Translations under genes and position numbers: made by a program | Assembly (NCBI GenBank): GCA_963744965.1 | Contig: CAVUVT010000008.1 | Span: forward strand, 69,767-133,766 | DNA from: an uncultured Verrucomicrobiae bacterium | Lineage (GTDB): Bacteria; Verrucomicrobiota; Verrucomicrobiia; Limisphaerales; UBA11358 | Reading direction: 5' to 3' | DNA: 64,000 nucleotides | Shown here: one piece after another, positions 1 through 64,000 of the stretch | Layout: each line of letters opens with the position of its first letter | Position numbering within the stretch: position 1 is the first letter of the stretch | The notes under the pieces: model-generated | What the model was told of the DNA's origin: nothing | The model's database searches: none | The model's input: only the letters and a program-made list of their open reading frames with translations

Positions 1-23
1 AAAAGCAAAAAACTTGTTTCATC

Positions 24-353
24 ATGGGATTCTTAAAACGATTTTTAAAACGGTTTTTCCGTTCCCGTGCGGCAGTCCAGCAACTGCCGGCCGGCAGTGT
101 CGCCGTGGACCGCAACGGCCACGTTGTCACCTACACCGTCTCGTCCACCTATCCCAGGGAGTTGCTGCACGCCATCGGTCAGGAAGTGCTGTCCCTCTTC
201 CGCGAGGCGCGCGCGGCGCAAATACCGCTGGCCGAAGTCAGCATCCATTTCACCAGCCTGCACATCACCGCCCGCGAATTGCGCGGCGGCGCCATCATTT
301 TCCTTTTCCCGCAAGCCGCTTTTTCGCCGCTAACCAACCGACCACGCTTATGA
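24..353 (+). CDS. hypothetical small protein (109 aa)
   Basis: Open frame with a basic N-terminus. Its stop overlaps the next start (ATGA at 350-353). No family recognised. Confidence 0.4.
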   Translation: MGFLKRFLKRFFRSRAAVQQLPAGSVAVDRNGHVVTYTVSSTYPRELLHAIGQEVLSLFREARAAQIPLAEVSIHFTSLHITARELRGGAIIFLFPQAAFSPLTNRPRL

Positions 354-742
354 CAGCCAAAGACCTCAACCAACTGGTCACTCAAATTGAAACGCACATT
401 GAGTGCTGGAAACAGTTCAATTATTTCATCAACGTCGCGCGCGGAAAAAAATTCGGGCCGGCGGAAGAAGGTCATTTTCTTGAAATTAAAAGCATCATCG
501 TGCAGGAGATTGAACTGATTTACGCTTCCGTTGAAGTCGCCTCGCCCACGCGCGACGAAATCCACGCGCTCATCGGCAACGCGCCGTCGTTGCGCTACCT
601 CAGCGAAATGAGCGAAGGCGCGCTCCGCGGCCTGGAAGCCCAGTGGCACAAAATTTACATCTCCTGGCACTCCATCCTGGGCCAGCTCAAGGTCAAACAG
701 CACACCGAGGAAGCCAAAACCTTCTGGGGATCAAAAAAGTAG
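350..742 (+). CDS. hypothetical helical protein (130 aa)
   Basis: Starts MTAKDLNQLV within the longer 14..742 ORF. Coupled to the upstream ORF by an ATGA overlap. No family recognised. Confidence 0.5.
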   Translation: MTAKDLNQLVTQIETHIECWKQFNYFINVARGKKFGPAEEGHFLEIKSIIVQEIELIYASVEVASPTRDEIHALIGNAPSLRYLSEMSEGALRGLEAQWHKIYISWHSILGQLKVKQHTEEAKTFWGSKK

Positions 743-852
743 CGTCCGCCGCATTTCTTCCTTGCCTGCCGCGCCCGTTTCGCGTCCAAATGGTTCATGC
801 TTGATTGGATGGCCATGGTTATTCCCTGGACGAGCGAAGGGATTTCATAAAC

Positions 853-1710
853 ATGCTGAATTATTTTCAAATCCTGATTTTGGCGCTGATTCAAGGCGCG
901 TGTGAGTTGTTGCCAGTGTCAAGTTCAGCGCACGTCATCGCGGCGGAAAAACTCATGAAACTGGATCCGTCGAGTCCTGAAATGACGATGCTGCTGGTCA
1001 TGCTGCACACCGGAACGATGTTCGCCGTCATCGTCTATTTTTGGAAAGGTTGGAAACGCGATTACTTTGCCTCCAGCAGACAGGTTCAATGGTTTGCGAT
1101 TCAAATCGTTATTGCGACATTTTGCACCGGCGTCGTTTACTTGGGATTGAAAGTTCTCGTCGAAAAAATTTTCATGCGCGGCGCGGCACACGCAGAAATT
1201 GAAGGTTTGTTTTCAAATCTGCGGTTGATTGCCGGGTCTCTAGCGATGGTTGGAGTTTTAATTATTTATGCCGGCTGGCGCGAGGAAAAATCACCGCGCC
1301 ATTCTGAAATTCAGCCGGAACATTCCATTTGGATCGGCCTCGTTCAAGGAATTTGTGTTCCATTTCGCGGATTCTCACGCTCCGGCGCGACCATTTCCAC
1401 CGGCCTTCTGCTCGGCCTGCCAAAACAAAAATTGGAAGAATTCAGTTTCGCGCTCGCCGTCGTTTTGACGCCACCCGCAATCGCGCAGGAAGCGCATCGG
1501 CTTATCAAGGCGCATGCGTTGAGCCAGGAATCCGCGCTGCATCTTTTAACGCCCGGCCTCGTCGGAATGATTTTCAGTTTCGTCGCCGGTCTGCTGGCCT
1601 TGAAATGGCTTTCCCGCTGGCTTGAAGGCGGGCGCTGGAAATACTTCGGCTGCTACTGTCTGGTCGCAGCGGTGGGTGTGCTGGCACTCCACTTCGCGCT
1701 GCCCCGTTAA
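853..1710 (+). CDS. uppP: undecaprenyl-diphosphate phosphatase (UppP/BacA)
   Basis: ELLPVSSSAH motif near the N-terminus and a polytopic membrane profile. Start chosen at ATG 853 (MLNYFQILIL). Confidence 0.9.
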   Translation: MLNYFQILILALIQGACELLPVSSSAHVIAAEKLMKLDPSSPEMTMLLVMLHTGTMFAVIVYFWKGWKRDYFASSRQVQWFAIQIVIATFCTGVVYLGLKVLVEKIFMRGAAHAEIEGLFSNLRLIAGSLAMVGVLIIYAGWREEKSPRHSEIQPEHSIWIGLVQGICVPFRGFSRSGATISTGLLLGLPKQKLEEFSFALAVVLTPPAIAQEAHRLIKAHALSQESALHLLTPGLVGMIFSFVAGLLALKWLSRWLEGGRWKYFGCYCLVAAVGVLALHFALPR

Positions 1711-1753
1711 AATTTGCGCTGCGCGGTTTTCAATCCACGTGATCCGCAAAAAA

Positions 1754-2326
1754 TCACTGCGCGGGCGCCGGAATAAAAATTTTCTGCCCGACCTTGAGGT
1801 TTTTGGGATCCAATCCCGGATTCGCCTTCAGCATCTGGTCCGCCGTCACTTTGATGCCCTGATCGCGATACTTCCTGGCAATGATCGAAAGCGTGTCGCC
1901 GGCCACCACTTTGTATTCGTACCCGATTTCCTTGCCGCCTGTGGTTGAGCCGCCCGTGGCGGTATTCGTTGTCACACCTGACGTTGACTTGCGTCCCGGA
2001 GACGAACCGCCAACTTTTCCGAGTTTTCCGATTTCCTTCAGAATCAAGTCATTGTCCGCCTGCTGTTTTTTGGCAAGTTCCTGGACCTGATCGGCGAGTT
2101 TTTGCAGGTCATCCGGGTTTGCGCCGGACCCGTTCGACTTGTCACGCAGTTCGCCGATTTCCTTTTCCAGCGCGGTGATGCGCTTGGCCTGCACCGCCTG
2201 CGCGTCTTGCAGGTCCTGAAGCCGGCCATTGATCTGGTCAATTTGCTGCTGGGTCGCGGCGTCCTGGGCGCGCGCCGCGGCCAGGGAAAAACTTAGGATA
2301 AAAATCCAGATTAAAATTCGTTTCAT
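1754..2326 (-). CDS. secreted LysM-domain protein with coiled-coil region
   Basis: Signal peptide, a Q/A/L-rich coiled-coil middle and a C-terminal LysM (YKVVAGDTLSIIARKY...GQKIFIP). Confidence 0.8.
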   Translation of the reverse strand: MKRILIWIFILSFSLAAARAQDAATQQQIDQINGRLQDLQDAQAVQAKRITALEKEIGELRDKSNGSGANPDDLQKLADQVQELAKKQQADNDLILKEIGKLGKVGGSSPGRKSTSGVTTNTATGGSTTGGKEIGYEYKVVAGDTLSIIARKYRDQGIKVTADQMLKANPGLDPKNLKVGQKIFIPAPAQ

Positions 2327-2356
2327 GCGCCGAAAATAAACCTCCCCCCGCCCGCG

Positions 2357-3694
2357 TCAAGTCGCGTCCAATCGTCCGTACTTCCGTATTTCCGGCCAGA
2401 TCCAGGCCACGGCGAGCACGGTCAGAACGGTTCCCACCCCGCCGGACACGGCGGAAATCACCGCGCCGACGACAATCGTGTTCCCGAGAGTCGGCCCGAA
2501 GATTTGCGCGACGGTCCCGGACTCGAACCAGCCCAGTTCGTTGGACGTGCTGATGAAGAGGTTGTTGACGGCGGAGACGCGCCCGCGCTTGTCGTCGGGC
2601 GTGAGCATCTGCACCAGTGTATGCCGCACCACGACGCTGATGTTGTCCACCGCGCCGCAGATGAACAGCATGAGGAACGAAAACCAATACCACTTCGAAA
2701 ATCCGAACGTGATCGTGCCGAGGCCGAAGGCCGCCACGGCCCACAGCATGGAACGCCCGGCTTTCTGCAACGGCGGACGATGGTTCAGGATGAACACGCA
2801 GAGCACGGAGCCCATCGGCATCGCTGCCTGCAGCAGGCCGAGACCGCCCGGCCCGACAAACAAAATGTCCTTCGCATATATCGGCAGCAGCGCCGTCGCG
2901 CCGCCCAACAGCACCGCGAACATGTCGAGCGTGATGGTTCCCAGAATGATTTTGCTCGCGTAAACAAACTTGAACCCCGTCAGCAGCGCCGAAAGCGTCA
3001 TGGGCTCCTTGGCGACGACGGTGTGTTCCCGGCGCACCATGCCGATGAGCAGGCAAAAGACCAGCGATGCCAGCGCATTGAGCACATAAACCAGCGCGGC
3101 GGGCGAGGCCGTGTGCCGGGACATGGCGGCGATGATGGCGCCAGCCGCCGCCGGCCCGACAATACTGGACAGTTGGAACATGGCGGCATTCCAATTCACG
3201 GCCCGCGGGAAATCCTTCCGGTCCACCAGCGCCGGCAAAAAGGCGGCGGTGGCCGCCCACGAAAACGTGCGGGCGGTGCCGCCGATGAACAGGCAGACGT
3301 AAATCCAGTAAACCGGCGCCTGGAGCGCCGATATGACGGCCACCCCAAGGCTCGCCGCCGCCATGACCGCCGTCATCAGCACGATGATTCGTTTGCGGTT
3401 GTAATTGTCCGCGACGTGCCCGGCCGGCAGCGTGAACAAAAACATCGGAACCATCACCGTCAGCCCTATGAGGCCCAGTGCAAAAGCCGAACCGGTGCGC
3501 TCATAAATTTCCCAGCCGATGGCCATGGCGAACATCTGCTGGCCGAGCACAGCCACCAGACGGCCGGCCAGATAAAGTGTGAAATCCCGGTTCCGGAAAA
3601 TGGCATACGGATGCTCGTCACCGGTTTTTACCGGCGGCGGCGGCAGCAGATCTTCTGGCGATTCAGCCTCGTGCATAAGCGCGATGACGGTCAA
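2357..3694 (-). CDS. MFS transporter
   Basis: 445 aa with about 12 hydrophobic helices and an MFS-like loop pattern. Confidence 0.85.
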   Translation of the reverse strand: MTVIALMHEAESPEDLLPPPPVKTGDEHPYAIFRNRDFTLYLAGRLVAVLGQQMFAMAIGWEIYERTGSAFALGLIGLTVMVPMFLFTLPAGHVADNYNRKRIIVLMTAVMAAASLGVAVISALQAPVYWIYVCLFIGGTARTFSWAATAAFLPALVDRKDFPRAVNWNAAMFQLSSIVGPAAAGAIIAAMSRHTASPAALVYVLNALASLVFCLLIGMVRREHTVVAKEPMTLSALLTGFKFVYASKIILGTITLDMFAVLLGGATALLPIYAKDILFVGPGGLGLLQAAMPMGSVLCVFILNHRPPLQKAGRSMLWAVAAFGLGTITFGFSKWYWFSFLMLFICGAVDNISVVVRHTLVQMLTPDDKRGRVSAVNNLFISTSNELGWFESGTVAQIFGPTLGNTIVVGAVISAVSGGVGTVLTVLAVAWIWPEIRKYGRLDAT

Positions 3695-3860
3695 TGTAAT
3701 ACAAAACTCGCGCGGGTCGAGCCGATTGGAGTTCTGCGTTTACGCGGCGGGGAAAACAAGGCTGGCCAGACCATCCCACGGGTGGAACGGGACACCGAAC
3801 AGCGGGAACCGGCTCCGCCTTGATTTGCAGTGGCCGCAGGCTGGCGGTACAATAATTCGC

Positions 3861-4028
3861 ATGGACGATCAAAAGGGAAATCCCCAACGCCACCGATGGC
3901 CTTGGTTTGTGCTGGCGGCGATTTTGCTGGCTGTGGCGCTGGCCATTGTGTGGATGAGTTTCGCCGTCCATCTGGAAAAACAGGAACGCGATGTGAACGC
4001 CCCTTTGCCGGCCAGTCCAGCGCGTTAA
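3861..4028 (+). CDS. small single-pass membrane protein (55 aa), hypothetical
   Basis: ATG-initiated ORF with one clear TM helix (WFVLAAILLAVALAIVWMSF). Could be spurious. Confidence 0.3.
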   Translation: MDDQKGNPQRHRWPWFVLAAILLAVALAIVWMSFAVHLEKQERDVNAPLPASPAR

Positions 4029-5428
4029 CGGTTGTTCTTCAAGATGCCTTGGAACTTCGTGATTACGTCGGGATGCTGGTCGGCGACATTGTTGGTTTCG
4101 CCCGGATCAATTTTAAGATTGTAAAGCTCTGGAGGAGCATCGGCTTTTGAACGGATAACCTTCCAATCTCCCATGCGAACGGCCTGGGCCGCGTCGCGAC
4201 TTTGGAGCTTCCAATAAAACGACTCCTGCCGGTTGGTTTGGATTTGGTTGAACAACGTCGGCAAAAGGGAAATGCCGTCAATGTTCATCGGGGATTTGAT
4301 CAGGGCAATGTCCGTCGCCGTCGGCAGAAAATCCCACGCCGCGCAGGGAAAATCACTGACCTGGCCGGCGTGAATCTTGCCGGGCCAACGCACAATCATT
4401 GGCACGCGCAAGCCGCCTTCGTAAAGATTGCCGCAACCACCACGAAACGGCCCGGCGCTCCGGAAAAATTCTGGATCCACGCCGCCGTTTGTTTGCGGCC
4501 CGGTGTCGCTCGTGAAGAAAAACACCGTGTTGCTTTCAAGGTTCAGCTTTTTCAGCTGCTCCAGCAACTGGCCAATGCTGGCGTCCAGGCGGGTAATCAT
4601 GGCGGCCTTGTTTTTTTCCAGTTGCGGCCACGGCTCTTCGGAAAACGGAGCGTCGGTGGGAACCCGCCCGGTCCCGGCGCCCGGAATGGTGTAATTCACC
4701 AGCAGGAAAAACGGCCGGTAATGATTGAACTGGTCAGGTTGATTGTTGCCGATGAAATTCACCGCCATGGTCGTAAACAGGTCGGGAATATATTGGCCGT
4801 TTTTATCACCGGCATTTGCATATACCACCACCTTGCCATGAAGCGGCGTTACCGGGTCGTAACGCCACACATAATCGGCATAAAAGTTTTCCGCGTCGGC
4901 GGGGTCGAAGTAGCCGGCGAATTCATCGAAACCCTTGCTCCACGGCGCGCCGGTCGTGCCGTCACCGCCCAGGTCCCATTCCCCGATCAGACCCGTGTGA
5001 TAGCCGGATTGCTTGAGCGCCTGCGCGACGGTGATGTCGTCCGCCGACAGCGACACGTCCACGTCAGCGCGCTGTTTCAAGTGACCCGAATCCTTGCCCA
5101 GCATTAACGCCGCGCGTGACGGTGAACTTATCGCGTCGCCGGCATGGTAATCTGTGAAGCGAATGCCTCCGGCGGCGAGCCGGTCGAGATTCGGCGTCTG
5201 AAATTTTGTCTGGCCGTAGCAGCTCAAATCACCGTACCCGAGGCCGTCGGCCACAATCAAAATGATGCTCGGGCGGCGCGGCATGGCGGCGGGCCTGGAG
5301 TTGGTGAGGACGAACGACAATTCCGCGCGGGCGCACGGGATAAATCCGAACAACGCCGTGCCCGACAACAATGCCAGGATGAGCGTCCGGCGGGAACAGT
5401 TGAAACAGGTTGATTTCATTATGAACAT
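4025..5428 (-). CDS. sulfatase (arylsulfatase A family), Ser-type
   Basis: LIVADGLGYGDLSCYG and the signature AISSPSRAALMLGK (Ser at the C/S-x-P-x-R position). Signal peptide present. Start is 5428 or 5419. Confidence 0.85.
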   Translation of the reverse strand: MFIMKSTCFNCSRRTLILALLSGTALFGFIPCARAELSFVLTNSRPAAMPRRPSIILIVADGLGYGDLSCYGQTKFQTPNLDRLAAGGIRFTDYHAGDAISSPSRAALMLGKDSGHLKQRADVDVSLSADDITVAQALKQSGYHTGLIGEWDLGGDGTTGAPWSKGFDEFAGYFDPADAENFYADYVWRYDPVTPLHGKVVVYANAGDKNGQYIPDLFTTMAVNFIGNNQPDQFNHYRPFFLLVNYTIPGAGTGRVPTDAPFSEEPWPQLEKNKAAMITRLDASIGQLLEQLKKLNLESNTVFFFTSDTGPQTNGGVDPEFFRSAGPFRGGCGNLYEGGLRVPMIVRWPGKIHAGQVSDFPCAAWDFLPTATDIALIKSPMNIDGISLLPTLFNQIQTNRQESFYWKLQSRDAAQAVRMGDWKVIRSKADAPPELYNLKIDPGETNNVADQHPDVITKFQGILKNNR

Positions 5429-5477
5429 GGATTTTGGGAAGGCCGGTGCGTTCAAAGCAATTCTTTTCGGCGGCTGT

Positions 5478-6767
5478 TCAGCCGGCCTGACAACGCCGGC
5501 CAAATTCCGCCTCAAGCGGGATTTGCAGTGCGACGATGAAGCTCGGAATCGTTGCCAGCAGCACCCACACGAAGAAATGCGGATAACCGATATGTTCCTG
5601 CAACCAGCCGCTCCACATGCCCGGCAGCATCATGCCCAACGCCATGAAGCCCGTGCAAATCGCGTAGTGCGCTGTCTGATGTTCGCCGCGCGCGATGTAA
5701 ATCATGTAAAGCATGAAGGCCGTGAAACCGAACCCGTAGCCGAATTGCTCGACGGCGACGCCCGTGCCAATCGCCCAAAAATTGTCCGGTTGCGCGTAAG
5801 CCAGCCAGATGAACACCGCGTCCGGCAGATGAATCGCCAGCAACATCGGCCACAGCCAGAATTTCAATCCGTGGCGTGCTACCACAAAGCCGCCGAGCAG
5901 CGCGCCAACCATGAACGTGACGACGCCGACCGAGCCGTAAATCAGGCTGATTTTTTCGATGGCCAGTCCCAGCCCGCCTTTTTCCGGCGGCGCGTGTAAA
6001 AAAATCGGGATGATTTTCACGAGTTGTGCTTCGCCCAGCCGGTAGAGCAGCAGGAAAAGCAGCAGCACGACGATATTCGGCTTCTGGAAAAATGACCCGA
6101 ATGTTTTGAAAAATCCGGTCCAGAAATCTCCGGTGTTCACGGCCACCTTGGGCTCGTCCGCTGCCGGGTGCGGCAGGACGAAGCGATGATAGGCGCCCAA
6201 GACCAGAAAAATTACCGCACCGACTCCGAAGGCAATCGCCCAGCCAAACGCCGGGTTGCCGGATTGCCGGCCCAGCTGGCCCGCGAGATAGACCAATCCG
6301 CCCTGCGCGGAAATTTTTCCGACATTGAAAAATACACTGCGAAAGCCGATGAAGAACGACTGCTCGTGTTCGGTCGTCGCCAGCATGTAAAAGCCATCGG
6401 CCGCGATGTCATGGGTGGCAGAACTGAATGCCAGCAATCCCAAAAAAACGATCGTCCACCGGACAAAATGCGGGGCGGGGATCATCAGCGCCACGCCAGC
6501 CAGGCCGATACCAAGCAACAGTTGCATTGTCCAAATCCACAGCCGCCGGGTTTTGAGAATATCTACAGCGGGACTCCACAAAGGTTTGATGACCCACGGC
6601 AGATAGAGCAGGCTGGTAAAAAATGCCGTGGCTTCGTTCGACACGCCGAGGTCGTTGTAAAGCATGACCGACACCGTTGCGACCAGCGCATTCGGCATTC
6701 CCTCGGCAAAATACACCGTGGGAATCCAAAGCCATGGGCGGTGGGAACTGGGTTTTGCGTCGGTCAT
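5478..6767 (-). CDS. MFS transporter, AmpG/PAT-like
   Basis: N-terminus WIPTVYFAEGMP...LYLPWVIKPLWSPAVD resembles AmpG-family permeases. Polytopic. Confidence 0.75.
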   Translation of the reverse strand: MTDAKPSSHRPWLWIPTVYFAEGMPNALVATVSVMLYNDLGVSNEATAFFTSLLYLPWVIKPLWSPAVDILKTRRLWIWTMQLLLGIGLAGVALMIPAPHFVRWTIVFLGLLAFSSATHDIAADGFYMLATTEHEQSFFIGFRSVFFNVGKISAQGGLVYLAGQLGRQSGNPAFGWAIAFGVGAVIFLVLGAYHRFVLPHPAADEPKVAVNTGDFWTGFFKTFGSFFQKPNIVVLLLFLLLYRLGEAQLVKIIPIFLHAPPEKGGLGLAIEKISLIYGSVGVVTFMVGALLGGFVVARHGLKFWLWPMLLAIHLPDAVFIWLAYAQPDNFWAIGTGVAVEQFGYGFGFTAFMLYMIYIARGEHQTAHYAICTGFMALGMMLPGMWSGWLQEHIGYPHFFVWVLLATIPSFIVALQIPLEAEFGRRCQAG

Positions 6768-6851
6768 TCCTGTTTGAGTAACAGGTTAAGGTCGTCCGGG
6801 CAAAAATTTTCCGGCTTGCACTTTAGCCCGCACCCTGCGTTGAGTCAGCGG

Positions 6852-7592
6852 ATGACCGGCGCATTTCTCAACGCCTTGGGCATTTTAATCGGCGCGCTGC
6901 TCGGGCTGGCGCTGCCCAAACCGCTGTCCGTCCGAACGCAGGTTTTCTTTCGTTCGGCTCTCGGCACGTTCACCATTTTCTTCGGCCTGCGGCTCGTCTG
7001 GTTGAGTGTCAACGGAACTTTTTTATCCGGATTGAAACAAATGTTCATCGCCGCGCTCGCCATAACCCTGGGTTTTTGGACCGGCAAACTGCTGCGCCTG
7101 CAAAAATTATCGAACCGGCTTGGCCGTTACGCGGGCGGTTTGGTCGCGTCGGCACAAACGGACGCGCCGCGCAAAATCGGCGGCGGCTTCATCGCCTGCA
7201 CCATTTTATTTTGCGCCGCGCCCCTGGGGTTGCTCGGCGCGGTGACGAGTGGTTTGCCAACCCCGGGCGGCCAGTCTGGCGGCCTTTGGCTGCTGGCGAT
7301 CAAAGCCGTGATGGACGGTCTGGCCATGACCGGTTTTGTGAAAATATTCGGCTGGCCGTCCGCAATGTCGGCATTTCCCGTCTATGCCTTTCTCGGCGGC
7401 ATCACGTTGGCCTGCCGGCTTTGGGTGCAACCGTTTCTCGAAATGCGCGGTTTGGTTGACCCGGTCAATGCCGCCGCCGGCCTGATCGCGTGCGCCATTG
7501 CGTTGATGGTTTTTGAGGTCCGCCGGGTGGAACTGGCGAATTTTCTGCCGGCACTCGCCGTCGCGCCGCTGCTCGCATGGTTGCTGAAATAA
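6852..7592 (+). CDS. DUF554-like membrane protein
   Basis: Starts MTGAFLNALGILIGALLG and is a hydrophobic 246 aa. The upstream part of the 474-aa ORF is antisense to the AmpG-like gene. Confidence 0.7.
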   Translation: MTGAFLNALGILIGALLGLALPKPLSVRTQVFFRSALGTFTIFFGLRLVWLSVNGTFLSGLKQMFIAALAITLGFWTGKLLRLQKLSNRLGRYAGGLVASAQTDAPRKIGGGFIACTILFCAAPLGLLGAVTSGLPTPGGQSGGLWLLAIKAVMDGLAMTGFVKIFGWPSAMSAFPVYAFLGGITLACRLWVQPFLEMRGLVDPVNAAAGLIACAIALMVFEVRRVELANFLPALAVAPLLAWLLK

Positions 7593-7703
7593 ATTGGGGA
7601 GTGTGACCGGGCGCGGAGAGCCGGTCGCAGCCGCGTCCCGTGAATTGGCGTTCAAGGTTTGGCTTGCCGTCCGGCGCGAACAGGCTGAAGCTTGAACACC
7701 AGC

Positions 7704-8390
7704 ATGAACTGCATCGTCACCGCCGGACCAACTTATGAACCGCTGGACGACGTGCGGCGGCTCACGAATTTCTCGACCGGCCGCCTCGGCACGGAACTGG
7801 CCAATTTTCTCGCGGCGCGCGGCCACAAGGTGATTCTGCTTATCGGCGCCATGGCCACGCATGGCGGTGAACGGCGCGCGCAGCGGGTGGAAACGTTTAC
7901 CACGACGGCGGACCTGCGCGAAAAGCTGAAAGCGGTGTCGTCCAAAAAAGTGGACGCGATTTTTCACGCGGCGGCGGTCAGCGATTTCGCCTTCGGAAGA
8001 ATTTTCACGCCCAACGAATCCGGCAAGCTCGCCGAAATCAAGGCGGTCAATAAAATCCCCACCCGGCAGGGCAAGTTGCTCATCGAGCTGGTGGCGACGC
8101 CCAAAATCATCGCCGAACTGCGCGGCTGGTTTCCGCGGACGCGAATCGCGGGGTGGAAATTTGAAGCGGAGGGCGCGCGCGCAGACGCCCTCAGCGCCGC
8201 CCAACGGCAGATCGCCGAATGTTCAACCGATTTGTGCATTGCGAACGGTCCGGCTTACGGGGAAGGCTTTGGCTGGGTGGCGCGGGATGGCCGGATGGCG
8301 CATCTGGCGACCGCGCCTTTGTTGTTTGAAGCGCTGGACAAATTTTTGCAGCCGCAACGCGCAACCCCGGCCTTCAAGCCGCGTTCTTGA
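7704..8390 (+). CDS. phosphopantothenate-cysteine ligase-like (CoaB/DFP family) protein
   Basis: CIVTAGPTYEPLDDVRRLTNFSTGRLG is typical of the CoaB domain. Confidence 0.7.
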   Translation: MNCIVTAGPTYEPLDDVRRLTNFSTGRLGTELANFLAARGHKVILLIGAMATHGGERRAQRVETFTTTADLREKLKAVSSKKVDAIFHAAAVSDFAFGRIFTPNESGKLAEIKAVNKIPTRQGKLLIELVATPKIIAELRGWFPRTRIAGWKFEAEGARADALSAAQRQIAECSTDLCIANGPAYGEGFGWVARDGRMAHLATAPLLFEALDKFLQPQRATPAFKPRS

Positions 8391-8429
8391 AATACGGGGC
8401 GCAACCCGCCGGCGGCGACAGCCGCGTTT

Positions 8430-10142
8430 TCACGCCTCGAAATTTTTCAATTGTTGCAACCCGAATCTCAGGGGCAGCCAGCCGATGCAAACGGACAGCA
8501 GCACGAAGCCGATGATGCCTTCCGCCGCCCAGCTTTCGCGCGAGTGCAGGCCGGCCGCGCCAAACACCAGCAACAATACGGAGGCCAGGATGTAAAACGA
8601 ACTCAGCACGAAGCAGAGCGTGCCGCCAAAGCCGCTGACGATTTTGTTCAGGCTGGCCTCCTTCAGGTTGGGATAAAGGACCCCCAGTCCGATGGCGAGA
8701 CCATTGAGGGCAAACGTCATGACGGTGATCACCGCGCCAAAAAACAGCACGCGGTCCCAACTCATCTTGAGCAGATAACAGGACAGCATAATGAGGCCGG
8801 AGGTGACAAACAGCGACGAGATGCTGGCCAGCCAGAACTTGGTTTTGACCACGCGCGCCATGCCCATCGGTGCCATGCCGACGATCCACAACCGCCGGCC
8901 TTCGAGCGAAAATTGCGGGAACACAAACCGCGTCGTCACCGAGGCAAGATTCAGCGAGCAGACGCCGAGATTCAGAAATGCGACCAGGTTGACCCAAAAC
9001 GGGCTGGTCAACTGGTGCGTGAAGTTGCGCAGGTTGATGACATAAACTCCCAGCAGGCCAAACAGCATCACCGACTGGCCCCATTGCGTGGTGTCACGCC
9101 AAAACATCCGCAGGTCCTTGACCGCCAGCGCGCGCATGTCGCGGTCGAGCCAGAACAATTTCGCGGCGATTTTTTCGAGCAGGCCGGCGGCAGGCCGGCG
9201 ATTCCGACCGGAACGAAACCAATTCCACCTGCCACCGGCGCGGCTTTGCACTGCTGATGCCGTGTGGTAAAACACATGGCCAAATTGGGTGAACGCAATG
9301 CCGCCGAAAAACAGCGTGTAGCTCAGCAGCACCAGCGTGAAAAATGCCGCGCCGCGCAGGACGCCTTCGGCCCATTGCAACACAGACGACGACAACCAGT
9401 AGCTCGGCAGAAACGGGAACATGGTGAATCGCGTCTTGGCGAGCAGCAGATCGAGCGCTTCGAGGGTGCGCTTGTCGAGCAACTCGTCGTCAACCGGCTG
9501 GGCCTTCCACCAAAACGCCGCCACCGCCAGCAAAACGATGGCCGTGCCAATCATGGCGATTTGAAAACTGCGCCGGTCCAAAAATCTCCCCACCCAAATG
9601 GCCAGAACCGCGCCCAGCACGCCCGGCAGCACGATAAACAGTGCGATGAGCGCCAACGTCACCAGATAGAAATGCCACGGGACTCCGCGCAACAAGCCAA
9701 ACGCCGCCAGCAACGGCGCAATCAAAAAAACAAACGCCCATGACGCCAGCACCGTGGATTCGATGAATTTCCAGCGGAAAATGGTCCGGGCCGGAACCGG
9801 CAGCGTCAGCAGAAACGCCGTCTCCCGATTGTGGAACAGATTGGTGTAGCCGATGATGAGGTTGCTCAACAGCAGCAACGCGAACAAAAATGCGAACAAC
9901 ACATACATCAGCCGCTCCGTAAGCACCGCACCCAGGCCCGGAAATTTCGCTATGAATCTCAGCCCATGATAGAACAGCTCGAACGACACGACGAGATACC
10001 CGGCCATGAACAACGCGATGATGCCGGTAAGCAACCGCGATTGATCGCGCACGGACAGGAGCCGCCGCCAGCTTTGCAGCGCATTGACGCGCACGAGCAA
10101 CCACAGCGGCGCGGGTTTTGATTGAACGGAATCAGCGGGCAC
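8430..10142 (-). CDS. large polytopic membrane protein (ABC-exporter-permease-like)
   Basis: 570 aa with at least 10 hydrophobic helices. Family assignment uncertain. Confidence 0.65.
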   Translation of the reverse strand: MPADSVQSKPAPLWLLVRVNALQSWRRLLSVRDQSRLLTGIIALFMAGYLVVSFELFYHGLRFIAKFPGLGAVLTERLMYVLFAFLFALLLLSNLIIGYTNLFHNRETAFLLTLPVPARTIFRWKFIESTVLASWAFVFLIAPLLAAFGLLRGVPWHFYLVTLALIALFIVLPGVLGAVLAIWVGRFLDRRSFQIAMIGTAIVLLAVAAFWWKAQPVDDELLDKRTLEALDLLLAKTRFTMFPFLPSYWLSSSVLQWAEGVLRGAAFFTLVLLSYTLFFGGIAFTQFGHVFYHTASAVQSRAGGRWNWFRSGRNRRPAAGLLEKIAAKLFWLDRDMRALAVKDLRMFWRDTTQWGQSVMLFGLLGVYVINLRNFTHQLTSPFWVNLVAFLNLGVCSLNLASVTTRFVFPQFSLEGRRLWIVGMAPMGMARVVKTKFWLASISSLFVTSGLIMLSCYLLKMSWDRVLFFGAVITVMTFALNGLAIGLGVLYPNLKEASLNKIVSGFGGTLCFVLSSFYILASVLLLVFGAAGLHSRESWAAEGIIGFVLLSVCIGWLPLRFGLQQLKNFEA

Positions 10143-10226
10143 GGCATCAAACTAGCGCTGAAGGATGCCGGACGCAATTCTTGCAATACTCGGGACTTCG
10201 GTTTTAGGGTGGTTTTGGAGTTGCCA

Positions 10227-11006
10227 ATGAAATTTAGCAAAGTCAGTCGCCGCCGATTTATTCTCGCCACATTGCTATTAATGCCTTGTGCGGTTGTTGG
10301 CGACGCTGGATGGATCGAGCCGCAGTGGGTCAAAATTCGCCGGCTGCGCCTGACGGACGACAAGCCGACCCATCGCTTCATTCATTTCAGCGATTTGCAT
10401 CACAAAGGCGACCGCGCACATACACAATCCGTCGTGGACCTGATCAATTCGTTGTCGCCGGATTTTGTGTGTTTCACCGGCGACATCATGGAAGAGGGAA
10501 AATACCTGACGGAAGCCCTCGAAATTTTATCCGGCGTCAAATCACCCATGTATGGCGTTCCGGGAAACCACGACTACTGGAGCCGCGTGCCGTTCAACGA
10601 AATCATCCAATGCTTTGCCGCCACCGGCGGCGCCTGGCTCGTGGATGAACAACGTGTGATTGCGGATGGAAAAATCAATCTCGTGGGCATGGCCCGTCTT
10701 GGCCCCGGACATCCATTGCCCTCCGCCGACCCCGGAAGGAAAAACATCCTGCTCATGCACTACCCCGCGTGGGTCAAACGATTGGCGGGTCAAAAATTTG
10801 ATTTGATGCTGGCGGGACATTCCCATGGCGGACAGGTGCGCATCCCTTTTTACGGACCGATAATGGTTCCTTACGCCGTGGACGAATATGATCTGGGATT
10901 GTTCCAAACGGAAGCCGGCCCGTTGTATGTGACCTCCGGCATCGGTTGGTTTCCCGTGCCCATTCGTTTTAATTGCCGGCCGGAAATTGCAGTCATGGAA
11001 ATTTGA
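10227..11006 (+). CDS. metallophosphoesterase (calcineurin-like)
   Basis: Motifs HFSDLHH, GDIMEEG, GNHDYW and GHSHGGQ. RRRF-containing signal-like N-terminus. Confidence 0.85.
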   Translation: MKFSKVSRRRFILATLLLMPCAVVGDAGWIEPQWVKIRRLRLTDDKPTHRFIHFSDLHHKGDRAHTQSVVDLINSLSPDFVCFTGDIMEEGKYLTEALEILSGVKSPMYGVPGNHDYWSRVPFNEIIQCFAATGGAWLVDEQRVIADGKINLVGMARLGPGHPLPSADPGRKNILLMHYPAWVKRLAGQKFDLMLAGHSHGGQVRIPFYGPIMVPYAVDEYDLGLFQTEAGPLYVTSGIGWFPVPIRFNCRPEIAVMEI

Positions 11007-11113
11007 CCCGGTGCAAACGGAGCGCGGACAGCTTGGCTGCGTTGGAGTTCATGCTTCAGCTTGTCCTTAACAAGCCAAAGCCCGCTGCTGGAAGGGGCCG
11101 GTTGGCTTGGACA

Positions 11114-11554
11114 TCACAAAGCCGCAATATCTTCGTTCCAAAGTTCCGGCCTGGCTTTGATGAAATCGCGCATGAGCCGGATGCATGTCGGGTCCTGGAG
11201 CACTTCCAACTGCACGCCTTGCGAGCGGACGTATTCTTCCGGGCCTTGAAAAGTTTCGTTTTCTCCGACGACGATACGCGGGATTTTGTAAAGCAACACT
11301 GCGCCGCTGCACATCGGACAGGGTGAAAGCGTCGAATAAAGAATGCAGCGCTGGTAAATCGAAGCCTGGAGCTGGCCGGCATTTTCGAGGCAGTTCATTT
11401 CCGCGTGGTGAATGACGCTGCCGCGTTGCACGCGCTGGTTGTGGCCGCGCCCGATGATGTTGCCATCGAGCACCAGCACCGAGCCGATGGGAATGCCGCC
11501 TTCAGCCAGACCCTTTTTGGCTTCCTCAATCGCGGCTTGAAGAAATGGATCCAT
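11114..11554 (-). CDS. CMP/dCMP-type zinc deaminase (cytosine/guanine deaminase-like)
   Basis: HAEMNC and SPCPMCSGA zinc-binding motifs. Start at MDPFLQ avoids the upstream REPIN. Confidence 0.85.
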   Translation of the reverse strand: MDPFLQAAIEEAKKGLAEGGIPIGSVLVLDGNIIGRGHNQRVQRGSVIHHAEMNCLENAGQLQASIYQRCILYSTLSPCPMCSGAVLLYKIPRIVVGENETFQGPEEYVRSQGVQLEVLQDPTCIRLMRDFIKARPELWNEDIAAL

Positions 11555-11592
11555 GCGCGGATTGAAACATGAGACTGTTTGATTGGCAAGTT

Positions 11593-11651
11593 GTGGCACA
11601 GGCCTCCGGCCTGTGTGTTTGGTGAATCACAGGCGAGGACGCCTGTGCCAC
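11593..11651. repeat. REPIN, family 1 (GTGGCACAG...CTGTGCCAC)
   Basis: Two inverted GTGG+hairpin units: GTGGCACAGGCCTCCGGCCTGTG ... CACAGGCGAGGACGCCTGTGCCAC. Confidence 0.85.
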
Positions 11652-11656
11652 CTTGA

Positions 11657-12634
11657 TTACCTCGCAAAAATCTGGCGGATGACGTCTTCAATGGGCACTT
11701 CCTGAATGTCAATGTCGCTCACCGCCAAATCATCGAGCAGCGATTTGCAGACGGCGATGACACGGTCGCGTTTGACTTTGAACTGGATCGTGCCGGCGTT
11801 TTTTTCAACGACTTCGCCGTAACGCGCCAGATTTTCCGCCGGATAATCGTTCGCTTTTTCGCATTGAATGGTGACGAGTTTGAAATCAGCGAAGCGATCC
11901 ATGATTTCGGTCAATTTGCCATCGAAGAAGATTTTGCCGCGGTCAATGATGATGACCCGGTCGCAAAGCGCCTGAATGTCGGCCATGTAATGGCTCGTGA
12001 GCAAAATCGTCGTCTTTTGCCCGGTGTTGTGGCGAAGGATGAATTCGCGGACGATTTTTTGCGAAACCACGTCGAGGCCAATGGTCGGTTCGTCGAGGAA
12101 CAACACCTTGGGCTGGTGCAGCAGCGAGGCGATCAGTTCCATCTTCATGCGTTCGCCGAGCGACAGTTCGCGCACGCTGATGTTGAGCTTGTCGCGGACG
12201 TTGAGCATTTCGCTCATTTCGGTGACGGTGCGCTCAAACCGATCGGCGGGGATGCCGTAAATTTTAGCGTTCAGCTCGAGCGATTCACGCGCGGGGAGGT
12301 CCCACCAAAGCTGGTTTTTCTGGCCGAGCACGAGCGCGAACTGGCGGCGGTAGCCGTCGGCGCGTTCCCACGGCACGTAACCGAGCACGCGGGCCGAGCC
12401 GCCGGTGGGATAAAGCAAACCGGCGAGCATCTTGAGCGTGGTGGTCTTGCCCGCGCCATTGGGACCGAGAAAACCGACCAGTTCGCCGGGTTCAATCTTG
12501 AAGCTGACGTCGTTGACGGCGATGGTTTGTTCGTATTGGCGATGGAACAGCCCTTTGATGGCGCCGCCAAATCCCGGCTGCTTTTTGTAAGTGCGAAAGG
12601 CCTTGGTGAGACCGCTGACTTCAATGACGGGCAT
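11657..12634 (-). CDS. ABC transporter ATP-binding protein
   Basis: Walker A GPNGAGKTT, signature LSLGERMK and Walker B LFLDEPT. Confidence 0.9.
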   Translation of the reverse strand: MPVIEVSGLTKAFRTYKKQPGFGGAIKGLFHRQYEQTIAVNDVSFKIEPGELVGFLGPNGAGKTTTLKMLAGLLYPTGGSARVLGYVPWERADGYRRQFALVLGQKNQLWWDLPARESLELNAKIYGIPADRFERTVTEMSEMLNVRDKLNISVRELSLGERMKMELIASLLHQPKVLFLDEPTIGLDVVSQKIVREFILRHNTGQKTTILLTSHYMADIQALCDRVIIIDRGKIFFDGKLTEIMDRFADFKLVTIQCEKANDYPAENLARYGEVVEKNAGTIQFKVKRDRVIAVCKSLLDDLAVSDIDIQEVPIEDVIRQIFAR

Positions 12635-12640
12635 AAACGT

Positions 12641-12680
12641 TTGCGAATTGCAGATTGCCGACTGCGGATTTAATTCGCAA
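12641..12680. repeat. heptamer array closed by a short inverted repeat
   Basis: TTGCGAA TTGCAGA TTGCCGA CTGCGGA followed by AATTCGCAA, the reverse complement of the first unit. Confidence 0.6.
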
Positions 12681-12686
12681 TCAAGT

Positions 12687-14074
12687 TTAGCGCATCAACT
12701 GCTTCTCGAGGTAATGGACAACCTGGCGGACGTTGGCGTCCACCTCCATGCGGTCTTTAACCAGGCGGCAGGCGTGCAGCACCGTGCCGTGATCGCGTCC
12801 GCCGTAGGCCTCGCCGATGGTATTGAGCGAACTTTCCGTCATCTGGCGCGAAAGATACATGGCGATCTGGCGCGGGAAGGCGATGTTTTCCGGGCGGCGC
12901 TTGCTGGTCATGTCGGCCAGGCGAATGTCAAAATGTTCCGCGACTTTCTTCTGAATGACTTCGATATTGATGGAAAAACGGCCCTCCTCGTGAAGGATTT
13001 CACGCAGCAAGCCTTCGACAACTTCGATGGTGAGCTTCTTGCCCGTGAGCGAGGCGTAGGAGGCCACGCGGATGAGCGCGCCTTCCAGCCGGCGGACGTT
13101 GGTGCGGATGCGATTGGCCAGGAAATTCATGATGTCGTCTGACAGGGTCACGCCCATGATCTGCGCCTTCTTCTGGAGAATGGCCAGGCGCATTTCAACA
13201 TCCGGCGGTTGCAGGTCGGTGACCAGGCCCCATTCGAACCGCGAGACGAGGCGGTGTTCAAGCCCCTGAATTTCGCTGGCCGGCCGGTCACACGTGAGCA
13301 CGATTTGCTTGTGGGACTCGTGCAGCGCGTTGAAGGTATGGAAAAATTCCTCCTGGATGCGTTCCTTGCCGGCGAGAAATTGAATGTCGTCAATCAACAG
13401 CACGTCAGTCTGACGATATTTCTTGCGGAATTTGGCGAGCTGGTTGTTTTGGATTCCGTCAATGTATTCGTTCGTGAATTTCTCGGATGAAACGTAGGCG
13501 ACCCGCGCCCCCTTTCTGTTTCCCGAAACGTGCTGGCCAATGGCGTGAAGCAAATGCGTCTTGCCCAGGCCGACGCCGCCATAAAGAAAAAGCGGGTTGT
13601 AGGATTTCCCGGCGCCTGGGCGACGGCGAGCGCGGCGGCATAGGCAAAATTATTATTGTTGCCGACGACGAATGATTCAAAGGTGTTTTTGGGATTGAAA
13701 TGCAGTTCGCTGTTGGCCGGGCGCTCGTGGGCGGATTCGGGAGCTTTGGTTTTGACTGGCGCCGGTGCGGCTGCGGCCGGAACCGGCGCATTTCCCGCGG
13801 CAATTTTGAATTTGACCTGGAACTGGCGGCCGGCAGCAATGGCGAAAGCGTCTTGCAAGAGACTCAGATAATTGTCCTTGAGCCAGACCCCGCTGAATTC
13901 GTTGGCTGCCTCCAGTGTCACGTTGTTGCCGTCAATCGCGCAGGCTCGCAGCGGTGCGAACCACATGTTGTAGGTGTCGTTATTCAGCTTGGAACGAAGA
14001 TGTTCCCGCGCAGAATTCCAAATTTTTTCAGCCGAAAGTTGCATTTGCACTTTATCAAAAAGCCCGTTTTTCAA
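12687..14074 (-). pseudogene. dnaA: chromosomal replication initiator DnaA, split by an apparent 1-nt deletion
   Basis: DnaA domain I and linker are in the frame of 13394..14074. The AAA+ domain and domain IV (SYNPLFLYGGVGLGKTHLLHAIG...) are in the frame open from 13649 to 12687. The frames join at the CCC/TTT run at 13605-13610. Confidence 0.9.
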
Positions 14075-14439
14075 GCGGTTTATTCACCTAGCCCCCCCAT
14101 TCAGGGTTGGCCGCCAGTTTCCGCCGCTGTTCGCCTTGGCAAAGAGCCATGCCCCTGAGAAAGCAGACATACGTTTAACTCTACTGCCAAAAGCTTCATT
14201 TAACAATCGAAACAACCTGCTTATTATCAACACTTTACGAAAAACAAAACCACACCACCGTCAAATGTCTGGTAAAAATGATAAGACGCCCCAAACAACT
14301 TCAATCAACGTGAGCGTTTTATGCAATTGGAACGAAAGTATCTAGGATAACATATTAACTTTTGTTCACGAGTTATTCACAGGCACCTAAATCAAGGGTT
14401 TGCTTGCTTTTCGTTGTCTTCGGACACGCAAGATTTGAC
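14075..14439. promoter_or_regulatory. candidate oriC / dnaA promoter region
   Basis: AT-rich gap upstream of dnaA. DnaA-box-like 9-mers: TTATTCACA (14373-14381), TTATTCACC (14080-14088) and TTATCAACA (14224-14232). Confidence 0.4.
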
Positions 14440-14892
<453 letters not shown>

Positions 14893-15136
14893 TTAATGCC
14901 ATTTACGGTTTGCGTTTGCGCTGGAGCGGCGGTCTGCGACCGTCGCCATTAATTCCGCCGGCGTTCGCCGGGCGCCGCTACAAACCGTATAAAAGTCCTC
15001 CCGGCAAGGGTTGGAGGACTTCCGGTTGGACTAATTCCCCGGTCTCTGGTCATTCTTCGACTGATTAACCAGGTCTTTCTTCCCCAATTTGTCGTGTCTG
15101 GCAAATTTCAAACCCCCGGTAATGTCCTGATTTGCT

Positions 15137-15184
15137 GTAGCGTCGGGCCTGTGGCTCGGAATCGGCGCCCAGCGCCGACACTAC
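15137..15184. repeat. GTAG-type REP pair in the ileS leader
   Basis: GTAGCGTCGGGC...TCGGCGCCCAGCGCCGACACTAC. Minus-strand reading is GTAGTG + hairpin TCGGCGC-TGG-GCGCCGA. Confidence 0.55.
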
Positions 15185-15265
15185 AACAGCCGAATCGGGA
15201 CATCACCAACCCCCCGCGTTCGTTGACACCGCTTTGGGCCGCTGTTACTGTTCGCCTTCCGAAAA

Positions 15266-18163
15266 ATGGCGACCGATTACAAAAACACGCTCAACCTGCC
15301 GCGCACCGGCTTTCCCATGAAAGCCGACCTCGTTGCGCGGGAGCCGGAACGGCTCAAAAAATGGGAAGCCGCGCGGCTCTACCAAAAAATTCAGGAGCAA
15401 CGCATCGGCGCGGGAAAATTTGTTCTGCACGACGGCCCGCCCTTTGCCAACGGCGATGTCCACATCGGCACCGCGCTGAACAAGATTCTCAAGGACATCA
15501 TCATCAAATACAAAACCCTGCGGAATTTCAGCGCCCCGTATATACCGGGCTGGGATTGCCATGGATTGCCCATCGAATTCAAGGTTTCCCAGGAGATGCG
15601 CAAGGGGAGCGCGAACGTCCCGCCTGCGGATAAATCATTTGACGCCGCCACCATCCGCAAAGCCTGCGAAGCCGACGCCCGCAAATACATTGACATCCAG
15701 CGCACCCAATTCAAACGCCTCGGCGTCCTCGGCGACTGGGATAATCCGTATCTGACGCTGACCAAGGAATACGAAGCCGACGAGCTGCGCCTGTTTGCAG
15801 ACATCGTTGAAAAGGGTTTTGTCTATCGCGGCAAAAAACCGGTCTATTGGAGCATTCCCTGCCGCACCGCGCTCGCCGAAGCCGAGGTCGAATATCAGGA
15901 CCATGTCAGCCAGAGCATTTTTGTGAAGTTTCCCGTCGTCGGCCAGCCCAACACGTTTGTGCTCATCTGGACGACCACGCCTTGGACGCTGCCCGCCAAC
16001 CTCGCCGTTGCTTACAACGACAAATTCCAATATGTCCAGGTCGAGGTCACAGGTGAAAAATACATTTTATTCCGCGGTTTGCTGTCCGCCGTCGCGGAGA
16101 AGTGCGGCTGGAGCAATTACAACGAACAACCGTTCCCAACCGAAAAACTTGCCGCACTGCAGTTTCAGCATCCGTTCTGCAACCGCACTGGCAGATTTTA
16201 CCCCGCTGACTTCGTCACCAGCGACACCGGCACCGGTTTTGTCCACATCGCACCCGGCCACGGTCTCGAAGACTACGGTCTGGGCATGAAAGTCGGACTG
16301 CCGATTTATTCGCCCGTGGACGATGACGGCAAGTTCGCCTACACGAATGATTTGCCGGTCGAACAACAGATGCCGAAAGAAATGGTCGGCAAGTCCATTC
16401 TCGAAAAGCATGGCAAGAGCGATGCGAACGAAGCCGTGCTGCACGAATTGCGCGCGCGTCATGCTTTGTTGCACCAAGAGAATTATCATCACAGTTACCC
16501 GCATTGCTGGCGCAGCAAGACACCCATCATCTTCCGCGCGATGGACCAGTGGTTCATCAAGATTGACCACGTCGTGGCACAGGCCTCCGGCCTGTGTGCC
16601 GATGCCAAAAACACAGACCAGAGGTCTGTGCCACAAACCTTTCGCGCCGCTGCCCTCGCCGAGATTGACCGCGTGAAATGGGTCCCGGACTGGTGCGTCA
16701 ATCGCATCAAAAGCCTGGTGCAAACCCGTCCCGACTGGTGCATCTCGCGCCAGCGCACGTGGGGCGTGCCGATTCCGGCATTTTACGACGCCACGGGTGA
16801 ACCGATGCTCGATGCCCAAATCGTCCGCAACACTGCCGATCTGGTTGAAAAACACGGTTCCAACGTCTGGTTCGAGAAATCCGCCGCTGAACTGTGGTCA
16901 CTCGTAAAACCGAAGAATTGGAAAGGCGCGGAAGCCGTCAACAAGTCCAACGATACGCTCGATGTGTGGATTGATTCCGGCTCGTCCTCGCGCTCCGTTT
17001 TGATGCGACGGGCGGAATTTTCTCATTCCACAATCCACAATCCGCAATCCGCATTGGACTGGCAGGCCGACGTCTATCTCGAAGGCAGTGACCAGCACCG
17101 CGGCTGGTTCCAATCATCGCTGCTGCTGTCACTCGCGGGCAACGGTGCCGCGCCGTTCAAGACCGTGCTCACGCATGGATTCATGGTGGATGCCGACCGC
17201 GAAAAGATTTCCAAGAGCAAACAGGCCCAGGGCGGCTACGAAAAACCGCAGACGGCCGAGGCTTACGTGAAGAAACACGGCGCGGACATCGTCCGCCTGT
17301 GGGTCGCGTCACAAGATTATCGCAACGACATCATCGTGAGCGAGGAACGCATTGCCAAAGTCGGCGAAACCTATCGCGGCATCCGCAACGCCCTGCGCTA
17401 CCAACTCTCGAACCTTTGCGACTTCGATCCGGCCAAGCACACCGTGCGCGAAGACGAACTTACCGGCCTCGACCGCTGGATTCTTGGCGAATTCTCCAAA
17501 CTCGAACAGGAAGTTCTCAAAGCTTACGACGACTACGAATTCCACGTAGTCTATCAAAAAGTCAGCCAGTTCATCGCCGTGGAGCTGTCCTCAATTTACC
17601 ACGACGTCATCAAGGATCGGCTCTACACCGACCCGGCCAATTCGCATCGCCGCCGCTCGACACAGACCACGCTGCACCGGCTGGTGACCGGCCTGTGCCA
17701 GATGCTCGCGCCGATTCTGGCGTTCACGGCGGACGAAGCGTGGGAGTTTGTGCCGAAAGCTGTCGTCTCGGTTCATCAAAGTGAATGGATAGCCAGACCG
17801 TTTATGCTCGATCCTCGTGAGCTCGATATATGGGATTGGCTCAAGCTCTGGCGCGAACAACTTCTTCCCGAACTGGAAAAGGCGCGTCAGGCCAAAGCAA
17901 TTGGCAAAGCATTGGAAGCCAAAGTTGAAATCGTCATACCGCAAGTTCAAAATCAGTATTCCGATCGGGAATTGCTCCGCGAACTCGTCAACGTATCGGC
18001 TTTGAAAATTACTGTTGGCAATCCCGTTTCAATCTCGGTTTCTAAAGCCGACGGCCAGAAATGCGAGCGCTGCTGGCATTGGGAAACGGATGTCGGCCAG
18101 AACGCCGAGCATCCGACCATTTGCGGTCGTTGTATCGAGGCGGTGAAACAATTCAAAATGTGA
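15266..18163 (+). CDS. ileS: isoleucine--tRNA ligase
   Basis: N-terminus MATDYKNTLNLPRTGFPMK, HIGH (GDVHIGT), KMSKS (KISKSK) and a C-terminal zinc finger CERCW...CGRC. Confidence 0.97.
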   Translation: MATDYKNTLNLPRTGFPMKADLVAREPERLKKWEAARLYQKIQEQRIGAGKFVLHDGPPFANGDVHIGTALNKILKDIIIKYKTLRNFSAPYIPGWDCHGLPIEFKVSQEMRKGSANVPPADKSFDAATIRKACEADARKYIDIQRTQFKRLGVLGDWDNPYLTLTKEYEADELRLFADIVEKGFVYRGKKPVYWSIPCRTALAEAEVEYQDHVSQSIFVKFPVVGQPNTFVLIWTTTPWTLPANLAVAYNDKFQYVQVEVTGEKYILFRGLLSAVAEKCGWSNYNEQPFPTEKLAALQFQHPFCNRTGRFYPADFVTSDTGTGFVHIAPGHGLEDYGLGMKVGLPIYSPVDDDGKFAYTNDLPVEQQMPKEMVGKSILEKHGKSDANEAVLHELRARHALLHQENYHHSYPHCWRSKTPIIFRAMDQWFIKIDHVVAQASGLCADAKNTDQRSVPQTFRAAALAEIDRVKWVPDWCVNRIKSLVQTRPDWCISRQRTWGVPIPAFYDATGEPMLDAQIVRNTADLVEKHGSNVWFEKSAAELWSLVKPKNWKGAEAVNKSNDTLDVWIDSGSSSRSVLMRRAEFSHSTIHNPQSALDWQADVYLEGSDQHRGWFQSSLLLSLAGNGAAPFKTVLTHGFMVDADREKISKSKQAQGGYEKPQTAEAYVKKHGADIVRLWVASQDYRNDIIVSEERIAKVGETYRGIRNALRYQLSNLCDFDPAKHTVREDELTGLDRWILGEFSKLEQEVLKAYDDYEFHVVYQKVSQFIAVELSSIYHDVIKDRLYTDPANSHRRRSTQTTLHRLVTGLCQMLAPILAFTADEAWEFVPKAVVSVHQSEWIARPFMLDPRELDIWDWLKLWREQLLPELEKARQAKAIGKALEAKVEIVIPQVQNQYSDRELLRELVNVSALKITVGNPVSISVSKADGQKCERCWHWETDVGQNAEHPTICGRCIEAVKQFKM
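16574..16634. repeat. family 1 REPIN inside the ileS coding sequence
   Basis: GTGGCACAGGCCTCCGGCCTGTG...CACAGACCAGAGGTCTGTGCCAC, translated in frame as VAQASGLCADAKNTDQRSVPQ. Confidence 0.85.
17024..17058 (+). repeat. heptamer array (CAATCCR x5) inside ileS
   Basis: CATTCCA CAATCCA CAATCCG CAATCCG CATTGGA, encoding HSTIHNPQSAL. Confidence 0.8.
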
Positions 18164-18188
18164 TGCCGCGCAAATGACCAATGCCCAT

Positions 18189-19040
18189 TTATGCTTTCAA
18201 GAAACCAGCCATGTCCTCCTGAATTTGCTTTTCGGATTTCAATTCGGAAACCGGTTTGTCACCTGCTCCACTTTCCAGCAAATTGATTACAGCTTGTGAA
18301 AGCCCAACAAATCCTACCTCTTCTTGTTTTAAGATACCCTGACAAACAATCTCCACGCTTAAACTGTGCTTTTCGGCAGACATGGTTTTTCCTATTAACA
18401 CGCGGTCAATGATTCTTTGGGCCATAATTAAAATGCAAAGGCAAACCGAACCAAGGTTTTTGATAGCATCTATGCTTCCATGAATTTTAGCGTAATACTC
18501 TATTTCTTCTGAAGTTATTCCAAATTCAGCCAGATTCCCTTCAAAATAATTTAGCACATTAGTAAAATGTAAATCACGTTGCTCCCAATTTGACAGAACG
18601 GCGGCAACAAAACCAATTAGCCAGCCATCTTGGTCGTATAGAGGGTGAGTGGCCGCAACTTCGCCGACAGCGCTATTCAGTTCCTTGTATATTTGAGCAA
18701 AATTATGCCGTCCCACAACCCGCTGCTTTTCCATTATTAGTCGAATGATGTTTGAGGAGTGAAATGACGCAATTTCGGTGCAAAGAGCATTCAAAAACTT
18801 ATCTTCTAATTCTTCCTTTGGAGCAATTTTTTGTTGAACCAAAAGCTCACAAATAGCAAGACCTGCCATTGCACTAGACCCTACCAGCCAGCTTGCAATT
18901 CTTGTGTAAGGGATGTCGTTATTATTTAATATTATGCGTTGCTCCACTTTGAGGCTTTTGGCGTTGATGCTTGGATTGAGTTCCGCCTGTTTCGTGAGCA
19001 TAACCGCACAGCAATTCGGCTTCAATCTTTGGTCTGACAA
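18189..19040 (-). CDS. hypothetical protein (up to 283 aa), AT-rich cassette ORF-c
   Basis: Long ORF in low-GC DNA, helical with several hydrophobic stretches. The 5' end overlaps ORF-b by 119 nt, so the start is uncertain. Confidence 0.6.
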   Translation of the reverse strand: MSDQRLKPNCCAVMLTKQAELNPSINAKSLKVEQRIILNNNDIPYTRIASWLVGSSAMAGLAICELLVQQKIAPKEELEDKFLNALCTEIASFHSSNIIRLIMEKQRVVGRHNFAQIYKELNSAVGEVAATHPLYDQDGWLIGFVAAVLSNWEQRDLHFTNVLNYFEGNLAEFGITSEEIEYYAKIHGSIDAIKNLGSVCLCILIMAQRIIDRVLIGKTMSAEKHSLSVEIVCQGILKQEEVGFVGLSQAVINLLESGAGDKPVSELKSEKQIQEDMAGFLKA

Positions 19041-19188
19041 CGTTGGCGTCTCTCAAAAAAATCTCTGTCAAATCATCTTGGGTTTTGGCAGCACGGATTC
19101 GGTCTATTTGAAGTTGCAACGCTGCATTGGGCTTGCCAGCGCGGGCGACTATCTCATCAACATAGGCTTGCTGGGCTTTAGTTAGCAT
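18922..19188 (-). CDS. hypothetical protein (88 aa), AT-rich cassette ORF-b
   Basis: Start overlaps the ORF-a stop (ATGCTAA). The C-terminal third is low-complexity and overlaps ORF-c. Confidence 0.5.
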   Translation of the reverse strand: MLTKAQQAYVDEIVARAGKPNAALQLQIDRIRAAKTQDDLTEIFLRDANVVRPKIEAELLCGYAHETGGTQSKHQRQKPQSGATHNIK

Positions 19189-19442
19189 GATGACGGTGCT
19201 GACAGTGGCTTAATTTGTTTTTTACTTTCAACTGTTTTCCAGAGGGAAAGCATTTCCGCACCAGTAATATGGTCAGTGCCATGTGGCTGGCCTACATTGT
19301 GAAATCGGATATTTTTAGCTATCCCGATGCCATTTTTAGCAATGACTTCAACTAAATCATCCCAGCTTATTCCGGTCACTTTTTCTATAGGAAGCGGGAT
19401 GTTTTTGATCACTTCTATTTTGTATAGTTTTATGTTTGGCAT
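19182..19442 (-). CDS. hypothetical protein (86 aa), AT-rich cassette ORF-a
   Basis: First ORF of a compact minus-strand operon. No family recognised. Confidence 0.55.
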   Translation of the reverse strand: MPNIKLYKIEVIKNIPLPIEKVTGISWDDLVEVIAKNGIGIAKNIRFHNVGQPHGTDHITGAEMLSLWKTVESKKQIKPLSAPSSC

Positions 19443-19511
19443 ATTCCATTTATTTATTTTGACTTTGCGCCCGGCAAAAATTTTGTCCAGAAAAAATCAC
19501 ACCGGCGGCGG

Positions 19512-19593
19512 CGTGAAGCCGTTCAAGGTATAATTGTGGCACAGACCTCCGGTCTGTGTTCCCAACCCCTCACAGGTCGGAGACCTGTGCCAC
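19512..19593 (+). repeat. direct repeat unit 1: ileS-tail-like 21 nt (VKPFKV*) plus family 1 REPIN
   Basis: GTGAAGCCGTTCAAGGTATAA + REPIN 19536-19593. Near-identical to 19806-19887. Confidence 0.8.
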
Positions 19594-19773
19594 ACTTTGC
19601 GCTGGCCGTTGCTGCGTCAGAAATCCGGCTCAGGACATTTCCAAGCTCCGTCCCGCCTTCGTTCAACTTCGGCGCGGTAAACAGGAGCGGCATATTCCGT
19701 CCGTTCACCAGAGGATGTCGCTCCTGACGGAGCTTGGGAATTCTACAAAACGAAAAGCTACAAATATGCCGCG

Positions 19774-19827
19774 CCTACGGCGCTTTGCGGACGTTGCATC
19801 GAGGCTGTGAAACCGTTCAAGGCATAA
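19774..19827 (+). pseudogene. relic of the ileS 3' end (PTALCGRCIEAVKPFKA*)
   Basis: About 80% nucleotide identity by eye to 18112-18163 (PTICGRCIEAVKQFKM*). No upstream ileS body. Confidence 0.75.
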
Positions 19828-19829
19828 AC

Positions 19830-19887
19830 GTGGCACAGACCTCTGGTCTGCGTTTCCAATCCCTCACAGGCCGGAGGCCTGTGCCAC
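19830..19887. repeat. REPIN, family 1
   Basis: GTGGCACAGACCTCTGGTCTGCG...CACAGGCCGGAGGCCTGTGCCAC. Ends 1 nt before the GH28 stop codon. Confidence 0.9.
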
Positions 19888-19888
19888 A

Positions 19889-21271
19889 TTAAAACCCGCC
19901 GCCCTTGTTGTTGATGAAGCTGATGCGGTTGGTGTAGCTGAACGAGTTGGCAGTGGAAGTGTTCAGGAACCGGCAATTGGAGACGGTCACGTCCGTAATC
20001 TGGTTCGCGGAACTCAATCCTAGCATATAAATCGCTTGGGCCACATTGGCAAAGGCGCAATCACGGACGTCAATGTTGCGGACAATTGGTGTGTTGGTGC
20101 CGGTGTTGGCCGGGGAAGAGGAAGTGTACTGCATCGTCATGTAAACCCCGGTGTCGGTGGCGATCTTGGTCATGCAGTTGCGAAAGTAAATATTTTCCAT
20201 GTAACCGCCCCGGGCGGTGTTGGTCTTCAAACGCAAAACCGTTTGCAGGATGGTGCTGTTGAAATCGCAATTTTCCGCGAAAACATTGGTGACGCCGCCG
20301 GATTCCTCGCTGCCGACGGTGACGCCGCCGTGGCCGTCGGCAAACGTGCAGTTCTGAATCACGATGTTCCGGCTGGGTATGTTGACGCGCAGACCGTCCT
20401 GATCGCGCCCGGATTTGATGGCGATGCAATCGTCGCCGTCGCTGAAGGAACAGTTTTTGATGAGCACATCGGTGCAGGAGTCTGGGTCGCAGGAGTCCGT
20501 GTTCGGGCTGGAGCTGCTGTTGTTGACCGTCACGCCGTGAATGGTGACGTTGGTGCAATACAGCGGAGTGACCGTCCACATCGGCGAGTTGAGAAAGGTG
20601 ACGCCGTCAATCAGGACATTCTGGCAATGAACGGGCTGGACGAAAGTTGGCCGCAGATAATGTCCCGGCCCAAAAATGCGCTGCGCCACGGGCATGTTGG
20701 TGCTGGCCATGTTCCACAACAATTGCTCGTCGGCGGTGAGCAAATTTTTCCAATTGTACCAGACCGAGTTCTCCGCCTGTCCGTCAATCGTTCCCGGCCC
20801 CGTGATGGCGATGTTCGTCTGGCCGTAAGCGTAGATGAATGGCGAATAATTCATCAACTCGATGCCCTGATAGCGGGTGAAAACCACCGGCAGAAACGAA
20901 TTCGTGTTGGTGCTGAACAGAATTGTTCCACTCTGGGCGACATACAAATTGATGTTGTTGAGCAGATGAATCGCGCCGGTCAGGAATGTCCCCGCCGGCA
21001 CGACCACGCGCCCGCCACCGGCTGCATTGCAGGCCACAATCGCGCTGGAAAAGGCCGCCGTGCAGTCGGTTGTGCCATTGCCCACCGCGCCGTAGTTCGT
21101 GATGACAAAATCCTGCGCCGGAAAGGTTGGCGGAATGATGCGCGCGAGAATGTTGGTCACCCGCGCCCAATCGCTGGGACTGGTCTGCGCGGCCAGCCGC
21201 GCCGGCAGCAGCAAACCGAAACCGATGGCCAGGGCGGTGATAACTTTGTTTGAGTGTCGGCGTAAAAACAT
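19889..21271 (-). CDS. glycoside hydrolase family 28 (polygalacturonase-like)
   Basis: Signal peptide. Motifs NTDSCD, GDDCIAIKSG and GHGGVTVGSE in parallel beta-helix repeats. Confidence 0.85.
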   Translation of the reverse strand: MFLRRHSNKVITALAIGFGLLLPARLAAQTSPSDWARVTNILARIIPPTFPAQDFVITNYGAVGNGTTDCTAAFSSAIVACNAAGGGRVVVPAGTFLTGAIHLLNNINLYVAQSGTILFSTNTNSFLPVVFTRYQGIELMNYSPFIYAYGQTNIAITGPGTIDGQAENSVWYNWKNLLTADEQLLWNMASTNMPVAQRIFGPGHYLRPTFVQPVHCQNVLIDGVTFLNSPMWTVTPLYCTNVTIHGVTVNNSSSSPNTDSCDPDSCTDVLIKNCSFSDGDDCIAIKSGRDQDGLRVNIPSRNIVIQNCTFADGHGGVTVGSEESGGVTNVFAENCDFNSTILQTVLRLKTNTARGGYMENIYFRNCMTKIATDTGVYMTMQYTSSSPANTGTNTPIVRNIDVRDCAFANVAQAIYMLGLSSANQITDVTVSNCRFLNTSTANSFSYTNRISFINNKGGGF

Positions 21272-21415
21272 GATGTCCTCAATTTAACGGTGAAATCGGG
21301 TTCGAAAATGACAAATTCCCTGGAACGGATTGAAAAAGCACATTTGTCCCTTATACTATCACGATGTGCCAAAGAGTCAAAAGCCGGGGCCAATTGCCGG
21401 TTGACCATCGGCAAA

Positions 21416-22561
21416 ATGAACATTTTGAAAAACAGCTTCCGGAATAACTGCGTGCCGGTCATTGCACTTTTGGCGCTCATCCTGATTTTTGGACAACGAG
21501 CATCGGGCAACACGGTGATTGCCTGGGGCTATGATTCCGCCGGCCAGATTGAAATTCCCGCGGGTCTGACGAATGTTGCCGCGGTCGCAGGCGGCGCCTA
21601 TCACAGCCTGGCGCTTACCGGCAACGGCACGGTCGTTGCCTGGGGCGACAACACTTTCGGTCAAATCAACGTGCCGGCCAACCTGACGAACTCAACAGCC
21701 ATTACCGCGGGCTGGTATCACGACCTGGCGCTGAAAAGCAACGGCACGGTCGTCGCGTGGGGCGACAATTCCTTCGGCCAGACGAATGTGCCGTCATCGT
21801 TGACCAACGTCAGCGCCATCGCCGCCGGCTGGATTCATAATCTCGCGCTCCGCAGCAATGGCGTCGTTGTGGCGTGGGGTGACAACGGCTGGGGACAGAC
21901 CAACGTTCCGTCCGGCTTGGCGAATGTCGTGGGGATTGCCGCCGGCGAATTGCACAATCTGGCGCTCAGGAATGACGGCACGGTCGTCGCGTGGGGTGAC
22001 AACACTTACGGCCAGACGAATGTCCCGGCGGGTTTGACGGGCGTGGCCGCAATCGCTTGTGGCTGGTTTCACAGTCTGGCCGTCAGGAGCAACGGCACGG
22101 TGGTCGTGTGGGGCGACAATTCCTTCGGCCAGACGAACGCGCCGGCGGGTTTGACGAACGCAAAAACCATCGCTGGCGGCAGCGCACACAGTTTGTTATT
22201 GGAGAGCAATGCCACAATGGTCGCCTGGGGAAACGATTATTTTGGGCAGACGAACCTGCCGCCGGGACCGGGTCAGGTATTGGCAATTGCCACCGGCGGG
22301 TATCACAGTCTGGCGGTCTCGACGCCAGCCATTCCTCCGCTTGTTTTCAACCTGGTCCCGCCGAACCTGCAAATGACCGCCGCCGGTTTTCAATTGCAGG
22401 TGGATGGCGCGGCCGGAATTACACCGGTGGTGATTTACGCCTCGACGAATTTGGTAAATTGGATGCCCATTTTCACAAATCCGCCGGTGGCCGGCTCAGT
22501 GCCATTCCTGGATTCTTCAGCCACAGGTTTTTCGCATCGGTTCTATCGGGCCGGGGAATAG
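21416..22561 (+). CDS. secreted RCC1-repeat protein with FYR-type C-terminal domain
   Basis: Signal peptide, at least 7 tandem repeats of about 50 aa (VVAWGDNxFGQTNVP), and the tail STNLVNW...RFYRAGE. Confidence 0.85.
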   Translation: MNILKNSFRNNCVPVIALLALILIFGQRASGNTVIAWGYDSAGQIEIPAGLTNVAAVAGGAYHSLALTGNGTVVAWGDNTFGQINVPANLTNSTAITAGWYHDLALKSNGTVVAWGDNSFGQTNVPSSLTNVSAIAAGWIHNLALRSNGVVVAWGDNGWGQTNVPSGLANVVGIAAGELHNLALRNDGTVVAWGDNTYGQTNVPAGLTGVAAIACGWFHSLAVRSNGTVVVWGDNSFGQTNAPAGLTNAKTIAGGSAHSLLLESNATMVAWGNDYFGQTNLPPGPGQVLAIATGGYHSLAVSTPAIPPLVFNLVPPNLQMTAAGFQLQVDGAAGITPVVIYASTNLVNWMPIFTNPPVAGSVPFLDSSATGFSHRFYRAGE

Positions 22562-22608
22562 CAGCACGGATGCGGCGGTCTCAAGCCAGATGCTGTAACG
22601 TCAGGCGC

Positions 22609-22665
22609 GTGGCACAGACCTCTGGTCTGTGTTTCAAACCCACACAGGCCGGAGGCCTGTGCCAC
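22609..22665. repeat. REPIN, family 1
   Basis: GTGGCACAGACCTCTGGTCTGTG...CACAGGCCGGAGGCCTGTGCCAC, between convergent genes. Confidence 0.9.
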
Positions 22666-22669
22666 ATAT

Positions 22670-23773
22670 TCAAGCTGGTTGCTGTTGGGTCAGGCAGTGC
22701 AGCGAACCGGAACCGAGCACCAGGTCAACGGCATGAATCCCCACCACCGGTCGGTCCCGGAACAATTCGCCCAAAATGCCGAGCGCAATCCGATCGTTCG
22801 GATCGTTGAACGTCGGGACGATGACGCAGGCATTGGCGATGTAAAAATTCGCGTAACTCGCGGGCAGCCGGCGGCTGCCAAAATAAAGCGGCGCCGGCAT
22901 GGGCAACGGCACCACTTCGGGTTTTGAACCATCTTCGAGACGGAAAGTCTGAATGCGCTCCCAGTTTTCCGCGAGCGGCTTGTAATTGACGTCGCGTTTG
23001 TTTTTTTCCCGGATGAGCACGAGGGTTTTGCGATTTACGAAACGGCAGATGTCGTCAATGTGCCCGTGCGTGTCATCGCCCGCCGGGCCTTTGCGCAGCC
23101 ACAGGACGTTTTTGACGCCGAGATATTTTTTGAACGTCTCGTCGTATTGCACCTTCGTCAGGCCGGGATTGCGCACCTGGATTTTGGGATGGAGGTAACA
23201 TTCCTCGGTGGTCAGCAGCGTGCCGCGGCCGTTCACCTCGATGCCGCCGCCTTCGATGATAAAATTTCGGCCTTGGAACTGCGCGTTGAACAACGGCTGC
23301 TTCAGGAGTCTGGCGGCCATTTCCGGAATCCGGGTGTCCTTCTGCCAGTCGGCATATTTCGCCCAGGCATTGAAATGAAAATGGACAATGGCGGTCTTAA
23401 ATTGCGGATTGCGGATTGCGGATTGCGGATTCCTTCGTTTAACGAAGATCGGCCCGCTGTCGCGCATCCAGCCGCGATTGGTCGGATGCACAATAAATTC
23501 AACCCGTTTCAAATCACAACCCGCGCGTTTCAAATAAACGGCGGCAAGTTTTTGCTCGGCCCGGTTCCGGACGAGGATGCGCACGAGTTCGCCCGGTGAA
23601 ATCTTCCGGACCATTTCGCCATAAACCCAGCGGACGGCCTCCATCTTGCCCGGCCAATCGGCCTCATGATGCGGCCAGGCGAGCCAGGTGGCGGCGTGCC
23701 TTTCCCATTCCGCCGGCATGGAGCAGCCGAGTTCGGCGGGCGCGGCGGCATCTGGGATTTTGGGTTGCGGCAT
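22670..23773 (-). CDS. aguA: agmatine deiminase
   Basis: WLAWPHHEADWPG near the N-terminus and the C-terminal catalytic GSGSLHCLTQQQP. Confidence 0.88.
   Translation of the reverse strand: MPQPKIPDAAAPAELGCSMPAEWERHAATWLAWPHHEADWPGKMEAVRWVYGEMVRKISPGELVRILVRNRAEQKLAAVYLKRAGCDLKRVEFIVHPTNRGWMRDSGPIFVKRRNPQSAIRNPQFKTAIVHFHFNAWAKYADWQKDTRIPEMAARLLKQPLFNAQFQGRNFIIEGGGIEVNGRGTLLTTEECYLHPKIQVRNPGLTKVQYDETFKKYLGVKNVLWLRKGPAGDDTHGHIDDICRFVNRKTLVLIREKNKRDVNYKPLAENWERIQTFRLEDGSKPEVVPLPMPAPLYFGSRRLPASYANFYIANACVIVPTFNDPNDRIALGILGELFRDRPVVGIHAVDLVLGSGSLHCLTQQQPA
23401..23431. repeat. perfect heptamer tandem repeat (ATTGCGG x4.4) inside aguA
   Basis: ATTGCGG repeated 4 times plus a partial unit. The coding strand reads AATCCGC units encoding RNPQSAIRNPQ. 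Confidence 0.9.
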
Positions 23774-24007
23774 AAAGGTTGCCGGAGGTTAAAAGTTTTA
23801 CCCGGCAGTGGCAAATTTTGAATTTAATATCGGCCAGCGGCAATTCCCGGATCGGGAGTGGACAAACGTGCCAGTCAGCTCTGTTTTTTGCATGAACGAT
23901 GCGGATCTCCTCCGCCTTTTCAAGCCATCGGACGGCAGACTTTCTGCTTACAATGCCTCTCCTGCTTGCTAAAATGATTGGCGTCAGGCACTTTATATTG
24001 GGCGTTT

Positions 24008-27000
24008 ATGAAGGTCAAAAAATCGGGTCAATCAAGATCGGATCGTGAAAAACGGACGGTCCGGCGGGCAGAGGCACAATTTCCCGCCACCCTTGCAGCT
24101 TCGCAGGAAAACCAAGAGAGTTTGCAGAGCTTTTTCGATGCGCTGGACGATCTGGTGTTCGTTTTTGAACCCGAAGGGCGCATCCTCTTCACAAATCCCG
24201 CGGCACAAAATCGGTTGGGATACACCCCGGCCGAGCTGGCCGGGATGAAGGCTCTTGATCTCCATCCGCCGGAACAACGGCAGGAAGCCGCAAAATTTCT
24301 GGCCGGCGTGATGGCCGGTAAAATCACGATTTGCCCCATTCCATTGCAGACCAGGGACGGGGCCCGCATTTTGGTGGAGACAAAGGTCCTGCCTGGCCTT
24401 TGGCGCGGCAAAAAGGCGCTGTTCGGCATTTCGCATGACATCGCCGGGCATAAACAGGCGGAGAGGCAACTCGTCGAATCCAAAAACTACCTTTACAAAA
24501 TCATCGACTCCCTTGCCGAGCCGATCTTTGTCAAAGACCGGCAACACCGCTGGGTGTTGCTCAACAACGCCAACTGCAATTTGATCGGACACCCCCGGGA
24601 CGAACTCATCGGAAAAACGGACCACGATTTTTTCCCCAAAAGCGAGGCGGATGTATTTTGGTTGAAAGACGAGGCGGTTTTCACCACCGGGAAAGAGAAT
24701 ATCAATGAGGAAAAAATCACCGACGCCAAGGGAGAGGTTCATACCATAATAACGAAAAAGACCCTGTACACGAACGAGCAGGGTGAAAAATTCATTGTCG
24801 GCATCAGTAACGACATCACGGAACGCAAGCGCGCGGAACAGGACCTCCAGAAGTTTGAGTTCTCGATTGATCAGGCCTCGGACGCCATCTTCTGGATGAC
24901 CCGTGAAGCGGGTTTCTCATACGTCAACGAGCAGGCGTGCCGTTCTCTCGGTTATACGCGCGAGGAATTGGTGGGACTGCACCTGTGGGACATTGACCCG
25001 GTTTATCCGAAAGAGCGTTGGGCCGCGGATTGGAAGCGATATCAGGAAAACAAAGGCGGCGCGCAATATTTGGAAACCTTTCACCGCCGGAAGGATGGGA
25101 ATATTTTCCCCGTCAGCATTTCATCGAAGCATCTTTGGTTCGGGCACACGGAATTGCACGTGGCGGTCGCGCGGGACATCACCGAGCGCAAACAGGCGGA
25201 GGAGACCATTGCCCATGAACGCCAACTGCTCCGCACGCTGATTGATCTGCTGCCCGAAATTTTTTACATCAAGGATTTGGACAGCCGGTTCCTGGTTGCC
25301 AATGAAGCGCTCGCCAAACACTTCGGCAAAGAGACGCCCGCCCAAATGCTTGGCCTGTCGGACACGGACTTTTACCCCGCCGAGCTGGCCGCCAGGTACC
25401 GCGCCGAGGAATTGAAAGTTTTTGGTGGAGAGCCACTCATTGACCATGAAGAAAGAGGCGTCAGCCCCGGTGGCCGGGAGGGCGCGTTCCTGACGACCAA
25501 GGTGCCGTTTCAGGACAGCCAGGGACGGATTCAGGGCCTGGTGGGAATTGGACGGGACATCACCGAGCGCAAACAGGCGGAGGAAACCATTGCCCACGAG
25601 CGCCAACTGCTCCGCACGTTGATTGATCTGCTGCCTGAAACCTTTTACATCAAGGATTTGAACAGTCGGTTCCTGGTCGCCAATGAAGCCCTCGCCAAAC
25701 ACTTCGGCAAAGAGACGGCGTCCCAAATTCTTGGCCTGTCGGACGCGGACTTTTTCCCGGCCGAGCTGGCCGCCAGGTACCGCGCCGAGGAATTGAAAGT
25801 TTTTGATGGAGAACCGCTCATTGACCATGAAGGCGAAGGCTTCAGCCCGGATGGCCGGGAATGCACGTTTTTGACGACCAAAGTGCCGTTCCGGGACAGC
25901 CAGGGGCGGATTCAGGGCCTGGTGGGAATTGGGCGGGACATCACCGAGCGCAAAAGGGCGGAGAAGGCCCTGCGCCAGGGCGAGGTGCGGCTGGAGCGAA
26001 TCAATCACTGCCTCCTGGAACTCGGCCCCAACTTTGACGCGAACATCAACCGGCTGACCGCTCTCTGCGGCGAACTACTCGGAGCAACTTGCGCTCTGTA
26101 TAATCGTCTTCAAGGCGATTTGCTCTGCTCCCTGGGCCAGTGGCATACACCGCCGGGCTTCAAATCTGAGGACGCTCCCGCCGGCCACATTTGTTACGAT
26201 GTCATACGCAACAACCGGAATGACGTGGTGGTCATTACCAATCTGCCCCGGACGGCTTACGCCGAGTCCGATCCCAATGTGCGGGCGCATGGCCTGCAAA
26301 CCTACATGGGTTGTGCGGTCAAATGCGAAGGCAAGACGGTCGGTTCGCTTTGCGTGGTTTATGGCACGGATTACAAGCCCACCGACGATGACCGACGAAT
26401 CCTCGGAATTATCGCCTCCGCCATCGGCAATGAAGACACGCGCAAACAGGCGGAAGCCGAGCTCAACCGCCTGATGACCGCCATCGAGCAAACCCCGGAA
26501 AGCGTCGTCATCACCGACACCCAGGGGCGCATTCTTTACGTCAATCCGGTCTTTGAACGGGTCACCGGTTACAGCCGGGCCGAAGCCATCGGCCAAAACC
26601 CGCGGTTGCTCAAAAGCAACCGACAGGAAAGCGCTTTTTATCGGGAACTGTGGGCCAAGATCAATGCCGGCGAGGTGTGGCGCGGTCGTTTCATCAACAA
26701 AAAGAAGGATGGCACGCTCTTCACTGAAGACGCTGTCATTGCTCCCGTTCGCGACGAGAAAGGCGCCGTCACGAACTACATTGCCATCAAGCGTGACATT
26801 TCTCATGAACTGGAACTGGAAGTTCAATACCGCCAGACACAGAAGATTGACAGCATCGGCCGGCTGGCCGGCGGCGTGGCCCATGACTTCAACAACATCC
26901 TCGCGGTCATTTGCGGCCACACGGATCTGGCGTTGGCGCAATTGTCGCCCGACGCTCCTTTGCGTTCCAGTCTCGAGTGCATCCAGGAGAGCGCCGAACG

Positions 27001-27964
27001 CGCGGCGAACCTCACCCGTCAACTGCTGGCTTTCGCCCGCCGGCAGGTCATTGAACCCCGCCGGATCAACCTGAACGAACTGATTGTCAATCTGAACAAG
27101 ATGCTGCGTCGCTTGATTGGCGAGGACATCAAACTGGTGACGCAAACCGCGCCTGACTTGGGCTTGATCAAAGCCGACCCCGGCCAGATCGAGCAGGTGT
27201 TGCTGAATCTGGTCGTCAATGCCCGTGATGCGATGCCCGATGGCGGCACCCTGACCATCCGCACGGAAAATGTGACCCTGGACGAAGACTATGCACGCCG
27301 GCACCTCGTCACGCCTGGCGATTATGCCATGGTCAGTGTCAGCGACACCGGTGTGGGCATGACTGACGAAGTCAAACAACACATCTTTGAACCTTTTTTT
27401 ACCACCAAAGAACAAGGCAAAGGCACCGGTTTGGGACTGGCCACCTGTTTTGGCATCGTCCAGCAAAGCAATGGTCATATTCACTCCGAGAGCCAGATGG
27501 ACAAAGGAACGCAGTTTAAAATTTACCTGCCCCGCGTTCAGGGGGAGGAGGAACTCATTTCAAGCCGCGAGGGCCCGGTCAGTTTGCCGCAAGGCACGGA
27601 AACAATCCTGCTCGCCGAAGATGAACCGTCGCTGCGCCAACTCATGGCTCGGGTGTTGCGGACCCAGGGCTACACCGTGCTGGAAGCAGCCGATGGTCAT
27701 CAAGCCCTCACTTTGGCGCAGGCGAACGGCGGTAAAATCCAGCTTTTGCTCACCGACGTGATCATGCCCGGACTGAGCGGCAAAACGCTCGCCGAATGGC
27801 TGGGGCAGGTGAATCCCGCGGTCCGGGTTCTTTTCATTTCAGGCTACATCAACAACAACGCGGTCCGGGACGCCATGTCGAGACCCGGGACGTTCTTTCT
27901 GCAAAAACCTTTTAATCCCCTGGATTTGACCAAAAAGGTGCGCGAGGCGATCGAAACATTGTAG
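24008..27964 (+). CDS. hybrid sensor histidine kinase with multiple PAS domains, GAF and receiver
   Basis: Repeated PAS/PAC modules, H-box GGVAHDFNN, ATPase motifs DTGVGM and GTGLGL, and a C-terminal REC (LLAEDE...DVIMPG). Confidence 0.9.
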   Translation: MKVKKSGQSRSDREKRTVRRAEAQFPATLAASQENQESLQSFFDALDDLVFVFEPEGRILFTNPAAQNRLGYTPAELAGMKALDLHPPEQRQEAAKFLAGVMAGKITICPIPLQTRDGARILVETKVLPGLWRGKKALFGISHDIAGHKQAERQLVESKNYLYKIIDSLAEPIFVKDRQHRWVLLNNANCNLIGHPRDELIGKTDHDFFPKSEADVFWLKDEAVFTTGKENINEEKITDAKGEVHTIITKKTLYTNEQGEKFIVGISNDITERKRAEQDLQKFEFSIDQASDAIFWMTREAGFSYVNEQACRSLGYTREELVGLHLWDIDPVYPKERWAADWKRYQENKGGAQYLETFHRRKDGNIFPVSISSKHLWFGHTELHVAVARDITERKQAEETIAHERQLLRTLIDLLPEIFYIKDLDSRFLVANEALAKHFGKETPAQMLGLSDTDFYPAELAARYRAEELKVFGGEPLIDHEERGVSPGGREGAFLTTKVPFQDSQGRIQGLVGIGRDITERKQAEETIAHERQLLRTLIDLLPETFYIKDLNSRFLVANEALAKHFGKETASQILGLSDADFFPAELAARYRAEELKVFDGEPLIDHEGEGFSPDGRECTFLTTKVPFRDSQGRIQGLVGIGRDITERKRAEKALRQGEVRLERINHCLLELGPNFDANINRLTALCGELLGATCALYNRLQGDLLCSLGQWHTPPGFKSEDAPAGHICYDVIRNNRNDVVVITNLPRTAYAESDPNVRAHGLQTYMGCAVKCEGKTVGSLCVVYGTDYKPTDDDRRILGIIASAIGNEDTRKQAEAELNRLMTAIEQTPESVVITDTQGRILYVNPVFERVTGYSRAEAIGQNPRLLKSNRQESAFYRELWAKINAGEVWRGRFINKKKDGTLFTEDAVIAPVRDEKGAVTNYIAIKRDISHELELEVQYRQTQKIDSIGRLAGGVAHDFNNILAVICGHTDLALAQLSPDAPLRSSLECIQESAERAANLTRQLLAFARRQVIEPRRINLNELIVNLNKMLRRLIGEDIKLVTQTAPDLGLIKADPGQIEQVLLNLVVNARDAMPDGGTLTIRTENVTLDEDYARRHLVTPGDYAMVSVSDTGVGMTDEVKQHIFEPFFTTKEQGKGTGLGLATCFGIVQQSNGHIHSESQMDKGTQFKIYLPRVQGEEELISSREGPVSLPQGTETILLAEDEPSLRQLMARVLRTQGYTVLEAADGHQALTLAQANGGKIQLLLTDVIMPGLSGKTLAEWLGQVNPAVRVLFISGYINNNAVRDAMSRPGTFFLQKPFNPLDLTKKVREAIETL
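25175..25936 (+). repeat. tandem duplication, 2 x 381 nt (one PAS module each)
   Basis: Both copies start DITERKQAEETIAHERQLLRTLIDLLPE and end GRIQGLVGIGR. About 90% identical by eye. Confidence 0.9.
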
Positions 27965-27994
27965 CTGGGCGGCAACGCCGCCCCGCCCGAGGAC

Positions 27995-28189
27995 ATGGAA
28001 ATTTCTGAACTGGCAAAACTGTTGACCACGCTCGGCTGTCCGGTCGAAAAATCCGCCGCCCTGGCCGCGCAACTGGACAAGCGCGCCCGCCAGCTCGCCG
28101 CGCAAAAAGGCCGCTCTTATGAAGAAGCGTTGCAACATCTGCTCAGTTTGATGCGTCAAGGCTGGTCGGCGAAGGAAAAAGGGCTTTGA
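27995..28189 (+). CDS. hypothetical small protein (64 aa)
   Basis: ATG ORF with plausible helical composition. No family recognised. Confidence 0.4.
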   Translation: MEISELAKLLTTLGCPVEKSAALAAQLDKRARQLAAQKGRSYEEALQHLLSLMRQGWSAKEKGL

Positions 28190-28264
28190 ATTTACGATTG
28201 GCGATTTACGATTGACGCGACCAGTATAAATGACGCGTAAATCGTAATTCGTAAATCTTAAATC
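28190..28264. repeat. inverted repeat built from heptamer arrays
   Basis: Left arm ATTTACGATTGGCGATTTACGATTGACGCG. Right arm CGCGTAAATCGTAATTCGTAAATCTTAAATC. Confidence 0.75.
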
Positions 28265-28266
28265 CC

Positions 28267-28827
28267 ATGCCCAGGCCTTGGAAACAAATCAGTTCAAAAC
28301 TCATCGGTGATTTCCGCATCTTCAAGCTGCGCTCGGACGTCTGCCTCTCGCCGCGCACCGGCAAGGAACATGATTTTTACGTCCTCGAAAGTGTCAACTG
28401 GGTCAATGTCATCGCCCTCACGCCCGACCAGCAGTTGGTGATGGTGGAGCAATACCGCGTCGGCTCGAACACGGTGGAACTCGAAATTCCCGGCGGCATG
28501 ATGGACGCGGGCGAAACCGACCCGGTGACGACCGCCGTGCGCGAATTGCGCGAAGAAACCGGCTACGAAGGCGAAAACTCGCGCGTGCTGGGAAAAATCT
28601 GGTCCAACCCGGCCATCCTGAACAACCGGACCTTCACCATCCTGATTGAAAACTGCCGGTTGAAGCACGCGGTGAAGTTCGATGGCGGCGAGGATTTGGT
28701 GACGCGGCTGGTGCCGGTGGCGGAAGTGACGAAACTCGTCGCCGACGAAAAAATCGGCCACCCCCTTGTCGTTGTCGCGCTGTATCATTTCGATTTGTGG
28801 CAGAGGGGGATTAAAAAAATATTCTGA
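28267..28827 (+). CDS. NUDIX hydrolase (ADP-ribose pyrophosphatase-like)
   Basis: Nudix box GGMMDAGETDPVTTAVRELREETG. Confidence 0.9.
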   Translation: MPRPWKQISSKLIGDFRIFKLRSDVCLSPRTGKEHDFYVLESVNWVNVIALTPDQQLVMVEQYRVGSNTVELEIPGGMMDAGETDPVTTAVRELREETGYEGENSRVLGKIWSNPAILNNRTFTILIENCRLKHAVKFDGGEDLVTRLVPVAEVTKLVADEKIGHPLVVVALYHFDLWQRGIKKIF

Positions 28828-28938
28828 GTGTCACGAATCTTTTTAACAAAGGAGCTTGTTTCTTGTCACGGCCTTCGGGAGCATTTTCCAAACGCGCGGT
28901 GAATTTCCGGCAACAGGAGCAGCCTGGTGATTTTTACC

Positions 28939-29092
28939 GTAGCACCCGCGTCTCGCGGGTTGAATTCGGCGTCCCGCCGAATTCTGTTGTGTGACATAGG
29001 TTGCAGGCAATCGGGCAAGTGTGAAACGTTCGTTCGTCCCGCAACAGTTTCGGGCGGGACGCCCGAAACAACAGGCCGGAGGCCTGTGCTAC
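28939..29092. repeat. REP cluster: family 2 REP plus second hairpin, an inverted second-hairpin module, and a family 1 half-REP
   Basis: GTAGCACCCGCGTCTCGCGGGT + GAATTCGGCGTCCCGCCGAATTC (28939-28985); GTTTCGGGCGGGACGCCCGAAAC (29047-29069); ACAGGCCGGAGGCCTGTGCTAC (29071-29092). Confidence 0.8.
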
Positions 29093-32025
29093 CCCAGACT
29101 CACCGGATCAATATCCACCATGAGCGTTACGTCTTCGGGCAAGACGAGCGTTTCGATGATTTTTGCCAGGGCCAGGCTCAGTTTGCTCATCGCGCGCGTC
29201 CGCAGCATGATTTGGTAGCGGTAAAAAGTTTCCGCGCGCAGCAATGGTGCCGGCGCCGGACCGGCGATGATTAAGTCGCGGAAGTCCACAGTCTTCAGTC
29301 CACAGTCGGATTTTGCGCTGGCCGGACCGTCTGAGGGCTGAGGACTGTGAACTGTGGACTGCGGATTGCGGACTGCGGACTCAAGGACTTTTCGCAAATG
29401 TTCGGCGGAAAATTTTACCTTGTCCTCATTGCGGCCCTTGAGCGTGAGCAGCGCGACACGACTGACGGGCGGATATTTCAGTTGTTCACGGAACTCGATT
29501 TCCTGTTCGTAAAAGCCGGGGAAGTCGTGGCGGCGCGAGTATTGAATCGCCGGATGAAACGGCGCAAATGCCTGCACGAACACCTCGCCCTCAACGTCGC
29601 CGCGGCCGGCGCGCCCGGCGACCTGCGTGAGCAGTTGGAAGGTGCGCTCGCCCGCGCGAAAATCCGGCTGATGTAGCGCGAGATCGGCGTAAATGATGCC
29701 CACGAGCGTGACGTTCGGGAAATGCAGCCCCTTCGCAATCATCTGCGTCCCGACGAGGATGTCGGTCTTGCCGGTGCGGAAATCTCCGAGCGTTTTCCGG
29801 TAATCATCCTTGCGTTTCATCGTGTCGGCGTCCATGCGTTTGACGCGCGCTTGGGGAAATAGTTTGGCGAGCGTCTCCTCGACCCGCTGCGTGCCCGTGC
29901 CGGCAAAACGAATCGCGGGATTTTTGCATTTTTCGTTCGGGCAAACGGACGGCACCGGCGCGACATGACCGCAAATGTGGCAGCAAAGCTTTTGCTCCTG
30001 CCGATGAAACGTGAGCGCCAGGCTGCAATTCGGACATTGCGCCACGTAACCGCATTTCGGGCATTGCAGCGAAGTCGAGTAGCCGCGCCGGTTCAAAAAC
30101 AAAATCGTTTGCTCGCCACGTTCGAGCCGTTGGGTGATGGCTTCCTTGAGTTGTGGCGAAAAAATCGGGATGCCTTCCTTCCCGCGCTGGCGGGACGCGG
30201 CTTGGCGCATGTCCACGACGCGTACGTGCGGCATTTTCTGGTCGTCCACGCGCTCCGGCAATTCGAGCAGCGTATATTTGCCGTGTTTGCAATTGTAATA
30301 GCTTTCCAGCGACGGTGTGGCCGAACCGAGCACGACGACGGCATTTTCCATCCGGCCGCGCATAATGGCCACGTCGCGGGCATGGTAGCGCGGCGCTTCC
30401 TCCTGCTTGTAGGTGTGCTCGTGTTCCTCGTCCACGATGATGAGGCCGAGCGGCTCGACCGGCGCAAAAATCGCCGAACGGGCGCCAATGACGATGCGGG
30501 CACGGCCTTGGCGGATTTTGTGCCATTCGTCATGGCGTTCGCCGGCGGACAAATGCGAATGCAAGACCGCCACGAGCGTTTGCAGTCTGCCGGAACTGAA
30601 CCGCGCCTTGAATCGCTCGACCGTCTGCGGTGTGAGCGAGATTTCCGGCACAAGCACAATCGCACCCTGGCCTCGTTCGAGCGCGTGGGCGAGGGCTTGG
30701 AGGTAGATTTCCGTCTTGCCCGAGCCGGTGACTCCATGAAGCAAGAAAACTTGAGATGGCTTTGCGGTGTCCGATTCCTGTTGTGTAGCACCCGCGTCTC
30801 GCGGGTCATGTTTGGCGTCCCGCCGAACATTTTCAAGGGTGTCGGATGCCACCGGCGTCCAGATGTAAGGATAATCTTCCATGGGTCCGACCAGCCCAAT
30901 CGTCCGCGGGTTGTTCCAAATGTAATCCCAGGTTTTGTGCAAGTCTGCTTCGGATCGAATCAGGCGGTCAAAGGATTCATCCGTCCAGACCGGCCCGGAA
31001 CGTTGCATCACCTTGTTCACCTCGTGGGCGGAAAATGATTTGATACTGTGTAGAATTCCGGTGAGCGAGTGGACCCCGTCTTTTCCGGCTTCCTGAGTCG
31101 GTAAAGGTTGAATCAGCAAATGAACGTGGTCAGGCATGACACACGCGGCGTAACATTTCACTTTTTTACCGTGCCAGTGATGGCAGGCTTCCAGCGTTTT
31201 GGTGCGCGCCTCGGGAGAAAGAACAAGCTTATCGTGCGTCCGCCAGGTGACGTGATAGGTAAAACCCGGAATTTCAAAATGCGGCAGGCTGCGTTTGCGG
31301 GCGGTGGTTTCTGAAATCGGACCGGGTTTGGTTGCCGTACGAGAAGCGGGCGCGACGCCCGCCTCCACCCGCGTCCCGCGGGTGCTACCACAGCGATTCA
31401 TCGCCGCGATGATTTTCTCCAACGCTTTTGCCTGGGCATCATTCAATGCCAGCGGCTGGGACGGCAGAATATGTTCGCGGGCATACGGATCGCGCTCGGA
31501 AATCTGCGGGGCAATCTCAATCAGACCGCGGTCTTCAAGTTTGCGGACAGTGGCGGCGGTGGTTTCGGCCAGTTCGACCAACTCCTGCAACGGCAATTCA
31601 CGCCGTTCTTCGATGATGTTCCACACCTCGTGTTGACGTTTCGGCAATTTTGGAAATTCGCCGGGCGGTGGCACTGCGCGGACAAACAATCGCTCGCGCC
31701 AGCCGGATTCCTCCTTGCGCACGGCTTCGGGCAGAACGGATTTCAGCGCGGTTTCCGGCGCGCAACAGTAGTAATCGGCAATCCAGCGCGCGAGTTTCAG
31801 GACCTTCGGCGTGACGAGCGTCTGGGCGCCGATGACTTTCAGAATGGGTTTGAGATTGGTATGTGCGGATTCCTCGGCGAGGGCGGTGACGCAACCCAGG
31901 ATTTTTCGCGGGCCGAATGGCACCTGTACGCGGCTGCCGACCTCGATTTGTCCGGCCAATCCGGGCGGAATCTGATAATCGAACTCCTTGCGGAGCGCGA
32001 TTTCGAGGCTGACGCGGGCAATCAT
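29089..32025 (-). CDS. priA: primosomal replication-restart helicase PriA carrying in-frame insertions (978 aa)
   Basis: PriA N-terminal domain, Walker A GVTGSGKTEIYL, DEEH box, and Cys-rich zinc region CPKCG...CPNCS...CHICGH. About 211 extra aa lie before Walker A and about 33 extra aa near the C-terminus. Confidence 0.9.
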   Translation of the reverse strand: MIARVSLEIALRKEFDYQIPPGLAGQIEVGSRVQVPFGPRKILGCVTALAEESAHTNLKPILKVIGAQTLVTPKVLKLARWIADYYCCAPETALKSVLPEAVRKEESGWRERLFVRAVPPPGEFPKLPKRQHEVWNIIEERRELPLQELVELAETTAATVRKLEDRGLIEIAPQISERDPYAREHILPSQPLALNDAQAKALEKIIAAMNRCGSTRGTRVEAGVAPASRTATKPGPISETTARKRSLPHFEIPGFTYHVTWRTHDKLVLSPEARTKTLEACHHWHGKKVKCYAACVMPDHVHLLIQPLPTQEAGKDGVHSLTGILHSIKSFSAHEVNKVMQRSGPVWTDESFDRLIRSEADLHKTWDYIWNNPRTIGLVGPMEDYPYIWTPVASDTLENVRRDAKHDPRDAGATQQESDTAKPSQVFLLHGVTGSGKTEIYLQALAHALERGQGAIVLVPEISLTPQTVERFKARFSSGRLQTLVAVLHSHLSAGERHDEWHKIRQGRARIVIGARSAIFAPVEPLGLIIVDEEHEHTYKQEEAPRYHARDVAIMRGRMENAVVVLGSATPSLESYYNCKHGKYTLLELPERVDDQKMPHVRVVDMRQAASRQRGKEGIPIFSPQLKEAITQRLERGEQTILFLNRRGYSTSLQCPKCGYVAQCPNCSLALTFHRQEQKLCCHICGHVAPVPSVCPNEKCKNPAIRFAGTGTQRVEETLAKLFPQARVKRMDADTMKRKDDYRKTLGDFRTGKTDILVGTQMIAKGLHFPNVTLVGIIYADLALHQPDFRAGERTFQLLTQVAGRAGRGDVEGEVFVQAFAPFHPAIQYSRRHDFPGFYEQEIEFREQLKYPPVSRVALLTLKGRNEDKVKFSAEHLRKVLESAVRNPQSTVHSPQPSDGPASAKSDCGLKTVDFRDLIIAGPAPAPLLRAETFYRYQIMLRTRAMSKLSLALAKIIETLVLPEDVTLMVDIDPVSLG
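29283..29381. repeat. 99-nt heptamer-array inverted repeat inside priA
   Basis: Left arm AGTCCACAGTCTTCAGTCCACAGTC. Right arm GACTGTGAACTGTGGACTGCGGATTGCGGACTGCGGACT. Translated as VRNPQSTVHSPQPSDGPASAKSDCGLKTVD. Confidence 0.8.
30785..31388 (-). mobile_element. REP-RAYT-REP unit (Y1 HUH transposase flanked by inverted GTAG hairpins) nested in priA
   Basis: Protein motifs FTYHVTWRT, PDHVHLLIQP (HUH) and WDYIWNNP (catalytic Tyr). Termini are GTAGCACCCGCG-NNN-CGCGGGT at 30785-30806 (plus strand) and 31388-31367 (minus strand). Confidence 0.8.
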
Positions 32026-32030
32026 GATGC

Positions 32031-32116
32031 GGTGACAAGCGGCAGGTGACGGGTGACAAGAACAAGCAAAGGCGCGCTGGCGTTTTTCATGTCACTTGTC
32101 ACTCGTCACGTGTCGC
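32031..32116. repeat. inverted repeat built from heptamer arrays (GGTGACA type)
   Basis: Left arm GGTGACAAGCGGCAGGTGACGGGTGACAAG. Right arm CATGTCACTTGTCACTCGTCACGTGTCGC. Confidence 0.7.
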
Positions 32117-32120
32117 ATTG

Positions 32121-32849
32121 TTAATCCCGCGAGATGGCGCGCAGCTCGGCTTCAAGCTGTTGTCGCAGCGATTCGCGCTCGGCGTCGGTGGCTTCGGCCG
32201 GCACGCGCATGATCCGGCCGACGGTGACTTCACAGCGTGCGAAGGGCAGCGGAATTTGAAACCGGTCCCAGCTTTTCACACGCAGTTTCCAACCCACGTT
32301 GAAAGCCACCGGCACCACGGGCAAACCCGTCACCTGCGCCAGCGACATGGCGCCATCCTGCACGACGTAACACGGGCCGCGCGGGCCATCCGGCGTGATG
32401 GTCAGGTCGTAGCCGCGCGCCGCCCAGGTGGTGAGTTCAAGCATTGCCTGCGGACCGCGCCGGCTGGTTGATCCGCGCACCGGCTGCACCCCGAACCATT
32501 CCAGAATGCCCGCGAGAAATGCCCCATCCCGGCTGGCGCTCACCAGCGCCGCCATGCCCCGGCCGGGCGCGTGCGATTTGCGATGGTCTTCATAAATTTT
32601 GATGCAGGATGCGAGCCGGTTGTGCCAGAAACAAAAAATCGCCGGGCCGGGGGCGTTGGGCGCGAAAAATTCCGAGCGTTCACGGAAACGGCAGCGCACC
32701 GTGACCATGAGCGCGCGCAACGAAACAAACACGGCGAACGCGCCGAGTCGCTGATGCCACTTTGCCTTGTGCGGCACGATCACACCGGATTTTCTTTTCT
32801 TTGCCGGCGGGCCAGTTTTTTCCGGCGGTGAACTCGCTTCAGTCATCAC
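32121..32849 (-). CDS. DUF374 / lysophospholipid acyltransferase-like protein
   Basis: FCFWHNRL ... SASRDGAFLAGIL ... ITPDGPRGP motifs. Confidence 0.8.
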   Translation of the reverse strand: MMTEASSPPEKTGPPAKKRKSGVIVPHKAKWHQRLGAFAVFVSLRALMVTVRCRFRERSEFFAPNAPGPAIFCFWHNRLASCIKIYEDHRKSHAPGRGMAALVSASRDGAFLAGILEWFGVQPVRGSTSRRGPQAMLELTTWAARGYDLTITPDGPRGPCYVVQDGAMSLAQVTGLPVVPVAFNVGWKLRVKSWDRFQIPLPFARCEVTVGRIMRVPAEATDAERESLRQQLEAELRAISRD

Positions 32850-33451
32850 GCTCCTTTTTTCAAACAGGCACGCACCAGGTCCTCCACCGTTGCCTTCGCG
32901 CCAAGCATGGTCTGGGCGGCACGAACGGCGTCGTGCGCGTCAATCTGTTTGTAACCGAGCGCCATCAGCGCCAGCACGGCGTCGTTGGCCTTTTGGTCGT
33001 CCGGCGAAAGCGCCCGTTGCGCGCTCGCGGCCTCCCACGCGCCCGCCGCGCCAATCTTGTCGCGCAACTCGACGATGATGCGTTCGGCGGTCTTTTTGCC
33101 AACGCCGGAAATTTGCGAGAGCGCCTTCACGTCGCCTCCAGCCACCGCGCCGCGAAATGCCGTCACGCTGATGCCACTCAAAATGTTTAGCGCGATCTTC
33201 GGCCCGATGCCGGAAACGGTGTTGACGAGCAGCCGGAACAAATCGCGTTCCGCCGCCGTCATGAAACCGTAAAGCGTGTGCGCGTCCTCGCGGATGACCA
33301 GTTGCGTGAGCAGCTTCACCGTGCCGCCCGGCTGCGGCAGCTTGTCGAACGACGACAGCGGAATGAGCGCTTCATAACCGACACCGTTGACATCCACGAC
33401 GACCTGGGTGGGCAGCGCCTCGATGAGTTTGCCTTGGAGGAAGGTGATCAT
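32846..33451 (-). CDS. ruvA: Holliday junction branch migration complex subunit RuvA
   Basis: MITFLQGKL...VVVDVNGVGYE, helix-hairpin-helix motifs (GIGPKIA, GVGKKTAERI) and C-terminal domain III. Confidence 0.95.
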   Translation of the reverse strand: MITFLQGKLIEALPTQVVVDVNGVGYEALIPLSSFDKLPQPGGTVKLLTQLVIREDAHTLYGFMTAAERDLFRLLVNTVSGIGPKIALNILSGISVTAFRGAVAGGDVKALSQISGVGKKTAERIIVELRDKIGAAGAWEAASAQRALSPDDQKANDAVLALMALGYKQIDAHDAVRAAQTMLGAKATVEDLVRACLKKGA

Positions 33452-33678
33452 ATTCCCATGCCCCCAAAGCCACCGTGTTGTTCATGAGGGCCGACATCGT
33501 CTATCTGCTGCTTAAATTCTTTCGTCCGTTTTTCTTCCTCTTCCATTTCCTTTTTTAAGGCCGCTATCTGTTCATCACTAAAGAGTAATTCTTCAGGCAA
33601 TGGTTTTTCGCAAACACCACAAATCTTGTTTTTGCGGCTGTAAATCGGCGCGTTGCAATAGGGACAACGAAATTCCAT
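33448..33678 (-). CDS. small zinc-ribbon protein (76 aa), hypothetical
   Basis: CPYC...CGVC followed by an acidic coiled coil. Lower GC than its neighbours. Stop overlaps the ruvA start (ATGA). Confidence 0.55.
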   Translation of the reverse strand: MEFRCPYCNAPIYSRKNKICGVCEKPLPEELLFSDEQIAALKKEMEEEEKRTKEFKQQIDDVGPHEQHGGFGGMGI

Positions 33679-33682
33679 AAAT

Positions 33683-34264
33683 CTAAATTTTCCTCAGTGG
33701 CGTCAGATGGTAGCGTGAATTTTCCTGCGCGTGCGCGAGCGCCAGCGCCAGCGCGTCGGCGGCGTCGGGCGCGGGCGGTTTGGGCAGATTCAACAGGCGC
33801 TGGACCATTTTGGCGACGGCGGATTTTTGCGCCGCGCCGTAGCCGACGACAGCCTGCTTCACCTTGCGCGGGGCGATTTCAAAAATTTCCAGTCCGGCTT
33901 CGGCAATGGCCGCCAGCGCCGCGCCGCGCGCCTCGCCCATGATGAGCGCGGTTTGCAGATTTTGCGCGTAAAACAGGCCCTCCACGACGCAGACCGCCGG
34001 CCGGTGATCGCGTAGAACTTCGCGGAGGGTCTGTGAAATTTTGACGAGGCAGCGCGAGCGTTCCCAGCCGGCCGGGCAGGAAATCGTGCCGTGCGCCAGC
34101 GCGAGCGGATGCGGTTTGGCGAGGCGAATCACGCCGTAGCCGGTGCCGCGCAGTGACGGGTCCACGCCCAGAATGACGCGATGAGAGCCGGGTGCGGCGC
34201 GCAACGCCGATGCAAAGACCGGCGAAACTGCGCGGGGGGAAGCGCCGCCGAGGCGTTCCTGCAT
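33683..34264 (-). CDS. ruvC: crossover junction endodeoxyribonuclease RuvC
   Basis: ILGVDPSLRGTGYGVI catalytic N-terminus. Start uncertain: ATG at 34264, or TTG at 34204 which gives the canonical length of about 173 aa. Confidence 0.88.
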   Translation of the reverse strand: MQERLGGASPRAVSPVFASALRAAPGSHRVILGVDPSLRGTGYGVIRLAKPHPLALAHGTISCPAGWERSRCLVKISQTLREVLRDHRPAVCVVEGLFYAQNLQTALIMGEARGAALAAIAEAGLEIFEIAPRKVKQAVVGYGAAQKSAVAKMVQRLLNLPKPPAPDAADALALALAHAQENSRYHLTPLRKI

Positions 34265-34389
34265 TTGTTCAAATTGCCGCCGCGTGATGCCCACGTGCGG
34301 ATTTTGCCAGCGGCGGAGAGGTTGCAAAAGGAAAAACGCCGGGCGCAACCTGCCCGCCGCGGCGTTTGACGCATCCGGCAAAAAGCAGG

Positions 34390-36030
34390 TCAGCGCGTCG
34401 GACCGTTGCCGGGACCACTTTGATTGTTGGAATTCTGCGGCGGTGGCGCGGAGGAATGGGAGTTCGACTCATTGTGTTGCGGGCGTGGCTGGGCCGGCGC
34501 CGCGGCGGGAGCGCCGTGGCGGCTGGCTTCGGATGCGCCGGAGGGATCCTGGTTGGCAGGGAGTATGGCTACCGGCGCATCGGAATTACGCGTGCTGTTG
34601 TACGGCGTGCCCGATGGTTGTTGCTCCTGCGCTCGTGGGGAGTAAGTCCGGCTGTTATAGTACGGTGCCAGCGCAACCGGCGGCGGTGATGGATAATAAC
34701 TGGCTGATGGCGGCGGGCGTTGCGTTTGGTTTTGGTTTGGAACGGAGAGATTGTTCCGCTGCTGCGGCTGTCCAACAGGTCGTGTTTGAGGCGTCGGCCA
34801 ATTGTTGTTCGGTTGCGGGGAATGATTATGTGCCGGAGACGCGGGTTGCGGCGGGCGACCGACGATCAGCGTGTTGCCATCGCGACTGAGTTGATCGCCG
34901 CGCGGGTCATGTCCGTATGGCGCGGCGGTGTCCCGGATGGCGACCGGACGGATGGGTGTGTGGGTGACGGCGGTGATGCGTTCCGGATCAATCCCCCGGT
35001 TGGCCAGGCTGCGGCCGTGACCGTTGAAATTGTTGATGACCGTCGTCTGATTGTAAATCTGCGTGACTTGGGCCGGTGCCGCGCAAAAATGGCGTGGATG
35101 CGGATCGCAAAAATGTTGTATCGGAACAAATATGAAACAATTTGCGCTCAAACCCCAGTTGAAACCGATGCTGACTGCGCTTCCGCGATAAAAGAAACCG
35201 ATGCCGGCCTGGTAGGTTGCATAAGGCGGCAGCGGTGCCCAGCCGCAGTAACCACTCGAATACCGCCAGGTCACCCAGGACGGGGCCCAAACGGTGTCGG
35301 GCGTCCAGCACCAGCCCCAGCGCGGATGCTGAAACCAGCGCCCGTAATGGAACGGCGCCCAGCCCCACGAATAATCCGAAAACCAATACCAGCCGCAGTC
35401 GGTATAAACCCAATGTCCATGATCGCAATACGGCTGCCAGCCGGCGTTGTAAACCACCACACTGGGCCGCCAGCACCATCCATAGTCGTCCACGTCCACC
35501 CAGGTGCCATACGGCGCAAGCGTGTCATAAAAATTGTTCACCGTGACTTCCGCCGGCTGCTCCGCCGGCTGCTCCGCCGGTTGCGGCGGCGGTGCGGTTT
35601 CCGGTTGCTCGGTTGGGACGGGTGGCGGCGCGGGAGCGGGTTGAGCCGGGGGTTGATACGCCGACGCAGCCATTTGCTGCTGCAACTGCTGGTCGTGTTG
35701 CATCATGGCGGTGACGACTTCGCTCGGCAGGCCAATGTCCTTCAAATAAATGATTTTGTCCGAATCGAGATTGAACGTGCTGCCGGAGTTCGTGACGTAA
35801 GTCATGATGATGCTTTCATCCACGCCGGCCTGCGTGAGCCGGATGACCTGTGCCAGCGGGCTGGATGGATAAACGTTCGGTGGCAATGCGCTTGATGCCG
35901 TTGCATTGCCCGATGGGGGTGGAGCAGGTTGTGCTTGCGCCGAGGAATTAAACGGTGAACGGACGCCCGTTAAACATAGAACCGCAATCGCCGTCCCCCA
36001 GACACACCTTTTGAAGAATTCGATTTTCAT
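34390..36030 (-). CDS. secreted proline-rich protein with a W/Y/G/C-rich central domain
   Basis: Signal peptide, P/Q-rich linkers and the core YGWCWRPSVVVYNAGWQPYCDHGHWVYTDCGWYWFSDYSWGWAPFHYGRW. Family not assigned. Confidence 0.7.
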   Translation of the reverse strand: MKIEFFKRCVWGTAIAVLCLTGVRSPFNSSAQAQPAPPPSGNATASSALPPNVYPSSPLAQVIRLTQAGVDESIIMTYVTNSGSTFNLDSDKIIYLKDIGLPSEVVTAMMQHDQQLQQQMAASAYQPPAQPAPAPPPVPTEQPETAPPPQPAEQPAEQPAEVTVNNFYDTLAPYGTWVDVDDYGWCWRPSVVVYNAGWQPYCDHGHWVYTDCGWYWFSDYSWGWAPFHYGRWFQHPRWGWCWTPDTVWAPSWVTWRYSSGYCGWAPLPPYATYQAGIGFFYRGSAVSIGFNWGLSANCFIFVPIQHFCDPHPRHFCAAPAQVTQIYNQTTVINNFNGHGRSLANRGIDPERITAVTHTPIRPVAIRDTAAPYGHDPRGDQLSRDGNTLIVGRPPQPASPAHNHSPQPNNNWPTPQTRPVGQPQQRNNLSVPNQNQTQRPPPSASYYPSPPPVALAPYYNSRTYSPRAQEQQPSGTPYNSTRNSDAPVAILPANQDPSGASEASRHGAPAAAPAQPRPQHNESNSHSSAPPPQNSNNQSGPGNGPTR

Positions 36031-36138
36031 AATCAGGCCGGTGTCAAATTAAGACGCCAGAGAGTATAACAAAGTTACGATGCATAAGTTGCGGAAAATG
36101 TTCCCGTCACGTGTGTTTCTGCGGCGCAACGGGTAAGA

Positions 36139-36214
36139 ATGGTACCCCCATCCCGAATTGAACGGGAATCAACGGTTTAGGAAACCGCTGCTCTATCCAT
36201 TTGAGCTATGGGGG
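36139..36214 (-). tRNA. tRNA-Arg (anticodon CCT)
   Basis: Hand-folded cloverleaf: acceptor GCCCCCA/TGGGGGT, anticodon stem GCGGT/ACCGT with loop TTCCTAA, T-arm TCCCG-TTCAATT-CGGGA, and an encoded CCA. Confidence 0.85.
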
Positions 36215-36309
36215 CAAGCCAATGCCGCCGAAAATACCCCCGCCGCCGCGAATGGCAAGCCCGCGCCATTTCGCTTTTCCGCCGCCGCCATTTCGCCTAG
36301 CCTGCCGCC

Positions 36310-36999
36310 ATGTTCAAGCCAGCCGACTTGTTTGACCTGAGCCAGACCGAACACGCCGCCATTTTCGACGGCTGCAAATTCGCCTGGGACGTGCTCAAAA
36401 AAATTGAGGGTTACATCGCCGCGAATTTGAAACCGGCCCTCAACAACCGGTGCGAGGGCAGGGCATTCATCGGGGAAAGAGTTTTCATCGGCAAGGACAC
36501 GGTCGTCGAGGATGGCGTCATGATCAAAGGCCCGGCCATCATCGGCCGGGGCTGCCAGATCCGCCACAACACCTACATCCGCGAAAACGTCATCATCGGC
36601 GACGGCTGCGTCGTCGGCAATTCCAGCGAGCTGAAAAACTCGCTGCTGTTCAACAACGCGCAGGCGCCCCACTTCAATTACGTCGGCGACTCCATCCTCG
36701 GCTACAAGGCGCACCTCGGCGCGGGCGTGAAAATTTCCAATTACAAACTCTTCCCCGGCAACATTGAGGTGGAGATGGACGGCGTGCCGTTCGACACCGG
36801 CCTGCGCAAGTTCGGCGCGCTGCTCGGCGACGGCGCGGAAGCCGGCTGCAATGCCGTGTTGAACCCCGGCAGCATCATCGGGCGCGGCGCGGTGGTTTAC
36901 CCGAACGTCTTCTGGCGCGGCATCCTGCCCGCGAACATGATTGCCAAGAATAAAGCCGGCATTGACGTCGTCGTCAAACGGCCGAGAGAAAATCCCTGA
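36310..36999 (+). CDS. hexapeptide-repeat (left-handed beta-helix) transferase family protein
   Basis: Repeated [LIV]-G-x4 hexapeptides (IGERVFIGKDTVV, IIGDGCVVGNSS, LGAGVKISN). Confidence 0.75.
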   Translation: MFKPADLFDLSQTEHAAIFDGCKFAWDVLKKIEGYIAANLKPALNNRCEGRAFIGERVFIGKDTVVEDGVMIKGPAIIGRGCQIRHNTYIRENVIIGDGCVVGNSSELKNSLLFNNAQAPHFNYVGDSILGYKAHLGAGVKISNYKLFPGNIEVEMDGVPFDTGLRKFGALLGDGAEAGCNAVLNPGSIIGRGAVVYPNVFWRGILPANMIAKNKAGIDVVVKRPRENP

Positions 37000-37061
37000 A
37001 TGCCACGATACGATGAGGGCAAGCGACCCGCCAAAGATGGCTGGCTCACCGCGCTTTCGCG

Positions 37062-38222
37062 TCAAATCATTTCGCGAATTTTCTGCACGCAGTGTTCCAG
37101 CGATTCATCCGGCTGCAATTCAATCCATTCTAGATTTTTCTGGGCGCGGAACCAGGTCAGTTGCCGCCTGGCAAACTGCCGGGTGCGGATTTTCACCAGC
37201 TCGATGGTTTCCGCCAATGACCGTTCGCCGCGCAGATGTTCCACCACCTGCCGGTAGCCGATGGCCTGCATCGCCGTTTTGTTTTCCGCCAGGCCGCGCT
37301 TGAGCAATTCGCGCGTCTCGTCCACCAAACCGCGCCGGAACATCGCGTCCACGCGGGCGTTGATGCGGGCGTGCAAATCGGAACTTGAACGGGTGAACAC
37401 GAAAAAGAAATTCCTGGAGGGAAGCGCTTCGTCGCTTCCCTGTTTCTTTGGAGAATCGGGGCACTGACGAAGCAGTGCCCTCCAAGGTTTGCCGGGAATC
37501 TCGCCCCACCGTGATTGCTGTGCGGAGAATGGTTTGCCCGTCAAGCGAATCACTTCCACGGCACGAATGACACGGCGCGGATTTTGGCGGTCAATTTTTT
37601 CGTAAGCCGCCGGATCGCGTTCGCACAGTTCGGCCAGCAATTTTTCCAGCGGCATGGTTTCGAGTTCAGCGCGCAATTTTGCGTCGGCAGACGGCGCATC
37701 GCCCAACCCTTCGAGAAAGGCCTTGAAGTAAAGTCCGGTGCCGCCGCAGAGAACCGGCACGTGGCCGCACGACTGGATTTCCGCGACGGCGCGGTGCGCG
37801 AGCCGGGTGAACTGCGCGGCGTCGAATGATTCGGTCAGATCAAGAATATCAACCAGGTGATGCGGCACACGGGCGCGGTCGGCGGGCGATGGCTTGGCCG
37901 TGCCGATGTCGAGTCCGCGATAGACCTGCATGGAATCGGCGGAAATGATTTCGCCGCCGAGTTGTTCCGCGAGGCGCAGGGCGATTTCGGATTTGCCAGT
38001 GGCGGTCGGACCGGCGAGGAGGACGGGGCGGGAATTCCCCGAACGAATTTGCGCTTTGAACCCCTGAACCGGGGCACAGTCTCTGGGAGCGCTGGCGTCT
38101 CGCCGGCGGGTTCCGGCTTTCGGCTCCCGACTGGCTGGCGGGACGCCGGCGCTCCCAGGTGGTTCGTGGGGAGGATGGTGGTCGGGAGTATTTGCCATCT
38201 TCAATCCTCCATTCTCCATCAT
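37062..38222 (-). CDS. miaA: tRNA dimethylallyltransferase MiaA with repeat-derived extensions
   Basis: P-loop GPTATGKSEIAL, and DSMQVYRGLDIGTAKP. About 75 aa of N-terminal extension and an internal insert coincide with palindromic DNA elements. Start uncertain. Confidence 0.88.
   Translation of the reverse strand: MMENGGLKMANTPDHHPPHEPPGSAGVPPASREPKAGTRRRDASAPRDCAPVQGFKAQIRSGNSRPVLLAGPTATGKSEIALRLAEQLGGEIISADSMQVYRGLDIGTAKPSPADRARVPHHLVDILDLTESFDAAQFTRLAHRAVAEIQSCGHVPVLCGGTGLYFKAFLEGLGDAPSADAKLRAELETMPLEKLLAELCERDPAAYEKIDRQNPRRVIRAVEVIRLTGKPFSAQQSRWGEIPGKPWRALLRQCPDSPKKQGSDEALPSRNFFFVFTRSSSDLHARINARVDAMFRRGLVDETRELLKRGLAENKTAMQAIGYRQVVEHLRGERSLAETIELVKIRTRQFARRQLTWFRAQKNLEWIELQPDESLEHCVQKIREMI
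37416..37483. repeat. family 3 double-hairpin element inside miaA
   Basis: GGAGGGAAGCGCTTCGTCGCTTCCC...GGGGCACTGACGAAGCAGTGCCCTCC. The first 25 nt are identical to the birA copy. Confidence 0.85.
38086..38155. repeat. GGARCGCCGG-type palindromic element in the miaA 5' region
   Basis: GGAGCGCTGGCGTCTCGCCGGCGGG...CTGGCGGGACGCCGGCGCTCC. Confidence 0.7.
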
Positions 38223-39025
38223 CGTTTAATTCCACGTTGCGAGAGCATGGCCGCGATCAAAAGACCGGCAACAAAGATGGGAATGCTGACCAGTTGCGCC
38301 GAGGTCAGGCCGCTGTGGATGTGGTCCGGCGGGTAATCGCCACGGAACAATTCCACCACGGACCGGAACACGGCGTAGCCGATGAGATAGGTGGCGAACA
38401 CCTGGCCGTCGAATTTTTTGCGGCGGAACAGCCAGGCCAAAAAAAGATAAAGCATGAAGTTCAACAGCGCGTCGTAAATTTCCGTGGGATGCACCGGCAA
38501 CGAAGGGTCGCCCCTGCCCACCAGTCCCGCCTGGAAGTGTTGCTGCCAGGCGGCGGATTGATTGGGAAAGCGGATGGCCCAGGGCAGATGGCACACGCGG
38601 CCGTAACAGCAGCCGTTCAGCAGGCAGCCGATGCGGCCGATGGCGTTCCCCAACGCGATGCTCGGCGCGAGGATGTCGGCGATTTTCCACCCCGACAGTT
38701 TATTCCAGCGGACGTAAATAATGAAGGCCAGCACCGCCCCGATAAGGCTGCCGTAATAGACCAGTCCGCCGTGCTGGATCATGAATATTTCCGAAAACGG
38801 CTGATGGGCAAATTCATCCCAATAGGTCGTCACATAAACGGTGCGGGCGCCAACCATCCCGGCAAGCATGATCCAAAACACGAGGTCGGCGATTCTTTCG
38901 CCGGGGATGTTTTCGCGCCGGGCGCGGCGGGTGGCCGTCCAAAGCCCCGCCAGGAAGGCCAGCGCAATCATCACGCCATACCAATGGATCGTGAAAGAAC
39001 CGAGTTGAAACGCGATCGGATACAC
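38219..39025 (-). CDS. lgt: phosphatidylglycerol--prolipoprotein diacylglyceryl transferase
   Basis: MYPIAFQLGSFTIHWYGVMIALAF, and HPTEIY motif. Confidence 0.95.
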   Translation of the reverse strand: MYPIAFQLGSFTIHWYGVMIALAFLAGLWTATRRARRENIPGERIADLVFWIMLAGMVGARTVYVTTYWDEFAHQPFSEIFMIQHGGLVYYGSLIGAVLAFIIYVRWNKLSGWKIADILAPSIALGNAIGRIGCLLNGCCYGRVCHLPWAIRFPNQSAAWQQHFQAGLVGRGDPSLPVHPTEIYDALLNFMLYLFLAWLFRRKKFDGQVFATYLIGYAVFRSVVELFRGDYPPDHIHSGLTSAQLVSIPIFVAGLLIAAMLSQRGIKR

Positions 39026-39076
39026 GGCGGGAAATTAAGGTGTGGCGGCGGAAATGGAAATTGAAATTCGCGGACG

Positions 39077-40081
39077 TCAGTTGGGATTGGTGGCGGCCAC
39101 CGGATGCAGGCGCTGCGTCAACTGGGGCGGTATCGGCGGCATCAATGCCGGTGGCAACGGCGGCCATTCGGGGACGTGCGTGACGAGATCGCGCCAGGTC
39201 TGGCGTTCCTTCGGGGACAATTGCGACCAGCGCTGGGCATTCTTCAAAAAATCCTGTTTTTCCGGCGCGCTCATGCCGGCAAATTCCGTAAACGCGCGGA
39301 TGCACTTCAGGCGTTGCGCCGGAGGCAATTTCCCAAACGTCTCAAGCGTTTTTTCCATTTGCTGCCGCTCGGCATCCGACAGGGTGTTGAGCGCTTTCTT
39401 TTTTTCCATCGGCGTCAGTTCAAAAAACTGGTTGAATTGGGCGGCGATCTTCTGGCGCTGGTCTTCGGAAAGCGTGTTCGAATGCGCCAGATCGGGACCC
39501 GGCGGGCCGTGACGCCATCCAAGGGCCGGCGGCATGGGCGGCATCGGCGGGTTGATGGGCAACTCCACGTGGGTGAAGTAACGCAGGGCGTGCTCGCTCT
39601 CAAAAAATTCCTCCTGCAATGGCGGCGGCAGGATGTCCCATTGCATGAGGTGGGCTTTGACCAGGGGCCGCAAATCGTCCGGGACGACCGCCAGGCGCGC
39701 GGCGCGGTTTGTCGGGGATTCGTGCATGAGGGGGGGCAAATACCAGCGTAGTTCGGTGGCGCGCAGGCGCAATTCACGCTCATTCGGGTCGAGCGCCTCA
39801 TATTCATGCACCTTGGCGAGAATGTGGTCGCGGATTCCCGGCGGCCGATTCGTCAGGTAATTTTGCCGCTCGGCGGGTGTCATCGCCAGCAGTTCACGGA
39901 ATAAATCCACGGGTGACTTCAAGTGCGGCATGGGCGGCAACAAGAGATTGGTCGGCGCGGAAAATATTTTTTGCGGAGCGGGAACATTCGTGACGGTTTC
40001 GGCGCGGAGCTGGAAAACAGCGATTTGGCCCACCGCGAAAACCGTGGCCAGCCAGCGACGCGCCTGCCACAAACGGCTCAT
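39077..40081 (-). CDS. secreted DUF3106-like repeat protein
   Basis: Signal peptide and repeated P-x-E-R/K-Q-containing helices (TPAERQNYL, SAPEKQDFL, SPKERQTW). Confidence 0.6.
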   Translation of the reverse strand: MSRLWQARRWLATVFAVGQIAVFQLRAETVTNVPAPQKIFSAPTNLLLPPMPHLKSPVDLFRELLAMTPAERQNYLTNRPPGIRDHILAKVHEYEALDPNERELRLRATELRWYLPPLMHESPTNRAARLAVVPDDLRPLVKAHLMQWDILPPPLQEEFFESEHALRYFTHVELPINPPMPPMPPALGWRHGPPGPDLAHSNTLSEDQRQKIAAQFNQFFELTPMEKKKALNTLSDAERQQMEKTLETFGKLPPAQRLKCIRAFTEFAGMSAPEKQDFLKNAQRWSQLSPKERQTWRDLVTHVPEWPPLPPALMPPIPPQLTQRLHPVAATNPN

Positions 40082-40569
40082 TGCATCAATGCCAGCAATT
40101 CGTCATCCGCGTGCTGCGGCTGGCTCATGCGGCGAATGGCGTCGAAATTTTCCAGCGCTTCCGGGCTGGGCATCGGTTGTCCCCCGGTCACGAGCGCAAC
40201 GTTTCGGGCGAGCGCAATACGCTGGCGGTAAATTTCATGGTGCTGAAAGGCCAAACCGGTGAACGCAATCACCGCTGCGGCAAAGGCGACGCGCGGCACC
40301 AGCGTGTGCCAGTTCCAACGCCAGTTCCAGGCGCGTGGCCGGGCCGCTTCGCGTTCAACCGCCTGAAGCACGCGCGCGGTGAAATTCGAGGGCACGGGCG
40401 CATCCGGCAATTGGGTGAGGGCGGCATTCAAGGCTGATTCCATTTCCCAATCCACGCGGGCGTCGGGATTGGCCGCGAGATAAGCGCGCCATTCGGCTTG
40501 TTCAGCTTCAGTGAGATTCCGCCGCCAGCCTGATTCGCGGAGTTTGGAATGGAGTTCGTTGTCTTTCAT
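40078..40569 (-). CDS. putative anti-sigma-like single-pass membrane protein
   Basis: Cytoplasmic helical N-terminus, one TM (VAFAAAVIAFTGLAF). 4-nt overlap with the downstream gene. No sigma gene is adjacent. Confidence 0.5.
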   Translation of the reverse strand: MKDNELHSKLRESGWRRNLTEAEQAEWRAYLAANPDARVDWEMESALNAALTQLPDAPVPSNFTARVLQAVEREAARPRAWNWRWNWHTLVPRVAFAAAVIAFTGLAFQHHEIYRQRIALARNVALVTGGQPMPSPEALENFDAIRRMSQPQHADDELLALMQ

Positions 40570-40692
40570 GGTCTCGCTTTGGATTAAAAACCAGGGTTCG
40601 GACAAAGTTGCTCAAAAAATTGAAAGCGCAACTGGCTGTTCAAAACCGGTTGGGTATGCTAATAACAATGCAGCCTTAATGCGCTAAAATCC

Positions 40693-41832
40693 ATGGCCGC
40701 CATTGCCACCAACGCCAACGCCGACGCGCCCGCCGCTTCGGGCAAACTGACGAAGCGCCGCCGGTTTCTCGACGCCTGCCATTGCCGCGCAACGGATCGC
40801 CCGCCGGTCTGGCTGATGCGGCAGGCCGGGCGCGCCCTGCCGGAGTATCGCGAACTGAAGGAAAAACGTTCCTTTTTGGAATTGATTCAAACACCCGGGC
40901 TGGCCGCCGAAGTCACCCTCCAGCCGGTCCGGCGATTCGGATTCGATGCGGCGATTCTGTTCAGCGACATCCTCGTCATTCCCGAAGCGATGGGTCAGCC
41001 TTACCGTTTCCGTGAAACCGGCGGCCTGGTCATGGACTTTGCCGTGCGCACCAAGGCCGATGTCGAGCGCCTTTCCGTCGAGCGCGTGGTCGAACGCCTC
41101 GGTTACGTGGACCAGGCGTTGCGTCTGGTCCGAAAGGAACTCGGCGACCAGACCGCACTCATCGGCTTCTCGGGTTCGCCGTGGACGCTGGCCACGTTTA
41201 TGATGGAAGGCGGCAGCGCCGAAAAATACACCCGCGCCTTGAGCCTGTTTCGGGAAGACCGGAAAACTTTTTATACGTTCGCTGAAAAACTCACCGCTGC
41301 CATCACCGCTTATCTGCAAATGCAAATCAACGCCGGCGCGGATGCGCTCCAGATTTTCGACAGCCACGGCGGCCAGCTCGCGCCGACGGAATTTCAGGAG
41401 GCCTCCGGTCGCTGGATAAAGGACATTGTCGCTGCAATCGGAACGCCGGCCTCCGGCACGGCGCAAGGAGCGGCTTTCGCAGAACCCGCCGTGCCGGAGG
41501 CCGGCGCTCCAACCATCGTCTTCTCCCTCGGCACGCACGGGAATTGGGATGACCTGCTGGCGACCGGGGCCAGCGTGCTGGGCATAGACTGGCAATTTCC
41601 GCTGGCCCACGCCCGCCGGCTGTTGCCCGCGGACATCGCTCTGCAAGGCAATCTTGCGCCCGCGCTGCTCAACGACGCCGCACCGGAAGTTGTCGCACGG
41701 GAAACGCGGGCGGTGCTCGAGGCCATGCGTGGCCGCAAAGGCCATATTTTCAACCTGGGACACGGCGTGCCACCCAATGCGAAATTGGAAAACATCGCCG
41801 CCTTGGTCGAAACGGTGAAAAATTTCAAATGA
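40693..41832 (+). CDS. hemE: uroporphyrinogen decarboxylase
   Basis: PPVWLMRQAGRALPEYRE signature and overall HemE length. Confidence 0.95.
   Translation: MAAIATNANADAPAASGKLTKRRRFLDACHCRATDRPPVWLMRQAGRALPEYRELKEKRSFLELIQTPGLAAEVTLQPVRRFGFDAAILFSDILVIPEAMGQPYRFRETGGLVMDFAVRTKADVERLSVERVVERLGYVDQALRLVRKELGDQTALIGFSGSPWTLATFMMEGGSAEKYTRALSLFREDRKTFYTFAEKLTAAITAYLQMQINAGADALQIFDSHGGQLAPTEFQEASGRWIKDIVAAIGTPASGTAQGAAFAEPAVPEAGAPTIVFSLGTHGNWDDLLATGASVLGIDWQFPLAHARRLLPADIALQGNLAPALLNDAAPEVVARETRAVLEAMRGRKGHIFNLGHGVPPNAKLENIAALVETVKNFK
41440..41510. repeat. GGARCGCCGG-type palindromic element inside hemE
   Basis: Perfect 19-nt arms GCCGGCCTCCGGCACGGCG (41445-41463) and CGCCGTGCCGGAGGCCGGC (41487-41505). 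Confidence 0.85.
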
Positions 41833-41852
41833 ACGGCATGGTTGAACGCTTT

Positions 41853-41922
41853 GTAGCCGCGGACGTCAGTCCGCGCATTCTCATTTTTAGGCGGATCAGC
41901 GCCGACTGACGTCGGCGGCTAC
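41853..41922. repeat. REPIN (GTAGCCGC type) between hemE and hemN
   Basis: GTAGCCGCGGACGTCAGTCCGCG ... GCGCCGACTGACGTCGGCGGCTAC. Two inverted GTAG+hairpin units. Confidence 0.85.
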
Positions 41923-41933
41923 ATTCAATTGAC

Positions 41934-43313
41934 ATGAGCACGCTCAAAGTTGATCTCGATCTGGTGCAGAAATACAACGTGGCCGGGCCGCGTTATACCA
42001 GCTACCCGCCGGCCACGAAATTCACCGACGCGATAACGTGGCCGCAACTGGCCGAAAAAATCTCGGAGAACAACCGGACCGGGCGCGGCCTTTCACTCTA
42101 TTTTCACATTCCCTTCTGCGAGACGCTTTGCTGGTTCTGCGGCTGCACCACCGTCATCACGCTCAACCACGACAAGGGCATGGACTATGTGAATTGCCTG
42201 GGCCGCGAGGTGGCGGAGATGGCGCCGCGGTTGAATCCGCAGCGCCAAGCCGGGCAACTCCACTTCGGCGGCGGTTCGCCAACTTTTTTACAGCCCGACG
42301 AAATCCGCCGGCTCGGCGAAATCATCCACCAACACTTCACGTTTGCGCCGGGCATCGAAGCCAGCGTGGAAGTGGACCCGCGCCGGCTCACGCGCGAGCA
42401 CCTGGTCGCGCTGCGCAAAATTGGTTTCAACCGCGCCTCGATGGGCGTGCAGGATTTCAACCCGAAAGTCCAGGAAGCCGTCCACCGCATCCAGCCGCGC
42501 GCGATGACGCAGCAGGCGATGGATTGGATGCGCGAGCTGGGTTATGGCTCGATCAACCTCGACCTCATCTACGGCCTGCCGCATCAGACGCCGGAGTCGT
42601 TCAACGAAACGCTCGACACCGTGCTGGAAATGAAGCCGGACCGGCTCGCCGTTTTCAGCTACGCGCACGTGCCGTGGGTCAAGCCCGCCCAAAAAATCCT
42701 GGAGCAGCAACAGCATCTTCCCGATGCTGGGACCAAACTTCAACTTCTCAAGCTGGTCATTGAGAAACTCACTGCCCATAACCAATACGTCTATATTGGC
42801 ATGGACCATTTCGCGCGGCCCAACGACGAACTGGCCGTGGCGCAGCGCAACAAACAACTCCAGCGCAATTTCCAGGGCTACAGCACCCGCGCCGGTTCGG
42901 ATATTTATGCGTTCGGCATGTCCAGCATCTCGCAGATTCCGGAAGCCTACTGGCAGAACGAGAAGGAACTGCCGAAATGGCAGGAGGCCGTGGATGCCGG
43001 ACGGGTGCCGCTCCAGCGCGCGTATTTCCTGACCGACGAGGACAAAATCCGCCGCGAAACCATCATGCGTGTGATGTGCGACCTCTCGCTCGATTACGCC
43101 GCCATGTCGCAAAAACTCGGCATCAACTTTACGGAACACTTTGCAGCGGAACTTGCGTCGCTCGCACCACTGGAAGCCGACAGCCTGGTACGCCGCACGC
43201 CGACCGGCCTGGAGGTGACCGACACCGGTCGCCTGTTCATCCGCAACATCGCGATGTGCTTCGACAACACCCTCGCGCCCGTGGGTGAACGGAAACATTC
43301 GAGGACGATTTGA
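41934..43313 (+). CDS. hemN: oxygen-independent coproporphyrinogen III oxidase (radical SAM)
   Basis: LYFHIPFCETLCWFCGC (CxxxCxxC) and HemN-length C-terminal domain. Confidence 0.95.
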   Translation: MSTLKVDLDLVQKYNVAGPRYTSYPPATKFTDAITWPQLAEKISENNRTGRGLSLYFHIPFCETLCWFCGCTTVITLNHDKGMDYVNCLGREVAEMAPRLNPQRQAGQLHFGGGSPTFLQPDEIRRLGEIIHQHFTFAPGIEASVEVDPRRLTREHLVALRKIGFNRASMGVQDFNPKVQEAVHRIQPRAMTQQAMDWMRELGYGSINLDLIYGLPHQTPESFNETLDTVLEMKPDRLAVFSYAHVPWVKPAQKILEQQQHLPDAGTKLQLLKLVIEKLTAHNQYVYIGMDHFARPNDELAVAQRNKQLQRNFQGYSTRAGSDIYAFGMSSISQIPEAYWQNEKELPKWQEAVDAGRVPLQRAYFLTDEDKIRRETIMRVMCDLSLDYAAMSQKLGINFTEHFAAELASLAPLEADSLVRRTPTGLEVTDTGRLFIRNIAMCFDNTLAPVGERKHSRTI

Positions 43314-43318
43314 TTTTT

Positions 43319-43463
43319 AGCCACAGATGAAACACAGATTGAACACAGATAAAAAATCTGACTGACCCGGCAGCGCTGGTGTTATATGTCACGATGACTT
43401 CGCAAGTTTTATCAAAGCAGAATTGTCATTTATCTGTGTTTCATCTGTGTTCAATCTGTGGCT
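43319..43463. mobile_element. MITE-like element with AGCCACAGAT-type arrayed terminal inverted repeats
   Basis: Left arm AGCCACAGATGAAACACAGATTGAACACAGATAAA. Right arm TTTATCTGTGTTTCATCTGTGTTCAATCTGTGGCT. Non-coding core of about 75 nt. Confidence 0.7.
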
Positions 43464-43475
43464 GAATAAATTTCA

Positions 43476-44897
43476 ATGAAATCCATCGCCATCATCGGGG
43501 CCGGCATCGCGGGATTGACCGCGGCGTTTTATCTGAAACGCAAGGGCATTCCGGTCACGGTCTATGAAGCCAGCGGACGCGTGGGCGGTGTGATTCAGTC
43601 GCTGCGCCAGGACGGCTGGCTCGCCGAGTTCGGGCCGAACACGCTGCTCGAAACGTCACCCAAGATTGGCCAGCTTGTCCGCGACGCCGATTTGCAGCCG
43701 CGCCGGCTGGATCCGGACCCGAAGGCCGAGGCGCGGTATGTCGTTCGTTACGGGCGTCCTATTGCGATGCCCGGTTCGCCGCTGGGTTTTTTTACGACGA
43801 AACTTTTCACCGCCGGGGCCAAGCTGGCCGTGCTGCGCGAGCCGTTCAGGCCGCGCCGCCGCGATGGCGTGGAGGAGAGCATTGCGCAATTCGTCGTGCG
43901 CCGGCTGAACCAGGAATTTCTCGACCACGCGATTGACGCGCTCGTGGCCGGAATTTACGCGGGCGATCCGCACCAGCTTTCCTTGACGCACGCTTTTCCG
44001 AAGCTCAAGGCGCTGGAGGACAAATACGGCTCGCTCATCAAGGGCCAGATTTTTGGCGCGCGCGACCGCAAAAAATCCGGCGAGGTGGCCAAGGACCGCG
44101 CGCCGAAATTTTCGTTTGATGAAGGCTTGCAGGTTTTGCCGGAAACACTGGCGGCGCAGCTCGGTGAGGCGGTGAGGCTGAACATCACGGTTACAAAGCT
44201 GACGCAGACTGGCGATGGTTGGCGCGTGGCAACTTCCAATGGTGAATCGGAACACAGCGCGGTGATTTATTGTGGGACGGCGTATCAGTTGGCGGAGTTG
44301 AAGTTGGAAGGTAGGGCGGGCAGTCCTCTGCCCGCCGACGGCGTGCACGGAGTGACGCGCCCTACCAGCGAAATGGACCTCTTGCCATTTTCCGAAATCC
44401 GTTATCCGCCGGTGGCCAGCGTGGTGCTGGGATTTCGCCGCGAGGACGTGGCGCATCCGTGCGAAGGCTTCGGTATGTTGATTCCCAAAATCGAAGGCTT
44501 CAAAATTCTCGGCACGATTTTCTCGTCATCGCTGTTTCCCAATCGCGCGCCCGCCGGCCATCTGACGCTGACAAGTTACATCGGCGGCGAGCGGTATCCG
44601 GAACTGGCCCTGCTGCCGGCGGAGAAACTGGTCGCGCTGGCGGGTGACGACCTGCGGGTGCTGCTGGGCGTGACTGGCAAACCGGCCTTCCAGCATTGTG
44701 TGCTTTATCCTAAGGCGATTCCGCAATACAACGTCGGTTACGGCCGTTACCGCGGGCTGATGAACGAAATCGAAAACCGGGCCGCCGGTTTGTTTTTCGC
44801 CGGTCATTATCGCGACGGTGTTTCACTGGGCGACACGATTGTGTCCGGTGTTAATATCGTGGAACGGGTCGCAGAATTTTTCAATTCCCGCGCATGA
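43476..44897 (+). CDS. hemY: protoporphyrinogen/coproporphyrinogen oxidase (FAD, HemY type)
   Basis: IAIIGAGIAGLTAAFYL dinucleotide fold, and GRVGGVIQS. Confidence 0.9.
   Translation: MKSIAIIGAGIAGLTAAFYLKRKGIPVTVYEASGRVGGVIQSLRQDGWLAEFGPNTLLETSPKIGQLVRDADLQPRRLDPDPKAEARYVVRYGRPIAMPGSPLGFFTTKLFTAGAKLAVLREPFRPRRRDGVEESIAQFVVRRLNQEFLDHAIDALVAGIYAGDPHQLSLTHAFPKLKALEDKYGSLIKGQIFGARDRKKSGEVAKDRAPKFSFDEGLQVLPETLAAQLGEAVRLNITVTKLTQTGDGWRVATSNGESEHSAVIYCGTAYQLAELKLEGRAGSPLPADGVHGVTRPTSEMDLLPFSEIRYPPVASVVLGFRREDVAHPCEGFGMLIPKIEGFKILGTIFSSSLFPNRAPAGHLTLTSYIGGERYPELALLPAEKLVALAGDDLRVLLGVTGKPAFQHCVLYPKAIPQYNVGYGRYRGLMNEIENRAAGLFFAGHYRDGVSLGDTIVSGVNIVERVAEFFNSRA
44310..44365. repeat. GTAG-type REPIN inside hemY
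   Basis: GGTAGGGCGGGCAGTCCTCTGCCCGCC...CGCGCCCTACC, translated as GRAGSPLPADGVHGVTRPT. Confidence 0.75.
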
Positions 44898-45904
44898 ACA
44901 AAGGCGTTTTGCTGGTCAATCTGGGTTCGCCGGACTCAACCTCCGTCGGCGACGTGCGGCGTTATTTGAATGAATTTCTCATGGACGGGCGGGTGATTGA
45001 CACGCCGTGGCTGCTGCGCCGGTTCATCGTGGGGATGATTCTCATCAACCGGCCGAAACAGGCCGCCGAGGCTTACAAGAAAATCTGGCTGCCCGAAGGT
45101 TCGCCGCTCATCGTCACGAGCAGACAGGTGCAGGCCGAACTGCAAAAGCGCGTCACCGTGCCGGTGGAACTGGCGATGCGTTATCAAAATCCTTCCATTC
45201 CAGAGGCGATTCGGAAATTGCGCGAACGCGGCGTGGACGAATTATTTCTGATACCGCTGTTCCCGCACTACGCGATGTCGAGTTACGAAACCGCGGTGGT
45301 GCGCGGGCGGGAGGTGGCGCGGGTGATCGCGCAGAACATGAAGGTGATCGTGCAGCCGCCCTACGGCGACGCGCCGGATTACATTGCCGCGCTGGCGGCG
45401 AGCGCGGCAAATCATCTGGAGGCGGGCTACGACCATTTGCTGTTCAGTTTTCACGGCATTCCGGAACGGCATCTGCGCAAGTCCGACCCGACTGGCGGCC
45501 ATTGTTTGACCGCGCCGAATTGTTGTGAAACCGAAAGCCCGGCGCACGCGACATGTTACCGCGCGCAATGTTTCAAAACGGTGGCGGCATTTGTTGCAAA
45601 AGCGGGCGTCCCCGTGAACCGGTATTCGATTTCGTTCCAATCCCGGCTTGGTCGCGACCCATGGCTGAAGCCGTACACGGATTTTGAACTGGCCGAATTG
45701 CCAAAGCGCGGAGTCAAAAAGCTCCTGGTCATCTGCCCGGCTTTTGTTTCCGATTGTCTGGAGACACTGGAAGAAATCGGCATTCGGGGGCGGAGAACAT
45801 TTTTAGAGGCGGGCGGAAAGGAGTTCGCGCAAATTCCGTGTCTCAACGGACATCCGCTCTGGCTTACGGCGCTGGAGAAGATGGCCCGGCAATTTTTGGA
45901 ATAA
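44894..45904 (+). CDS. hemH: ferrochelatase
   Basis: MNKGVLLVNLGSPDS...VRRYLNEFL. ATGA overlap with hemY. Confidence 0.95.
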   Translation: MNKGVLLVNLGSPDSTSVGDVRRYLNEFLMDGRVIDTPWLLRRFIVGMILINRPKQAAEAYKKIWLPEGSPLIVTSRQVQAELQKRVTVPVELAMRYQNPSIPEAIRKLRERGVDELFLIPLFPHYAMSSYETAVVRGREVARVIAQNMKVIVQPPYGDAPDYIAALAASAANHLEAGYDHLLFSFHGIPERHLRKSDPTGGHCLTAPNCCETESPAHATCYRAQCFKTVAAFVAKAGVPVNRYSISFQSRLGRDPWLKPYTDFELAELPKRGVKKLLVICPAFVSDCLETLEEIGIRGRRTFLEAGGKEFAQIPCLNGHPLWLTALEKMARQFLE

Positions 45905-45937
45905 CCATCGCCGTCTTGAAGCCGCAGCCAGCACTTT

Positions 45938-46546
45938 TTAAAATTTCTCGCGTTTGATGGGATTCCGGAACCGGATTTTGACGGTATCCAGCAATGAGCC
46001 GATGAACGTTTTTTTCTTCACCGGTTTCACGACTTCAATGGGTTCACACTTGTGGCTGCAAAGCGTGCAAAGGAACAGCGGCAGGCCGCCTTTACGTTGT
46101 ATCACATGCACGCAATTGTTGCACATCACCTCGTTGCAATGGGTGCATTTGTAGGTGACCGGAAACTGGGAATGGCGCGGGCAGAGGATCACGCCGCCTT
46201 CCAGCACCACCGGCGGTTTGGGCCGCTCGCGCTCAAATTTGGGAATCGCGACGTTGACCTCGGTGGATTCGATGAATAATTCCACGTCGCCCAAGTTCAC
46301 TGTCTGGCCGGGAAGCAGCCACGCTTCCTTGACCGGATCGCCGTTGACGAATGTGCCGTTGGTCGAGTCGCAATCGCGAATCAACACGCCTTCGCTCGAC
46401 AACACCAGTTCGCAGTGGTTGGTGGAAACGGTGGGATGTTCAATGGGAAAATCAGAGTCGGGGTCGCGCCCGACGCGATTGGTGCCAAAACGCAACTCAA
46501 GCGTCTGGTTTTCCAAACCCTCGGTCTTGATGAGCAGTCTGGCCAT
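45938..46546 (-). CDS. FHA-domain protein with C-terminal Cys-rich zinc-ribbon region
   Basis: FHA core RVGRDPDSDFPIEHPTVSTNHCEL...STNGTFVNG. C-terminus CPRH..CTHC..CNNC..CTLCSHKC. Confidence 0.8.
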   Translation of the reverse strand: MARLLIKTEGLENQTLELRFGTNRVGRDPDSDFPIEHPTVSTNHCELVLSSEGVLIRDCDSTNGTFVNGDPVKEAWLLPGQTVNLGDVELFIESTEVNVAIPKFERERPKPPVVLEGGVILCPRHSQFPVTYKCTHCNEVMCNNCVHVIQRKGGLPLFLCTLCSHKCEPIEVVKPVKKKTFIGSLLDTVKIRFRNPIKREKF

Positions 46547-46671
46547 ATTTCCTCCGAACTTAGTCAACTTTGCACCCCCGAAGAACAAAAGTCGAGCGGA
46601 AAATGGGGGATGGTGCAGCCTGAATTATGACGATAAAGATTGGGAATTGGTATCAACCGGACCCATTGGGT

Positions 46672-47034
46672 TCACGGCAACGGGTTGTGCGCAAAGGCAA
46701 ACTCCCCGACAATTTTCCCGCCGATCAAATGCTCCTGAATTATCCGTTCCAGCACTTCCGGCGCGCAGGAGTGGTACCAGACGCCTTCGGGATAAACGAC
46801 CGCGATCGGCCCGCGCACGCACACGCGCAGGCAGTTGGCCTTGGTGCGATAAACCAGCGGCTCCGGGCCGGCGAGGTTCAGTTCCTTGAGCCGCCGTTTC
46901 AAAAATTCCCACGCGGCCAGTCCGCGCTCCTGCGTGCAACACTTCGGTCCCGTCTGGTCGGCACAAAGAAAAATGTGGCGCCGGAATTTTTCGAGGCCGA
47001 GCGATTCAACAGCGGCTTGAAGTTCGTCTTTCAT
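46672..47034 (-). CDS. thioredoxin-like [2Fe-2S] ferredoxin family protein
   Basis: [13 protein letters not shown] ... CLRVCVRGP ... VWY pattern. Confidence 0.65.
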
Positions 47035-47122
47035 AAAAATCGTCCCCGTTCTTGATCCGCAACCGTTTTTCGAGGAGGAGGACGGGAACGAGGACGAATG
47101 GAAATTTGTTTTCCAAAATGAT

Positions 47123-48040
47123 TCAATGCCAAAATGTCAGGCCCAACACGCCCGCGACGGCGATGAGGCCGCCGGCGAGCGACCGAGCGGTGATTTTTTC
47201 ACCCTCAAAAACGCGCGCCAGCGGCAGCATGACGATGGGGGTCATGGCGATGATGGCCGTGACAATGCCGGTGGGCGTGTTTTCAAGCGCCCATTGCATG
47301 CAACTTACGCCGACCGTCTGGCCGGCAAGGCTGTTGGCCAGAATCCACGGCCAGAGCCTGAATTTTTCGCGCGGAGAAAATGAATCCATCATTTGCGCAT
47401 CGTCGCCTCGCCGCCGGATGTGCCGCCATTTCACAATCAGAAAAATCAAACCGAGAGCGACGGCACCGCCGATGACGCGCTGGTAACCGGTCGTGCCGGG
47501 GTCGGGATGTTCGCCGGCCGCGTGCGCGACGAAATAGGCTTTGCGGCTCAACACCGCGCCGAACGCGCCGCCAAGCGCGGCAATGGCGCTGGCCAGAATG
47601 CCAATCCACCACCGGCGCGGGGCGATTTTCAAATGATCGCCCGGCGCGAGCGCAACCACCACCCCGGTGAGAATCACGGCCACGCAAAAAATTTCCGCAA
47701 GGTTCAGCCGGGTGCCGAGCCAGAGCCATTCGATGAGCGTGGCGAACGGCGCGATGAGGCATTGCGTGAGCAGGACGGTCCGGCGGCTGCCCAGCCGCGG
47801 CAACGCCTGGAAATACGCGGTGTCGCCGAGGCCGATGCCGGCCAGTCCGCTCAGGACAAAAACGGGGAAGGCCGCGCCGCTCGTGCCCGCGCCCAGCGTG
47901 TTAGCCCAAATCGCCAGGAAAAACATCGCGCCGCAGATGCGCCAGAAATTCGCCTCCACGCCGCCGAGCCGCGTCGAGGTGCGATGGCCGCAAATGGCGG
48001 AGATGGAAAACAACAGGGTGGTGAGCAGTGCGGCGAACAT
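47123..48040 (-). CDS. EamA/DMT family transporter
   Basis: 305 aa with about 10 TM helices in two similar halves. Confidence 0.85.
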
Positions 48041-48108
48041 GTCGGGTGCGAACGGACAATTTTAGGCGTGGAAATCCGGTTTGCCGATTGCGCCGGGCGG
48101 ATGAGCGG

Positions 48109-48498
48109 TCAGAGTTCCTCGTAATACTCGTCCGAGGCAATGTCACCGCCGGCTTCAGTTTCCACGCCGCTCTCGTGGAGGATTTTGGCGATGTCCGGCG
48201 CAACCCAGCGCTTGTTTTTATCCTTTCGGGAAACCGGTTTGATGCGGCAGCGGCCTTGACTGTCGCTTTCCAGAATGCCGCGCTCCCCCATCCGCATCAG
48301 GACCGCTTTGGCCCAGTCGGGGTCTTCGAAAAACCTCTTTTTGTTGCCGGCCCGCCGGGAAATCTCCATCGCGTTGACAAAGTCGGTTCCCCGCGTTTTG
48401 AGGAATTGAAAAATATCGCGCTCGTCTCCATCCATGACGCCAGTTTTGCAAACATTGCCGCCCGCGTCGAGAAATTTAACCGTCCGGTAATGGTGCAA
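48109..48498 (-). CDS. hypothetical protein (129 aa)
   Basis: ATG ORF with balanced composition and an acidic tail. No family recognised. Confidence 0.5.
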   Translation of the reverse strand: MHHYRTVKFLDAGGNVCKTGVMDGDERDIFQFLKTRGTDFVNAMEISRRAGNKKRFFEDPDWAKAVLMRMGERGILESDSQGRCRIKPVSRKDKNKRWVAPDIAKILHESGVETEAGGDIASDEYYEEL

Positions 48499-48510
48499 TT
48501 TCAGTTTTCG

Positions 48511-48588
48511 GTGGGGCGAGCGTACTCGCGAGCCGGCCTTAACGCGCCCAAGCCGAGCGGCGGCTGCTCGTCAATAGCCTCGCCCCAC
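48511..48588. repeat. GTGG-type REPIN-like palindrome
   Basis: GTGGGGCGAGCGTACTCGCGAGCC ... CCTCGCCCCAC. Confidence 0.6.
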
Positions 48589-48667
48589 CAAACTGTGCCA
48601 CTATCTGATTCCCAATCCCTTTGACGCCGCGTTTGCATGGCGTAAAATACGCCAGCGATTTTTCACC

Positions 48668-50128
48668 ATGCCCACACATTACCTCGCCTGCGACCTCGGT
48701 GCGGACAGCGGACGCCTCATGCTCGGCACGCTCGGCCACGGGATAATCACTTTGGAGGAACTGCATCGCTTTCCCAACGGCCCCGTCAAGGCCGCCGGTG
48801 CGCTGCACTGGAACATTGACGGCTTGTTCAATGAGTTGAAGGCCGGCCTGAAAAAGGCCGCCGCGCGCCGGTTGCCACTCGCCAGCATCAGCACGGATTC
48901 CTGGGGCGTGGATTACGTGCTTTACGACGAGCGCGGCCAGATCCTCCCGCCGGTGTGGCACTACCGCGATCCGCGCACTGCGGCCGGCGTGGAAAACGCC
49001 AAAGCCCGCGTGGACTGGCCGACGATTTACTCCGAAACCGGCATCCAGTTCATGGCGTTGAACACGATTTACCAGCTCGCCGCCGAGCCGCCGGCCCGCC
49101 TGGCCGGGGCAAAACAATTGTTGCTCATCGGAGACGCGTTCAATTACTTCTGTTCCGGCGTGGCGAGGAACGAGGTTTCGCTCGCCAGCACCACGCAGCT
49201 TTACAATCCGCAGACCAAAACGTGGTCGAAGAAACTTTTCCGCGCGCTGGGTTTGCGCGAGGAGCTGTTCGCACCCCTCTGCCCGTCCGGCACCCGGCTG
49301 GGGCCGCTGAAAAAAAACCTCGCGACCGAGACCGGCCTGCCGCAAATCGAAGTCATCGCGTCCTGTTCCCACGACACCGGCTCGGCGGTCGCCGCCGTTC
49401 CCGCGAGAGGAGAACATTGGGCCTGCCTCAGTTCCGGCACGTGGTCGGTCATGGGCGTTGAATGGCCGCATCCCGTCATCACCGGACAGGGCCGCGATCT
49501 CGGGTTCACCAACGAAATCGGCTTTGGCAACACCGTGCGCCTGCTCAAAAACACCGTCGGCCTCTGGCTGGTGCAGGAATGCCGCCGCCAGTGGATGAAA
49601 GAGGGGAAAAAATACGATTTTAACGCGCTCGAACAGCTTGCTACCACCGCGCCGCCATTTGTCTCGCTCATCAACCCCGGCGATCCGCGTTTTTTGAGCC
49701 CGGACGACATGCCGGACAAGATCGGCGGATTTTGCCGGGAAACCGGGCAGCCCGTGCCGGCCAATCACGGCGCGTTCGTGCGCTGCATTTACGAAAGCCT
49801 CGCGCTGTCCTATCGCGTCGTCCTGCGGCGGTTGGAACGGCTCATCGGCGGGAAAATCGAGCGATTGCATATCGTCGGGGGCGGCAGCCAGGCCATGCTG
49901 CTCAATCAATTTGCCGCCAATGCGTTGAAAATTCCCGTGCTGGCCGGCCCGACCGAGTGCGCCGCGCTCGGCAACATCCTGGTCCAGGCCATCACGCTCG
50001 GCCACCTGCCGTCGCACGCCGCCGCGCGCGAAGTCGTGCGGAATTCATTTGAGCTAAAGACCGTCACGCCGCAATCGGCTGCTGAATGGGACGCCGCCGC
50101 CGCGCGGTTTGAAAAACTGCCGGAGTGA
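48668..50128 (+). CDS. rhaB: FGGY-family sugar kinase, rhamnulokinase-like
   Basis: N-terminus YLACDLGADSGRLMLG...LHRFPN. Length is typical of FGGY kinases. Confidence 0.75.
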   Translation: MPTHYLACDLGADSGRLMLGTLGHGIITLEELHRFPNGPVKAAGALHWNIDGLFNELKAGLKKAAARRLPLASISTDSWGVDYVLYDERGQILPPVWHYRDPRTAAGVENAKARVDWPTIYSETGIQFMALNTIYQLAAEPPARLAGAKQLLLIGDAFNYFCSGVARNEVSLASTTQLYNPQTKTWSKKLFRALGLREELFAPLCPSGTRLGPLKKNLATETGLPQIEVIASCSHDTGSAVAAVPARGEHWACLSSGTWSVMGVEWPHPVITGQGRDLGFTNEIGFGNTVRLLKNTVGLWLVQECRRQWMKEGKKYDFNALEQLATTAPPFVSLINPGDPRFLSPDDMPDKIGGFCRETGQPVPANHGAFVRCIYESLALSYRVVLRRLERLIGGKIERLHIVGGGSQAMLLNQFAANALKIPVLAGPTECAALGNILVQAITLGHLPSHAAAREVVRNSFELKTVTPQSAAEWDAAAARFEKLPE

Positions 50129-50297
50129 CGTTAGGTTCCGCTTAACAGAGAAATGGCAATCTTGGATGCCGTCTCCACAGTGGTTGTTTAACCGAGTCGA
50201 AGGATGGGTGCGTGGCACCAAAGCAGGTTTGATTTTTAACGATAATTCTCCACCCGGCGAACATTGGTCTGAAAAACGCTCTGTTTCAGCCATTATC

Positions 50298-52334
50298 ATG
50301 CAGTGGTGGACGTATCAACAACTGCGGGCCAGCAGCGCCAAAACGCGCCTGGCAGTGGTCGAAAAACTTGCGCAATCGGAAAACGCCGATTCCGTCGGGC
50401 CGCTGATTTTTGCCGTCAAGGATGAGGACACCGGCGTGCGTTGCGCGGCCGCGCGGGCGTTGGGCCGCTTTCAAGACCGGCGCGCGACGGAACCTTTGAT
50501 CCAGATGCTGCGCGACGCGGTTCCGCTGGCCCGGGCGGCGGCGGCGGAAGCTTTGGGGAAACTCGGGGATCTGCAGGCGGTGAACTGGCTGGTGGCCATG
50601 CTGCGGGACAACGATCCGCAGGTGCGCACCATCGCCGCCCGCAGTTTGGAAAAACTTGGCTGGCGGCCCGGTACGGATTCCCAGCGGGTGCTGCAAATTC
50701 TGGCGACGGGCAAACGACATCAGATTGCGGCGTTGGGGGCTGAGGCCATCGAACCGCTGTTGGAAATGCTGGACACCGGCCCGCCGAACAAACAGCTCGA
50801 GGCGGTCAAAACCCTGGGGGAAATCAACGAACCGCCCGTCGTTCATGCGATGTTGCGGGCGTTGAAAAAAGGCAGCCCGGCCGTGCGCATTGCGGCGCTG
50901 GAAGCTTTGGAACAATTTGCCGACCCGTCCACTTACGCCGAAGTGGAACGGCTGCTGGGAGACTCCAATGCCAATGTGCGTGGCGCCGCCGTGGATACCG
51001 TGGCCCGTTGCGGCGGAGCTCAGGCGGTGCCGCCGTTGTTGTGTATTTTGAAGGACTCCTCCTGGGAGGTCCGTCGGGCCGCCGCCAAGGCGCTGGGGCT
51101 TTTGGGTGGAGCCTCGGCGGTGGAGGGACTTTGCGGATTGCTGCGCGATCGGGACCGCGACGTGCGGGAAAGCGCCATCGTGGCCTTGGGGCAGATCTGC
51201 GATGCGCGCGCGATTTACCTGCTGGTCTTGTCGTTGCTCGATCCCGAGAGCTGCGTCCGCAATGCCGCCGCCAACTCGTTGCAAAACGTGGACCGGCATT
51301 GGCAGCAGGCCGAGGGCGTCCGGCAGGCGCTGCCGGAGATCAAAGCGGCCTTGAAACACCGGGATTACTGGGTCCGGCACAGCGCCGCCAAATTGTTGGA
51401 ACAACTCCAAGTTGATCCGAACGCCGTGGAACCTGCGCCCCCCGCGGCGTTGCCGCCGCCACCGGCCCGTGATTTACCGGCAGCGGTCCCGCCCCTCCCG
51501 GCCGATTTGACCATCGGCTCGGACCGGGATTTGCGGCTGGCGGCGCCGTTGAATGATGGAAAGATGAACAGCCCGAAGCAGCACCAGATTTTGTTCGTGG
51601 ATGACGAGGATGTTTTCCTGGAAACCGTCCGCGATTTGTTTGTCGTCCTGAGCAATAACACCTGGCGGGTCCACTGCGCCGCCTCGGCCGACCAGGCCTT
51701 GGGAATCCTGAAGACAAACAAGATCGAACTCGCCATCGTGGACATCGTCATGCCGGTGCTGGATGGCGCGCAATTTCTCCGCATCCTCCAGCGGCGTTAT
51801 CCCGATTTGAAGAAAGCCATTCTTACCGGCAATGCCACCGAGGAAAACCGTTCCGACTGCCTGGCCAATGGCGCCGACCTGTTCATTGAGAAACCCCATT
51901 CGTCCGAGGGTTTGAAATCCATCTTCGTCATGCTGGACGAACTGATCACCTGGACGCCGCGCGAAGGGTTTCAAGGACTGCTCCGCCGGGTGGGACTGCA
52001 GGACGTCATCCAGATGGAATGTCTTGGCCGCAACTCATCCATCCTCGAAGTCCAGGACCAGCAGATGCGCGGGCGGATTTACATTGAAAATGGCAGCATC
52101 ATCCACGCCGCCGCCGGCAACGAGGCGGGCCAGCCCGCGTTGCAACATTTGCTGGCCCTGGCCGGCGGCTCGTTTGAACTCCTGCCCTTCGAGCCGCCGC
52201 CGCAGCGCACCATCGAAGGCCAGTGGGAATTTCTGCTCATGGAAGCCGCCCGGTTGCGCGACGAAACCGCGTCGCAACAATTGCCGGCCAATGCCAGTGC
52301 CACGGAATCTACGACGCTCCATCCGACCCGTTGA
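50298..52334 (+). CDS. HEAT-repeat protein fused to a response-regulator receiver and a DUF4388-like domain
   Basis: Many HEAT-like repeats (DxxVRxAAAxALG), REC (ILFVDDEDVFL...DIVMPVLDG) and C-terminus LQDVIQMECLGRNSSILEV. Confidence 0.8.
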   Translation: MQWWTYQQLRASSAKTRLAVVEKLAQSENADSVGPLIFAVKDEDTGVRCAAARALGRFQDRRATEPLIQMLRDAVPLARAAAAEALGKLGDLQAVNWLVAMLRDNDPQVRTIAARSLEKLGWRPGTDSQRVLQILATGKRHQIAALGAEAIEPLLEMLDTGPPNKQLEAVKTLGEINEPPVVHAMLRALKKGSPAVRIAALEALEQFADPSTYAEVERLLGDSNANVRGAAVDTVARCGGAQAVPPLLCILKDSSWEVRRAAAKALGLLGGASAVEGLCGLLRDRDRDVRESAIVALGQICDARAIYLLVLSLLDPESCVRNAAANSLQNVDRHWQQAEGVRQALPEIKAALKHRDYWVRHSAAKLLEQLQVDPNAVEPAPPAALPPPPARDLPAAVPPLPADLTIGSDRDLRLAAPLNDGKMNSPKQHQILFVDDEDVFLETVRDLFVVLSNNTWRVHCAASADQALGILKTNKIELAIVDIVMPVLDGAQFLRILQRRYPDLKKAILTGNATEENRSDCLANGADLFIEKPHSSEGLKSIFVMLDELITWTPREGFQGLLRRVGLQDVIQMECLGRNSSILEVQDQQMRGRIYIENGSIIHAAAGNEAGQPALQHLLALAGGSFELLPFEPPPQRTIEGQWEFLLMEAARLRDETASQQLPANASATESTTLHPTR

Positions 52335-52384
52335 TTCCCCTGTTTTTCCTTTTCCCCTTTTCCATTCGCCTTCATCCTGACGGC

Positions 52385-53236
52385 GTGGAATTGTCCGCCG
52401 CAGAAATCCGTCAAGCCGTCCAAGCCGCCCTTGCCGAAGACATCGGCAGCGGCGACGCCACGACGCTCGCCACCGTGCCCGAAACCGCGACGGCCAAAGC
52501 GGTCCTGCGCGCGCGGGAACCGCTCGTCGTTGCCGGGCTCGATTTCGCCGAGGCCGCCTTCCGCAAACTTTCCGCCGCAGTCAAAATCGAGCGGTTGGCC
52601 AAAGACAGCCAGCGCGTCAGTGGTGGGGAAATTTTGCTGAAAATTTCCGGCCCGGCGCGCGCGATTTTGAGCGCCGAGCGCGTGGCGTTGAATTTTGTCC
52701 AGCGGCTTTCCGGCATTGCCACGTTGACCGCGCTGTTCGTGGATGCCGTCAAAGACACGCCGGCACAGATTCTGGATACGCGCAAAACGACGCCCGGCTG
52801 GCGGCGGTTCGAGAAATACGCCGTCACCTGCGGCGGCGGACACAACCATCGCCTGGGCTTGTTCGACCTGGTGCTCATCAAGGACAACCACCTCGCCGCG
52901 CTGCGTGACGCCCAACCGAACGCCATCGTCGCCGCCGTCCGGCGCGCGCGCGAAAAATTTCCGCAACTGAAGATCGAAATCGAGGCTGACACGCTGGAGC
53001 AGGCTGAACAGGCCGCCGCCGCGGGCGCGGACATCATCCTGCTCGACAACATGAATCCCGTGCAGTTGCGGCTGGCGGTGCAGAAAATCAAGGGCCGCGC
53101 GAAAACCGAGGCCAGCGGCGGGGTGAACCTGGCCGGCGTTCAGGCAATTGCAAAAACCGGGGTGGATTTCATTTCCGTCGGTGCGCTGACGCATTCGGCG
53201 CGCGCGGTGGACATGGGATTGGATTTTGAAAACTGA
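52385..53236 (+). CDS. nadC: nicotinate-nucleotide diphosphorylase (quinolinate phosphoribosyltransferase)
   Basis: EDIGSGDATT, RKTTPGWR and LDNM motifs. GTG start chosen to give about 283 aa. Confidence 0.88.
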   Translation: MELSAAEIRQAVQAALAEDIGSGDATTLATVPETATAKAVLRAREPLVVAGLDFAEAAFRKLSAAVKIERLAKDSQRVSGGEILLKISGPARAILSAERVALNFVQRLSGIATLTALFVDAVKDTPAQILDTRKTTPGWRRFEKYAVTCGGGHNHRLGLFDLVLIKDNHLAALRDAQPNAIVAAVRRAREKFPQLKIEIEADTLEQAEQAAAAGADIILLDNMNPVQLRLAVQKIKGRAKTEASGGVNLAGVQAIAKTGVDFISVGALTHSARAVDMGLDFEN

Positions 53237-53240
53237 CTTG

Positions 53241-53568
53241 AGCCACAGATGAACACAGATGAAACACAGATTTTCAAAAATGACGCTTCACCAGAAACTT
53301 GATTGGCTGATTGACCAGTGGTGTGAACGCAGAGCGGTGCGGCCACTGAAATGTCTTTTACGGGCTTATCCTGGTGTGCTGGTTCACAAAGACCAGTTTG
53401 GTGATTTGCTTGAAGCCCGCCGGGATGCAAAAGGTTTGTGTCGAGACGAATTAACCCAAGATGAACTTGGATATGTACTCTCATCCATCAATGAACTGGA
53501 AGATTGCATGAAACAGAAAACTAAATGATTTGGCTTCATCTGTGTTCAATCTGTGTTCATCTGTGGCT
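53241..53568. mobile_element. AGCCACAGAT-type inverted-repeat cassette carrying one small ORF
   Basis: Left arm AGCCACAGATGAACACAGATGAAACACAGAT. Right arm ATCTGTGTTCAATCTGTGTTCATCTGTGGCT. Same terminal family as 43319-43463. Confidence 0.7.
53280..53528 (+). CDS. hypothetical small protein (82 aa; 89 aa if started at 53259)
   Basis: MTLHQKLDWLIDQWCERRAV... with helical composition and lower GC. No family recognised. Confidence 0.45.
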   Translation: MTLHQKLDWLIDQWCERRAVRPLKCLLRAYPGVLVHKDQFGDLLEARRDAKGLCRDELTQDELGYVLSSINELEDCMKQKTK

Positions 53569-53576
53569 AAAATAAA

Positions 53577-54604
53577 ATGACGACGGACGCAAAAATTCTT
53601 TCCGCATTGCGCGAGAATGCCGCCGGGGTTTCGGGCGCGGACCTGGCCGGGCAGTTGGGCGTCACACGCGCGGCGGTCTGGGGGCGCATCGAGCAGTTGC
53701 GCCAGCTCGGCTACGAAATCGAGGCCGGCCCGCATTTTGGCTACCGGCTGGTCAGCACGCCGGATGTGTTGCACGCCGACGATTTGCTCGCCCGGCTTGG
53801 AGGGAAGCGCTTCGTCGCTTCCCCAAATAAAATGGGCATTGACGAAGCAATGCCTTCCAAAATCATCGGCCGCGACATCCGCGTGTTCGAGCAAACGACC
53901 TCGACGAACGACGTGATCGAAAAACTCGCCCGCGACGGCGTCAAGGAGGGTGCGGTCGTTTTTGCCGAGTCGCAGACGAAGGGCCGGGGCCGGCTGGGCG
54001 CAAATGGATTTCGCCCGAACGGAAGGGACTTTGGTTTTCCGTTTTGCTGCGACCGGCTTTGCGCCCGCAGGAAGCGACGCAATTGACGGTCGCTTCCGCA
54101 ACGGCCCTGCGCCGCGCGATTCAATCCGAAACCGGTTTGCATCCCGAAATCAAATGGCCGAACGACATTTTGATTGGGGGAAAAAAAGTCGCGGGCATCT
54201 TGACCGAGCTGAACGCGGAACTGGACCGGGTCCGTCACATCATCCTGGGCATCGGCGTGGACGTAAATTTGAACCCGAGCGAGTTTCCGGCGGAGTTGCG
54301 CAAGGTGGCGACCTCGCTCAAAATTGAATCGGGCAAAACAATTTCGCGCCCGGAACTGGCGACGGCGATTTTGCGCGAGCTGGATAACGATTACGCAAGG
54401 ATTTGCGGCGGCGGCTTCGCGGCGGTGGCGGACGAATGGGAAGCGCATTGCCAGACGATTGGCCGCAACGTGACGATTCAAACCGGTGAGCGCAGAATTC
54501 GCGGTTGCGCGGAGTCGTTGGATGACGACGGCGCGTTGCTGCTGCGCACCGAGCACGGGCATCTGGAGCGCGTCACCGGCGGCGATGTGACGCTGGAGAA
54601 ATGA
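53577..54604 (+). pseudogene. birA: bifunctional biotin--protein ligase/repressor BirA, split by an apparent 1-nt deletion
   Basis: HTH N-terminus and AESQTKGRGRLG are in frame 0. KWISPERKGLWFSVLLRP...KWPNDILIGGKKVAGIL is in the -1 frame. The frames join at the GGG run at 53996-53998. Confidence 0.88.
53799..53858. repeat. family 3 double-hairpin element inside birA (60 nt)
   Basis: GGAGGGAAGCGCTTCGTCGCTTCCCC...GGGCATTGACGAAGCAATGCCTTCC, translated as GGKRFVASPNKMGIDEAMPS. Confidence 0.85.
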
Positions 54605-54614
54605 AATTGGTTAT

Positions 54615-54675
54615 ACGAGTTAAATGAGTTAAACAAACTGGTGGAGCGCGGCACTCGTTTAACTCATTTAACTTA
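54615..54675. repeat. inverted repeat built from GAGTTAAAY 9-mers
   Basis: ACGAGTTAAATGAGTTAAAC ... GTTTAACTCATTTAACT, between birA and coaX. Confidence 0.7.
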
Positions 54676-54689
54676 TTTGACTGGTTCAC

Positions 54690-55511
54690 ATGCTTTTGCT
54701 TTTCGACATCGGCAACACGAACACGCACGCCGGGCTGGCGAATGGCCGGCGGGTCGTGAAGCAGACCAATCTTCCCACGGCGGGCTGGTTCGACGGCACG
54801 GCGGCGAAGCGGTTGCGACAATTCGCCGGCCGCGCCCGGCTCGACGGCGTGGCGCTTTGCAGTGTCGTGCCGCGCGCGACGCCGGAGGCGCGGGAGTTCA
54901 TTGCCCAACTCGGAGCGCCGGGCACCGGCCCGGCTCGAAAGAAAATGCGCCAACCGGCCGGGGCGGTGCCCGGCGTTCCCATGCTCGAACTCACACCAAA
55001 AACCTTGCGCGGTTTGGGGATTGATTATCCGAAGGCGGACACCATCGGTCCGGATCGCCTGGCCAATGCGGTGGCCGCGCGTCACCGATTTGGCGCGCCG
55101 GTGGTGGTGCTGGATTTCGGCACGGCGGTCACGCTGGATGTGGTCAATCGCGCCGGCAATTACGCGGGCGGCATCATCGCGCCGGGTTTGGCGGCGATGA
55201 CAGATTATTTGCACGAGAAAACCGCGTTGCTGCCGCGCATCAAAATCCGCGAAATCAAAACGAGCATCGGCAAAAGCACCGGGGAAGCGATGCTGGTGGG
55301 CGCGGTGCATGGTTATCGCGGGCTGGTCCGGGAATTGATCGCCGAATTGAAGCGCGAGTTGAAAGTAAAGCGATTGCCGGTCGTTGCCACCGGCGGTTAC
55401 GCAAAGCTGATGGCGTCCAAACTGCCGGAGATTTCAGCCGTGGAACCGAATCTGACGCTGGAAGGTTTGCGATTGACGTGGGAAGCGACCCGCACTCACG
55501 GCCATTTGTAA
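54690..55511 (+). CDS. coaX: type III pantothenate kinase
   Basis: MLLLFDIGNTNTH, GPDRLANAVAA and the ATGG motif. Confidence 0.9.
   Translation: MLLLFDIGNTNTHAGLANGRRVVKQTNLPTAGWFDGTAAKRLRQFAGRARLDGVALCSVVPRATPEAREFIAQLGAPGTGPARKKMRQPAGAVPGVPMLELTPKTLRGLGIDYPKADTIGPDRLANAVAARHRFGAPVVVLDFGTAVTLDVVNRAGNYAGGIIAPGLAAMTDYLHEKTALLPRIKIREIKTSIGKSTGEAMLVGAVHGYRGLVRELIAELKRELKVKRLPVVATGGYAKLMASKLPEISAVEPNLTLEGLRLTWEATRTHGHL
54912..54979. repeat. GGARCGCCGG-type palindromic element inside coaX
   Basis: GGAGCGCCGGGCACCGGCCCGGC...GCCGGGGCGGTGCCCGGCGTTCC. Confidence 0.75.
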
Positions 55512-57901
55512 TTGACGGAGGCGAAAATTCCCTGCGCGGTGAAATTGTTCACGTTGCCGTTGCTCGGTTGCGAGTATTGGGAAAATCCGTAGCGCAAGGC
55601 GCCGGAAAGCCGGTTGCTGAACTGGCGGGTCAGGCCGACGAGCAGGTCGTGGTGGGTGAAATTGATGCCGAGCGGCAAGCCCACGGTGTTGTTTTGTCCG
55701 TAACCGGCCTGTGAAAAGGCGTAGGTAGCGTCCAAATGGGTTTTGGCATTCAAGGCATAGCCCGCGCTGGCGCCGACGGTGTAGGTGTCTCCACGATACG
55801 GCACCACGGCGGAATTCTGGTCGGCGGCGGTGGTGGTGCGTGAATAGCCGTAAGTGAACGAGCTTGAACAGTAAAATCGTTGCCCCGGGGTGAAGTTCAG
55901 GCTCAACCCGAAATTATTGGCCAGGGTGCTGCCGTCCGAAATGGTTCCGCCGGGAGAAATCCCAAAGGGAACCGGCTCGGTGGTCGTGGAATAATCCGAT
56001 TCGACCCATTGCCAGGTCAGCCGGGCGTTCAGCCAATAGACGGGGCGCAGCACGAGCCGTCCTTCGATTTCATCCGTGGTGATGTCCCGGTGGGTGATGA
56101 AGGCGGGGTAACCAATGCCGCCGTAGGGCGAGGTATCCACGAGATTGTTGTAACTGGTGTCGCTGTCAACGTACCGGTAATGTCCGCCCCATTCAACCCA
56201 AGGCCAGGGCGATGAGGTGAAACCCACCCGGGTGTCATAGAAATAATTCATCGCGTCTGTCTCTTGCTGAAAGTCGTACGGCGACACGCCGGCGGTGTTT
56301 TGGTCGGCCGATTGCCCGACGCTTTCCTGGCGCAGGCGTCCTTCGGCAAACAGCACCGTCCGCGGCAGGCGGTTGAACCGGAGGTCGAGATTTTCCGAGC
56401 TGACGGTCCGGTCCAGGTTTGCGTTCTCGGTGCCGGGAACCGGAGTATAGCCGGGCACGGTCGCATCGTAAAAAGCCAGGTCCACATTGCCAAAACCGTT
56501 TTCATGGGTCCATTCGCCCTGGGCGGAGACGGAAACGCTCAATCCCTTTGCGGGCAAAAACAGGCTGGACCCGCTGATAATGTACGAGTTGCGTTGCAGC
56601 GTGATGTCCTGCGCCTGCCAGGCGGAACCCGAAGCCGCCGCCCCGGATCCATCTATGGTGTTTTCGTTGAAGGACGACGTGCCGTTATAGACGGAAACCA
56701 GGCTGCCGAAAGAAGCCTGCCACCAATCGCAGATTTGTTTTTGAACCCGGAAGGTATTCGCGCCTTGCGAGTATTGGACGCCTTGATTCATTTGTTGAAT
56801 AAGGTCCGGATTGGGGCTGGTGGTATAACTGATCACATCGTTCCGCTGGTCGGAGAGATGATAAAACTCGGCCCGGACCCGGTCTTCAATGCGCCAGTCG
56901 TCCCATTCGCGGGTGAGATCCACTTTGAAGATGTGAGTGTGTTCATCCACACTCTCGATATTGGGGTAGATGTTTTTGGACGCGAATTGCTGATTTACCG
57001 TCTGATTGACCGTTCCCCAGACCAGCGTGGATTTCTCCCCCTGCCGGAACTGGTATTCATAGCCGAAGACCAATTGCGGCGAGTCGGGCAGCGTCAGTCC
57101 GAAATCAATCCAGGCGCGGCCGATGTCCAGATGCGGGTTCTGGTCCAGGGAAAAGCTGGGCGGCGTGAACAGCGGGTAATATCCGCCGGTGTCATCGTAA
57201 TACCGCCGCCATTCCTCAAAGCCGGAATGCACGAAGCCGGAATCCTTTTCGTCCAGCGCCACCGTCACTTTGAAATCGTGCTCCGGCACCAAGGCATGGC
57301 CTTCAATGGTGAGTTTTTCGTCCGGGGCAATTTGTTCGCTGAATGAAAAATGGTTCGCGCCGCCGCTCCAACCCTCCTGAACTCCTTCCAATTCGCGGAA
57401 TTTTTTGTTGTCGCCCGACACACCAACCCAGCCCGAACCCGGCGCGATGGAAAAAGCAACCGCCGGCGGCGCAGAATTCGTTCCCCAATCCGCGCCCTGG
57501 TCAATCCAGGTCCGCAACGCGCCGACCTGCGCGGAGGTGAGCGGCGGCCCATGGTCGGGCGGCGGCATCCGGATGTCCTTGTCCAGCCCGGCCACGTAGG
57601 CGATCAATTTGCTCTGGTCGCCCTGGCCGGGAACGATGTCATTTTTGTTGTCGTCGCCGCCCTTGAGAGCGTCGGCGCGGGTGTCGAGGCGGAAACCGCT
57701 CTTTGGCTTTTCCGGGCCATGACAGCGAAAGCAACTTTGCTCGAAGATGGGCCGCACGTCGCGGTCGAAAAGGATTGAATTCCGGTTGGATGCGGCGCTG
57801 ACGACATTGGTTTCAACGGCGGAAGCGGCGGACGTGGCCGCCAAAGCAAATACCGCAACGAAACTTTTTCCGCAAATTCGTCTGTTGGCTCCCGGGTTCA
57901 C
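55496..57901 (-). CDS. PSCyt1-type monohaem cytochrome c domain fused to a putative outer-membrane beta-barrel
   Basis: GTG start and signal peptide (FVAVFALAATSAASA). RPIFEQSCFRCHGPEKPKSGFRLD. About 650 Cys-free aa with amphipathic strand pattern, ending GIFASVNYKWP. Confidence 0.7.
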   Translation of the reverse strand: MNPGANRRICGKSFVAVFALAATSAASAVETNVVSAASNRNSILFDRDVRPIFEQSCFRCHGPEKPKSGFRLDTRADALKGGDDNKNDIVPGQGDQSKLIAYVAGLDKDIRMPPPDHGPPLTSAQVGALRTWIDQGADWGTNSAPPAVAFSIAPGSGWVGVSGDNKKFRELEGVQEGWSGGANHFSFSEQIAPDEKLTIEGHALVPEHDFKVTVALDEKDSGFVHSGFEEWRRYYDDTGGYYPLFTPPSFSLDQNPHLDIGRAWIDFGLTLPDSPQLVFGYEYQFRQGEKSTLVWGTVNQTVNQQFASKNIYPNIESVDEHTHIFKVDLTREWDDWRIEDRVRAEFYHLSDQRNDVISYTTSPNPDLIQQMNQGVQYSQGANTFRVQKQICDWWQASFGSLVSVYNGTSSFNENTIDGSGAAASGSAWQAQDITLQRNSYIISGSSLFLPAKGLSVSVSAQGEWTHENGFGNVDLAFYDATVPGYTPVPGTENANLDRTVSSENLDLRFNRLPRTVLFAEGRLRQESVGQSADQNTAGVSPYDFQQETDAMNYFYDTRVGFTSSPWPWVEWGGHYRYVDSDTSYNNLVDTSPYGGIGYPAFITHRDITTDEIEGRLVLRPVYWLNARLTWQWVESDYSTTTEPVPFGISPGGTISDGSTLANNFGLSLNFTPGQRFYCSSSFTYGYSRTTTAADQNSAVVPYRGDTYTVGASAGYALNAKTHLDATYAFSQAGYGQNNTVGLPLGINFTHHDLLVGLTRQFSNRLSGALRYGFSQYSQPSNGNVNNFTAQGIFASVNYKWP

Positions 57902-57921
57902 GTTGGTCTTAAACGGACGCT

Positions 57922-58716
57922 TTAATACAGGAAGATCGGGTTGATGTCGGAGCCGTGGATGGCCGTGTGGCAGCCGGCGGACCAGCAGGTGCCCATTTGC
58001 AGGTAGGCGGAGTGCGGAGCTTTGCCGATGAAAATTTCGCCGGGCGGCACTCCGGGACCCTGCACCTGAGCGTGGCAACGAAAGCAAAGGTTGTTGTCGG
58101 CCTGGGTGAGCATCATGCGGTTGATCGAGCCGTGCGGGTTGTGACAGGTCGTGCAGCCTTCGCGCAGGGCGGGGTGCTCGAAAACAAACGGCCGCGTCTG
58201 TTCGCGGTGGCATTGGGCGCAGGCTTCGTTGAGTTGCGCCATGGCCAGCCCGCCCTCCGGTTTGAGAATGTCTTCGCCGTGCGGGTCGTGGCATTGGACA
58301 CAGTTCATGTGGCCCTCGATGACGGGATGATGCGTGGGCAATTGAAATTCCGCATGTGTCTTCAGATGACACCGGAAACAGGCTTCCGGAGTCTGGCCCG
58401 GGTTGATGATGAATCTGCCGATGCCGCCGCCAGCCTCAACGTGTTTGCTGCCCGGACCATGGCAGGATTCACAGCCGGTGCCGTCCTTCAGGCCGGAGTC
58501 TTCCAGGTACAGATGGGCGTGCGGGCTGGCTTCGAATTTGCGGACGATGTTGGTATGGCATTCGTAGCACACCGGGTTGCCCACGTAGTGCGCGCCGGGA
58601 ATTTCAAGCGGTGCGACCACCGCCATCGGCATGGTGGAGCACGAATTCAAAAAAAACACCCCACCGCTTCCCGCACTCAAAGCCATCACTGCGATCCATG
58701 TTCGTTTCCGTTTCAA
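57922..58716 (-). CDS. multihaem c-type cytochrome (possible lipoprotein)
   Basis: Seven CxxCH motifs (CYECH, CESCH, CFRCH, CVQCH, CAQCH, CTTCH, CFRCH) plus CWSAGCH. N-terminus ...FFLNSC. Confidence 0.9.
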   Translation of the reverse strand: MKRKRTWIAVMALSAGSGGVFFLNSCSTMPMAVVAPLEIPGAHYVGNPVCYECHTNIVRKFEASPHAHLYLEDSGLKDGTGCESCHGPGSKHVEAGGGIGRFIINPGQTPEACFRCHLKTHAEFQLPTHHPVIEGHMNCVQCHDPHGEDILKPEGGLAMAQLNEACAQCHREQTRPFVFEHPALREGCTTCHNPHGSINRMMLTQADNNLCFRCHAQVQGPGVPPGEIFIGKAPHSAYLQMGTCWSAGCHTAIHGSDINPIFLY

Positions 58717-59636
58717 TGATTTTGATTGCCGGCGGCGTCCGGCGCGTTGGTGGCGGCGGCGGCCTTGATGATTTCGGCAACAATCTGGTCGGAAAGGTCC
58801 CCGGTCGTTGGAAAAACCATCTGCAGATGGCCGGCGGCATCAATGATAAGAGTGCGGAAATCGTGGTTGAAGGTGCCGGCATCGTATTGATAGCTGACGC
58901 CTGATTGCCGGGCGAGTTCGCCGATCTTGTCCGCCGGGCCGGTGAGAAAGCTCCAATGCTTCGGATCGTATTGATAACTGTCGCCGTAGGCTTTCAGCAT
59001 CGGCGGCGAATCAAATTCCGTGTCGAAGGAAATGGAAAGCAAATGCCAGTTGGCGGGGGCGCCGGGCCGGGATTCGAGTTTTTGCTGCGCTGCCTGGAAA
59101 TTTTTTGACAACCGCGGGCAATAATCGGGCAGCGGGCAGCGGGTGTAAAAAAATGTGATGGCCAGCGCCTGCCCGCGGAAATCGTTCAAACTCACCGCCC
59201 GGCCCAGTTCGTTGGTGAACTTGTAATCCAGCAGCGGATGATTTGGCGGGACGGCTGGTGAGTTGGCCGGGGTTGGAGTGGGCGGCAACGAAACCGTTCC
59301 GATTTTGGCGATGTGCCCAACCCAGCTCTTCGATTCTGTGACCTGAAGCTGGAATGAAATTTCATCGCCCCGGTGCAAGCCGGCCAATTCTTTTGGGTCT
59401 TTCACCTCGAACGGCATGGTCATGGCAGCCATGTAATTGGAAATGGCTTCGTGCCGGATGACCACTGTCCGGCCGTCCGGCTTGAGTTCCATCACCGTTC
59501 CTTTGGCCAGGAACGACTGCGGGTTTGTGGCTTCCCCGCTGGATAATGGGAGCGATCCGGCGGATTTCGCACCGGACAGAATCAGCATCAACAAAGCGAA
59601 CGGCAATATGCTGATAAATAACGCCCGCAGCCTCAT
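58713..59636 (-). CDS. CusF-like copper-binding domain fused to an SCO1/SenC family protein
   Basis: GTVMELKPDGRTVVIRHEAISNYMAAMTMPFEV, then the thioredoxin fold FFYTRCPLPDYCP...H. Confidence 0.8.
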   Translation of the reverse strand: MRLRALFISILPFALLMLILSGAKSAGSLPLSSGEATNPQSFLAKGTVMELKPDGRTVVIRHEAISNYMAAMTMPFEVKDPKELAGLHRGDEISFQLQVTESKSWVGHIAKIGTVSLPPTPTPANSPAVPPNHPLLDYKFTNELGRAVSLNDFRGQALAITFFYTRCPLPDYCPRLSKNFQAAQQKLESRPGAPANWHLLSISFDTEFDSPPMLKAYGDSYQYDPKHWSFLTGPADKIGELARQSGVSYQYDAGTFNHDFRTLIIDAAGHLQMVFPTTGDLSDQIVAEIIKAAAATNAPDAAGNQNH

Positions 59637-59696
59637 ATTTCATGGTCATGTTTGTCTCTTCCTATCCGGTGATTCCAGCGTTTTTTTCATGAATAA

Positions 59697-60566
59697 TCAT
59701 GGATTTGGCAGACGTCCGACCCGGTAAAATCCCGGGTTGAATGTCGCGTTGAGATCCGTGAAATTGATCGAGCCACTTCCCGCCGTATTGGTGACGAGGA
59801 TGGTCCAATTGGGCGAAAGCAGATTGGTGGAACGTTGGACGATGTAATCCAGCCCGGCATTCGCCGTGTAACTGAACCTGAATTTCCCGGGTGGCACCGG
59901 CTGCGGCGCACTAAGCAGCACCGACACCGGCGTGACGACGCTGATGGCAACCTGGTTGGTGCCGGTGGCGCCACTGTTATCCGAGGCGATGGCGAAAAGA
60001 GTATAGCTGCCCGCGGCCAGGTTGTTGGTGACGCCGAAGAAGGGGGCAGTAGCCGTGTTGGTCACCACGTTGGCGCCGACCAGGAATTGCACGTTGGTGA
60101 CCGTGCCGTCGCTGTCCGAGGTGGAGGCCTGGATGGTGACGTTGGCCGGCGAGGCGAAGACCGTGCCGGACACCGGATTGGTGATGGAAACGGCCGGCGG
60201 CAAATGGGCGGCGGCGACAATCACTGCGCCGGTCATGCCGAGGGTATAATGCACCGAGCAATAATAACTGTAAATACCCGCGGCAGAGAATGTGTTGGTA
60301 TATTTGGAGTTCACAGCGAGCACGGTCGAATTCCACAATCCGCTCGCCGTCCCATTCGTGCCGCTGGTGGAAGAGTGATCACTGCCAGCCCAATTCCATA
60401 TCACCTGGTCGTTGACATTGATGTTGGTTACGACGGGGGCGAAGTGATCTCCACCACTTCCAACGGTCACATTGGCAACCGCGGCGAATCCGGTCGTTGA
60501 GGAGCCGAACACTGCCAGACTTGCGCTCAAGAGCGCCATTTTAAATAAATAACGAATCGCCTTCAT
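59697..60566 (-). CDS. secreted cupredoxin (type 1 copper) protein with Ig-like domain and FYR-type tail
   Basis: GSDHSS ... YYCSVHYTLGM (C-x2-H-x4-M), Big-like middle region and tail STNLLSPNW...GFYRVG. Start at MKAIRYLF. Confidence 0.8.
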   Translation of the reverse strand: MKAIRYLFKMALLSASLAVFGSSTTGFAAVANVTVGSGGDHFAPVVTNINVNDQVIWNWAGSDHSSTSGTNGTASGLWNSTVLAVNSKYTNTFSAAGIYSYYCSVHYTLGMTGAVIVAAAHLPPAVSITNPVSGTVFASPANVTIQASTSDSDGTVTNVQFLVGANVVTNTATAPFFGVTNNLAAGSYTLFAIASDNSGATGTNQVAISVVTPVSVLLSAPQPVPPGKFRFSYTANAGLDYIVQRSTNLLSPNWTILVTNTAGSGSINFTDLNATFNPGFYRVGRLPNP

Positions 60567-60685
60567 AATATCTGTTCCATCGAATTGGTTCATTGATGAC
60601 CGGTCAAACAGCCGCCGCACGTGAGATCACGCCGGCATTGACCGTCGGAATCGTTTTGAGTGAAAATTACACTCCCATTTGCAAG

Positions 60686-60714
60686 TGAGATGGATAACGA
60701 TGGCATTTGTTCCC
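60686..60714 (-). promoter_or_regulatory. candidate ECF-type promoter for the cupredoxin operon
   Basis: Minus strand reads GGGAAC-N18-TCTCA. The -35 lies in one arm of a 12-bp perfect palindrome. Confidence 0.5.
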
Positions 60715-60724
60715 GCAAATTTTC

Positions 60725-60753
60725 GGGAACAAATGACGGGGTAAGGGCTCTTA
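60725..60753 (+). promoter_or_regulatory. candidate autoregulated ECF-type promoter for the sigma/anti-sigma genes
   Basis: GGGAAC-N18-TCTTA, 17 nt upstream of the sigma ATG. The -35 lies in the other palindrome arm. Confidence 0.5.
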
Positions 60754-60769
60754 ACTTCGATGTAGCGAT

Positions 60770-61291
60770 ATGGCTGAAGGCCTGGACTTTGAGCGGTTGG
60801 TGGCTTGTTATTACGAGCCGCTGTACCAATTTGCCTTCAGCCTCGCGCGAGACGAAGCCGACGCCTGTGATCTCACACAACAAACTTTTTGCATTTGGGC
60901 GGCCAAGGGTCATCAGTTGCGCGACGCATCCAAAGTGAAAACCTGGCTGTTCACCACCCTGCACCGCGAGTTTCTCGGCGCGCGGCGAAAGCAAACGCGC
61001 TTTCCGCACGTCGAATTGGAGCAGGCGGCGGCGGAACTCCCCGTCGTGTCGCCGCCCACCATCAACCGCCTCGACGCCGGACGGGCGCTCGACGCCCTGG
61101 CGTGTCTGGATGAAATTTACCAGGCGCCCGTCGCGTTGTTTTACCTGCAGGATTGTTCCTACAACGAGATTGCCGAAATTCTCGACGTGCCGCTCGGCAC
61201 CGTCAAATCACGCCTCACCCGCGGCCTTGACCGGCTGCACCAACTGCTGACCGGCGCCACCAACGCGCAACCCCAGCCACCAAATTTGTGA
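60770..61291 (+). CDS. ECF (sigma-70 family group 4) RNA polymerase sigma factor
   Basis: Region 2 (YEPLYQFAFSLARDEADACDLTQQTF) and region 4 HTH (SYNEIAEILDVPLGTVKSRLTRG). Confidence 0.9.
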   Translation: MAEGLDFERLVACYYEPLYQFAFSLARDEADACDLTQQTFCIWAAKGHQLRDASKVKTWLFTTLHREFLGARRKQTRFPHVELEQAAAELPVVSPPTINRLDAGRALDALACLDEIYQAPVALFYLQDCSYNEIAEILDVPLGTVKSRLTRGLDRLHQLLTGATNAQPQPPNL

Positions 61292-62043
61292 ATCGCGACG
61301 AAGCCAGAACCATTTTGCTGCTCTACCGGCCCGGCACGGCGGATGCGGGAGACCCGGAAATTGCCGCGGCGCTTGGGCTGGCCAAGCAGAATCCGGAATT
61401 GACGTGCTGGCTGGTGGAACATTGCGCGCGGCAGGAGGCGTTGCGCGCCGTGTTCCGGCAAATCACCGCGCCCGCCGGATTGAAGGAACAAATCATTTCC
61501 GAACAGGCAGCCAAGGAGAAAATCAGCTTCCGGCGGCAGCGGGCGTTCCTTGCGGCAATGGCCGCTGTTGCGGTGCTGGTGGTCCTGACCCCGCTCTGGT
61601 TCCAGCACCGCCGGAGCAATGATACCTATGACCTTTACCGGAACCAGATGGCGAGTGTTGCTTTGCGCGGTTACGGCATGGATTTGTTTACAAATAATCC
61701 CGCATCCGTCCGCGCCTTCCTGGCGCAAAACCACGCGCCGGCGGATTACGTTCTGCCGGCGCCGTTGGAAAAAACGGCGGTGTCCGGCTGCGCAATTGAA
61801 AACTGGCAGGGAGCGAAGGTTTCGATGATTTGTTTCCGCACCGGCAAGCCGCTGCCGCCGGGACAACAGAGCGATCTTTGGCTGTTTGTTGTTGATCGAG
61901 CAGCCGTCAAAAACGCGCCTCCGGCCGGGGCACGCCAGTTCGTTCAAATCAGCCGGCTCGGAATGATGGCGTGGACCGAAGGGGACAAATTGTATGTGCT
62001 GGGAATGAAAGGGGACGAGCAGGCGTTGCAGCCGTATTTGTGA
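61288..62043 (+). CDS. putative anti-sigma factor (single-pass membrane)
   Basis: 4-nt overlap with the sigma gene, cytoplasmic N-terminal domain, one TM (AFLAAMAAVAVLVVL) and a periplasmic domain. Confidence 0.65.
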   Translation: MNRDEARTILLLYRPGTADAGDPEIAAALGLAKQNPELTCWLVEHCARQEALRAVFRQITAPAGLKEQIISEQAAKEKISFRRQRAFLAAMAAVAVLVVLTPLWFQHRRSNDTYDLYRNQMASVALRGYGMDLFTNNPASVRAFLAQNHAPADYVLPAPLEKTAVSGCAIENWQGAKVSMICFRTGKPLPPGQQSDLWLFVVDRAAVKNAPPAGARQFVQISRLGMMAWTEGDKLYVLGMKGDEQALQPYL

Positions 62044-62056
62044 ACCTCGCCGCCGG

Positions 62057-62968
62057 TCAATTAGTGTCCACACTCATGTGGTCCAATATCCAGTCGAAGT
62101 CCGTGCGCTGATTGGCGGAAACGTTGACGGGCAAATAGGGAACGTCCGGCTGGACTGGATAGCTGGTGCTGGAAACCAGCCACCGGTGCAGCGCGCTGTG
62201 TCCGTCGGCAAACGAAAATGCCGTGGCGTTGTTATGATAGGTGGCCGGCAAATCAAGCCATTCGGCAGTGTTGTAATCCGAGCCGCCGTAGGCACTGCTG
62301 GTGTATTCGGTGGCTTTGTCGAGAAAATAACCATCGTCAATGGTATCCGGATGTTCGTCCAGAAACACAAAGATTTCGCTGGGCTGGGGAATTTGTGTGA
62401 TTTTAAAAAACTGGACGTAACCGGGATTGTTGACGTTATATCCGTTCGCAGAAAATTCGCCGGCGTTGCCGACCATCGCGTTCATCGAATAACTGCGGAT
62501 GCGCCTGTCCCAGCCGGCGGCATTTTGAGCCGCGCTCAAGGCGTGGTCGGACGGACAATGGTAAATGGCCGTCGCCTTGCTGACAAAAGAACCGAGACTC
62601 GCTTCGGTGATGGTGGCGGGGTTGGTGTTGTCCGAACTCAAATCCCAGGTCATGACATTGTTGACCCAGTTAAGATTCGTTCGGGGGCCGTTTGCAGTCA
62701 TGACGAGATTGTAAGGCAGCACGCCGTCGAAATCGTCCGCGTAGAGTTGCCACCCCAGCAGGAGCTGCTTGGTGTTGTTCAGGCAAAGGATGGCCTGGGC
62801 CCGCCCTTTTGCCTGTGACAATGCCGGCAACAAGATCGCCGACAGGATGCCGATGATGGCAATCACCACCAGCAGTTCGATCAGGGTAAAAGCCTTCCCC
62901 CTCGCTCCTTGGGCGAGTGCTGAAGTTCGTGAACCGGGCAAAATGCTCATGGCAGAAGTTCGCCGCAT
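62057..62968 (-). CDS. prepilin-type N-terminal cleavage/methylation protein with DUF1559 (H-X9-DG) domain
   Basis: [27 protein letters not shown], and C-terminal [13 protein letters not shown]. Confidence 0.9.
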
Positions 62969-63102
62969 CCACCTTGCGAATATCTAATTGAGATTATTAC
63001 GCTAACTTTTCGACTGTGTCAAAGCCTAAAACGGTTGAATTCAGGTTCGCCGGGAATTCCGCCATTGCCCCGCCGCACCGCTTTCCCCAAAATCCCGCGC
63101 CT

Positions 63103-64000
<898 letters not shown>

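What the first reader, a model, noticed from the sequence alone, without database searches (positions are those of the whole stretch)
16574..16634. Family 1 REPIN translated within isoleucyl-tRNA synthetase
- The 61-nt sequence GTGGCACAGGCCTCCGGCCTGTG...CACAGACCAGAGGTCTGTGCCAC has the same termini and two-hairpin design as the intergenic copies at 11593, 19536, 19830 and 22609.
- It is read through as ...IDHVVAQASGLCADAKNTDQRSVPQTFRAAALAEI...
- From my memory of E. coli IleS ([27 protein letters not shown]), the homologous stretch lacks about 21 residues exactly here.
Basis: partly seen in the sequence, partly recalled or inferred. Interest (0 to 1): 0.65.

Follow-up and report, generated by a model that had tools for sequence, protein, structure and literature searches.

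The report
Mobile DNA hairpin translated inside IleRS
A 61-base mobile palindromic repeat (REPIN type) sits in frame inside the essential isoleucyl-tRNA synthetase gene of a verrucomicrobial genome and adds 21 amino acids to a normally two-residue loop; this kind of event is already described, but here the same codon position holds a dozen or more different such elements in related genomes.

Summary

- **The element.** Window 16574-16634 is a fifth copy of a local inverted REP doublet. The other four copies lie just after gene ends. It is read in frame inside a complete 965-aa IleRS.
- **The site.** Close orthologues with an empty site have two codons where this gene has 23. In 46 of 61 IleRS from other phyla the loop keeps that short length.
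- **Age.** Eight orthologues compared, plus a ninth partial copy, share the same copy and junctions, so it is old.
- **Constraint.** The two 23-nt arms vary at 2 of 46 positions, and those two pair with each other. Flanking third codon positions vary at 116 of 158. The 15-nt spacer changes freely, amino acids included. The constraint is therefore on the nucleic acid, not the peptide.
- **Hot spot.** In relatives the same position holds at least a dozen other hairpin elements, mostly with GTAG...CTAC ends. A second ileS site, around residue 588, behaves the same way.
- **Transposase.** A RAYT-type transposase domain lies 12 kb away, itself in frame inside priA. Its flanking REPs share the GTAGCAC head.
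- **Precedent.** Intragenic REP dimers, including one in an IleRS and about 70 intragenic REPs (single units and dimers) in Opitutus terrae, were published in 2013.

Verdict: a new member of a known kind, with an unusually clear hot spot.

The parts
16574..16634 (+). REPIN-type element (inverted REP doublet) inside ileS. Left REP 16574-16596, spacer 16597-16611, right REP 16612-16634.
   Evidence: Folds at -40.5 kcal/mol, z -6.8. Stop-free in all six frames.
16571..16639 (+). The 23 codons (V436-T458) that stand where empty-site orthologues have 2 codons. They comprise GTC, the 61-nt element and AAACC.
   Evidence: The empty allele L081 reads GAC CAC|CAG AAA|TTC.
15266..18163 (+). ileS, 965 aa, complete type-1 bacterial IleRS that hosts the element.
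   Evidence: Pfam tRNA-synt_1, Anticodon_1 and zf-FPG_IleRS. Matches 8c9e over residues 4-962, E 1.5e-227.
11593..11651 (.). Extragenic copy of the same family, directly after the stop of the ABC-ATPase gene (11657..12634, minus strand).
   Evidence: An orthologous copy is present in L084; the site is empty or holds other families in relatives.
19536..19593 (.). Extragenic copy.
19830..19887 (.). Extragenic copy, abutting the stop of the ORF 19889..21271 (minus strand).
22609..22665 (.). Extragenic copy between two convergent genes (21290..22561 plus strand, 22670..23773 minus strand).
29069..29092 (-). Single REP with the family-1 hairpin but a GTAG head (GTAGCACAGGCCTCCGGCCTGTT). It forms the right arm of a composite element 28939-29092 whose left arm is the RAYT-type REP.
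   Evidence: (I1).
30785..31388 (-). REP-RAYT-REP unit read in frame inside priA. It is the candidate transposase for REPs with a GT(A/G)GCAC head.
   Evidence: HUH and Y motifs. ORF. Pfam Y1_Tnp 29.5 bits, above the cut-off of 23. 45-53% identity to proteins that sources name 'REP element-mobilizing transposase RayT'. Flanking inverted REPs (I5, D20).

Best explanation
**What it is.** The 61 nt are a copy of a lineage-specific REPIN: two 23-nt REP hairpins in inverted orientation around a 15-nt spacer. It entered the DNA that codes a two-residue loop of IleRS, between the strand ...QWFIxIDH and the helix FRxxALxEI, just after the editing domain.

**Why it survived (inferred).** With its few flanking bases it adds a multiple of three (net +63 nt), has no stop codon, and the loop tolerates extra residues. 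It is therefore translated as 21 extra residues of a functional enzyme.

**How it got there (inferred).** By single-strand transposition catalysed by a RAYT (Y1/HUH) transposase. One is encoded 12 kb away.

**What is shown.**
- The copy is old and inherited: eight orthologues compared, plus a ninth partial copy, share it.
- Its arms are held constant at the nucleotide level, while the spacer and its amino acids drift.
- The position is a hot spot that at least a dozen other REP or REPIN families occupy in related genomes.

**Why this position.** The most likely reason is a selection filter, since very few places in an essential 965-aa enzyme accept 20-40 extra residues. Re-use of an occupied site, or replacement in place, probably contributes.
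For: **Family membership and extragenic siblings.**

**Intact host gene.**

**Empty sites.** They occur in close relatives. The loop span QWF..W.P.W is 28 aa in 42 of 61 IleRS from other phyla, and 26-29 aa in 46 of 61.

**Loop tolerance.** H. pylori IleRS (8wnf) naturally has about 10 extra residues in this loop.

**Single old insertion.**
- Junctions are identical (CAY GTC|element|AA ACC) in all but L168, whose flanks carry two substitutions (ATT..AACCC). An ileS-specific spacer is shared by window, L084/85, L086, L087, L162 and L167-L170.
- Flanks have diverged by 14-15%.
- In the comparison, alleles with this element were closest to the window at third codon positions (0.26-0.31 against 0.33-0.47 for other alleles, except L089 at 0.27, which carries a different element).

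**Constraint on the arms.**
- Arms: 2 of 46 positions vary. These two pair with each other and turn a C.A mismatch into U.G.
- Arm third codon positions: 1 of 15 vary, against 116 of 158 in the flanks (Fisher p = 4.6e-7).
- Spacer: 9 of 15 positions vary, with amino-acid changes.

**Hot spot.**
- At least 12 unrelated hairpin elements of -30 to -55 kcal/mol occupy the same position.
- A second site in ileS behaves the same way.
- An intergenic site does too.

**RAYT in the window.**. A REP that combines the GTAGCAC head with the family-1 hairpin lies at 29069-29092.

**Published precedent.** Intragenic REP dimers coding 20-30 aa, including one in an IleRS (PMC3733652).
Against: - Translation is not demonstrated. 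No proteome or transcript data are available here.
- Whether the genome has a second, undecorated ileS cannot be seen from one window.
- The head is GTGG rather than GTAG.
- The RAYT found is flanked by REPs with a different hairpin, so cognate pairing is unproven.
- No mobility was observed.
- The surface-loop claim rests on sequence alignment only. The AlphaFold model was unusable (pLDDT 51.8).
- Frozen arms are not expected for a purely passive passenger, so there may be more to it than tolerated junk.
Confidence: 0.85

Rival explanations
1. Domesticated hairpin. The element is kept in ileS because the DNA or mRNA hairpin does something in cis. Possibilities include a translational pause between the editing domain and the second half of the catalytic fold, control of mRNA stability or processing, or a binding site for a REP-binding protein. 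This is compatible with the origin given in the best explanation; it differs on why the element persists.
For: Arms vary at 2 of 46 positions in 8 orthologues, although flanking third positions vary at 116 of 158. The only arm change is a paired one that improves the stem. The spacer is free to change. The hairpin is about -40 kcal/mol.
Against: Relatives do well with an empty site or with unrelated hairpins. Loss of one pair in a 23-bp stem should matter little, yet the existing mismatches and the wobble pair are also conserved; this points to sequence recognition rather than stability. There is no terminator-like or promoter-like signal at the element and no Rfam family.
Confidence: 0.25
2. 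Site-specific integration or cassette exchange. The hot spot arises not from tolerance of the loop but because the transposase targets this sequence, or targets a resident REP and swaps one element for another in place.
For: - Different families share identical non-palindromic flanks. Family 1 and the GTAGGACAGGC family both sit in GTC..AAACC. Three families share the 3' flank GGAGAAAC.
- All GTAG-type elements at both ileS sites are read in the one frame GTA-Gxx and lie 0 or 3 nt after a His codon.
- An intergenic site shows the same turnover within about 3 nt.
Against: - Other families at the site have different flanks.
- The loop is only two codons long, so any viable insertion must fall within a few bases.
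- The flank tree is unresolved: L082 is nested in the family-1 clade in 46% of bootstraps, and family 1 is monophyletic in 9%.
- No common target motif was seen in the flanks of the five window copies.
Confidence: 0.3
3. Adaptive protein loop. The 21 residues were kept because they give IleRS a new property, such as contact with tRNA or with a partner protein.
For: The insert is conserved in length and retained in nine lineages.
Against: The amino acids of the spacer vary (A to S, V or D; K to Q; D to N; N to D), while conservation follows the DNA arms, third positions included. Relatives carry unrelated peptides or none at all.
Confidence: 0.06
4. Not part of the protein. The gene is a pseudogene, or the insert is removed from the RNA or protein, or it is an assembly artefact.
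For: None directly. Translation was not observed.
Against: - The ORF is intact with all domains.
- The same allele appears in independent assemblies from several sources; P0016 alone is on 22 contigs.
- All 120 closest orthologues keep the frame through inserts of many lengths. This would be unnecessary if the insert were spliced out.
- 21 aa is far too short for an intein.
Confidence: 0.03

Closest known systems
Intragenic GTAG- and CGTC-tagged REPs ('REP-decorated proteins'), Di Nocera et al. 2013, BMC Genomics 14:522 (PMC3733652)
   Same: REP dimers lying wholly inside ORFs, in frame and coding 20-30 aa. They are most numerous in the verrucomicrobium Opitutus terrae (about 70 cases). One case is a dimer in the IleRS of Erythrobacter litoralis (ELI_13550, 965 aa, residues 467-488). 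Different REPs sit at about the same site in Xanthomonas recB.
   Different: That study describes single genomes. It does not report many families at one codon position across relatives, nucleotide-level conservation of the arms inside a coding region, or decay remnants. Here the head is GTGG. I could not obtain the E. litoralis sequence to see whether it is the same loop.
REPIN-RAYT systems (Bertels & Rainey 2011, PLoS Genet 7:e1002132, PMC3116915)
   Same: Two inverted REPs forming a long hairpin. Many copies, mostly just after genes. A lineage-restricted family: among the 166 loci (2.36 Mb) held it occurs only in the closest relatives, and four further ileS copies were fetched afterwards. 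Long vertical persistence. A Y1/HUH RAYT flanked by REPs is present.
   Different: REPINs are described as extragenic; this copy is coding. The RAYT here is not a free gene but is read in frame inside priA, and its flanking REPs share only the 7-nt head with this family.
Rickettsia palindromic elements (RPE), as summarised in the MITE review PMC10969869
   Same: Palindromic mobile repeats inserted in frame into housekeeping genes, tolerated and translated.
   Different: RPEs are about 100-150 bp, belong to another phylum and have unrelated sequence. In that case each element family codes a conserved peptide. Here the conservation follows the DNA arms.
IS200/IS605-type single-strand 'peel and paste' transposition (mechanistic model for RAYTs; PMC6006769)
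   Same: A Y1 HUH enzyme, subterminal hairpins, and no target duplication. None is seen at the five copies.
   Different: No activity has been shown for this RAYT. Target choice is unknown.

Membership tests
REPIN (REP doublet forming a hairpin) | Two REP units in inverted orientation separated by a short spacer, able to form one long hairpin. | tested here: met
   23-nt arms and a 15-nt spacer. -40.5 kcal/mol, z -6.8.
REPIN (REP doublet forming a hairpin) | Each REP is itself a short imperfect palindrome. | tested here: met
   CACAGGCC-TCC-GGCCTGTG and CACAGACC-AGA-GGTCTGTG.
REPIN (REP doublet forming a hairpin) | Over-represented, multi-copy, mostly extragenic and close to gene 3' ends. | tested here: met
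   12 heads against 0.57 expected. Five elements in 64 kb, four of them after gene ends. A whole-genome count is not possible from the window.
REPIN (REP doublet forming a hairpin) | A cognate RAYT gene flanked by the same REP. | tested here: inconclusive
   A RAYT domain lies at 30785-31388. Its flanking REPs share the head GTAGCAC but have another hairpin. A REP combining that head with the family-1 hairpin lies at 29069-29092.
REPIN (REP doublet forming a hairpin) | RAYT-dependent mobility. | not testable with these tools
   The only evidence is indirect: presence or absence at orthologous sites.
GTAG-REP superfamily (Di Nocera 2013) | Conserved GTAG tetranucleotide at the REP terminus. | tested here: not met
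   All five doublets start with GTGG. Only the single REP at 29069-29092 has GTAG. Most other elements at the same ileS site in relatives do have GTAG...CTAC.
Intragenic REP / REP-decorated protein | The repeat lies wholly inside a real ORF, in frame and without a stop codon. | tested here: met
Intragenic REP / REP-decorated protein | Orthologues lacking the insert exist. | tested here: met
   9 of 120 proteins and 39 of the 81 loci in which the site was located; DNA shown for L081.
Intragenic REP / REP-decorated protein | The insert sits in a loop compatible with the fold. | tested here: inconclusive
   By alignment the site falls between I415 and D417 of 8c9e. H. pylori 8wnf has a naturally longer loop there. 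The AlphaFold model was too poor to use.
Classical MITE | Terminal inverted repeats plus a target-site duplication. | tested here: not met
   No direct repeat flanks any of the five copies.
Rickettsia palindromic elements | Sequence membership in RPE families of about 100-150 bp, with a conserved encoded peptide. | not tested
   Size (61 nt) and phylum differ. No RPE sequences were at hand for comparison.
Known structured RNA family | A match to an Rfam model. | tested here: not met
   Only one tRNA in the whole window reached a gathering score.

The most novel reading that the evidence does not exclude
The ileS loop, like the second ileS site and at least one intergenic site, may be a fixed landing pad where REPINs of different families are exchanged in place by a RAYT. 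Resident arms would be kept by selection because they remain recognised substrates or act as a cis hairpin on ileS expression. This would occur in a lineage whose RAYT has become a domain of the replication-restart helicase PriA, so that REPIN handling is coupled to stalled forks.
Probability: 0.15. Interest if true: 0.8.

Novelty: new member of a known kind. Interest (0 to 1): 0.5.

Why it matters
On its own this is one more example of a mobile palindrome tolerated inside an essential gene. The comparative picture is worth more, for three reasons.

- **A natural insertion-tolerance map of IleRS.** One two-residue loop of a universally length-conserved part of the enzyme has been colonised again and again by at least a dozen element families. 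Empty, filled and decayed states all survive in related genomes. This also records REPIN turnover.
- **A separation of constraints.** The peptide drifts while the DNA arms are frozen. This shows that a REPIN inside a coding region is still under selection as a nucleic acid, which bears on the open question of whether REPINs are parasites or serve the host.
- **A lead for mechanism.** The RAYT read in frame inside priA, seen nearby, is not described in the papers I could search.

Tried and rejected
- **AlphaFold2 of the 965-aa protein.** Run with 66 close homologues, it gave pLDDT 51.8 and pTM 0.28. I did not use it for mapping and ran no fold search on it.
- **Erythrobacter litoralis IleRS.** I tried to recover it through its published REP peptide. 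Whether that published case is the same loop stays open.
- **Scan of genome contigs with the whole protein.** These served as a length control but gave few close relatives. A clade-specific 82-aa query on metagenome contigs worked better.
- **Protein NJ tree of 120 orthologues.** It scatters the insert types. I do not read this as mosaic inheritance, because a DNA tree of the flanks is star-like and its bootstraps are indecisive.
- **Chance resemblance or ancestral loop.** Rejected.
- **Intrinsic terminator or promoter at the element.** None found.
- **Rfam family.** None.
- **The 12-mer hit at 17690-17701 inside ileS.** It has one mismatch and is the native GLCQ codons with no partner arm. 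I treated it as chance.
- **Literature on RAYT and PriA.** A search of the held library found nothing relevant.
Full report
**1. The observation**

Window 16574-16634 reads GTGGCACAGGCCTCCGGCCTGTG-TGCCGATGCCAAAAA-CACAGACCAGAGGTCTGTGCCAC. It lies in the ORF 15266..18163(+), whose 965-aa product reads ...QWFIKIDHVVAQASGLCADAKNTDQRSVPQTFRAAALAEIDRV....

The 12-nt head GTGGCACAGRCC, allowing up to one mismatch, occurs 12 times in the window against 0.57 expected; none of 100 shuffles reached 12. Ten of these hits are the two ends of five elements at 11593-11651, 16574-16634, 19536-19593, 19830-19887 and 22609-22665.

- The arms of different copies are 96-100% alike (I13, I14, I17, I18).
- Flanks are unrelated and show no target duplication.
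- Each copy folds into one long hairpin of -36 to -43.5 kcal/mol, z -5.8 to -8.1.
- The four other copies lie directly after gene ends, two of them within a few bases of a stop codon. This is the classical place for REP sequences.

**2. The host gene**

The ORF is a complete type-1 bacterial IleRS. Pfam finds tRNA-synt_1, Anticodon_1 and zf-FPG_IleRS. It matches P. megaterium IleRS1 (8c9e) over residues 4-962 with E 1.5e-227.

In that alignment 23 residues (DHVVAQ...SVP) face a gap. By alignment the site lies between I415 and D417 of 8c9e and just after QWFASISKV (about residue 419) of S. aureus 1ffy.

The closest homologues carry source names such as Verrucomicrobiota, Verrucomicrobiia or Limisphaerales bacterium. 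The source contig is NCBI GCA_052916025.1, JBLFKY010156141.1.

**3. Is it an insertion?**

Among the 120 closest IleRS (78-100% identity), 9 have IDH-xx-FR with only two residues at this place. DNA of one of them (L081) reads GAC CAC|CAG AAA|TTC CGC. The window reads GAC CAC|GTC GTGGCAC...GTGCCAC AA ACC|TTT CGC. So 23 codons replace 2, a net gain of 63 nt.

- 39 of the 81 loci in which the site was located, almost all metagenome contigs, are empty in the same way.
- In 61 IleRS from many phyla the span QWF...W.P.W is 28 aa in 42 cases and 26-29 aa in 46.
- H. pylori IleRS (8wnf), a solved structure, has about 10 extra residues in this very loop, so the loop can be lengthened.

**4. Age and constraint**

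The same element is present in L084/L085, L086, L087, L162, L167, L169 and L170 with the same junctions (CAY GTC|...|AA ACC), and in L168 with two substitutions in the flanks (ATT..AACCC). All share a spacer unlike that of the extragenic copies. These are independent assemblies.

Their ileS flanks differ at 14-15% of all positions. Among the loci compared, alleles with this element were closest to the window at third codon positions (0.26-0.31 against 0.33-0.47), apart from L089 at 0.27, which carries a different element. I conclude that there was one old insertion.

Across eight orthologues:

| Region | Variable positions |
|---|---|
| Flanks, third codon positions | 116 of 158 |
| Arms, third codon positions | 1 of 15 (Fisher p = 4.6e-7) |
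| Arms, all positions | 2 of 46 |
| Spacer, all positions | 9 of 15 |

- The two variable arm positions pair with each other in the long hairpin. In L167 they change a C.A mismatch to U.G.
- The spacer changes include amino-acid replacements (A to S, V or D; K to Q; D to N; N to D).
- The constraint is therefore on the nucleic-acid arms, not on the peptide.
- The specific left and right arm variants are the same in all copies, which argues against homogenisation by other genomic copies.
- What keeps the arms is not known. Stability alone seems too weak a reason, because the existing mismatches and the wobble pair are also conserved.

**5. The hot spot**

At the same position, after the His435 codon, the relatives carry at least a dozen other inserts of 20-45 aa. 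At the DNA level each is a hairpin of -30 to -55 kcal/mol, most with GTAG...CTAC ends. Examples are GTAGCAGCGGACGTGAGTCCGC..., GTAGGACAGGCGTCGCGCCTGTC..., GTAGGAGACGACGTGAGGAGTCTC... and GTAGCTGCGCTTGTAAAAGCGCGG....

- One of these families is present in the window as an extragenic copy at 41853-41922.
- Short non-palindromic stretches of 5-12 aa at the site look like decayed remnants.
- A second site, around residue 588, shows the same behaviour with partly the same families. In the window it holds a 7-nt tandem repeat at 17027-17050.
- An intergenic site (window 11593) is empty, or filled by four different families, in relatives.

So turnover at fixed places is a general habit of these elements in this clade.

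**6. Why the same position?**

A selection filter explains much, because only a few bases in a two-codon loop can accept an in-frame insert.

Some details hint at re-use of an occupied site or exchange in place:

- Different families share identical non-palindromic flanks.
- All GTAG-type elements at both ileS sites are read in the single frame GTA-Gxx.
- They lie 0 or 3 nt after a His codon.

Against this, other families have other flanks, and the flank phylogeny is star-like. I leave this as a rival at 0.3.

**7. The transposase**

A motif scan found one HUH...Y segment, at 30907-31128 on the minus strand. It lies inside the 978-aa priA ORF (29089..32025, minus strand) between the 3'-DNA-binding domain and the helicase core.

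- Pfam Y1_Tnp scores 29.5 bits, above the cut-off of 23.
- The segment is 45-53% identical to free 200-250-aa proteins that sources name 'REP element-mobilizing transposase RayT'.
- It is bracketed by inverted REPs with the head GTAGCAC (30785-30827 and 31342-31388). These are themselves translated.
- The ileS family shares the head, with G for A at the third base. A REP at 29069-29092 joins the GTAGCAC head to the family-1 hairpin.

A plausible mobilising enzyme therefore exists in the window, but the pairing is inferred.

**8. What is known**

Di Nocera et al. 2013 (PMC3733652) reported REPs and REP dimers inside genes, coding 20-30 aa.

- They are most numerous in the verrucomicrobium Opitutus terrae.
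- One dimer lies in the IleRS of Erythrobacter litoralis.
- Different REPs lie at about the same site in Xanthomonas recB.

Rickettsia palindromic elements are the older parallel.

The finding is thus a new member of a known kind. I did not find three things described in the held library:

- the multi-family hot spot across relatives;
- the contrast between frozen arms and a free spacer inside a coding region;
- the RAYT inside priA.

**9. Verdict**

- Best explanation, confidence 0.85: a REPIN-type element, most likely moved by a RAYT, that landed in a permissive IleRS loop. It is translated, has been inherited for a long time, and is still constrained as a DNA or RNA palindrome.
- Not shown: translation, mobility, the cognate RAYT, and the structural context.
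- Interest is 0.5.

Noticed in passing
window 29089-32025 (minus strand), RAYT part 30785-31388: priA (978 aa) carries a whole REP-RAYT-REP unit in frame between its 3'-DNA-binding domain and the helicase core (Pfam Y1_Tnp at residues 255-349). Among PriA representatives, three clusters at 90, 53 and 47% identity (P0241, P0244, P0246) have a Y1_Tnp domain at the same place, while the 71% relative P0242 (758 aa) lacks it. I found no paper on this in the held library. This may be more novel than the finding itself.
   Followed up: partly
window 17027-17053 (ileS residues about 588-596): A second repeat is translated in ileS: a 7-nt tandem repeat (TCCACAA x3.4), read as STIHNPQS. The same heptamer family lies at 23401-23431 (intergenic) and 29331-29381 (inside priA, read as AVRNPQSTVHSPQPS). 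In relatives this ileS site holds 20-37-aa hairpin elements of -40 to -72 kcal/mol, or is empty (RGQDK).
   Followed up: partly
window 15614-15628 (ileS residues 117-121, VPPAD): A third variable site in ileS. Relatives carry Pro/Ser-rich inserts of up to 29 aa here, for example PPADPSSSTSTGNPNEIGSSGKMPEAPSE. I did not examine them at the DNA level.
   Followed up: no
window 41853-41922: An extragenic hairpin GTAGCCGCGGACGTCAGTCCGCGC...GGCGGCTAC (-45 kcal/mol). It belongs to the family that occupies the ileS hot spot in L094 and L095, where it is read as VAADVSPL...LTSAAT.
   Followed up: partly
window 11593-11651 and loci L082, L084-L086, L167, L169: The intergenic site between the ABC-ATPase and deaminase genes is a hot spot too. 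It holds family 1 in the window and L084, three other hairpin families in L082, L086 and L167, and nothing in L085 and L169.
   Followed up: partly
proteins P0182, P0217, P0240: Some short protein fragments homologous to the RAYT also carry Pfam PF01411 (alanyl-tRNA synthetase). This suggests that RAYT units may sit in frame in alaS in some relatives.
   Followed up: no
window 19513-19594 and 19807-19888: Two family-1 copies are duplicated together with 23 nt of upstream flank (88% identical, 294 nt apart). The flank ends in TATAAT or CATAAA (D8).
   Followed up: no
window 43316-43466 and 53238-53571: Inverted arrays of an 11-nt unit (ATCTGTGTTCA / CACAGATGAAA) occur at two places 10 kb apart (I3, I4, D18). 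Their nature is unknown.
   Followed up: no
window 15461-15472 (IleRS residues 66-69): The class I signature reads HIGT instead of HIGH or HMGH. H66 and G68 are invariant and T69 nearly so in the 66 relatives aligned.
   Followed up: no
locus L099 10094-10186: The GTAG element at the ileS hot spot carries a heptamer tandem repeat (GAAATCC)n nested in its loop, so two repeat types are stacked in one insert.
   Followed up: no
window 48511-48588: A further 78-nt hairpin with GTGG...CCAC ends (-40.8 kcal/mol), not inside a long ORF.
   Followed up: no

What the first reader, a model, noticed from the sequence alone, without database searches (positions are those of the whole stretch)
18164..19535. 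AT-rich three-ORF cassette of unknown function inserted at the 3' end of ileS
- Directly after the ileS stop lies about 1.35 kb of visibly AT-rich DNA (roughly 40% G+C by eye, against about 60% in the flanks).
- It carries a compact minus-strand operon of three ORFs: 86 aa, 88 aa and up to 283 aa.
- I cannot place any of the three in a known family.
- ORF-a and ORF-b overlap as ATGCTAA, which suggests translational coupling.
- The cassette is followed by relics of the ileS C-terminus (see 19512-19887). This is the pattern left by an element that integrates into the 3' end of a conserved gene and supplies a replacement end.
- No integrase or recombinase is present, so it may be a stranded cargo module. 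Candidates are a toxin-antitoxin, abortive-infection or other defence-type cassette; this is inference only.
Basis: partly seen in the sequence, partly recalled or inferred. Interest (0 to 1): 0.6.

Follow-up and report, generated by a model that had tools for sequence, protein, structure and literature searches.

The report
Swappable foreign gene cassette behind ileS
A 1.3-kb AT-rich, foreign two-gene cassette of unknown function sits in an insertion slot at the end of the essential ileS gene of a Limisphaerales (Verrucomicrobiota) bacterium; in dozens of relatives the same slot, marked by a conserved ~60-base element and leftover copies of the ileS end, holds unrelated genes, several of them nuclease, toxin or defence-type.

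Summary
Window 18164-19535 has 42% G+C against a 58% window mean, the lowest of the 64 kb. It carries minus-strand ORFs and is followed by two ileS 3'-end relics.

One correction: ORF-b and ORF-c are a single gene split by a 2-nt deletion. In-frame fusions exist elsewhere. The cassette is therefore a two-gene operon, ORF-a plus ORF-bc. It matches no known family by sequence or by fold, and dN/dS is 0.2-0.4.

The main new result is the context:
- A ~60-nt non-coding "core" (19446-19513) just upstream of ORF-a is 88-97% conserved in about 100 Limisphaerales contigs.
- The core always lies 0.25-2.4 kb beyond the ileS stop.
- The interval between them holds low-GC cargo read away from the core: 57 unrelated ORF clusters, including ParE, HEPN/AbiU2, HNH, PD-(D/E)xK (PDC-S26), Schlafen-like and Sel1 proteins.
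- Cores occur in same-orientation arrays and are followed by ileS-like sequence.
- No recombinase gene is nearby.
- A relative (L063) shows the empty site.

Best reading: an integrase-less, probably promoter-bearing cassette captured at the ileS 3' end. The capture mechanism and the cargo's function are inferred, not shown.

The parts
15266..18163 (+). ileS (isoleucyl-tRNA synthetase, 965 aa). Its 3' end is the insertion target.
   Evidence: ORF. Pfam tRNA-synt_1 / Anticodon_1 / zf-FPG_IleRS on the identical gene in L004.
18104..18170 (+). Present ileS 3' end (..[13 protein letters not shown]) plus 7 nt after the stop. It is the left junction: similarity to relatives L025, L151 and L028 stops at about 18157-18170.
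18189..19001 (-). ORF-c: the distal part of the split ORF-bc gene (270 aa from ATG 19001; the frame is open from TTG 19040). The body is an all-alpha domain of about 245 aa.
   Evidence: Homologs. AF2 pLDDT 88.8 and pTM 0.89, 12 helices. No PDB or BFVD fold match. dN/dS 0.20-0.32.
19004..19011 (-). Site of the 2-nt deletion that splits ORF-bc. Window reads GAATTGCTGTGCGGTTATG; L015 reads GAATTGCTTGTTGCGATTATG; L099 reads GAATTGCTTTGTGTGGTGATG.
   Evidence: P0018 aligns to ORF-b residues 1-61 and then to ORF-c residues 11-211.
18922..19188 (-). ORF-b: a 61-aa helical N-terminal module of ORF-bc followed by a 27-aa out-of-frame tail.
   Evidence: 87% identical to the N-terminus of the L015/L128 Sel1 protein and 69% to P0018. 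dN/dS 0.20.
19182..19442 (-). ORF-a, an 86-aa protein whose stop overlaps the ORF-b start (ATGCTAA).
   Evidence: 70% identical homolog in L015/L128 with the same overlap. dN/dS 0.41. AF2 pLDDT 69.5, beta-beta-alpha-beta-alpha, no fold match.
19446..19513 (-). Conserved non-coding 'core' that bounds the cargo on the side away from ileS. Read on the cargo strand it is a GC hairpin, a T-run, then TCTGGACAAAATTTTTGCCGGGCGCAAAGTCAAAAT.
   Evidence: 88-97% identical in 8 other loci. 87 exact-pattern matches in metagenome contigs. nhmmer finds 139 copies in 98 sources (97 loci plus the window), and only this one copy in the window. Terminator-like site at 19516-19497.
19513..19533 (+). ileS relic 1 (GTGAAGCCGTTCAAGGTATAA, 'VKPFKV*'). 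It is joined to the ileS-like sequence that follows the core in other loci.
19536..19596 (.). REP-like palindromic element, copy following relic 1.
19597..19767 (.). MITE-like spacer with inverted repeats. Parts of it recur in L039, L119, L128 and L002.
19768..19827 (+). ileS relic 2 (..[14 protein letters not shown]), the displaced original ileS end.
   Evidence: 79% identical to 18104-18156. Translation. Collinear with the L063 ileS end and GH28.
19830..19890 (.). REP-like palindromic element after relic 2. It overlaps the stop codon of GH28.
19889..21271 (-). GH28 glycoside hydrolase. In the empty-site relative L063 it is the direct neighbour of ileS.

Best explanation
**What it is.** Window 18171-19455 is horizontally acquired cargo. 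It occupies a variable slot that a sub-clade of Limisphaerales keeps between the 3' end of ileS and a conserved ~60-nt core element.

**The cargo.** It is a two-gene operon.
- ORF-a is translationally coupled to ORF-bc.
- ORF-bc is a modular protein: a 61-aa N-terminal module followed by a ~245-aa all-alpha domain.
- In this population ORF-bc is split by a fixed 2-nt deletion into an 88-aa and a 270-aa product.

**How it got there.** The unit entered by recombination inside or just after the last codons of ileS. It brought or kept an intact ileS end and pushed the former end rightwards (relics 1 and 2).

**Shown:**
- foreign composition;
- an empty site in a relative;
- relics of the ileS end;
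- the conserved core, and its arrays in relatives;
- turnover of the cargo between relatives;
- absence of a recombinase-motif ORF beside the slot.

**Inferred:**
- (a) The core, with the ileS-like sequence attached to it, acts as the cassette's recombination end and as the terminator/promoter that drives the cargo. Capture would be by a recombinase encoded elsewhere (about 0.4).
- (b) The cargo is a conflict-type module, TA/Abi/defence-like (about 0.35). ORF-a would bind the N-terminal module, and the C-terminal domain would be an exchangeable sensor or effector part.
For: **Foreign origin**
- G+C is 0.42 and GC3 0.36-0.40, against 0.58 and 0.69-0.76.
- Between the window and L128, dS is 0.56 for ORF-a and 0.39 for the ORF-b module, against about 1.0 for the flanking ileS and PAD.

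**Empty site**
- In L063, ileS abuts the orthologous GH28-RCC1-PAD genes with no insert.

**Slot and core**
- The core is 88-97% conserved, with 87 exact-pattern matches.
- Of the 80 stored contigs, 48 also hold ileS, and there it always ends to the left of the core. In 52 loci with both ends (47 of these, 4 genome loci and the window) it ends 248-2433 nt to the left. PAD lies to the right in 35 of the 80.
- 72 of 84 cargo ORFs read away from the core, and the cargo G+C is below that of ileS in 48 of 52 loci.
- The cargo ORFs fall into 57 unrelated clusters.
- Loci whose ileS is 91-92% identical carry different cargo: none shared for L126/L137 and L137/L176, a 394-nt stretch at 74% for L126/L176.

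**Arrays**
- nhmmer finds 139 cores in 98 sources, with 2-4 same-orientation copies in about 35 of them.
- Cores within one locus are no more alike than cores from different loci, 0.81 against 0.79.

**ileS-like sequence next to cores**
- 29 of 95 copies reach p <= 0.01 against shuffles, with z up to 10.
- Window relic 1 joins that sequence at GTGA(A/G)GCCGT.

**One split gene**
-.

**Real genes**
- dN/dS is 0.2-0.4.
- The AF2 model of the ORF-c domain is confident.

**Cargo types elsewhere in the slot**
- PDDEXK_4 / PADLOC PDC-S26 (E 9e-32), HNH, HEPN_AbiU2, SLFN_AlbA_2, a DRT-type HEPN, ParE toxin and Sel1.
- The ORF-c homolog in L001 lies between a weakly HEPN-like gene (HEPN_RiboL-PSP, E 0.0036, below the Pfam cut-off) and a HEPN_AbiU2 gene.

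**Module swapping**
- The ORF-c domain and a Sel1 domain follow the same N-terminal module.
- From reading the sequences, without a formal alignment, P0013 and L176_356 also appear to share a second, two-TM N-terminal module.
Against: - No recombinase was found, so a dedicated capture mechanism is unproven.
- The left junction is not fixed. It ranges from inside the last ileS codons to about 25 nt after the stop, and ileS tails differ: KQFKA*, RIVV*, TSTT*, VK*, MELQT*. That fits imprecise or homologous exchange better than a single crossover point.
- L151 equals L119 plus one extra gene next to ileS, and that gene has no core of its own.
- L073 has cargo and a relic but no core.
- The hairpin before the T-run is no more stable than shuffled sequence, median z -0.1. 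The consensus scan found no promoter in the core.
- The cargo matches no defence or TA model, and the ORF-bc gene is frameshifted, so it may be decaying.
- The dS comparison rests on only 61-86 codons of AT-biased genes.
- Most comparison DNA is metagenome contigs or MAGs of uncertain binning.
Confidence: 0.6

Rival explanations
1. There is no dedicated mobile cassette. The ileS-to-core interval would be an ordinary hypervariable island, refreshed by homologous recombination between related strains. The conserved ileS would serve as one arm and the core/PAD side as the other. The relics would be by-products of occasional illegitimate or single-crossover events. The core would be conserved only because it is a terminator/promoter/operator.
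For: - The left junction is variable and ileS tails differ.
- There is no recombinase.
- A palindrome, GGACAAAATTTTTGCC, sits where an operator would.
- Cargo orientation is consistent with a fixed promoter.
- The extra gene in L151 has no core of its own.
Against: - Double-crossover replacement does not create duplicated ileS ends. Such relics recur in at least 10 loci.
- Cores form arrays whose members are as divergent as unrelated copies, which points to additive capture.
- ileS-like sequence is physically attached to many cores.
- A homology arm of 60 nt is short.
Confidence: 0.3
2. One reading: the cassette is the stranded remnant of a larger integrase-bearing integrative element that targeted the ileS 3' end and later lost its integrase by deletion.
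For: - The insert is flanked by direct repeats of the target end.
- Its composition is foreign.
- From general knowledge, tandem islands at gene 3' ends are a known pattern, for example the Dehalococcoides ssrA islands (PMC3146451, title and abstract seen).
Against: - Across about 180 loci around ileS, no recombinase-motif ORF adjoins the slot.
- Inserts are uniformly short, 0.25-2.4 kb, and packed with cargo from core to ileS stop.
- The same deletion would have had to occur independently in every lineage.
Confidence: 0.07
3. The ORFs are decaying or non-functional passenger DNA. The frameshift would mark a pseudogene and the cassette would do nothing for the cell.
For: - A 2-nt deletion splits ORF-bc and is fixed.
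- There are no known domains.
- Gene callers disagree on the ORFs.
Against: - dN/dS is 0.2-0.4 on all three pieces.
- The ORF-c domain exists as a stand-alone protein in several homologs (P0003, P0005, P0009, P0010).
- An ATG (19001) that is conserved in L015 and L099 lies directly after the frameshift, so both halves may still be made.
- The cassette is 99.9-100% identical across the 13 population contigs aligned, which come from 13 samples or assemblies.
Confidence: 0.25
4. The three ORFs are ordinary core genes inherited vertically at this locus.
For: ORF-c homologs lie next to ileS in four lineages: the window, L002, L013 and L014.
Against: - The family has 5 clusters among 5.8 billion clustered sequences and 13 matches among 1.84 billion cluster representatives.
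- L063, L029 and most of the 80 relatives lack it.
- Composition is extreme.
- Homologs also occur away from ileS, in L001 and L099.
Confidence: 0.02

Closest known systems
Tandem genomic islands integrated at the 3' end of a conserved gene, e.g. Dehalococcoides ssrA islands (PMC3146451; only title and abstract seen; the rest is general knowledge)
   Same: - Insertion into the 3' end of a single-copy housekeeping gene.
- The gene end is regenerated.
- Displaced copies of the end remain as direct repeats.
- Successive insertions pile up in tandem.
   Different: - Those islands are kilobases to tens of kilobases long and carry their own site-specific integrase.
- Here the units are 0.25-2.4 kb, no integrase is present in any locus, and the right border is a conserved 60-nt core.
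Cis-mobilizable elements (CIMEs) and accretion at att sites (review PMC5704250; title and abstract seen; general knowledge)
   Same: - Integrase-less cargo bounded by att-like repeats.
- Presumed to depend on a recombinase supplied in trans.
- Tandem accretion.
   Different: - CIMEs are viewed as decayed ICEs or IMEs that sit beside an intact partner element.
- Here no partner element is seen, and integrase-less units are the norm across about 100 contigs.
Integron cassette arrays / CALIN (IntegronFinder paper PMC4889954; title and abstract seen; general knowledge)
   Same: - Arrays of small, mostly single-gene, same-orientation units of very diverse and mostly unknown function.
- Units are separated by a conserved short repeat.
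- No recombinase sits inside the cassettes.
   Different: - The repeat lies 5' of the ORFs and looks like a terminator/promoter.
- No GTTRRRY/RYYYAAC ends were seen by eye, and no attC model was run.
- No intI or attI is adjacent.
- The capture point is the 3' end of ileS, and ileS relics are left behind.
Defence or variable-gene hotspots between conserved flanks, e.g. P2/P4 hotspots (PMC9122126; abstract seen)
   Same: - A fixed position between conserved flanks.
- Rapidly exchanged, low-GC cargo that includes nuclease, Abi and TA-type genes.
   Different: - Those hotspots lie inside phages or satellites and show no target-end duplication or repeat arrays.
- This one is chromosomal, about 4 kb from dnaA, and no viral contig carries the core.
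Type II toxin-antitoxin / abortive-infection two-gene modules
   Same: - A small first gene translationally coupled to a larger second gene.
- A mobile, AT-rich context.
- ParE and HEPN/AbiU2 cargo occupy the same slot elsewhere.
   Different: - There is no homology to any toxin, antitoxin or Abi family.
- The second gene is about 300 aa, modular and frameshifted here.
- Toxicity is untested.

Membership tests
Integrative element targeting a gene 3' end (tyrosine-recombinase island) | Direct repeats of the target gene's 3' end flank the insert | tested here: met
   18104-18156 against 19768-19820 is 79% identical. 19513-19594 against 19807-19888 is 88% identical.
Integrative element targeting a gene 3' end (tyrosine-recombinase island) | An integrase gene inside the element next to an att site | tested here: not met
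   There is no such ORF in 18164-19827. The tyrosine-recombinase motif scan of all loci was negative beside the slot. This was a regex scan, so divergent or serine recombinases could be missed.
Integrative element targeting a gene 3' end (tyrosine-recombinase island) | An empty site in relatives | tested here: met
   In L063 the ileS end lies 26 nt from the orthologous GH28. In L029, ileS is followed directly by PAD.
Integron / CALIN cassette array | attC sites (imperfect inverted repeats R''-L''...L'-R' with GTTRRRY) at the 3' end of each cassette | tested here: inconclusive
   The core lies 5' of the ORFs. The last ORF next to ileS has no core after it. No GTTRRRY ends were seen by eye. No attC covariance model was available.
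Integron / CALIN cassette array | An adjacent intI integrase and attI | tested here: not met
   gene tables.
Integron / CALIN cassette array | An array of same-orientation cassettes separated by a conserved repeat | tested here: met
   Relatives have 2-4 cores in the same orientation, spaced 330-1300 nt. The window itself has a single core.
Known anti-phage defence systems (PADLOC-DB v2) | A protein matches a PADLOC model | tested here: not met
   ORF-a, ORF-b and ORF-c had 0 families at E <= 1. P0018 and the L015 fusion had none. Other cargo of the slot does match: PDC-S26 at 9e-32 and RTasHEPN at 1e-5.
Type II toxin-antitoxin | Homology to a known toxin or antitoxin family | tested here: not met
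   The PDB fold searches were negative.
Type II toxin-antitoxin | Toxicity of one partner neutralised by the other | not testable with these tools
   Needs expression experiments.
Cis-mobilizable element (CIME) | att-like repeats bound cargo that lacks recombination and transfer genes, and it is mobilised by a related element in trans | tested here: inconclusive
   The repeats and the lack of such genes are met. No helper element was identified.

The most novel reading that the evidence does not exclude
A sub-clade of Limisphaerales may possess a previously undescribed cassette-capture platform. In it, small promoter-bearing gene cassettes each end in a conserved ~60-nt core fused to an ileS-like segment. 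An unlinked recombinase would insert them one after another into the 3' end of the essential ileS gene. The result would be an integron-like, origin-proximal array that stores and expresses a fast-turning-over pool of defence, toxin and unknown genes, including the orphan ORF-a/ORF-bc module.
Probability: 0.3. Interest if true: 0.8.

Novelty: new variant of a known kind. Interest (0 to 1): 0.65.

Why it matters
If the slot is an active capture site, it would be a gene-cassette system outside the integron paradigm, in a poorly studied soil and peat phylum. It would offer three things:
- A defined 60-nt marker that retrieves new cargo directly from metagenomes. One scan here gave 57 unrelated ORF clusters.
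- A testable target, the ileS 3' end.
- A route to assign function to orphan proteins such as the ORF-c all-alpha domain, for which no fold relative was found in the two libraries that could be searched.

Even on the conservative reading, it documents a recombination hotspot at an essential gene only about 4 kb from dnaA. It also shows that the last few residues of IleRS are dispensable.

Tried and rejected
**Searches that found nothing**
- Pfam, PADLOC, PHROGs and NCBIfam on the three ORFs: only sub-threshold noise.
- Foldseek of the confident ORF-c model against PDB and BFVD, and of the weak ORF-a model against PDB: best E 0.1-0.6, and TM below 0.25 for the ORF-c model.
- Rfam on 17900-20100: only chance miRNA-type hits on the REP hairpins.
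- The core pattern in viral contigs: 0 matches.
- Literature searches for ileS as an integration site, or for Verrucomicrobia cassette systems: nothing relevant.

**Ideas dropped**
- That the last 450 nt of ileS are foreign because identity to L025 falls from 0.97 to 0.65. The segment 17756-18046 is hypervariable in every comparison, and the final 120 nt are again 90% identical to L025 and L151.
- That relic 1 is part of the REP element. Other REP copies have unrelated flanks.
- That the hairpin in the core is a selected terminator. It is not supported beyond GC content, median z -0.1.
- A sigma-54 reading of TGGAC..TTGC. The spacing is off by one, and the GG is not conserved in the TTGATA variant (by eye).
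- That the other cargo proteins are related to the window cassette. They are not.
Full report

Yes.
- Window 18164-19535 has G+C 0.421. The window mean is 0.579, with sd 0.033 for equal-sized windows, so this is the lowest value anywhere in the 64 kb.
- Third-position G+C is 0.36-0.40 in the three ORFs, against 0.69-0.76 in ileS, GH28, the RCC1-repeat gene and the agmatine deiminase gene PAD.
- The minus-strand ORFs are at 19442..19182 (86 aa, ORF-a), 19188..18922 (88 aa, ORF-b) and 19040/19001..18189 (283/270 aa, ORF-c). ORF-a and ORF-b overlap as ATGCTAA.
- None of them matches Pfam, PADLOC, PHROGs or NCBIfam.
- The ileS relics are real. 19768-19820 is 79% identical to the present ileS end at 18104-18156 and translates as ..[14 protein letters not shown]. 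19513-19594 is an 88% copy of 19807-19888, that is, the last 21 nt of ileS plus a REP-like hairpin.
- That hairpin is a dispersed repeat with unrelated flanks elsewhere, so the 21 nt are a true ileS duplicate and not part of the repeat.

**2. Organism and population**

- The sequence comes from a Limisphaerales (Verrucomicrobiota) MAG, by the source name and the assemblies.
- The cassette is 99.9-100% identical in the 13 contigs aligned, which come from 13 samples or assemblies.

**3. Three ORFs are two genes**

- The only ORF-a relative (P0007, 70% identical) lies on L015, and on a longer contig of the same organism, L128. There it overlaps, in the same 7-nt way, a 302-aa gene.
- The first 61 residues of that gene are 87% identical to ORF-b. 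It continues in frame as ..ELLVAIMLTKQAEFNPS.., which is the sequence the window encodes in the ORF-c frame (..CCAVMLTKQAELNPS..). It ends in Sel1 repeats and a hydrophobic tail.
- A profile search of 1.84 billion cluster representatives found P0018 (303 aa, L099). It aligns to ORF-b residues 1-61 and then, without a break, to ORF-c residues 11-211.
- At the DNA level the window lacks 2 nt. It reads GAATTGCTGTGCGGTTATG, against GAATTGCTTGTTGCGATTATG in L015 and GAATTGCTTTGTGTGGTGATG in L099. All population contigs share the deletion.
- The cassette is therefore ORF-a plus one modular gene, ORF-bc, split at about 19004-19011.
- An ATG at 19001, conserved in both relatives, follows the break. 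Several homologs are stand-alone ORF-c domains. So the two halves may still be expressed. Pseudogenisation is the alternative.

**4. Are they genes, and what are they?**

- dN/dS against homologs is 0.20-0.32 for ORF-c, 0.41 for ORF-a and 0.20 for the ORF-b module.
- The ORF-c family is tiny: 5 clusters among 5.8 billion clustered sequences and 13 matches among 1.84 billion cluster representatives.
- AlphaFold gives a confident 12-helix model of the ORF-c domain, pLDDT 88.8 and pTM 0.89. Foldseek finds nothing similar in PDB or BFVD. Two larger libraries were unavailable.
- ORF-a gives a weak beta-beta-alpha-beta-alpha model, pLDDT 69.5, also without matches.
- The ORF-c domain is combined with different N-termini:
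  - the MLTKAQ module (window, P0018);
  - a short MSFLKNLFG leader (L002, L013, L014);
  - a two-TM module (P0013). From reading the sequences, without a formal alignment, this looks like the N-terminus of the Sel1 protein L176_356.
- The MLTKAQ module is in turn joined either to the ORF-c domain or to Sel1 repeats.
- So the ORF-c domain and the Sel1 domain are interchangeable C-terminal modules. This is shown for the MLTKAQ module and is only suggestive for the two-TM module.
- In L001 an ORF-c homolog sits between a gene with a weak HEPN signal (RNQIAH motif; HEPN_RiboL-PSP at E 0.0036, below the Pfam cut-off) and a HEPN_AbiU2 gene.

**5. The surroundings: a recurrent slot**

*Genome scan with the ileS C-terminus (80 relatives).*
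- L063 has the same GH28-RCC1-PAD neighbours (77-84% identical), with ileS ending 26 nt from GH28 and no insert. Window relic 2 plus GH28 aligns collinearly with that junction. This is the empty site.
- L029 has ileS followed directly by PAD.
- Other genomes carry other low-GC genes after ileS, and two have clear ileS relics:
  - L073 has a 36-codon in-frame relic, ..[34 protein letters not shown], 1.26 kb downstream. Its present ileS end is AT-rich and divergent.
  - L070 has a relic 2.3 kb downstream.

*The conserved core.*
- The 93 nt between ORF-a and relic 1 contain a ~58-nt block. It is 88-97% identical in L013, L014, L015, L025, L028, L035, L039 and L045, although those loci carry different cargo.
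- An exact degenerate-pattern scan of metagenome contigs found it in 87 stretches.
- Of the 80 stored contigs, 48 also hold ileS, and there ileS always ends to the left of the core. PAD lies to the right in 35 of the 80.
- In the 52 loci with both ends (47 of these contigs, 4 genome loci and the window), ileS ends 248-2433 nt to the left of the core. The interval is filled by 1-4 ORFs. 72 of 84 ORFs read away from the core and finish 15-40 nt from the ileS stop. Interval G+C is 0.38-0.54 against 0.43-0.56 for ileS, and lower than ileS in 48 of the 52 loci.
- The ORFs fall into 57 unrelated clusters.
- Pfam or PADLOC names some of them: PDDEXK_4, which is PADLOC candidate PDC-S26 (E 9e-32), HNH, HEPN_AbiU2, Schlafen AlbA_2, a DRT-type HEPN, DUF6998, ParE toxin, Sel1 and DUF4234.
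- Loci whose ileS 3' parts are 91-92% identical carry different cargo. L126/L137 and L137/L176 share none. L126/L176 share only a 394-nt stretch at 74%.

*Arrays.*
- An nhmmer profile finds 139 cores in 98 sources, that is, 97 loci plus the window. About 35 of them have 2-4 same-orientation copies spaced 330-1300 nt. The window has a single copy at 19446-19511.
- Copies within one locus are no more alike than copies from different loci, 0.81 against 0.79. The arrays are therefore not recent local duplications.
- Distal copies are followed by remnants, MITEs or a ParE-type pair.

**6. Link between core and ileS**

- The sequence on the PAD side of many cores is ileS-3'-end-like. An example is GCGGCTGCGT-GAGGCCGTGCAGCAGTTCA against the ileS consensus GCCGCTGCGTCGAGGCGGTGAAGCAATTCA. 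29 of 95 distinct copies reach p <= 0.01 against shuffles, with z up to 10.
- In the window this segment runs into relic 1 at GTGA(A/G)GCCGT and then continues as a genuine ileS end plus REP.
- Better-preserved relics lie 300-450 nt beyond the core in L119, L146 and L162/L177, as in the window, and about 800 nt beyond it in L139.
- L119's relic is 90.6% identical to the present ileS end of its relative L151. L119's own present end is only 74% identical to it.
- The layout is the one expected if a unit of the form [ileS-like end - cargo - core] recombines into the ileS 3' end, regenerates a functional end and displaces the old one. Later arrivals would enter next to ileS.

**7. What speaks against a precise, dedicated mechanism**

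- A motif scan found no tyrosine-recombinase ORF beside any slot. The only true match is a XerC/D-like ORF 6.5 kb away in L034.
- The left junction varies from inside the last ileS codons to about 25 nt after the stop, giving tails such as RIVV*, TSTT*, VK* and MELQT*.
- L151 has an extra ileS-proximal gene without its own core.
- L073 has cargo and a relic but no core.
- On the cargo strand the core reads as a GC hairpin, a T-run, then TCT(G/T)GA(C/T)AAAATTTTTG(C/G)CGGGCGCAAAGTCAAAATTGTGAAAC. A simple scan calls the window hairpin terminator-like.
- I read T(T/G)GA(C/T)A - 16 nt - CAAAGT as a weak promoter with a palindrome between the hexamers. However, the scan did not call a promoter there, and the hairpins are no more stable than shuffles.
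- The terminator/promoter role and the recombination role are both inferences.

**8. Is the window cassette itself transferred?**

- Between the window and L128, synonymous divergence is 1.02 for ileS and 1.01 for PAD. It is 0.56 for ORF-a and 0.39 for the ORF-b module.
- This suggests the cassette was shared more recently than the backbone. The sample is 61-86 codons of AT-biased sequence, so this is suggestive only.
- My earlier idea that the last 450 nt of ileS are imported was dropped.

**9. Best explanation and rivals**

- **Best explanation (overall 0.6).** A horizontally acquired, integrase-less two-gene cassette occupies a clade-wide capture slot at the ileS 3' end. Capture through the core and its ileS-like segment by a trans-acting recombinase is about 0.4. 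A conflict-type (TA/Abi/defence-like) function is about 0.35.
- **Rivals.**
  - The same hotspot maintained only by homologous or illegitimate exchange, with the core as a plain regulatory element: 0.3.
  - A remnant of an integrase-bearing island: 0.07.
  - Decaying, non-functional DNA: 0.25. This is not exclusive of the first two.
  - Vertical core genes: refuted.

**10. Comparison with known systems and novelty**

The arrangement works like four known kinds of system:
- tandem accretion of islands at gene 3' ends;
- CIMEs;
- integron/CALIN arrays;
- defence hotspots.

It fails a defining feature of each:
- there is no integrase;
- no attC structure was seen and there is no intI;
- no phage context is present;
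- no partner element was identified.

Literature searches found no description of ileS as such a target or of this core. I file it as a new variant of a known kind. There is a 0.3 chance that it is a distinct cassette-capture platform.

**Caveats**
- Nearly all comparison DNA is metagenomic.
- Some MAG labels are plainly mis-binned.
- Recombinase detection was by regex only.

Noticed in passing
window 16574-16634 (inside ileS); other copies at 11593-11660, 19536-19596, 19830-19890, 22609-22665; half copy at 29070-29092: A 57-61-nt REP-like palindrome (GTGGCACAGRCCTCYGGYCTGTG ... CACAGGCCGGAGGCCTGTGCCAC) is dispersed in the window. One copy lies in frame inside the ileS coding sequence and encodes 'VVAQASGLCADAKNTDQRSVPQT'. 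Relatives L024, L029, L063, L035 and L045 have no insert at that site. Nine of the other ten ileS compared carry 19-25-aa inserts at the same position and L021 a 33-aa one; they differ in sequence, and the L046 and L028 inserts resemble the window's. This looks like recurrent in-frame insertion of palindromic repeats, reminiscent of Rickettsia palindromic elements.
   Followed up: partly
window 17756-18046: This roughly 290-nt stretch of ileS, in the C-terminal domain, has no detectable nucleotide similarity to any relative and varies in length. The flanking ileS sequence is 87-91% identical. It is a hypervariable segment inside an essential gene.
   Followed up: partly
window ~12700-14900: dnaA (N-terminus at 13394-14074, minus strand) and a PII/glnB gene (14440-14889, minus strand) lie immediately upstream of ileS. 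The variable slot is therefore about 4 kb from dnaA. The 14050-14500 interval is AT-rich (G+C 0.42) but holds no strict DnaA box.
   Followed up: partly
L035 9901-10461: An IS200/RAYT-like 186-aa ORF, identified by eye from its sequence, lies just beyond the core in this relative. It is a possible mobiliser of the REP-like elements, or less likely of the cassettes.
   Followed up: no
L028 9930-10672; L070 11366-12017; L119 2660-2740: A PemK/MazF-like toxin gene with an upstream partner lies beside the slot in L028 and directly after the ileS relic in L070. A 75-nt fragment of its 3' end precedes the ileS relic in L119. This records an older arrangement that was cut by a later insertion.
   Followed up: partly
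L128 ~3660-3684: ileS of this relative has a premature TAG four codons before the usual stop (..CGRCVEAVL*FKA*). Together with the many altered tails in other loci, this shows that the residues after CGRC(V/I)EAV are dispensable.
   Followed up: partly
L024 6872-7588: A 238-aa ORF on the same strand lies directly after ileS in this relative. By eye it has a GIY-YIG-like nuclease segment. It was not scanned against Pfam, and no core is present in this locus.
   Followed up: no
window 19225-19443 (antisense to ORF-a/ORF-b; = L004 5685-5903): Gene callers on the long contigs annotate a 72-aa antisense ORF here instead of ORF-a and ORF-b, and call ORF-c from an internal Met (226 aa). Public annotations of this cassette are therefore inconsistent.
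   Followed up: partly
L073 1123-2087: The two overlapping minus-strand ORFs (114 and 225 aa, 58-nt overlap) in this other ileS-end insert may also be one frameshifted gene. They have no family match.
   Followed up: no

Follow-up and report, generated by a model that had tools for sequence, protein, structure and literature searches.

Double hairpins within miaA and birA

The window analysed here (the whole stretch of 64,000 nucleotides, from an uncultured Verrucomicrobiae bacterium) carries miaA on the minus strand and birA on the plus strand, and each gene contains a copy of a double-hairpin element within its reading frame (Table 1). The miaA product is 100% identical to P0001, and the window is on this ground assigned to a Limisphaerales MAG; the N-terminal ~60 residues of the miaA ORF probably lie outside the real protein. 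In the window birA is split into two ORFs, and the repaired product is identical to P0121 (100% over 342 aa), which does not have the frameshift; thus, the frameshift is either an assembly error or a strain variant.

That miaA and birA harbour the same element, as the preliminary description proposed, is borne out by the 25-mer GGAGGGAAGCGCTTCGTCGCTTCCC. Within the window it is found at two positions only, 37416-37440 and 53799-53823, each time on the plus strand and with a second hairpin beside it. No match to the 25-mer is expected by chance (100 dinucleotide-preserving shuffles). The REP unit, as we call it for reasons given below, has the layout TGGA + GGGNNNNG + CTTCGT + CNNNNCCC, with an 8-bp stem and a 6-nt loop, and a doublet consists of two convergent units with a spacer between them, the mirror-image second unit ending in TCCA. 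On the opposite strand the second hairpin reads GGGCACTG-CTTCGT-CAGTGCCC in the miaA copy (37459-37480) and AGGCATTG-CTTCGT-CAATGCCC in the birA copy (53834-53855). The outer ends pair, as had been noted, and form a terminal inverted repeat, TGGAGGG...CCCTCCA, that is one base longer than described. With the extra T and A that lengthen the inverted repeat, the full units are those of Table 1.

The left units of the two copies are identical (stem AAGCG/CGCTT), whereas the right-unit stems, CACTG/CAGTG in miaA and CATTG/CAATG in birA, differ from the left unit by compensatory pairs. Between the right and left units of the miaA copy three stem pairs are changed, all three of them compensatory, and the right units of the two copies differ by a further compensatory change plus one foot-proximal base. 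The spacers are unrelated in sequence and differ in length (miaA, 18 nt; birA, 10 nt). Folded as single-stranded DNA, both doublets are predicted to form two hairpins and an outer TGGA/TCCA helix, with energies of -15.7 to -20.8 kcal/mol and z-scores of -3.5 to -5.0 relative to shuffles. The pattern GGGN5CTTCGTN5CCC has 4 matches in the window, where 0.45 are expected. An Rfam scan of the whole window returned one tRNA and no match at either doublet. Other REP families within the window have GTGG or GTAG feet.

Table 1 Features of the miaA and birA loci, numbered from the first nucleotide of the window
Feature	Position	Strand	Description
miaA ORF (386 aa)	37062..38222	-	100% identical to P0001, named MiaA, from a Limisphaerales MAG
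Probable REP doublet (REPIN-like, 70 nt) in miaA	37415..37484		TGGAGGGAAGCG-CTTCGT-CGCTTCCC, 18-nt spacer, GGGCACTG-ACGAAG-CAGTGCCCTCCA
Left REP, miaA copy	37415..37440	+	TGGA foot, 8-bp stem GGGAAGCG/CGCTTCCC, loop CTTCGT
Right REP, miaA copy	37459..37484	-	Reads TGGA-GGGCACTG-CTTCGT-CAGTGCCC on the minus strand
Probable remnant arm of an older, different palindromic element	37485..37509	-	GTGGGGCGAGATTCCCGGCAAACCT on the minus strand; encodes 'WGEIPGKP'
birA	53577..54604	+	Split into ORFs 53577..54086 and 54044..54604; 1-nt deletion near 53996-54000
Probable REP doublet (62 nt) in birA	53798..53859		TGGAGGGAAGCG-CTTCGT-CGCTTCCC, 10-nt spacer, GGGCATTG-ACGAAG-CAATGCCTTCCA
Left REP, birA copy	53798..53823	+	Same sequence as the miaA left REP
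Right REP, birA copy	53834..53859	-	Reads TGGAAGGCATTG-CTTCGT-CAATGCCC on the minus strand
Insert-spanning peptide segments, predicted from the intact frames			LGGKRFVASPNK and WRALLRQCPDSPK

Presence and absence among orthologues

The doublet encodes residues 247-269 of MiaA and residues 76-94 of the intact 342-aa BirA, and the ORF translations, GKPWRALLRQCPDSPKKQGSDEALPSRN in miaA and GGKRFVASPNKMGIDEAMPS in birA, agree with the peptides quoted in the preliminary description, as does the reading of the element in opposite orientations in the two genes. In the AlphaFold models pLDDT is below 50 for residues 237-266 of MiaA, between a helix and a strand, and for residues 1-62, and likewise for residues 74-108 of BirA, the linker after the wHTH domain. 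Both inserts are thus modelled in low-confidence linkers or flexible loops, and the intact reading frames suggest that both are translated.

Among 120 MiaA orthologues, 14 carry this element, as WRALLRQCP...QGSDEALPS. In the others the loop is filled by one of at least five further types of insert or by four tandem heptamers, or is nearly empty. These inserts, which include different palindromic repeats and heptamer arrays, all fall between ...SRW and ...F(Y/F)CFTR. Directly beside the miaA doublet, upstream, lies GTGGGGCGAGATTCCCGGCAAACC, encoding 'WGEIPGKP'. Relatives read ..RWGETPGEP..SRGRSPHQ at the same loop, two of them (L122/L132) have there the inverted repeat CGAGACTCCGTCGAGC...GCTCGACGGAGTCTCG, and an insert of the form WGERPREP...LAPP is present in BirA orthologues. 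The sequence at 37485..37509 is therefore a probable remnant of the left arm of an older, different palindromic family, and since the 'WGEIPGKP' arm resembles the left arm of another family, the doublet may sit beside this older remnant.

In BirA the linker is without insert in 98 of 120 close orthologues, which read ARLG-KTK-VIGRD, and is occupied by this element in 3 and by other inserts in ~19. A 90%-identical relative (L199/L200) has the empty site CTCGGCAAAACGAAGGTCATC, whereas the filled site of the window reads CT-TGGAGGG...CCTTCCA-AAATCATC; L201 is also filled. Compared with the empty site, the filled one has a 62-nt unit in place of 11 nt and is thus 51 nt longer, and comparison of the window and L201 with L199/L200 revealed no target-site duplication. 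The empty site in L199 contains ACGAAG, the loop motif of the element; this single case, for which the rough chance is ~1%, could be a hint of target homology. In a neighbour-joining tree of BirA, which is weakly resolved, filled variants are scattered among empty ones. Judged from the aligned sequences, both window copies are insertions.

These comparisons bear on the plainest alternatives, namely that the shared sequence is a coincidence, a homologous functional protein motif of MiaA and BirA, or an assembly artefact. Apart from the fact that both ORFs stay open, nothing speaks for them. No match is expected by chance; the peptides differ between MiaA and BirA, because frame and orientation differ, and most orthologues are without them; and the same DNA is found in independent assemblies and species (L064, L201, P0121-P0123) and in other genes. 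The probability left to these alternatives is negligible, and the orthologue alignments and the genome scan described below rule them out. A solitary 25-mer together with homologous peptides in the orthologues would, according to the preliminary description, have told against a repeated element; the scan and the orthologue alignments gave neither.

A dispersed family in Verrucomicrobiota

Public genomes, one per species, were scanned with the pattern GGARGGNNNNGCTTCGTCNNNNCCC, in which four stem pairs were left free, and at least 118 loci were found. In 54 of the 127 matches listed, all four free pairs are Watson-Crick, against ~0.5 expected if pairing has a probability of ~0.26 per position, and these 54 fully paired matches comprise 15 distinct stems. 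Among the matches listed, those with perfect stems belong almost without exception to Verrucomicrobiota MAGs (Limisphaerales/Verrucomicrobiia, Chthoniobacterales, and Terrimicrobiaceae), whereas the non-palindromic matches listed are spread over other phyla in a chance-like manner. Several MAGs supply at least 3-7 separate loci each, and the window itself has two doublets in 64 kb. A few matches are labelled as belonging to other phyla (Limnocylindrales, Acidiferrales); their host genes resemble Verrucomicrobial ones, and the start of IleRS in L044 resembles that of the window IleRS. We infer that these labels are binning errors.

The retrieved DNA, with both window copies counted, contains 22 convergent doublets. 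They measure 59-83 nt and their spacers 7-31 nt, and every one of them combines two different stems. The TGGA foot is present in nearly all copies, and no target-site duplication was found in the flanks of ~20 doublets. The element is thus a dispersed family that is widespread in Verrucomicrobiota, and the earlier claim of a repeated element inside unrelated genes holds in this wider form: it is missing from most BirA and from many MiaA orthologues.

Most family copies look intergenic. As shadow ORFs abound in GC-rich DNA, the longest spanning ORF is a poor proxy for a genic position, and host genes are therefore named only where the protein is recognisable. On this basis the family lies in frame in relatives within fmt (L006, L018, L025, and L095), ileS (L044 and L060), panC (L078), a uvrD-like helicase gene (L014 and L032), and miaA (L064); besides the two window copies, relatives have at least 10 intragenic copies that keep the frame. 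Translation of the forward hairpin gives GGKRFVAS, WRALLRQCP or LEGTASSVP, and that of the reverse hairpin G(S/I/T)DEA(L/M/V)PS or GQRRSAALQ; across the host genes, every one of the three frames is in use for each hairpin. The proposal that the element is open in more than one combination of frame and orientation holds. The mean number of stop-free frames per doublet is 4.5 of 6, compared with 2.75 for shuffles. It seems that no particular peptide is selected and that an insert which is in frame, stop-free, and tolerated suffices for survival.

A RAYT gene bracketed by the same hairpins

Clustering of the ORFs from 65 element-bearing sources (64 loci and the window) yielded only syntenic housekeeping genes and no recurrent transposase. 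A tblastn search, in contrast, gave a match in L059 with E. coli RayT as bait (E = 1.5e-7). The E. coli RayT and IS200 probe sequences were used as bait only, and the result was afterwards checked by Pfam, by source names, and by flanking hairpins. The L059 gene encodes DHIH, WQ, and YVWRNP motifs and has two frameshifts; against Pfam Y1_Tnp it reaches E = 4.8e-4 and 20.7 bits, under the gathering cut-off of 23 bits. For the reconstructed protein there are more than 100 intact homologues of ~160 aa, many of which are named 'REP-associated tyrosine transposase' or RayT by JGI, and several of which have a precomputed PF01797 match.

In six related contigs (L059 and L202-L206) TGGAGGG-N5-CTTCGT-N5-CCC hairpins stand in inverted orientation on either side of the RAYT gene. 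In L204, the simplest case, the first hairpin stops 15 nt short of the start codon and its mirror image begins 5 nt past the stop, and in L205 and L206 the flanking hairpins have the loop variants CTCTGT, CTCCGT, and CTTTGT. The gene adjoins cstA, usually with nadD, in L059 and L202-L205, which represents a conserved neighbourhood, and conserved, single-copy behaviour has been described for RAYTs (bioRxiv 10.1101/2021.07.10.451892). A RAYT gene bracketed by the hairpins of its own family is the layout of a REPtron, and the element is therefore read as a REP doublet (REPIN). The cognate RAYT lies outside the window, so the RAYT link for the window's genome rests on relatives. As the most notable by-product of the analysis, an entire REP-RAYT-REP unit was found in frame within priA.

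The same evidence bears on the idea that the element is a conventional MITE, i.e. a deletion derivative of a DDE insertion sequence that moves by way of its terminal inverted repeats. The repeats TGGAGGG...CCCTCCA and the short, dispersed nature of the element would fit, and, according to one review, MITEs reportedly insert in frame as well. However, target-site duplications are absent both from the ~20 doublets and from the filled/empty pair of birA, no transposase other than the RAYT recurs among the ORFs of the 65 element-bearing loci, the element brackets a Y1 (HUH) gene rather than a DDE gene, and its interior is built of two independent covarying hairpins, as in REPs. We consider a MITE origin very improbable.

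Conservation and possible turnover at the occupied loops

When miaA of the window is compared with that of L064 (MiaA 69% identical), 51 of 52 nt agree in the two REPs, against 11 of 18 in the spacer; agreement is 73-83% in the flanks and 53-72% at third codon positions of the flanks. Four species-level MAGs share an identical AAGCG hairpin in fmt, and its partner arm decays in L095 and L025. The hairpins are thus kept beyond the neighbouring codons, which would not be expected of a neutral passenger and points to nucleotide-level constraint or homogenisation. Selection on structure, homogenisation among copies, and repeated re-insertion are all possible sources of this extra conservation.

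Such conservation could be taken to mean that the element is a structural or regulatory hairpin selected by the host at the DNA or mRNA level, useful in miaA, birA, fmt, and ileS, with the RAYT only maintaining the copies. The structure could, for instance, stabilise the mRNA, make translation pause between domains, or bind gyrase or a nucleoid protein. Besides the miaA and fmt comparisons, the compensatory stem changes that keep pairing intact and the position of the inserts at domain boundaries are in line with host selection. On the other hand, 98 of 120 BirA orthologues do without the element and the filled variants are scattered on the neighbour-joining tree, the fmt partner arm decays in two relatives, the same loops also accommodate heptamer arrays and palindromic families unrelated to this one, most copies of the family look intergenic, and the conservation may arise equally from recent insertion or homogenisation among copies. 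Host selection as the main explanation therefore appears unlikely.

Occupation of one site by different families is seen in several genes. The window ileS contains a doublet with a different foot, GTGG-CACAGGCC (16574-16634), encoding 'VAQASGLCADAKNTDQRSVPQ', which lies within 1-5 nt of the position of the TGGAGGG doublet in L044 and L060. Different insert families thus occur at one position in the miaA loop, the birA linker, and ileS, whereas in the fmt linker another palindromic family lies ~40 nt downstream of the doublet, which amounts to clustering only. In more distant relatives the IleRS site is a hypervariable loop, as seen in a library clustered at 50% identity, which is too coarse to count families.

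A bolder proposal is that a loop, once colonised, becomes a fixed landing pad where doublets of different RAYT families and heptamer arrays replace each other, and that it is not drift but selection at the nucleotide level, or homogenisation driven by the RAYT, that preserves the in-gene hairpins. The different families at one position in miaA, birA, and ileS would be compatible with this, as would hairpins far better conserved than the codons around them. We nevertheless consider it rather unlikely. Independent insertions may simply pile up in very short, permissive loops, and since filled BirA variants are scattered on the tree and the IleRS loop is hypervariable, a repeatedly struck permissive loop suffices for the pattern. 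If the landing pad is true, REPIN turnover would be site-directed, for example with resident hairpins themselves as insertion targets, and essential genes would be long-term refuges for REP elements. Same-site turnover, if real, would give a handle on how REPINs choose targets.

Proposed origin and significance

Taken together, both sites are very probably REP doublets (REPINs) of a RAYT-linked REPtron family that is mobile and tolerated in frame in flexible linkers. The structural features expected of REPINs and their RAYT are present, and two textbook features are not, namely the GT[AG]G foot and, for the window copies, an extragenic site. Several observations stand against the REPIN reading. 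The cognate RAYT lies outside the window; the hairpins are better conserved than a purely neutral passenger would be; the birA insertion is not a clean cut-and-paste, as 11 nt of the empty site are gone; the foot is TGGA rather than the canonical GT[AG]G (PMC6006769); and the L059 RAYT is under the Pfam cut-off and twice frameshifted.

In this family foot (TGGA-GGG) and loop (CTTCGT) are fixed and the inner stem is free to covary, and related Limisphaerales and Verrucomicrobiia genomes carry the cognate single-copy RAYT (HUH/Y1 transposase) between the same hairpins. If it acts like IS200/IS605 and the TnpA-REP of E. coli, this RAYT would bind the hairpins where the DNA is single-stranded, probably at replication forks, cut beside the foot, and move or copy the doublet without target-site duplication. 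Copies landing in genes would survive only if the frame is kept, no stop is introduced, and the extra ~20 residues fall in a flexible surface linker, such as the miaA loop or the BirA linker between the N-terminal wHTH and the catalytic domain, and the element would then be translated as a passenger peptide without a required sequence. RAYT-catalysed mobility, translation of the insert, and the neutrality of the peptide are inferred.

Odd extra peptides in essential Verrucomicrobial proteins would thus be explained as REP/RAYT passengers, which is also a warning for annotators and structure predictors that 17-25-residue inserts of this kind are repeat-derived. Furthermore, a widespread REP family with a non-GTAG foot and an identifiable RAYT should be useful for testing how Y1 transposases read the guide tetranucleotide.

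Comparison with known systems

The closest counterparts are the REP/REPIN-RAYT systems, such as the REP/BIME elements of E. coli with TnpA-REP and the REPINs of Pseudomonas. Like these, the present family has ~22-nt hairpins with a conserved foot, inverted doublets, dispersed copies that are probably numerous, and a single-copy Y1/HUH gene that is bracketed by the same hairpins in a conserved neighbourhood. Doublets of two different hairpins are also known from several REP families (PMC3733652). Unlike these systems, the foot is TGGA and not GT[AG]G, and the copies share one invariant 6-nt loop, CTTCGT, but vary freely in the inner stem. And, whereas REPINs are almost exclusively extragenic (bioRxiv 10.1101/2021.07.10.451892), both window copies are intragenic and in frame.

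Intragenic REPs have nevertheless been described. Di Nocera et al. 2013 (PMC3733652) catalogued REPs lying wholly within ORFs, including those of Opitutus terrae (Verrucomicrobia) and Rickettsia, and noted that recB of two Xanthomonas species has different REPs at roughly one and the same site. Their GTAG- and CGTC-tagged intragenic REPs resemble the present elements in occurring as singles and dimers within ORFs of known proteins, to which they add ~20-30 residues, and in that the hosts are often DNA repair and tRNA/translation genes. The present family differs in having no terminal GTAG or CGTC tag, CGTC occurring only within the loop-stem junction, and the TGGA family is absent from the listing in that work (PMC3733652).

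Rickettsia palindromic elements (RPE) are likewise palindromes lying in frame in many housekeeping genes, apparently as tolerated surface peptides, although they belong to a different phylum and have no sequence similarity to the present element. RPE-1 is longer; RPE-4 and RPE-6 bear CGTC tags, and no dedicated transposase is known for them (PMC3733652). CGTC-tagged REPs have an unpaired terminal CGTC, a stem of 8-9 bp starting with A/T pairs, a loop of 4-5 nt, and a CCA tail (PMC3733652). Assignment to the CGTC-tagged REPs or to RPE-4 and RPE-6 was rejected, as in the present element CGTC is not terminal, the stem starts with GGG, and the loop has 6 nt; the TCCA end is the only feature that resembles the CCA tail.

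With respect to the foot, a parallel is offered by the class 3 and subclass 2.6 TnpA-Y1 proteins of Quentin et al. 2018 (PMC6006769), whose genes are flanked by hairpins with a non-GT[AG]G foot, e.g. CnGA, and whose hairpin repeats occur in hundreds of genomic copies. Unlike class 3 proteins, the present RAYT has a class-2-like Y motif (YVWRNP) with WQ rather than the Y----Q signature (PMC6006769). In-frame intragenic REPs are thus already known, and it is the TGGA foot, in place of GT[AG]G, that is unusual in this family.

Results and Discussion

The priA gene carries a whole REP-RAYT-REP unit, that is, a gene for a REP-associated tyrosine (Y1/HUH) transposase bracketed by REP hairpins, in the same reading frame as priA itself. 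The Pfam model Y1_Tnp matches residues 255-349 of PriA with 29.5 bits, which exceeds the cut-off, and this segment has the N-terminal DNA-binding part on one side and the helicase core on the other. The hairpin doublets that bracket the unit, GTAG-CACCCGCG, lie in inverted orientation. A replication-restart helicase with an in-frame transposase acting on single-stranded DNA is more surprising than the in-frame doublets of miaA and birA.

Repetitive elements in the window and in relatives
Feature	Position	Strand	Remarks
priA ORF	29089-32025	-	978 aa
REP-RAYT-REP unit in priA	~30785-31388	-	
GTGG-CACAGRCC REP doublet	16574-16634		inside ileS (15266-18163, +), translated in frame
Further GTGG-CACAGRCC REP copies	11593-11651, 19536-19593, 19830-19887, 22609-22665, 29071-29092		between ORFs
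Element with 11-nt iterated termini, short	43321-43462		142 bp
Element with 11-nt iterated termini, long	53243-53568		326 bp, between nadC and birA
25-nt inverted repeat, CTGGGAGCGCTGGCGTCTCGCCGGC / GCTGGCGGGACGCCGGCGCTCCCAG	38083-38158		N-terminal extension of listed miaA ORF
Tandem heptamer arrays, window	17027, 23401, 28190, 28236, 29283, 29331, 32090, 59126		
Tandem heptamer arrays, relatives	L120, L133, L135-L137, L141 (loci of relatives)		

The doublet inside ileS, with the structure GTGG-CACAGGCC-TCC-GGCCTGTG ... CACAGACC-AGA-GGTCTGTG-CCAC and the translated peptide VAQASGLCADAKNTDQRSVPQ, belongs to a second REP family, distinct from the TGGAGGG family found in miaA and birA. The stems of this second family covary, its foot is the canonical GT[AG]G, and the gaps between ORFs that hold its further copies include one between a convergent gene pair. 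In two relatives (loci L044 and L060) the TGGAGGG doublet of ileS occupies a site only 1-5 nt from that of the GTGG doublet in the window.

In other relatives the TGGAGGG doublet is located in fmt, and in L018, L025, and L095 the inter-domain linker of Fmt contains extra inserts of other palindromic families ~40 nt downstream of it. These inserts vary by species, and L006 has none.

The termini of both elements with iterated ends consist of 11-nt units, GCCACAGATGAAACACAGAT... at one end versus inverted ...ATCTGTGTTCAATCTGTGGC at the other. The nadC-birA spacer is just 78 nt long in the close relative L199, whereas the window has the 326-bp element there; the 89-aa ORF of this element has no Pfam match. 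Within birA, a 1-nt deletion in CTGGG-CGC (~53996-54000) splits the gene, and the repaired BirA is 100% identical to a public 342-aa protein (P0121). The split probably stems from misassembly of a homopolymer or from strain variation, and not from decay of birA into a pseudogene. The birA genes of L199 and L200 lack the doublet, and their empty site, CTCGGCAAAACGAAGGTCATC, includes the TGGAGGG element's loop motif (ACGAAG) and resembles the right arm of that element, GGCATTGACGAAGC. Both likenesses may be due to chance or may point to target homology.

Because MiaA homologues are mostly 314-350 aa long and residues 1-62 of the MiaA model have pLDDT below 50, the true start of miaA is probably downstream of the listed one. 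The palindrome in this N-terminal extension is probably extragenic.

Each of the heptamer arrays has about four tandem copies of a unit whose sequence changes from place to place. Some arrays form inverted pairs, as at 28190/28236, and the 29283/29331 pair falls within the C-terminal part of priA, where it preserves the reading frame. In miaA relatives without hairpin inserts, four heptamers encode the same loop, with TCGTCAC, ATTCAAA, AGCGGAA, AGTCCAC, or ACCCCAG as the unit depending on the lineage. These arrays resemble the STRR heptamer repeats of cyanobacteria.
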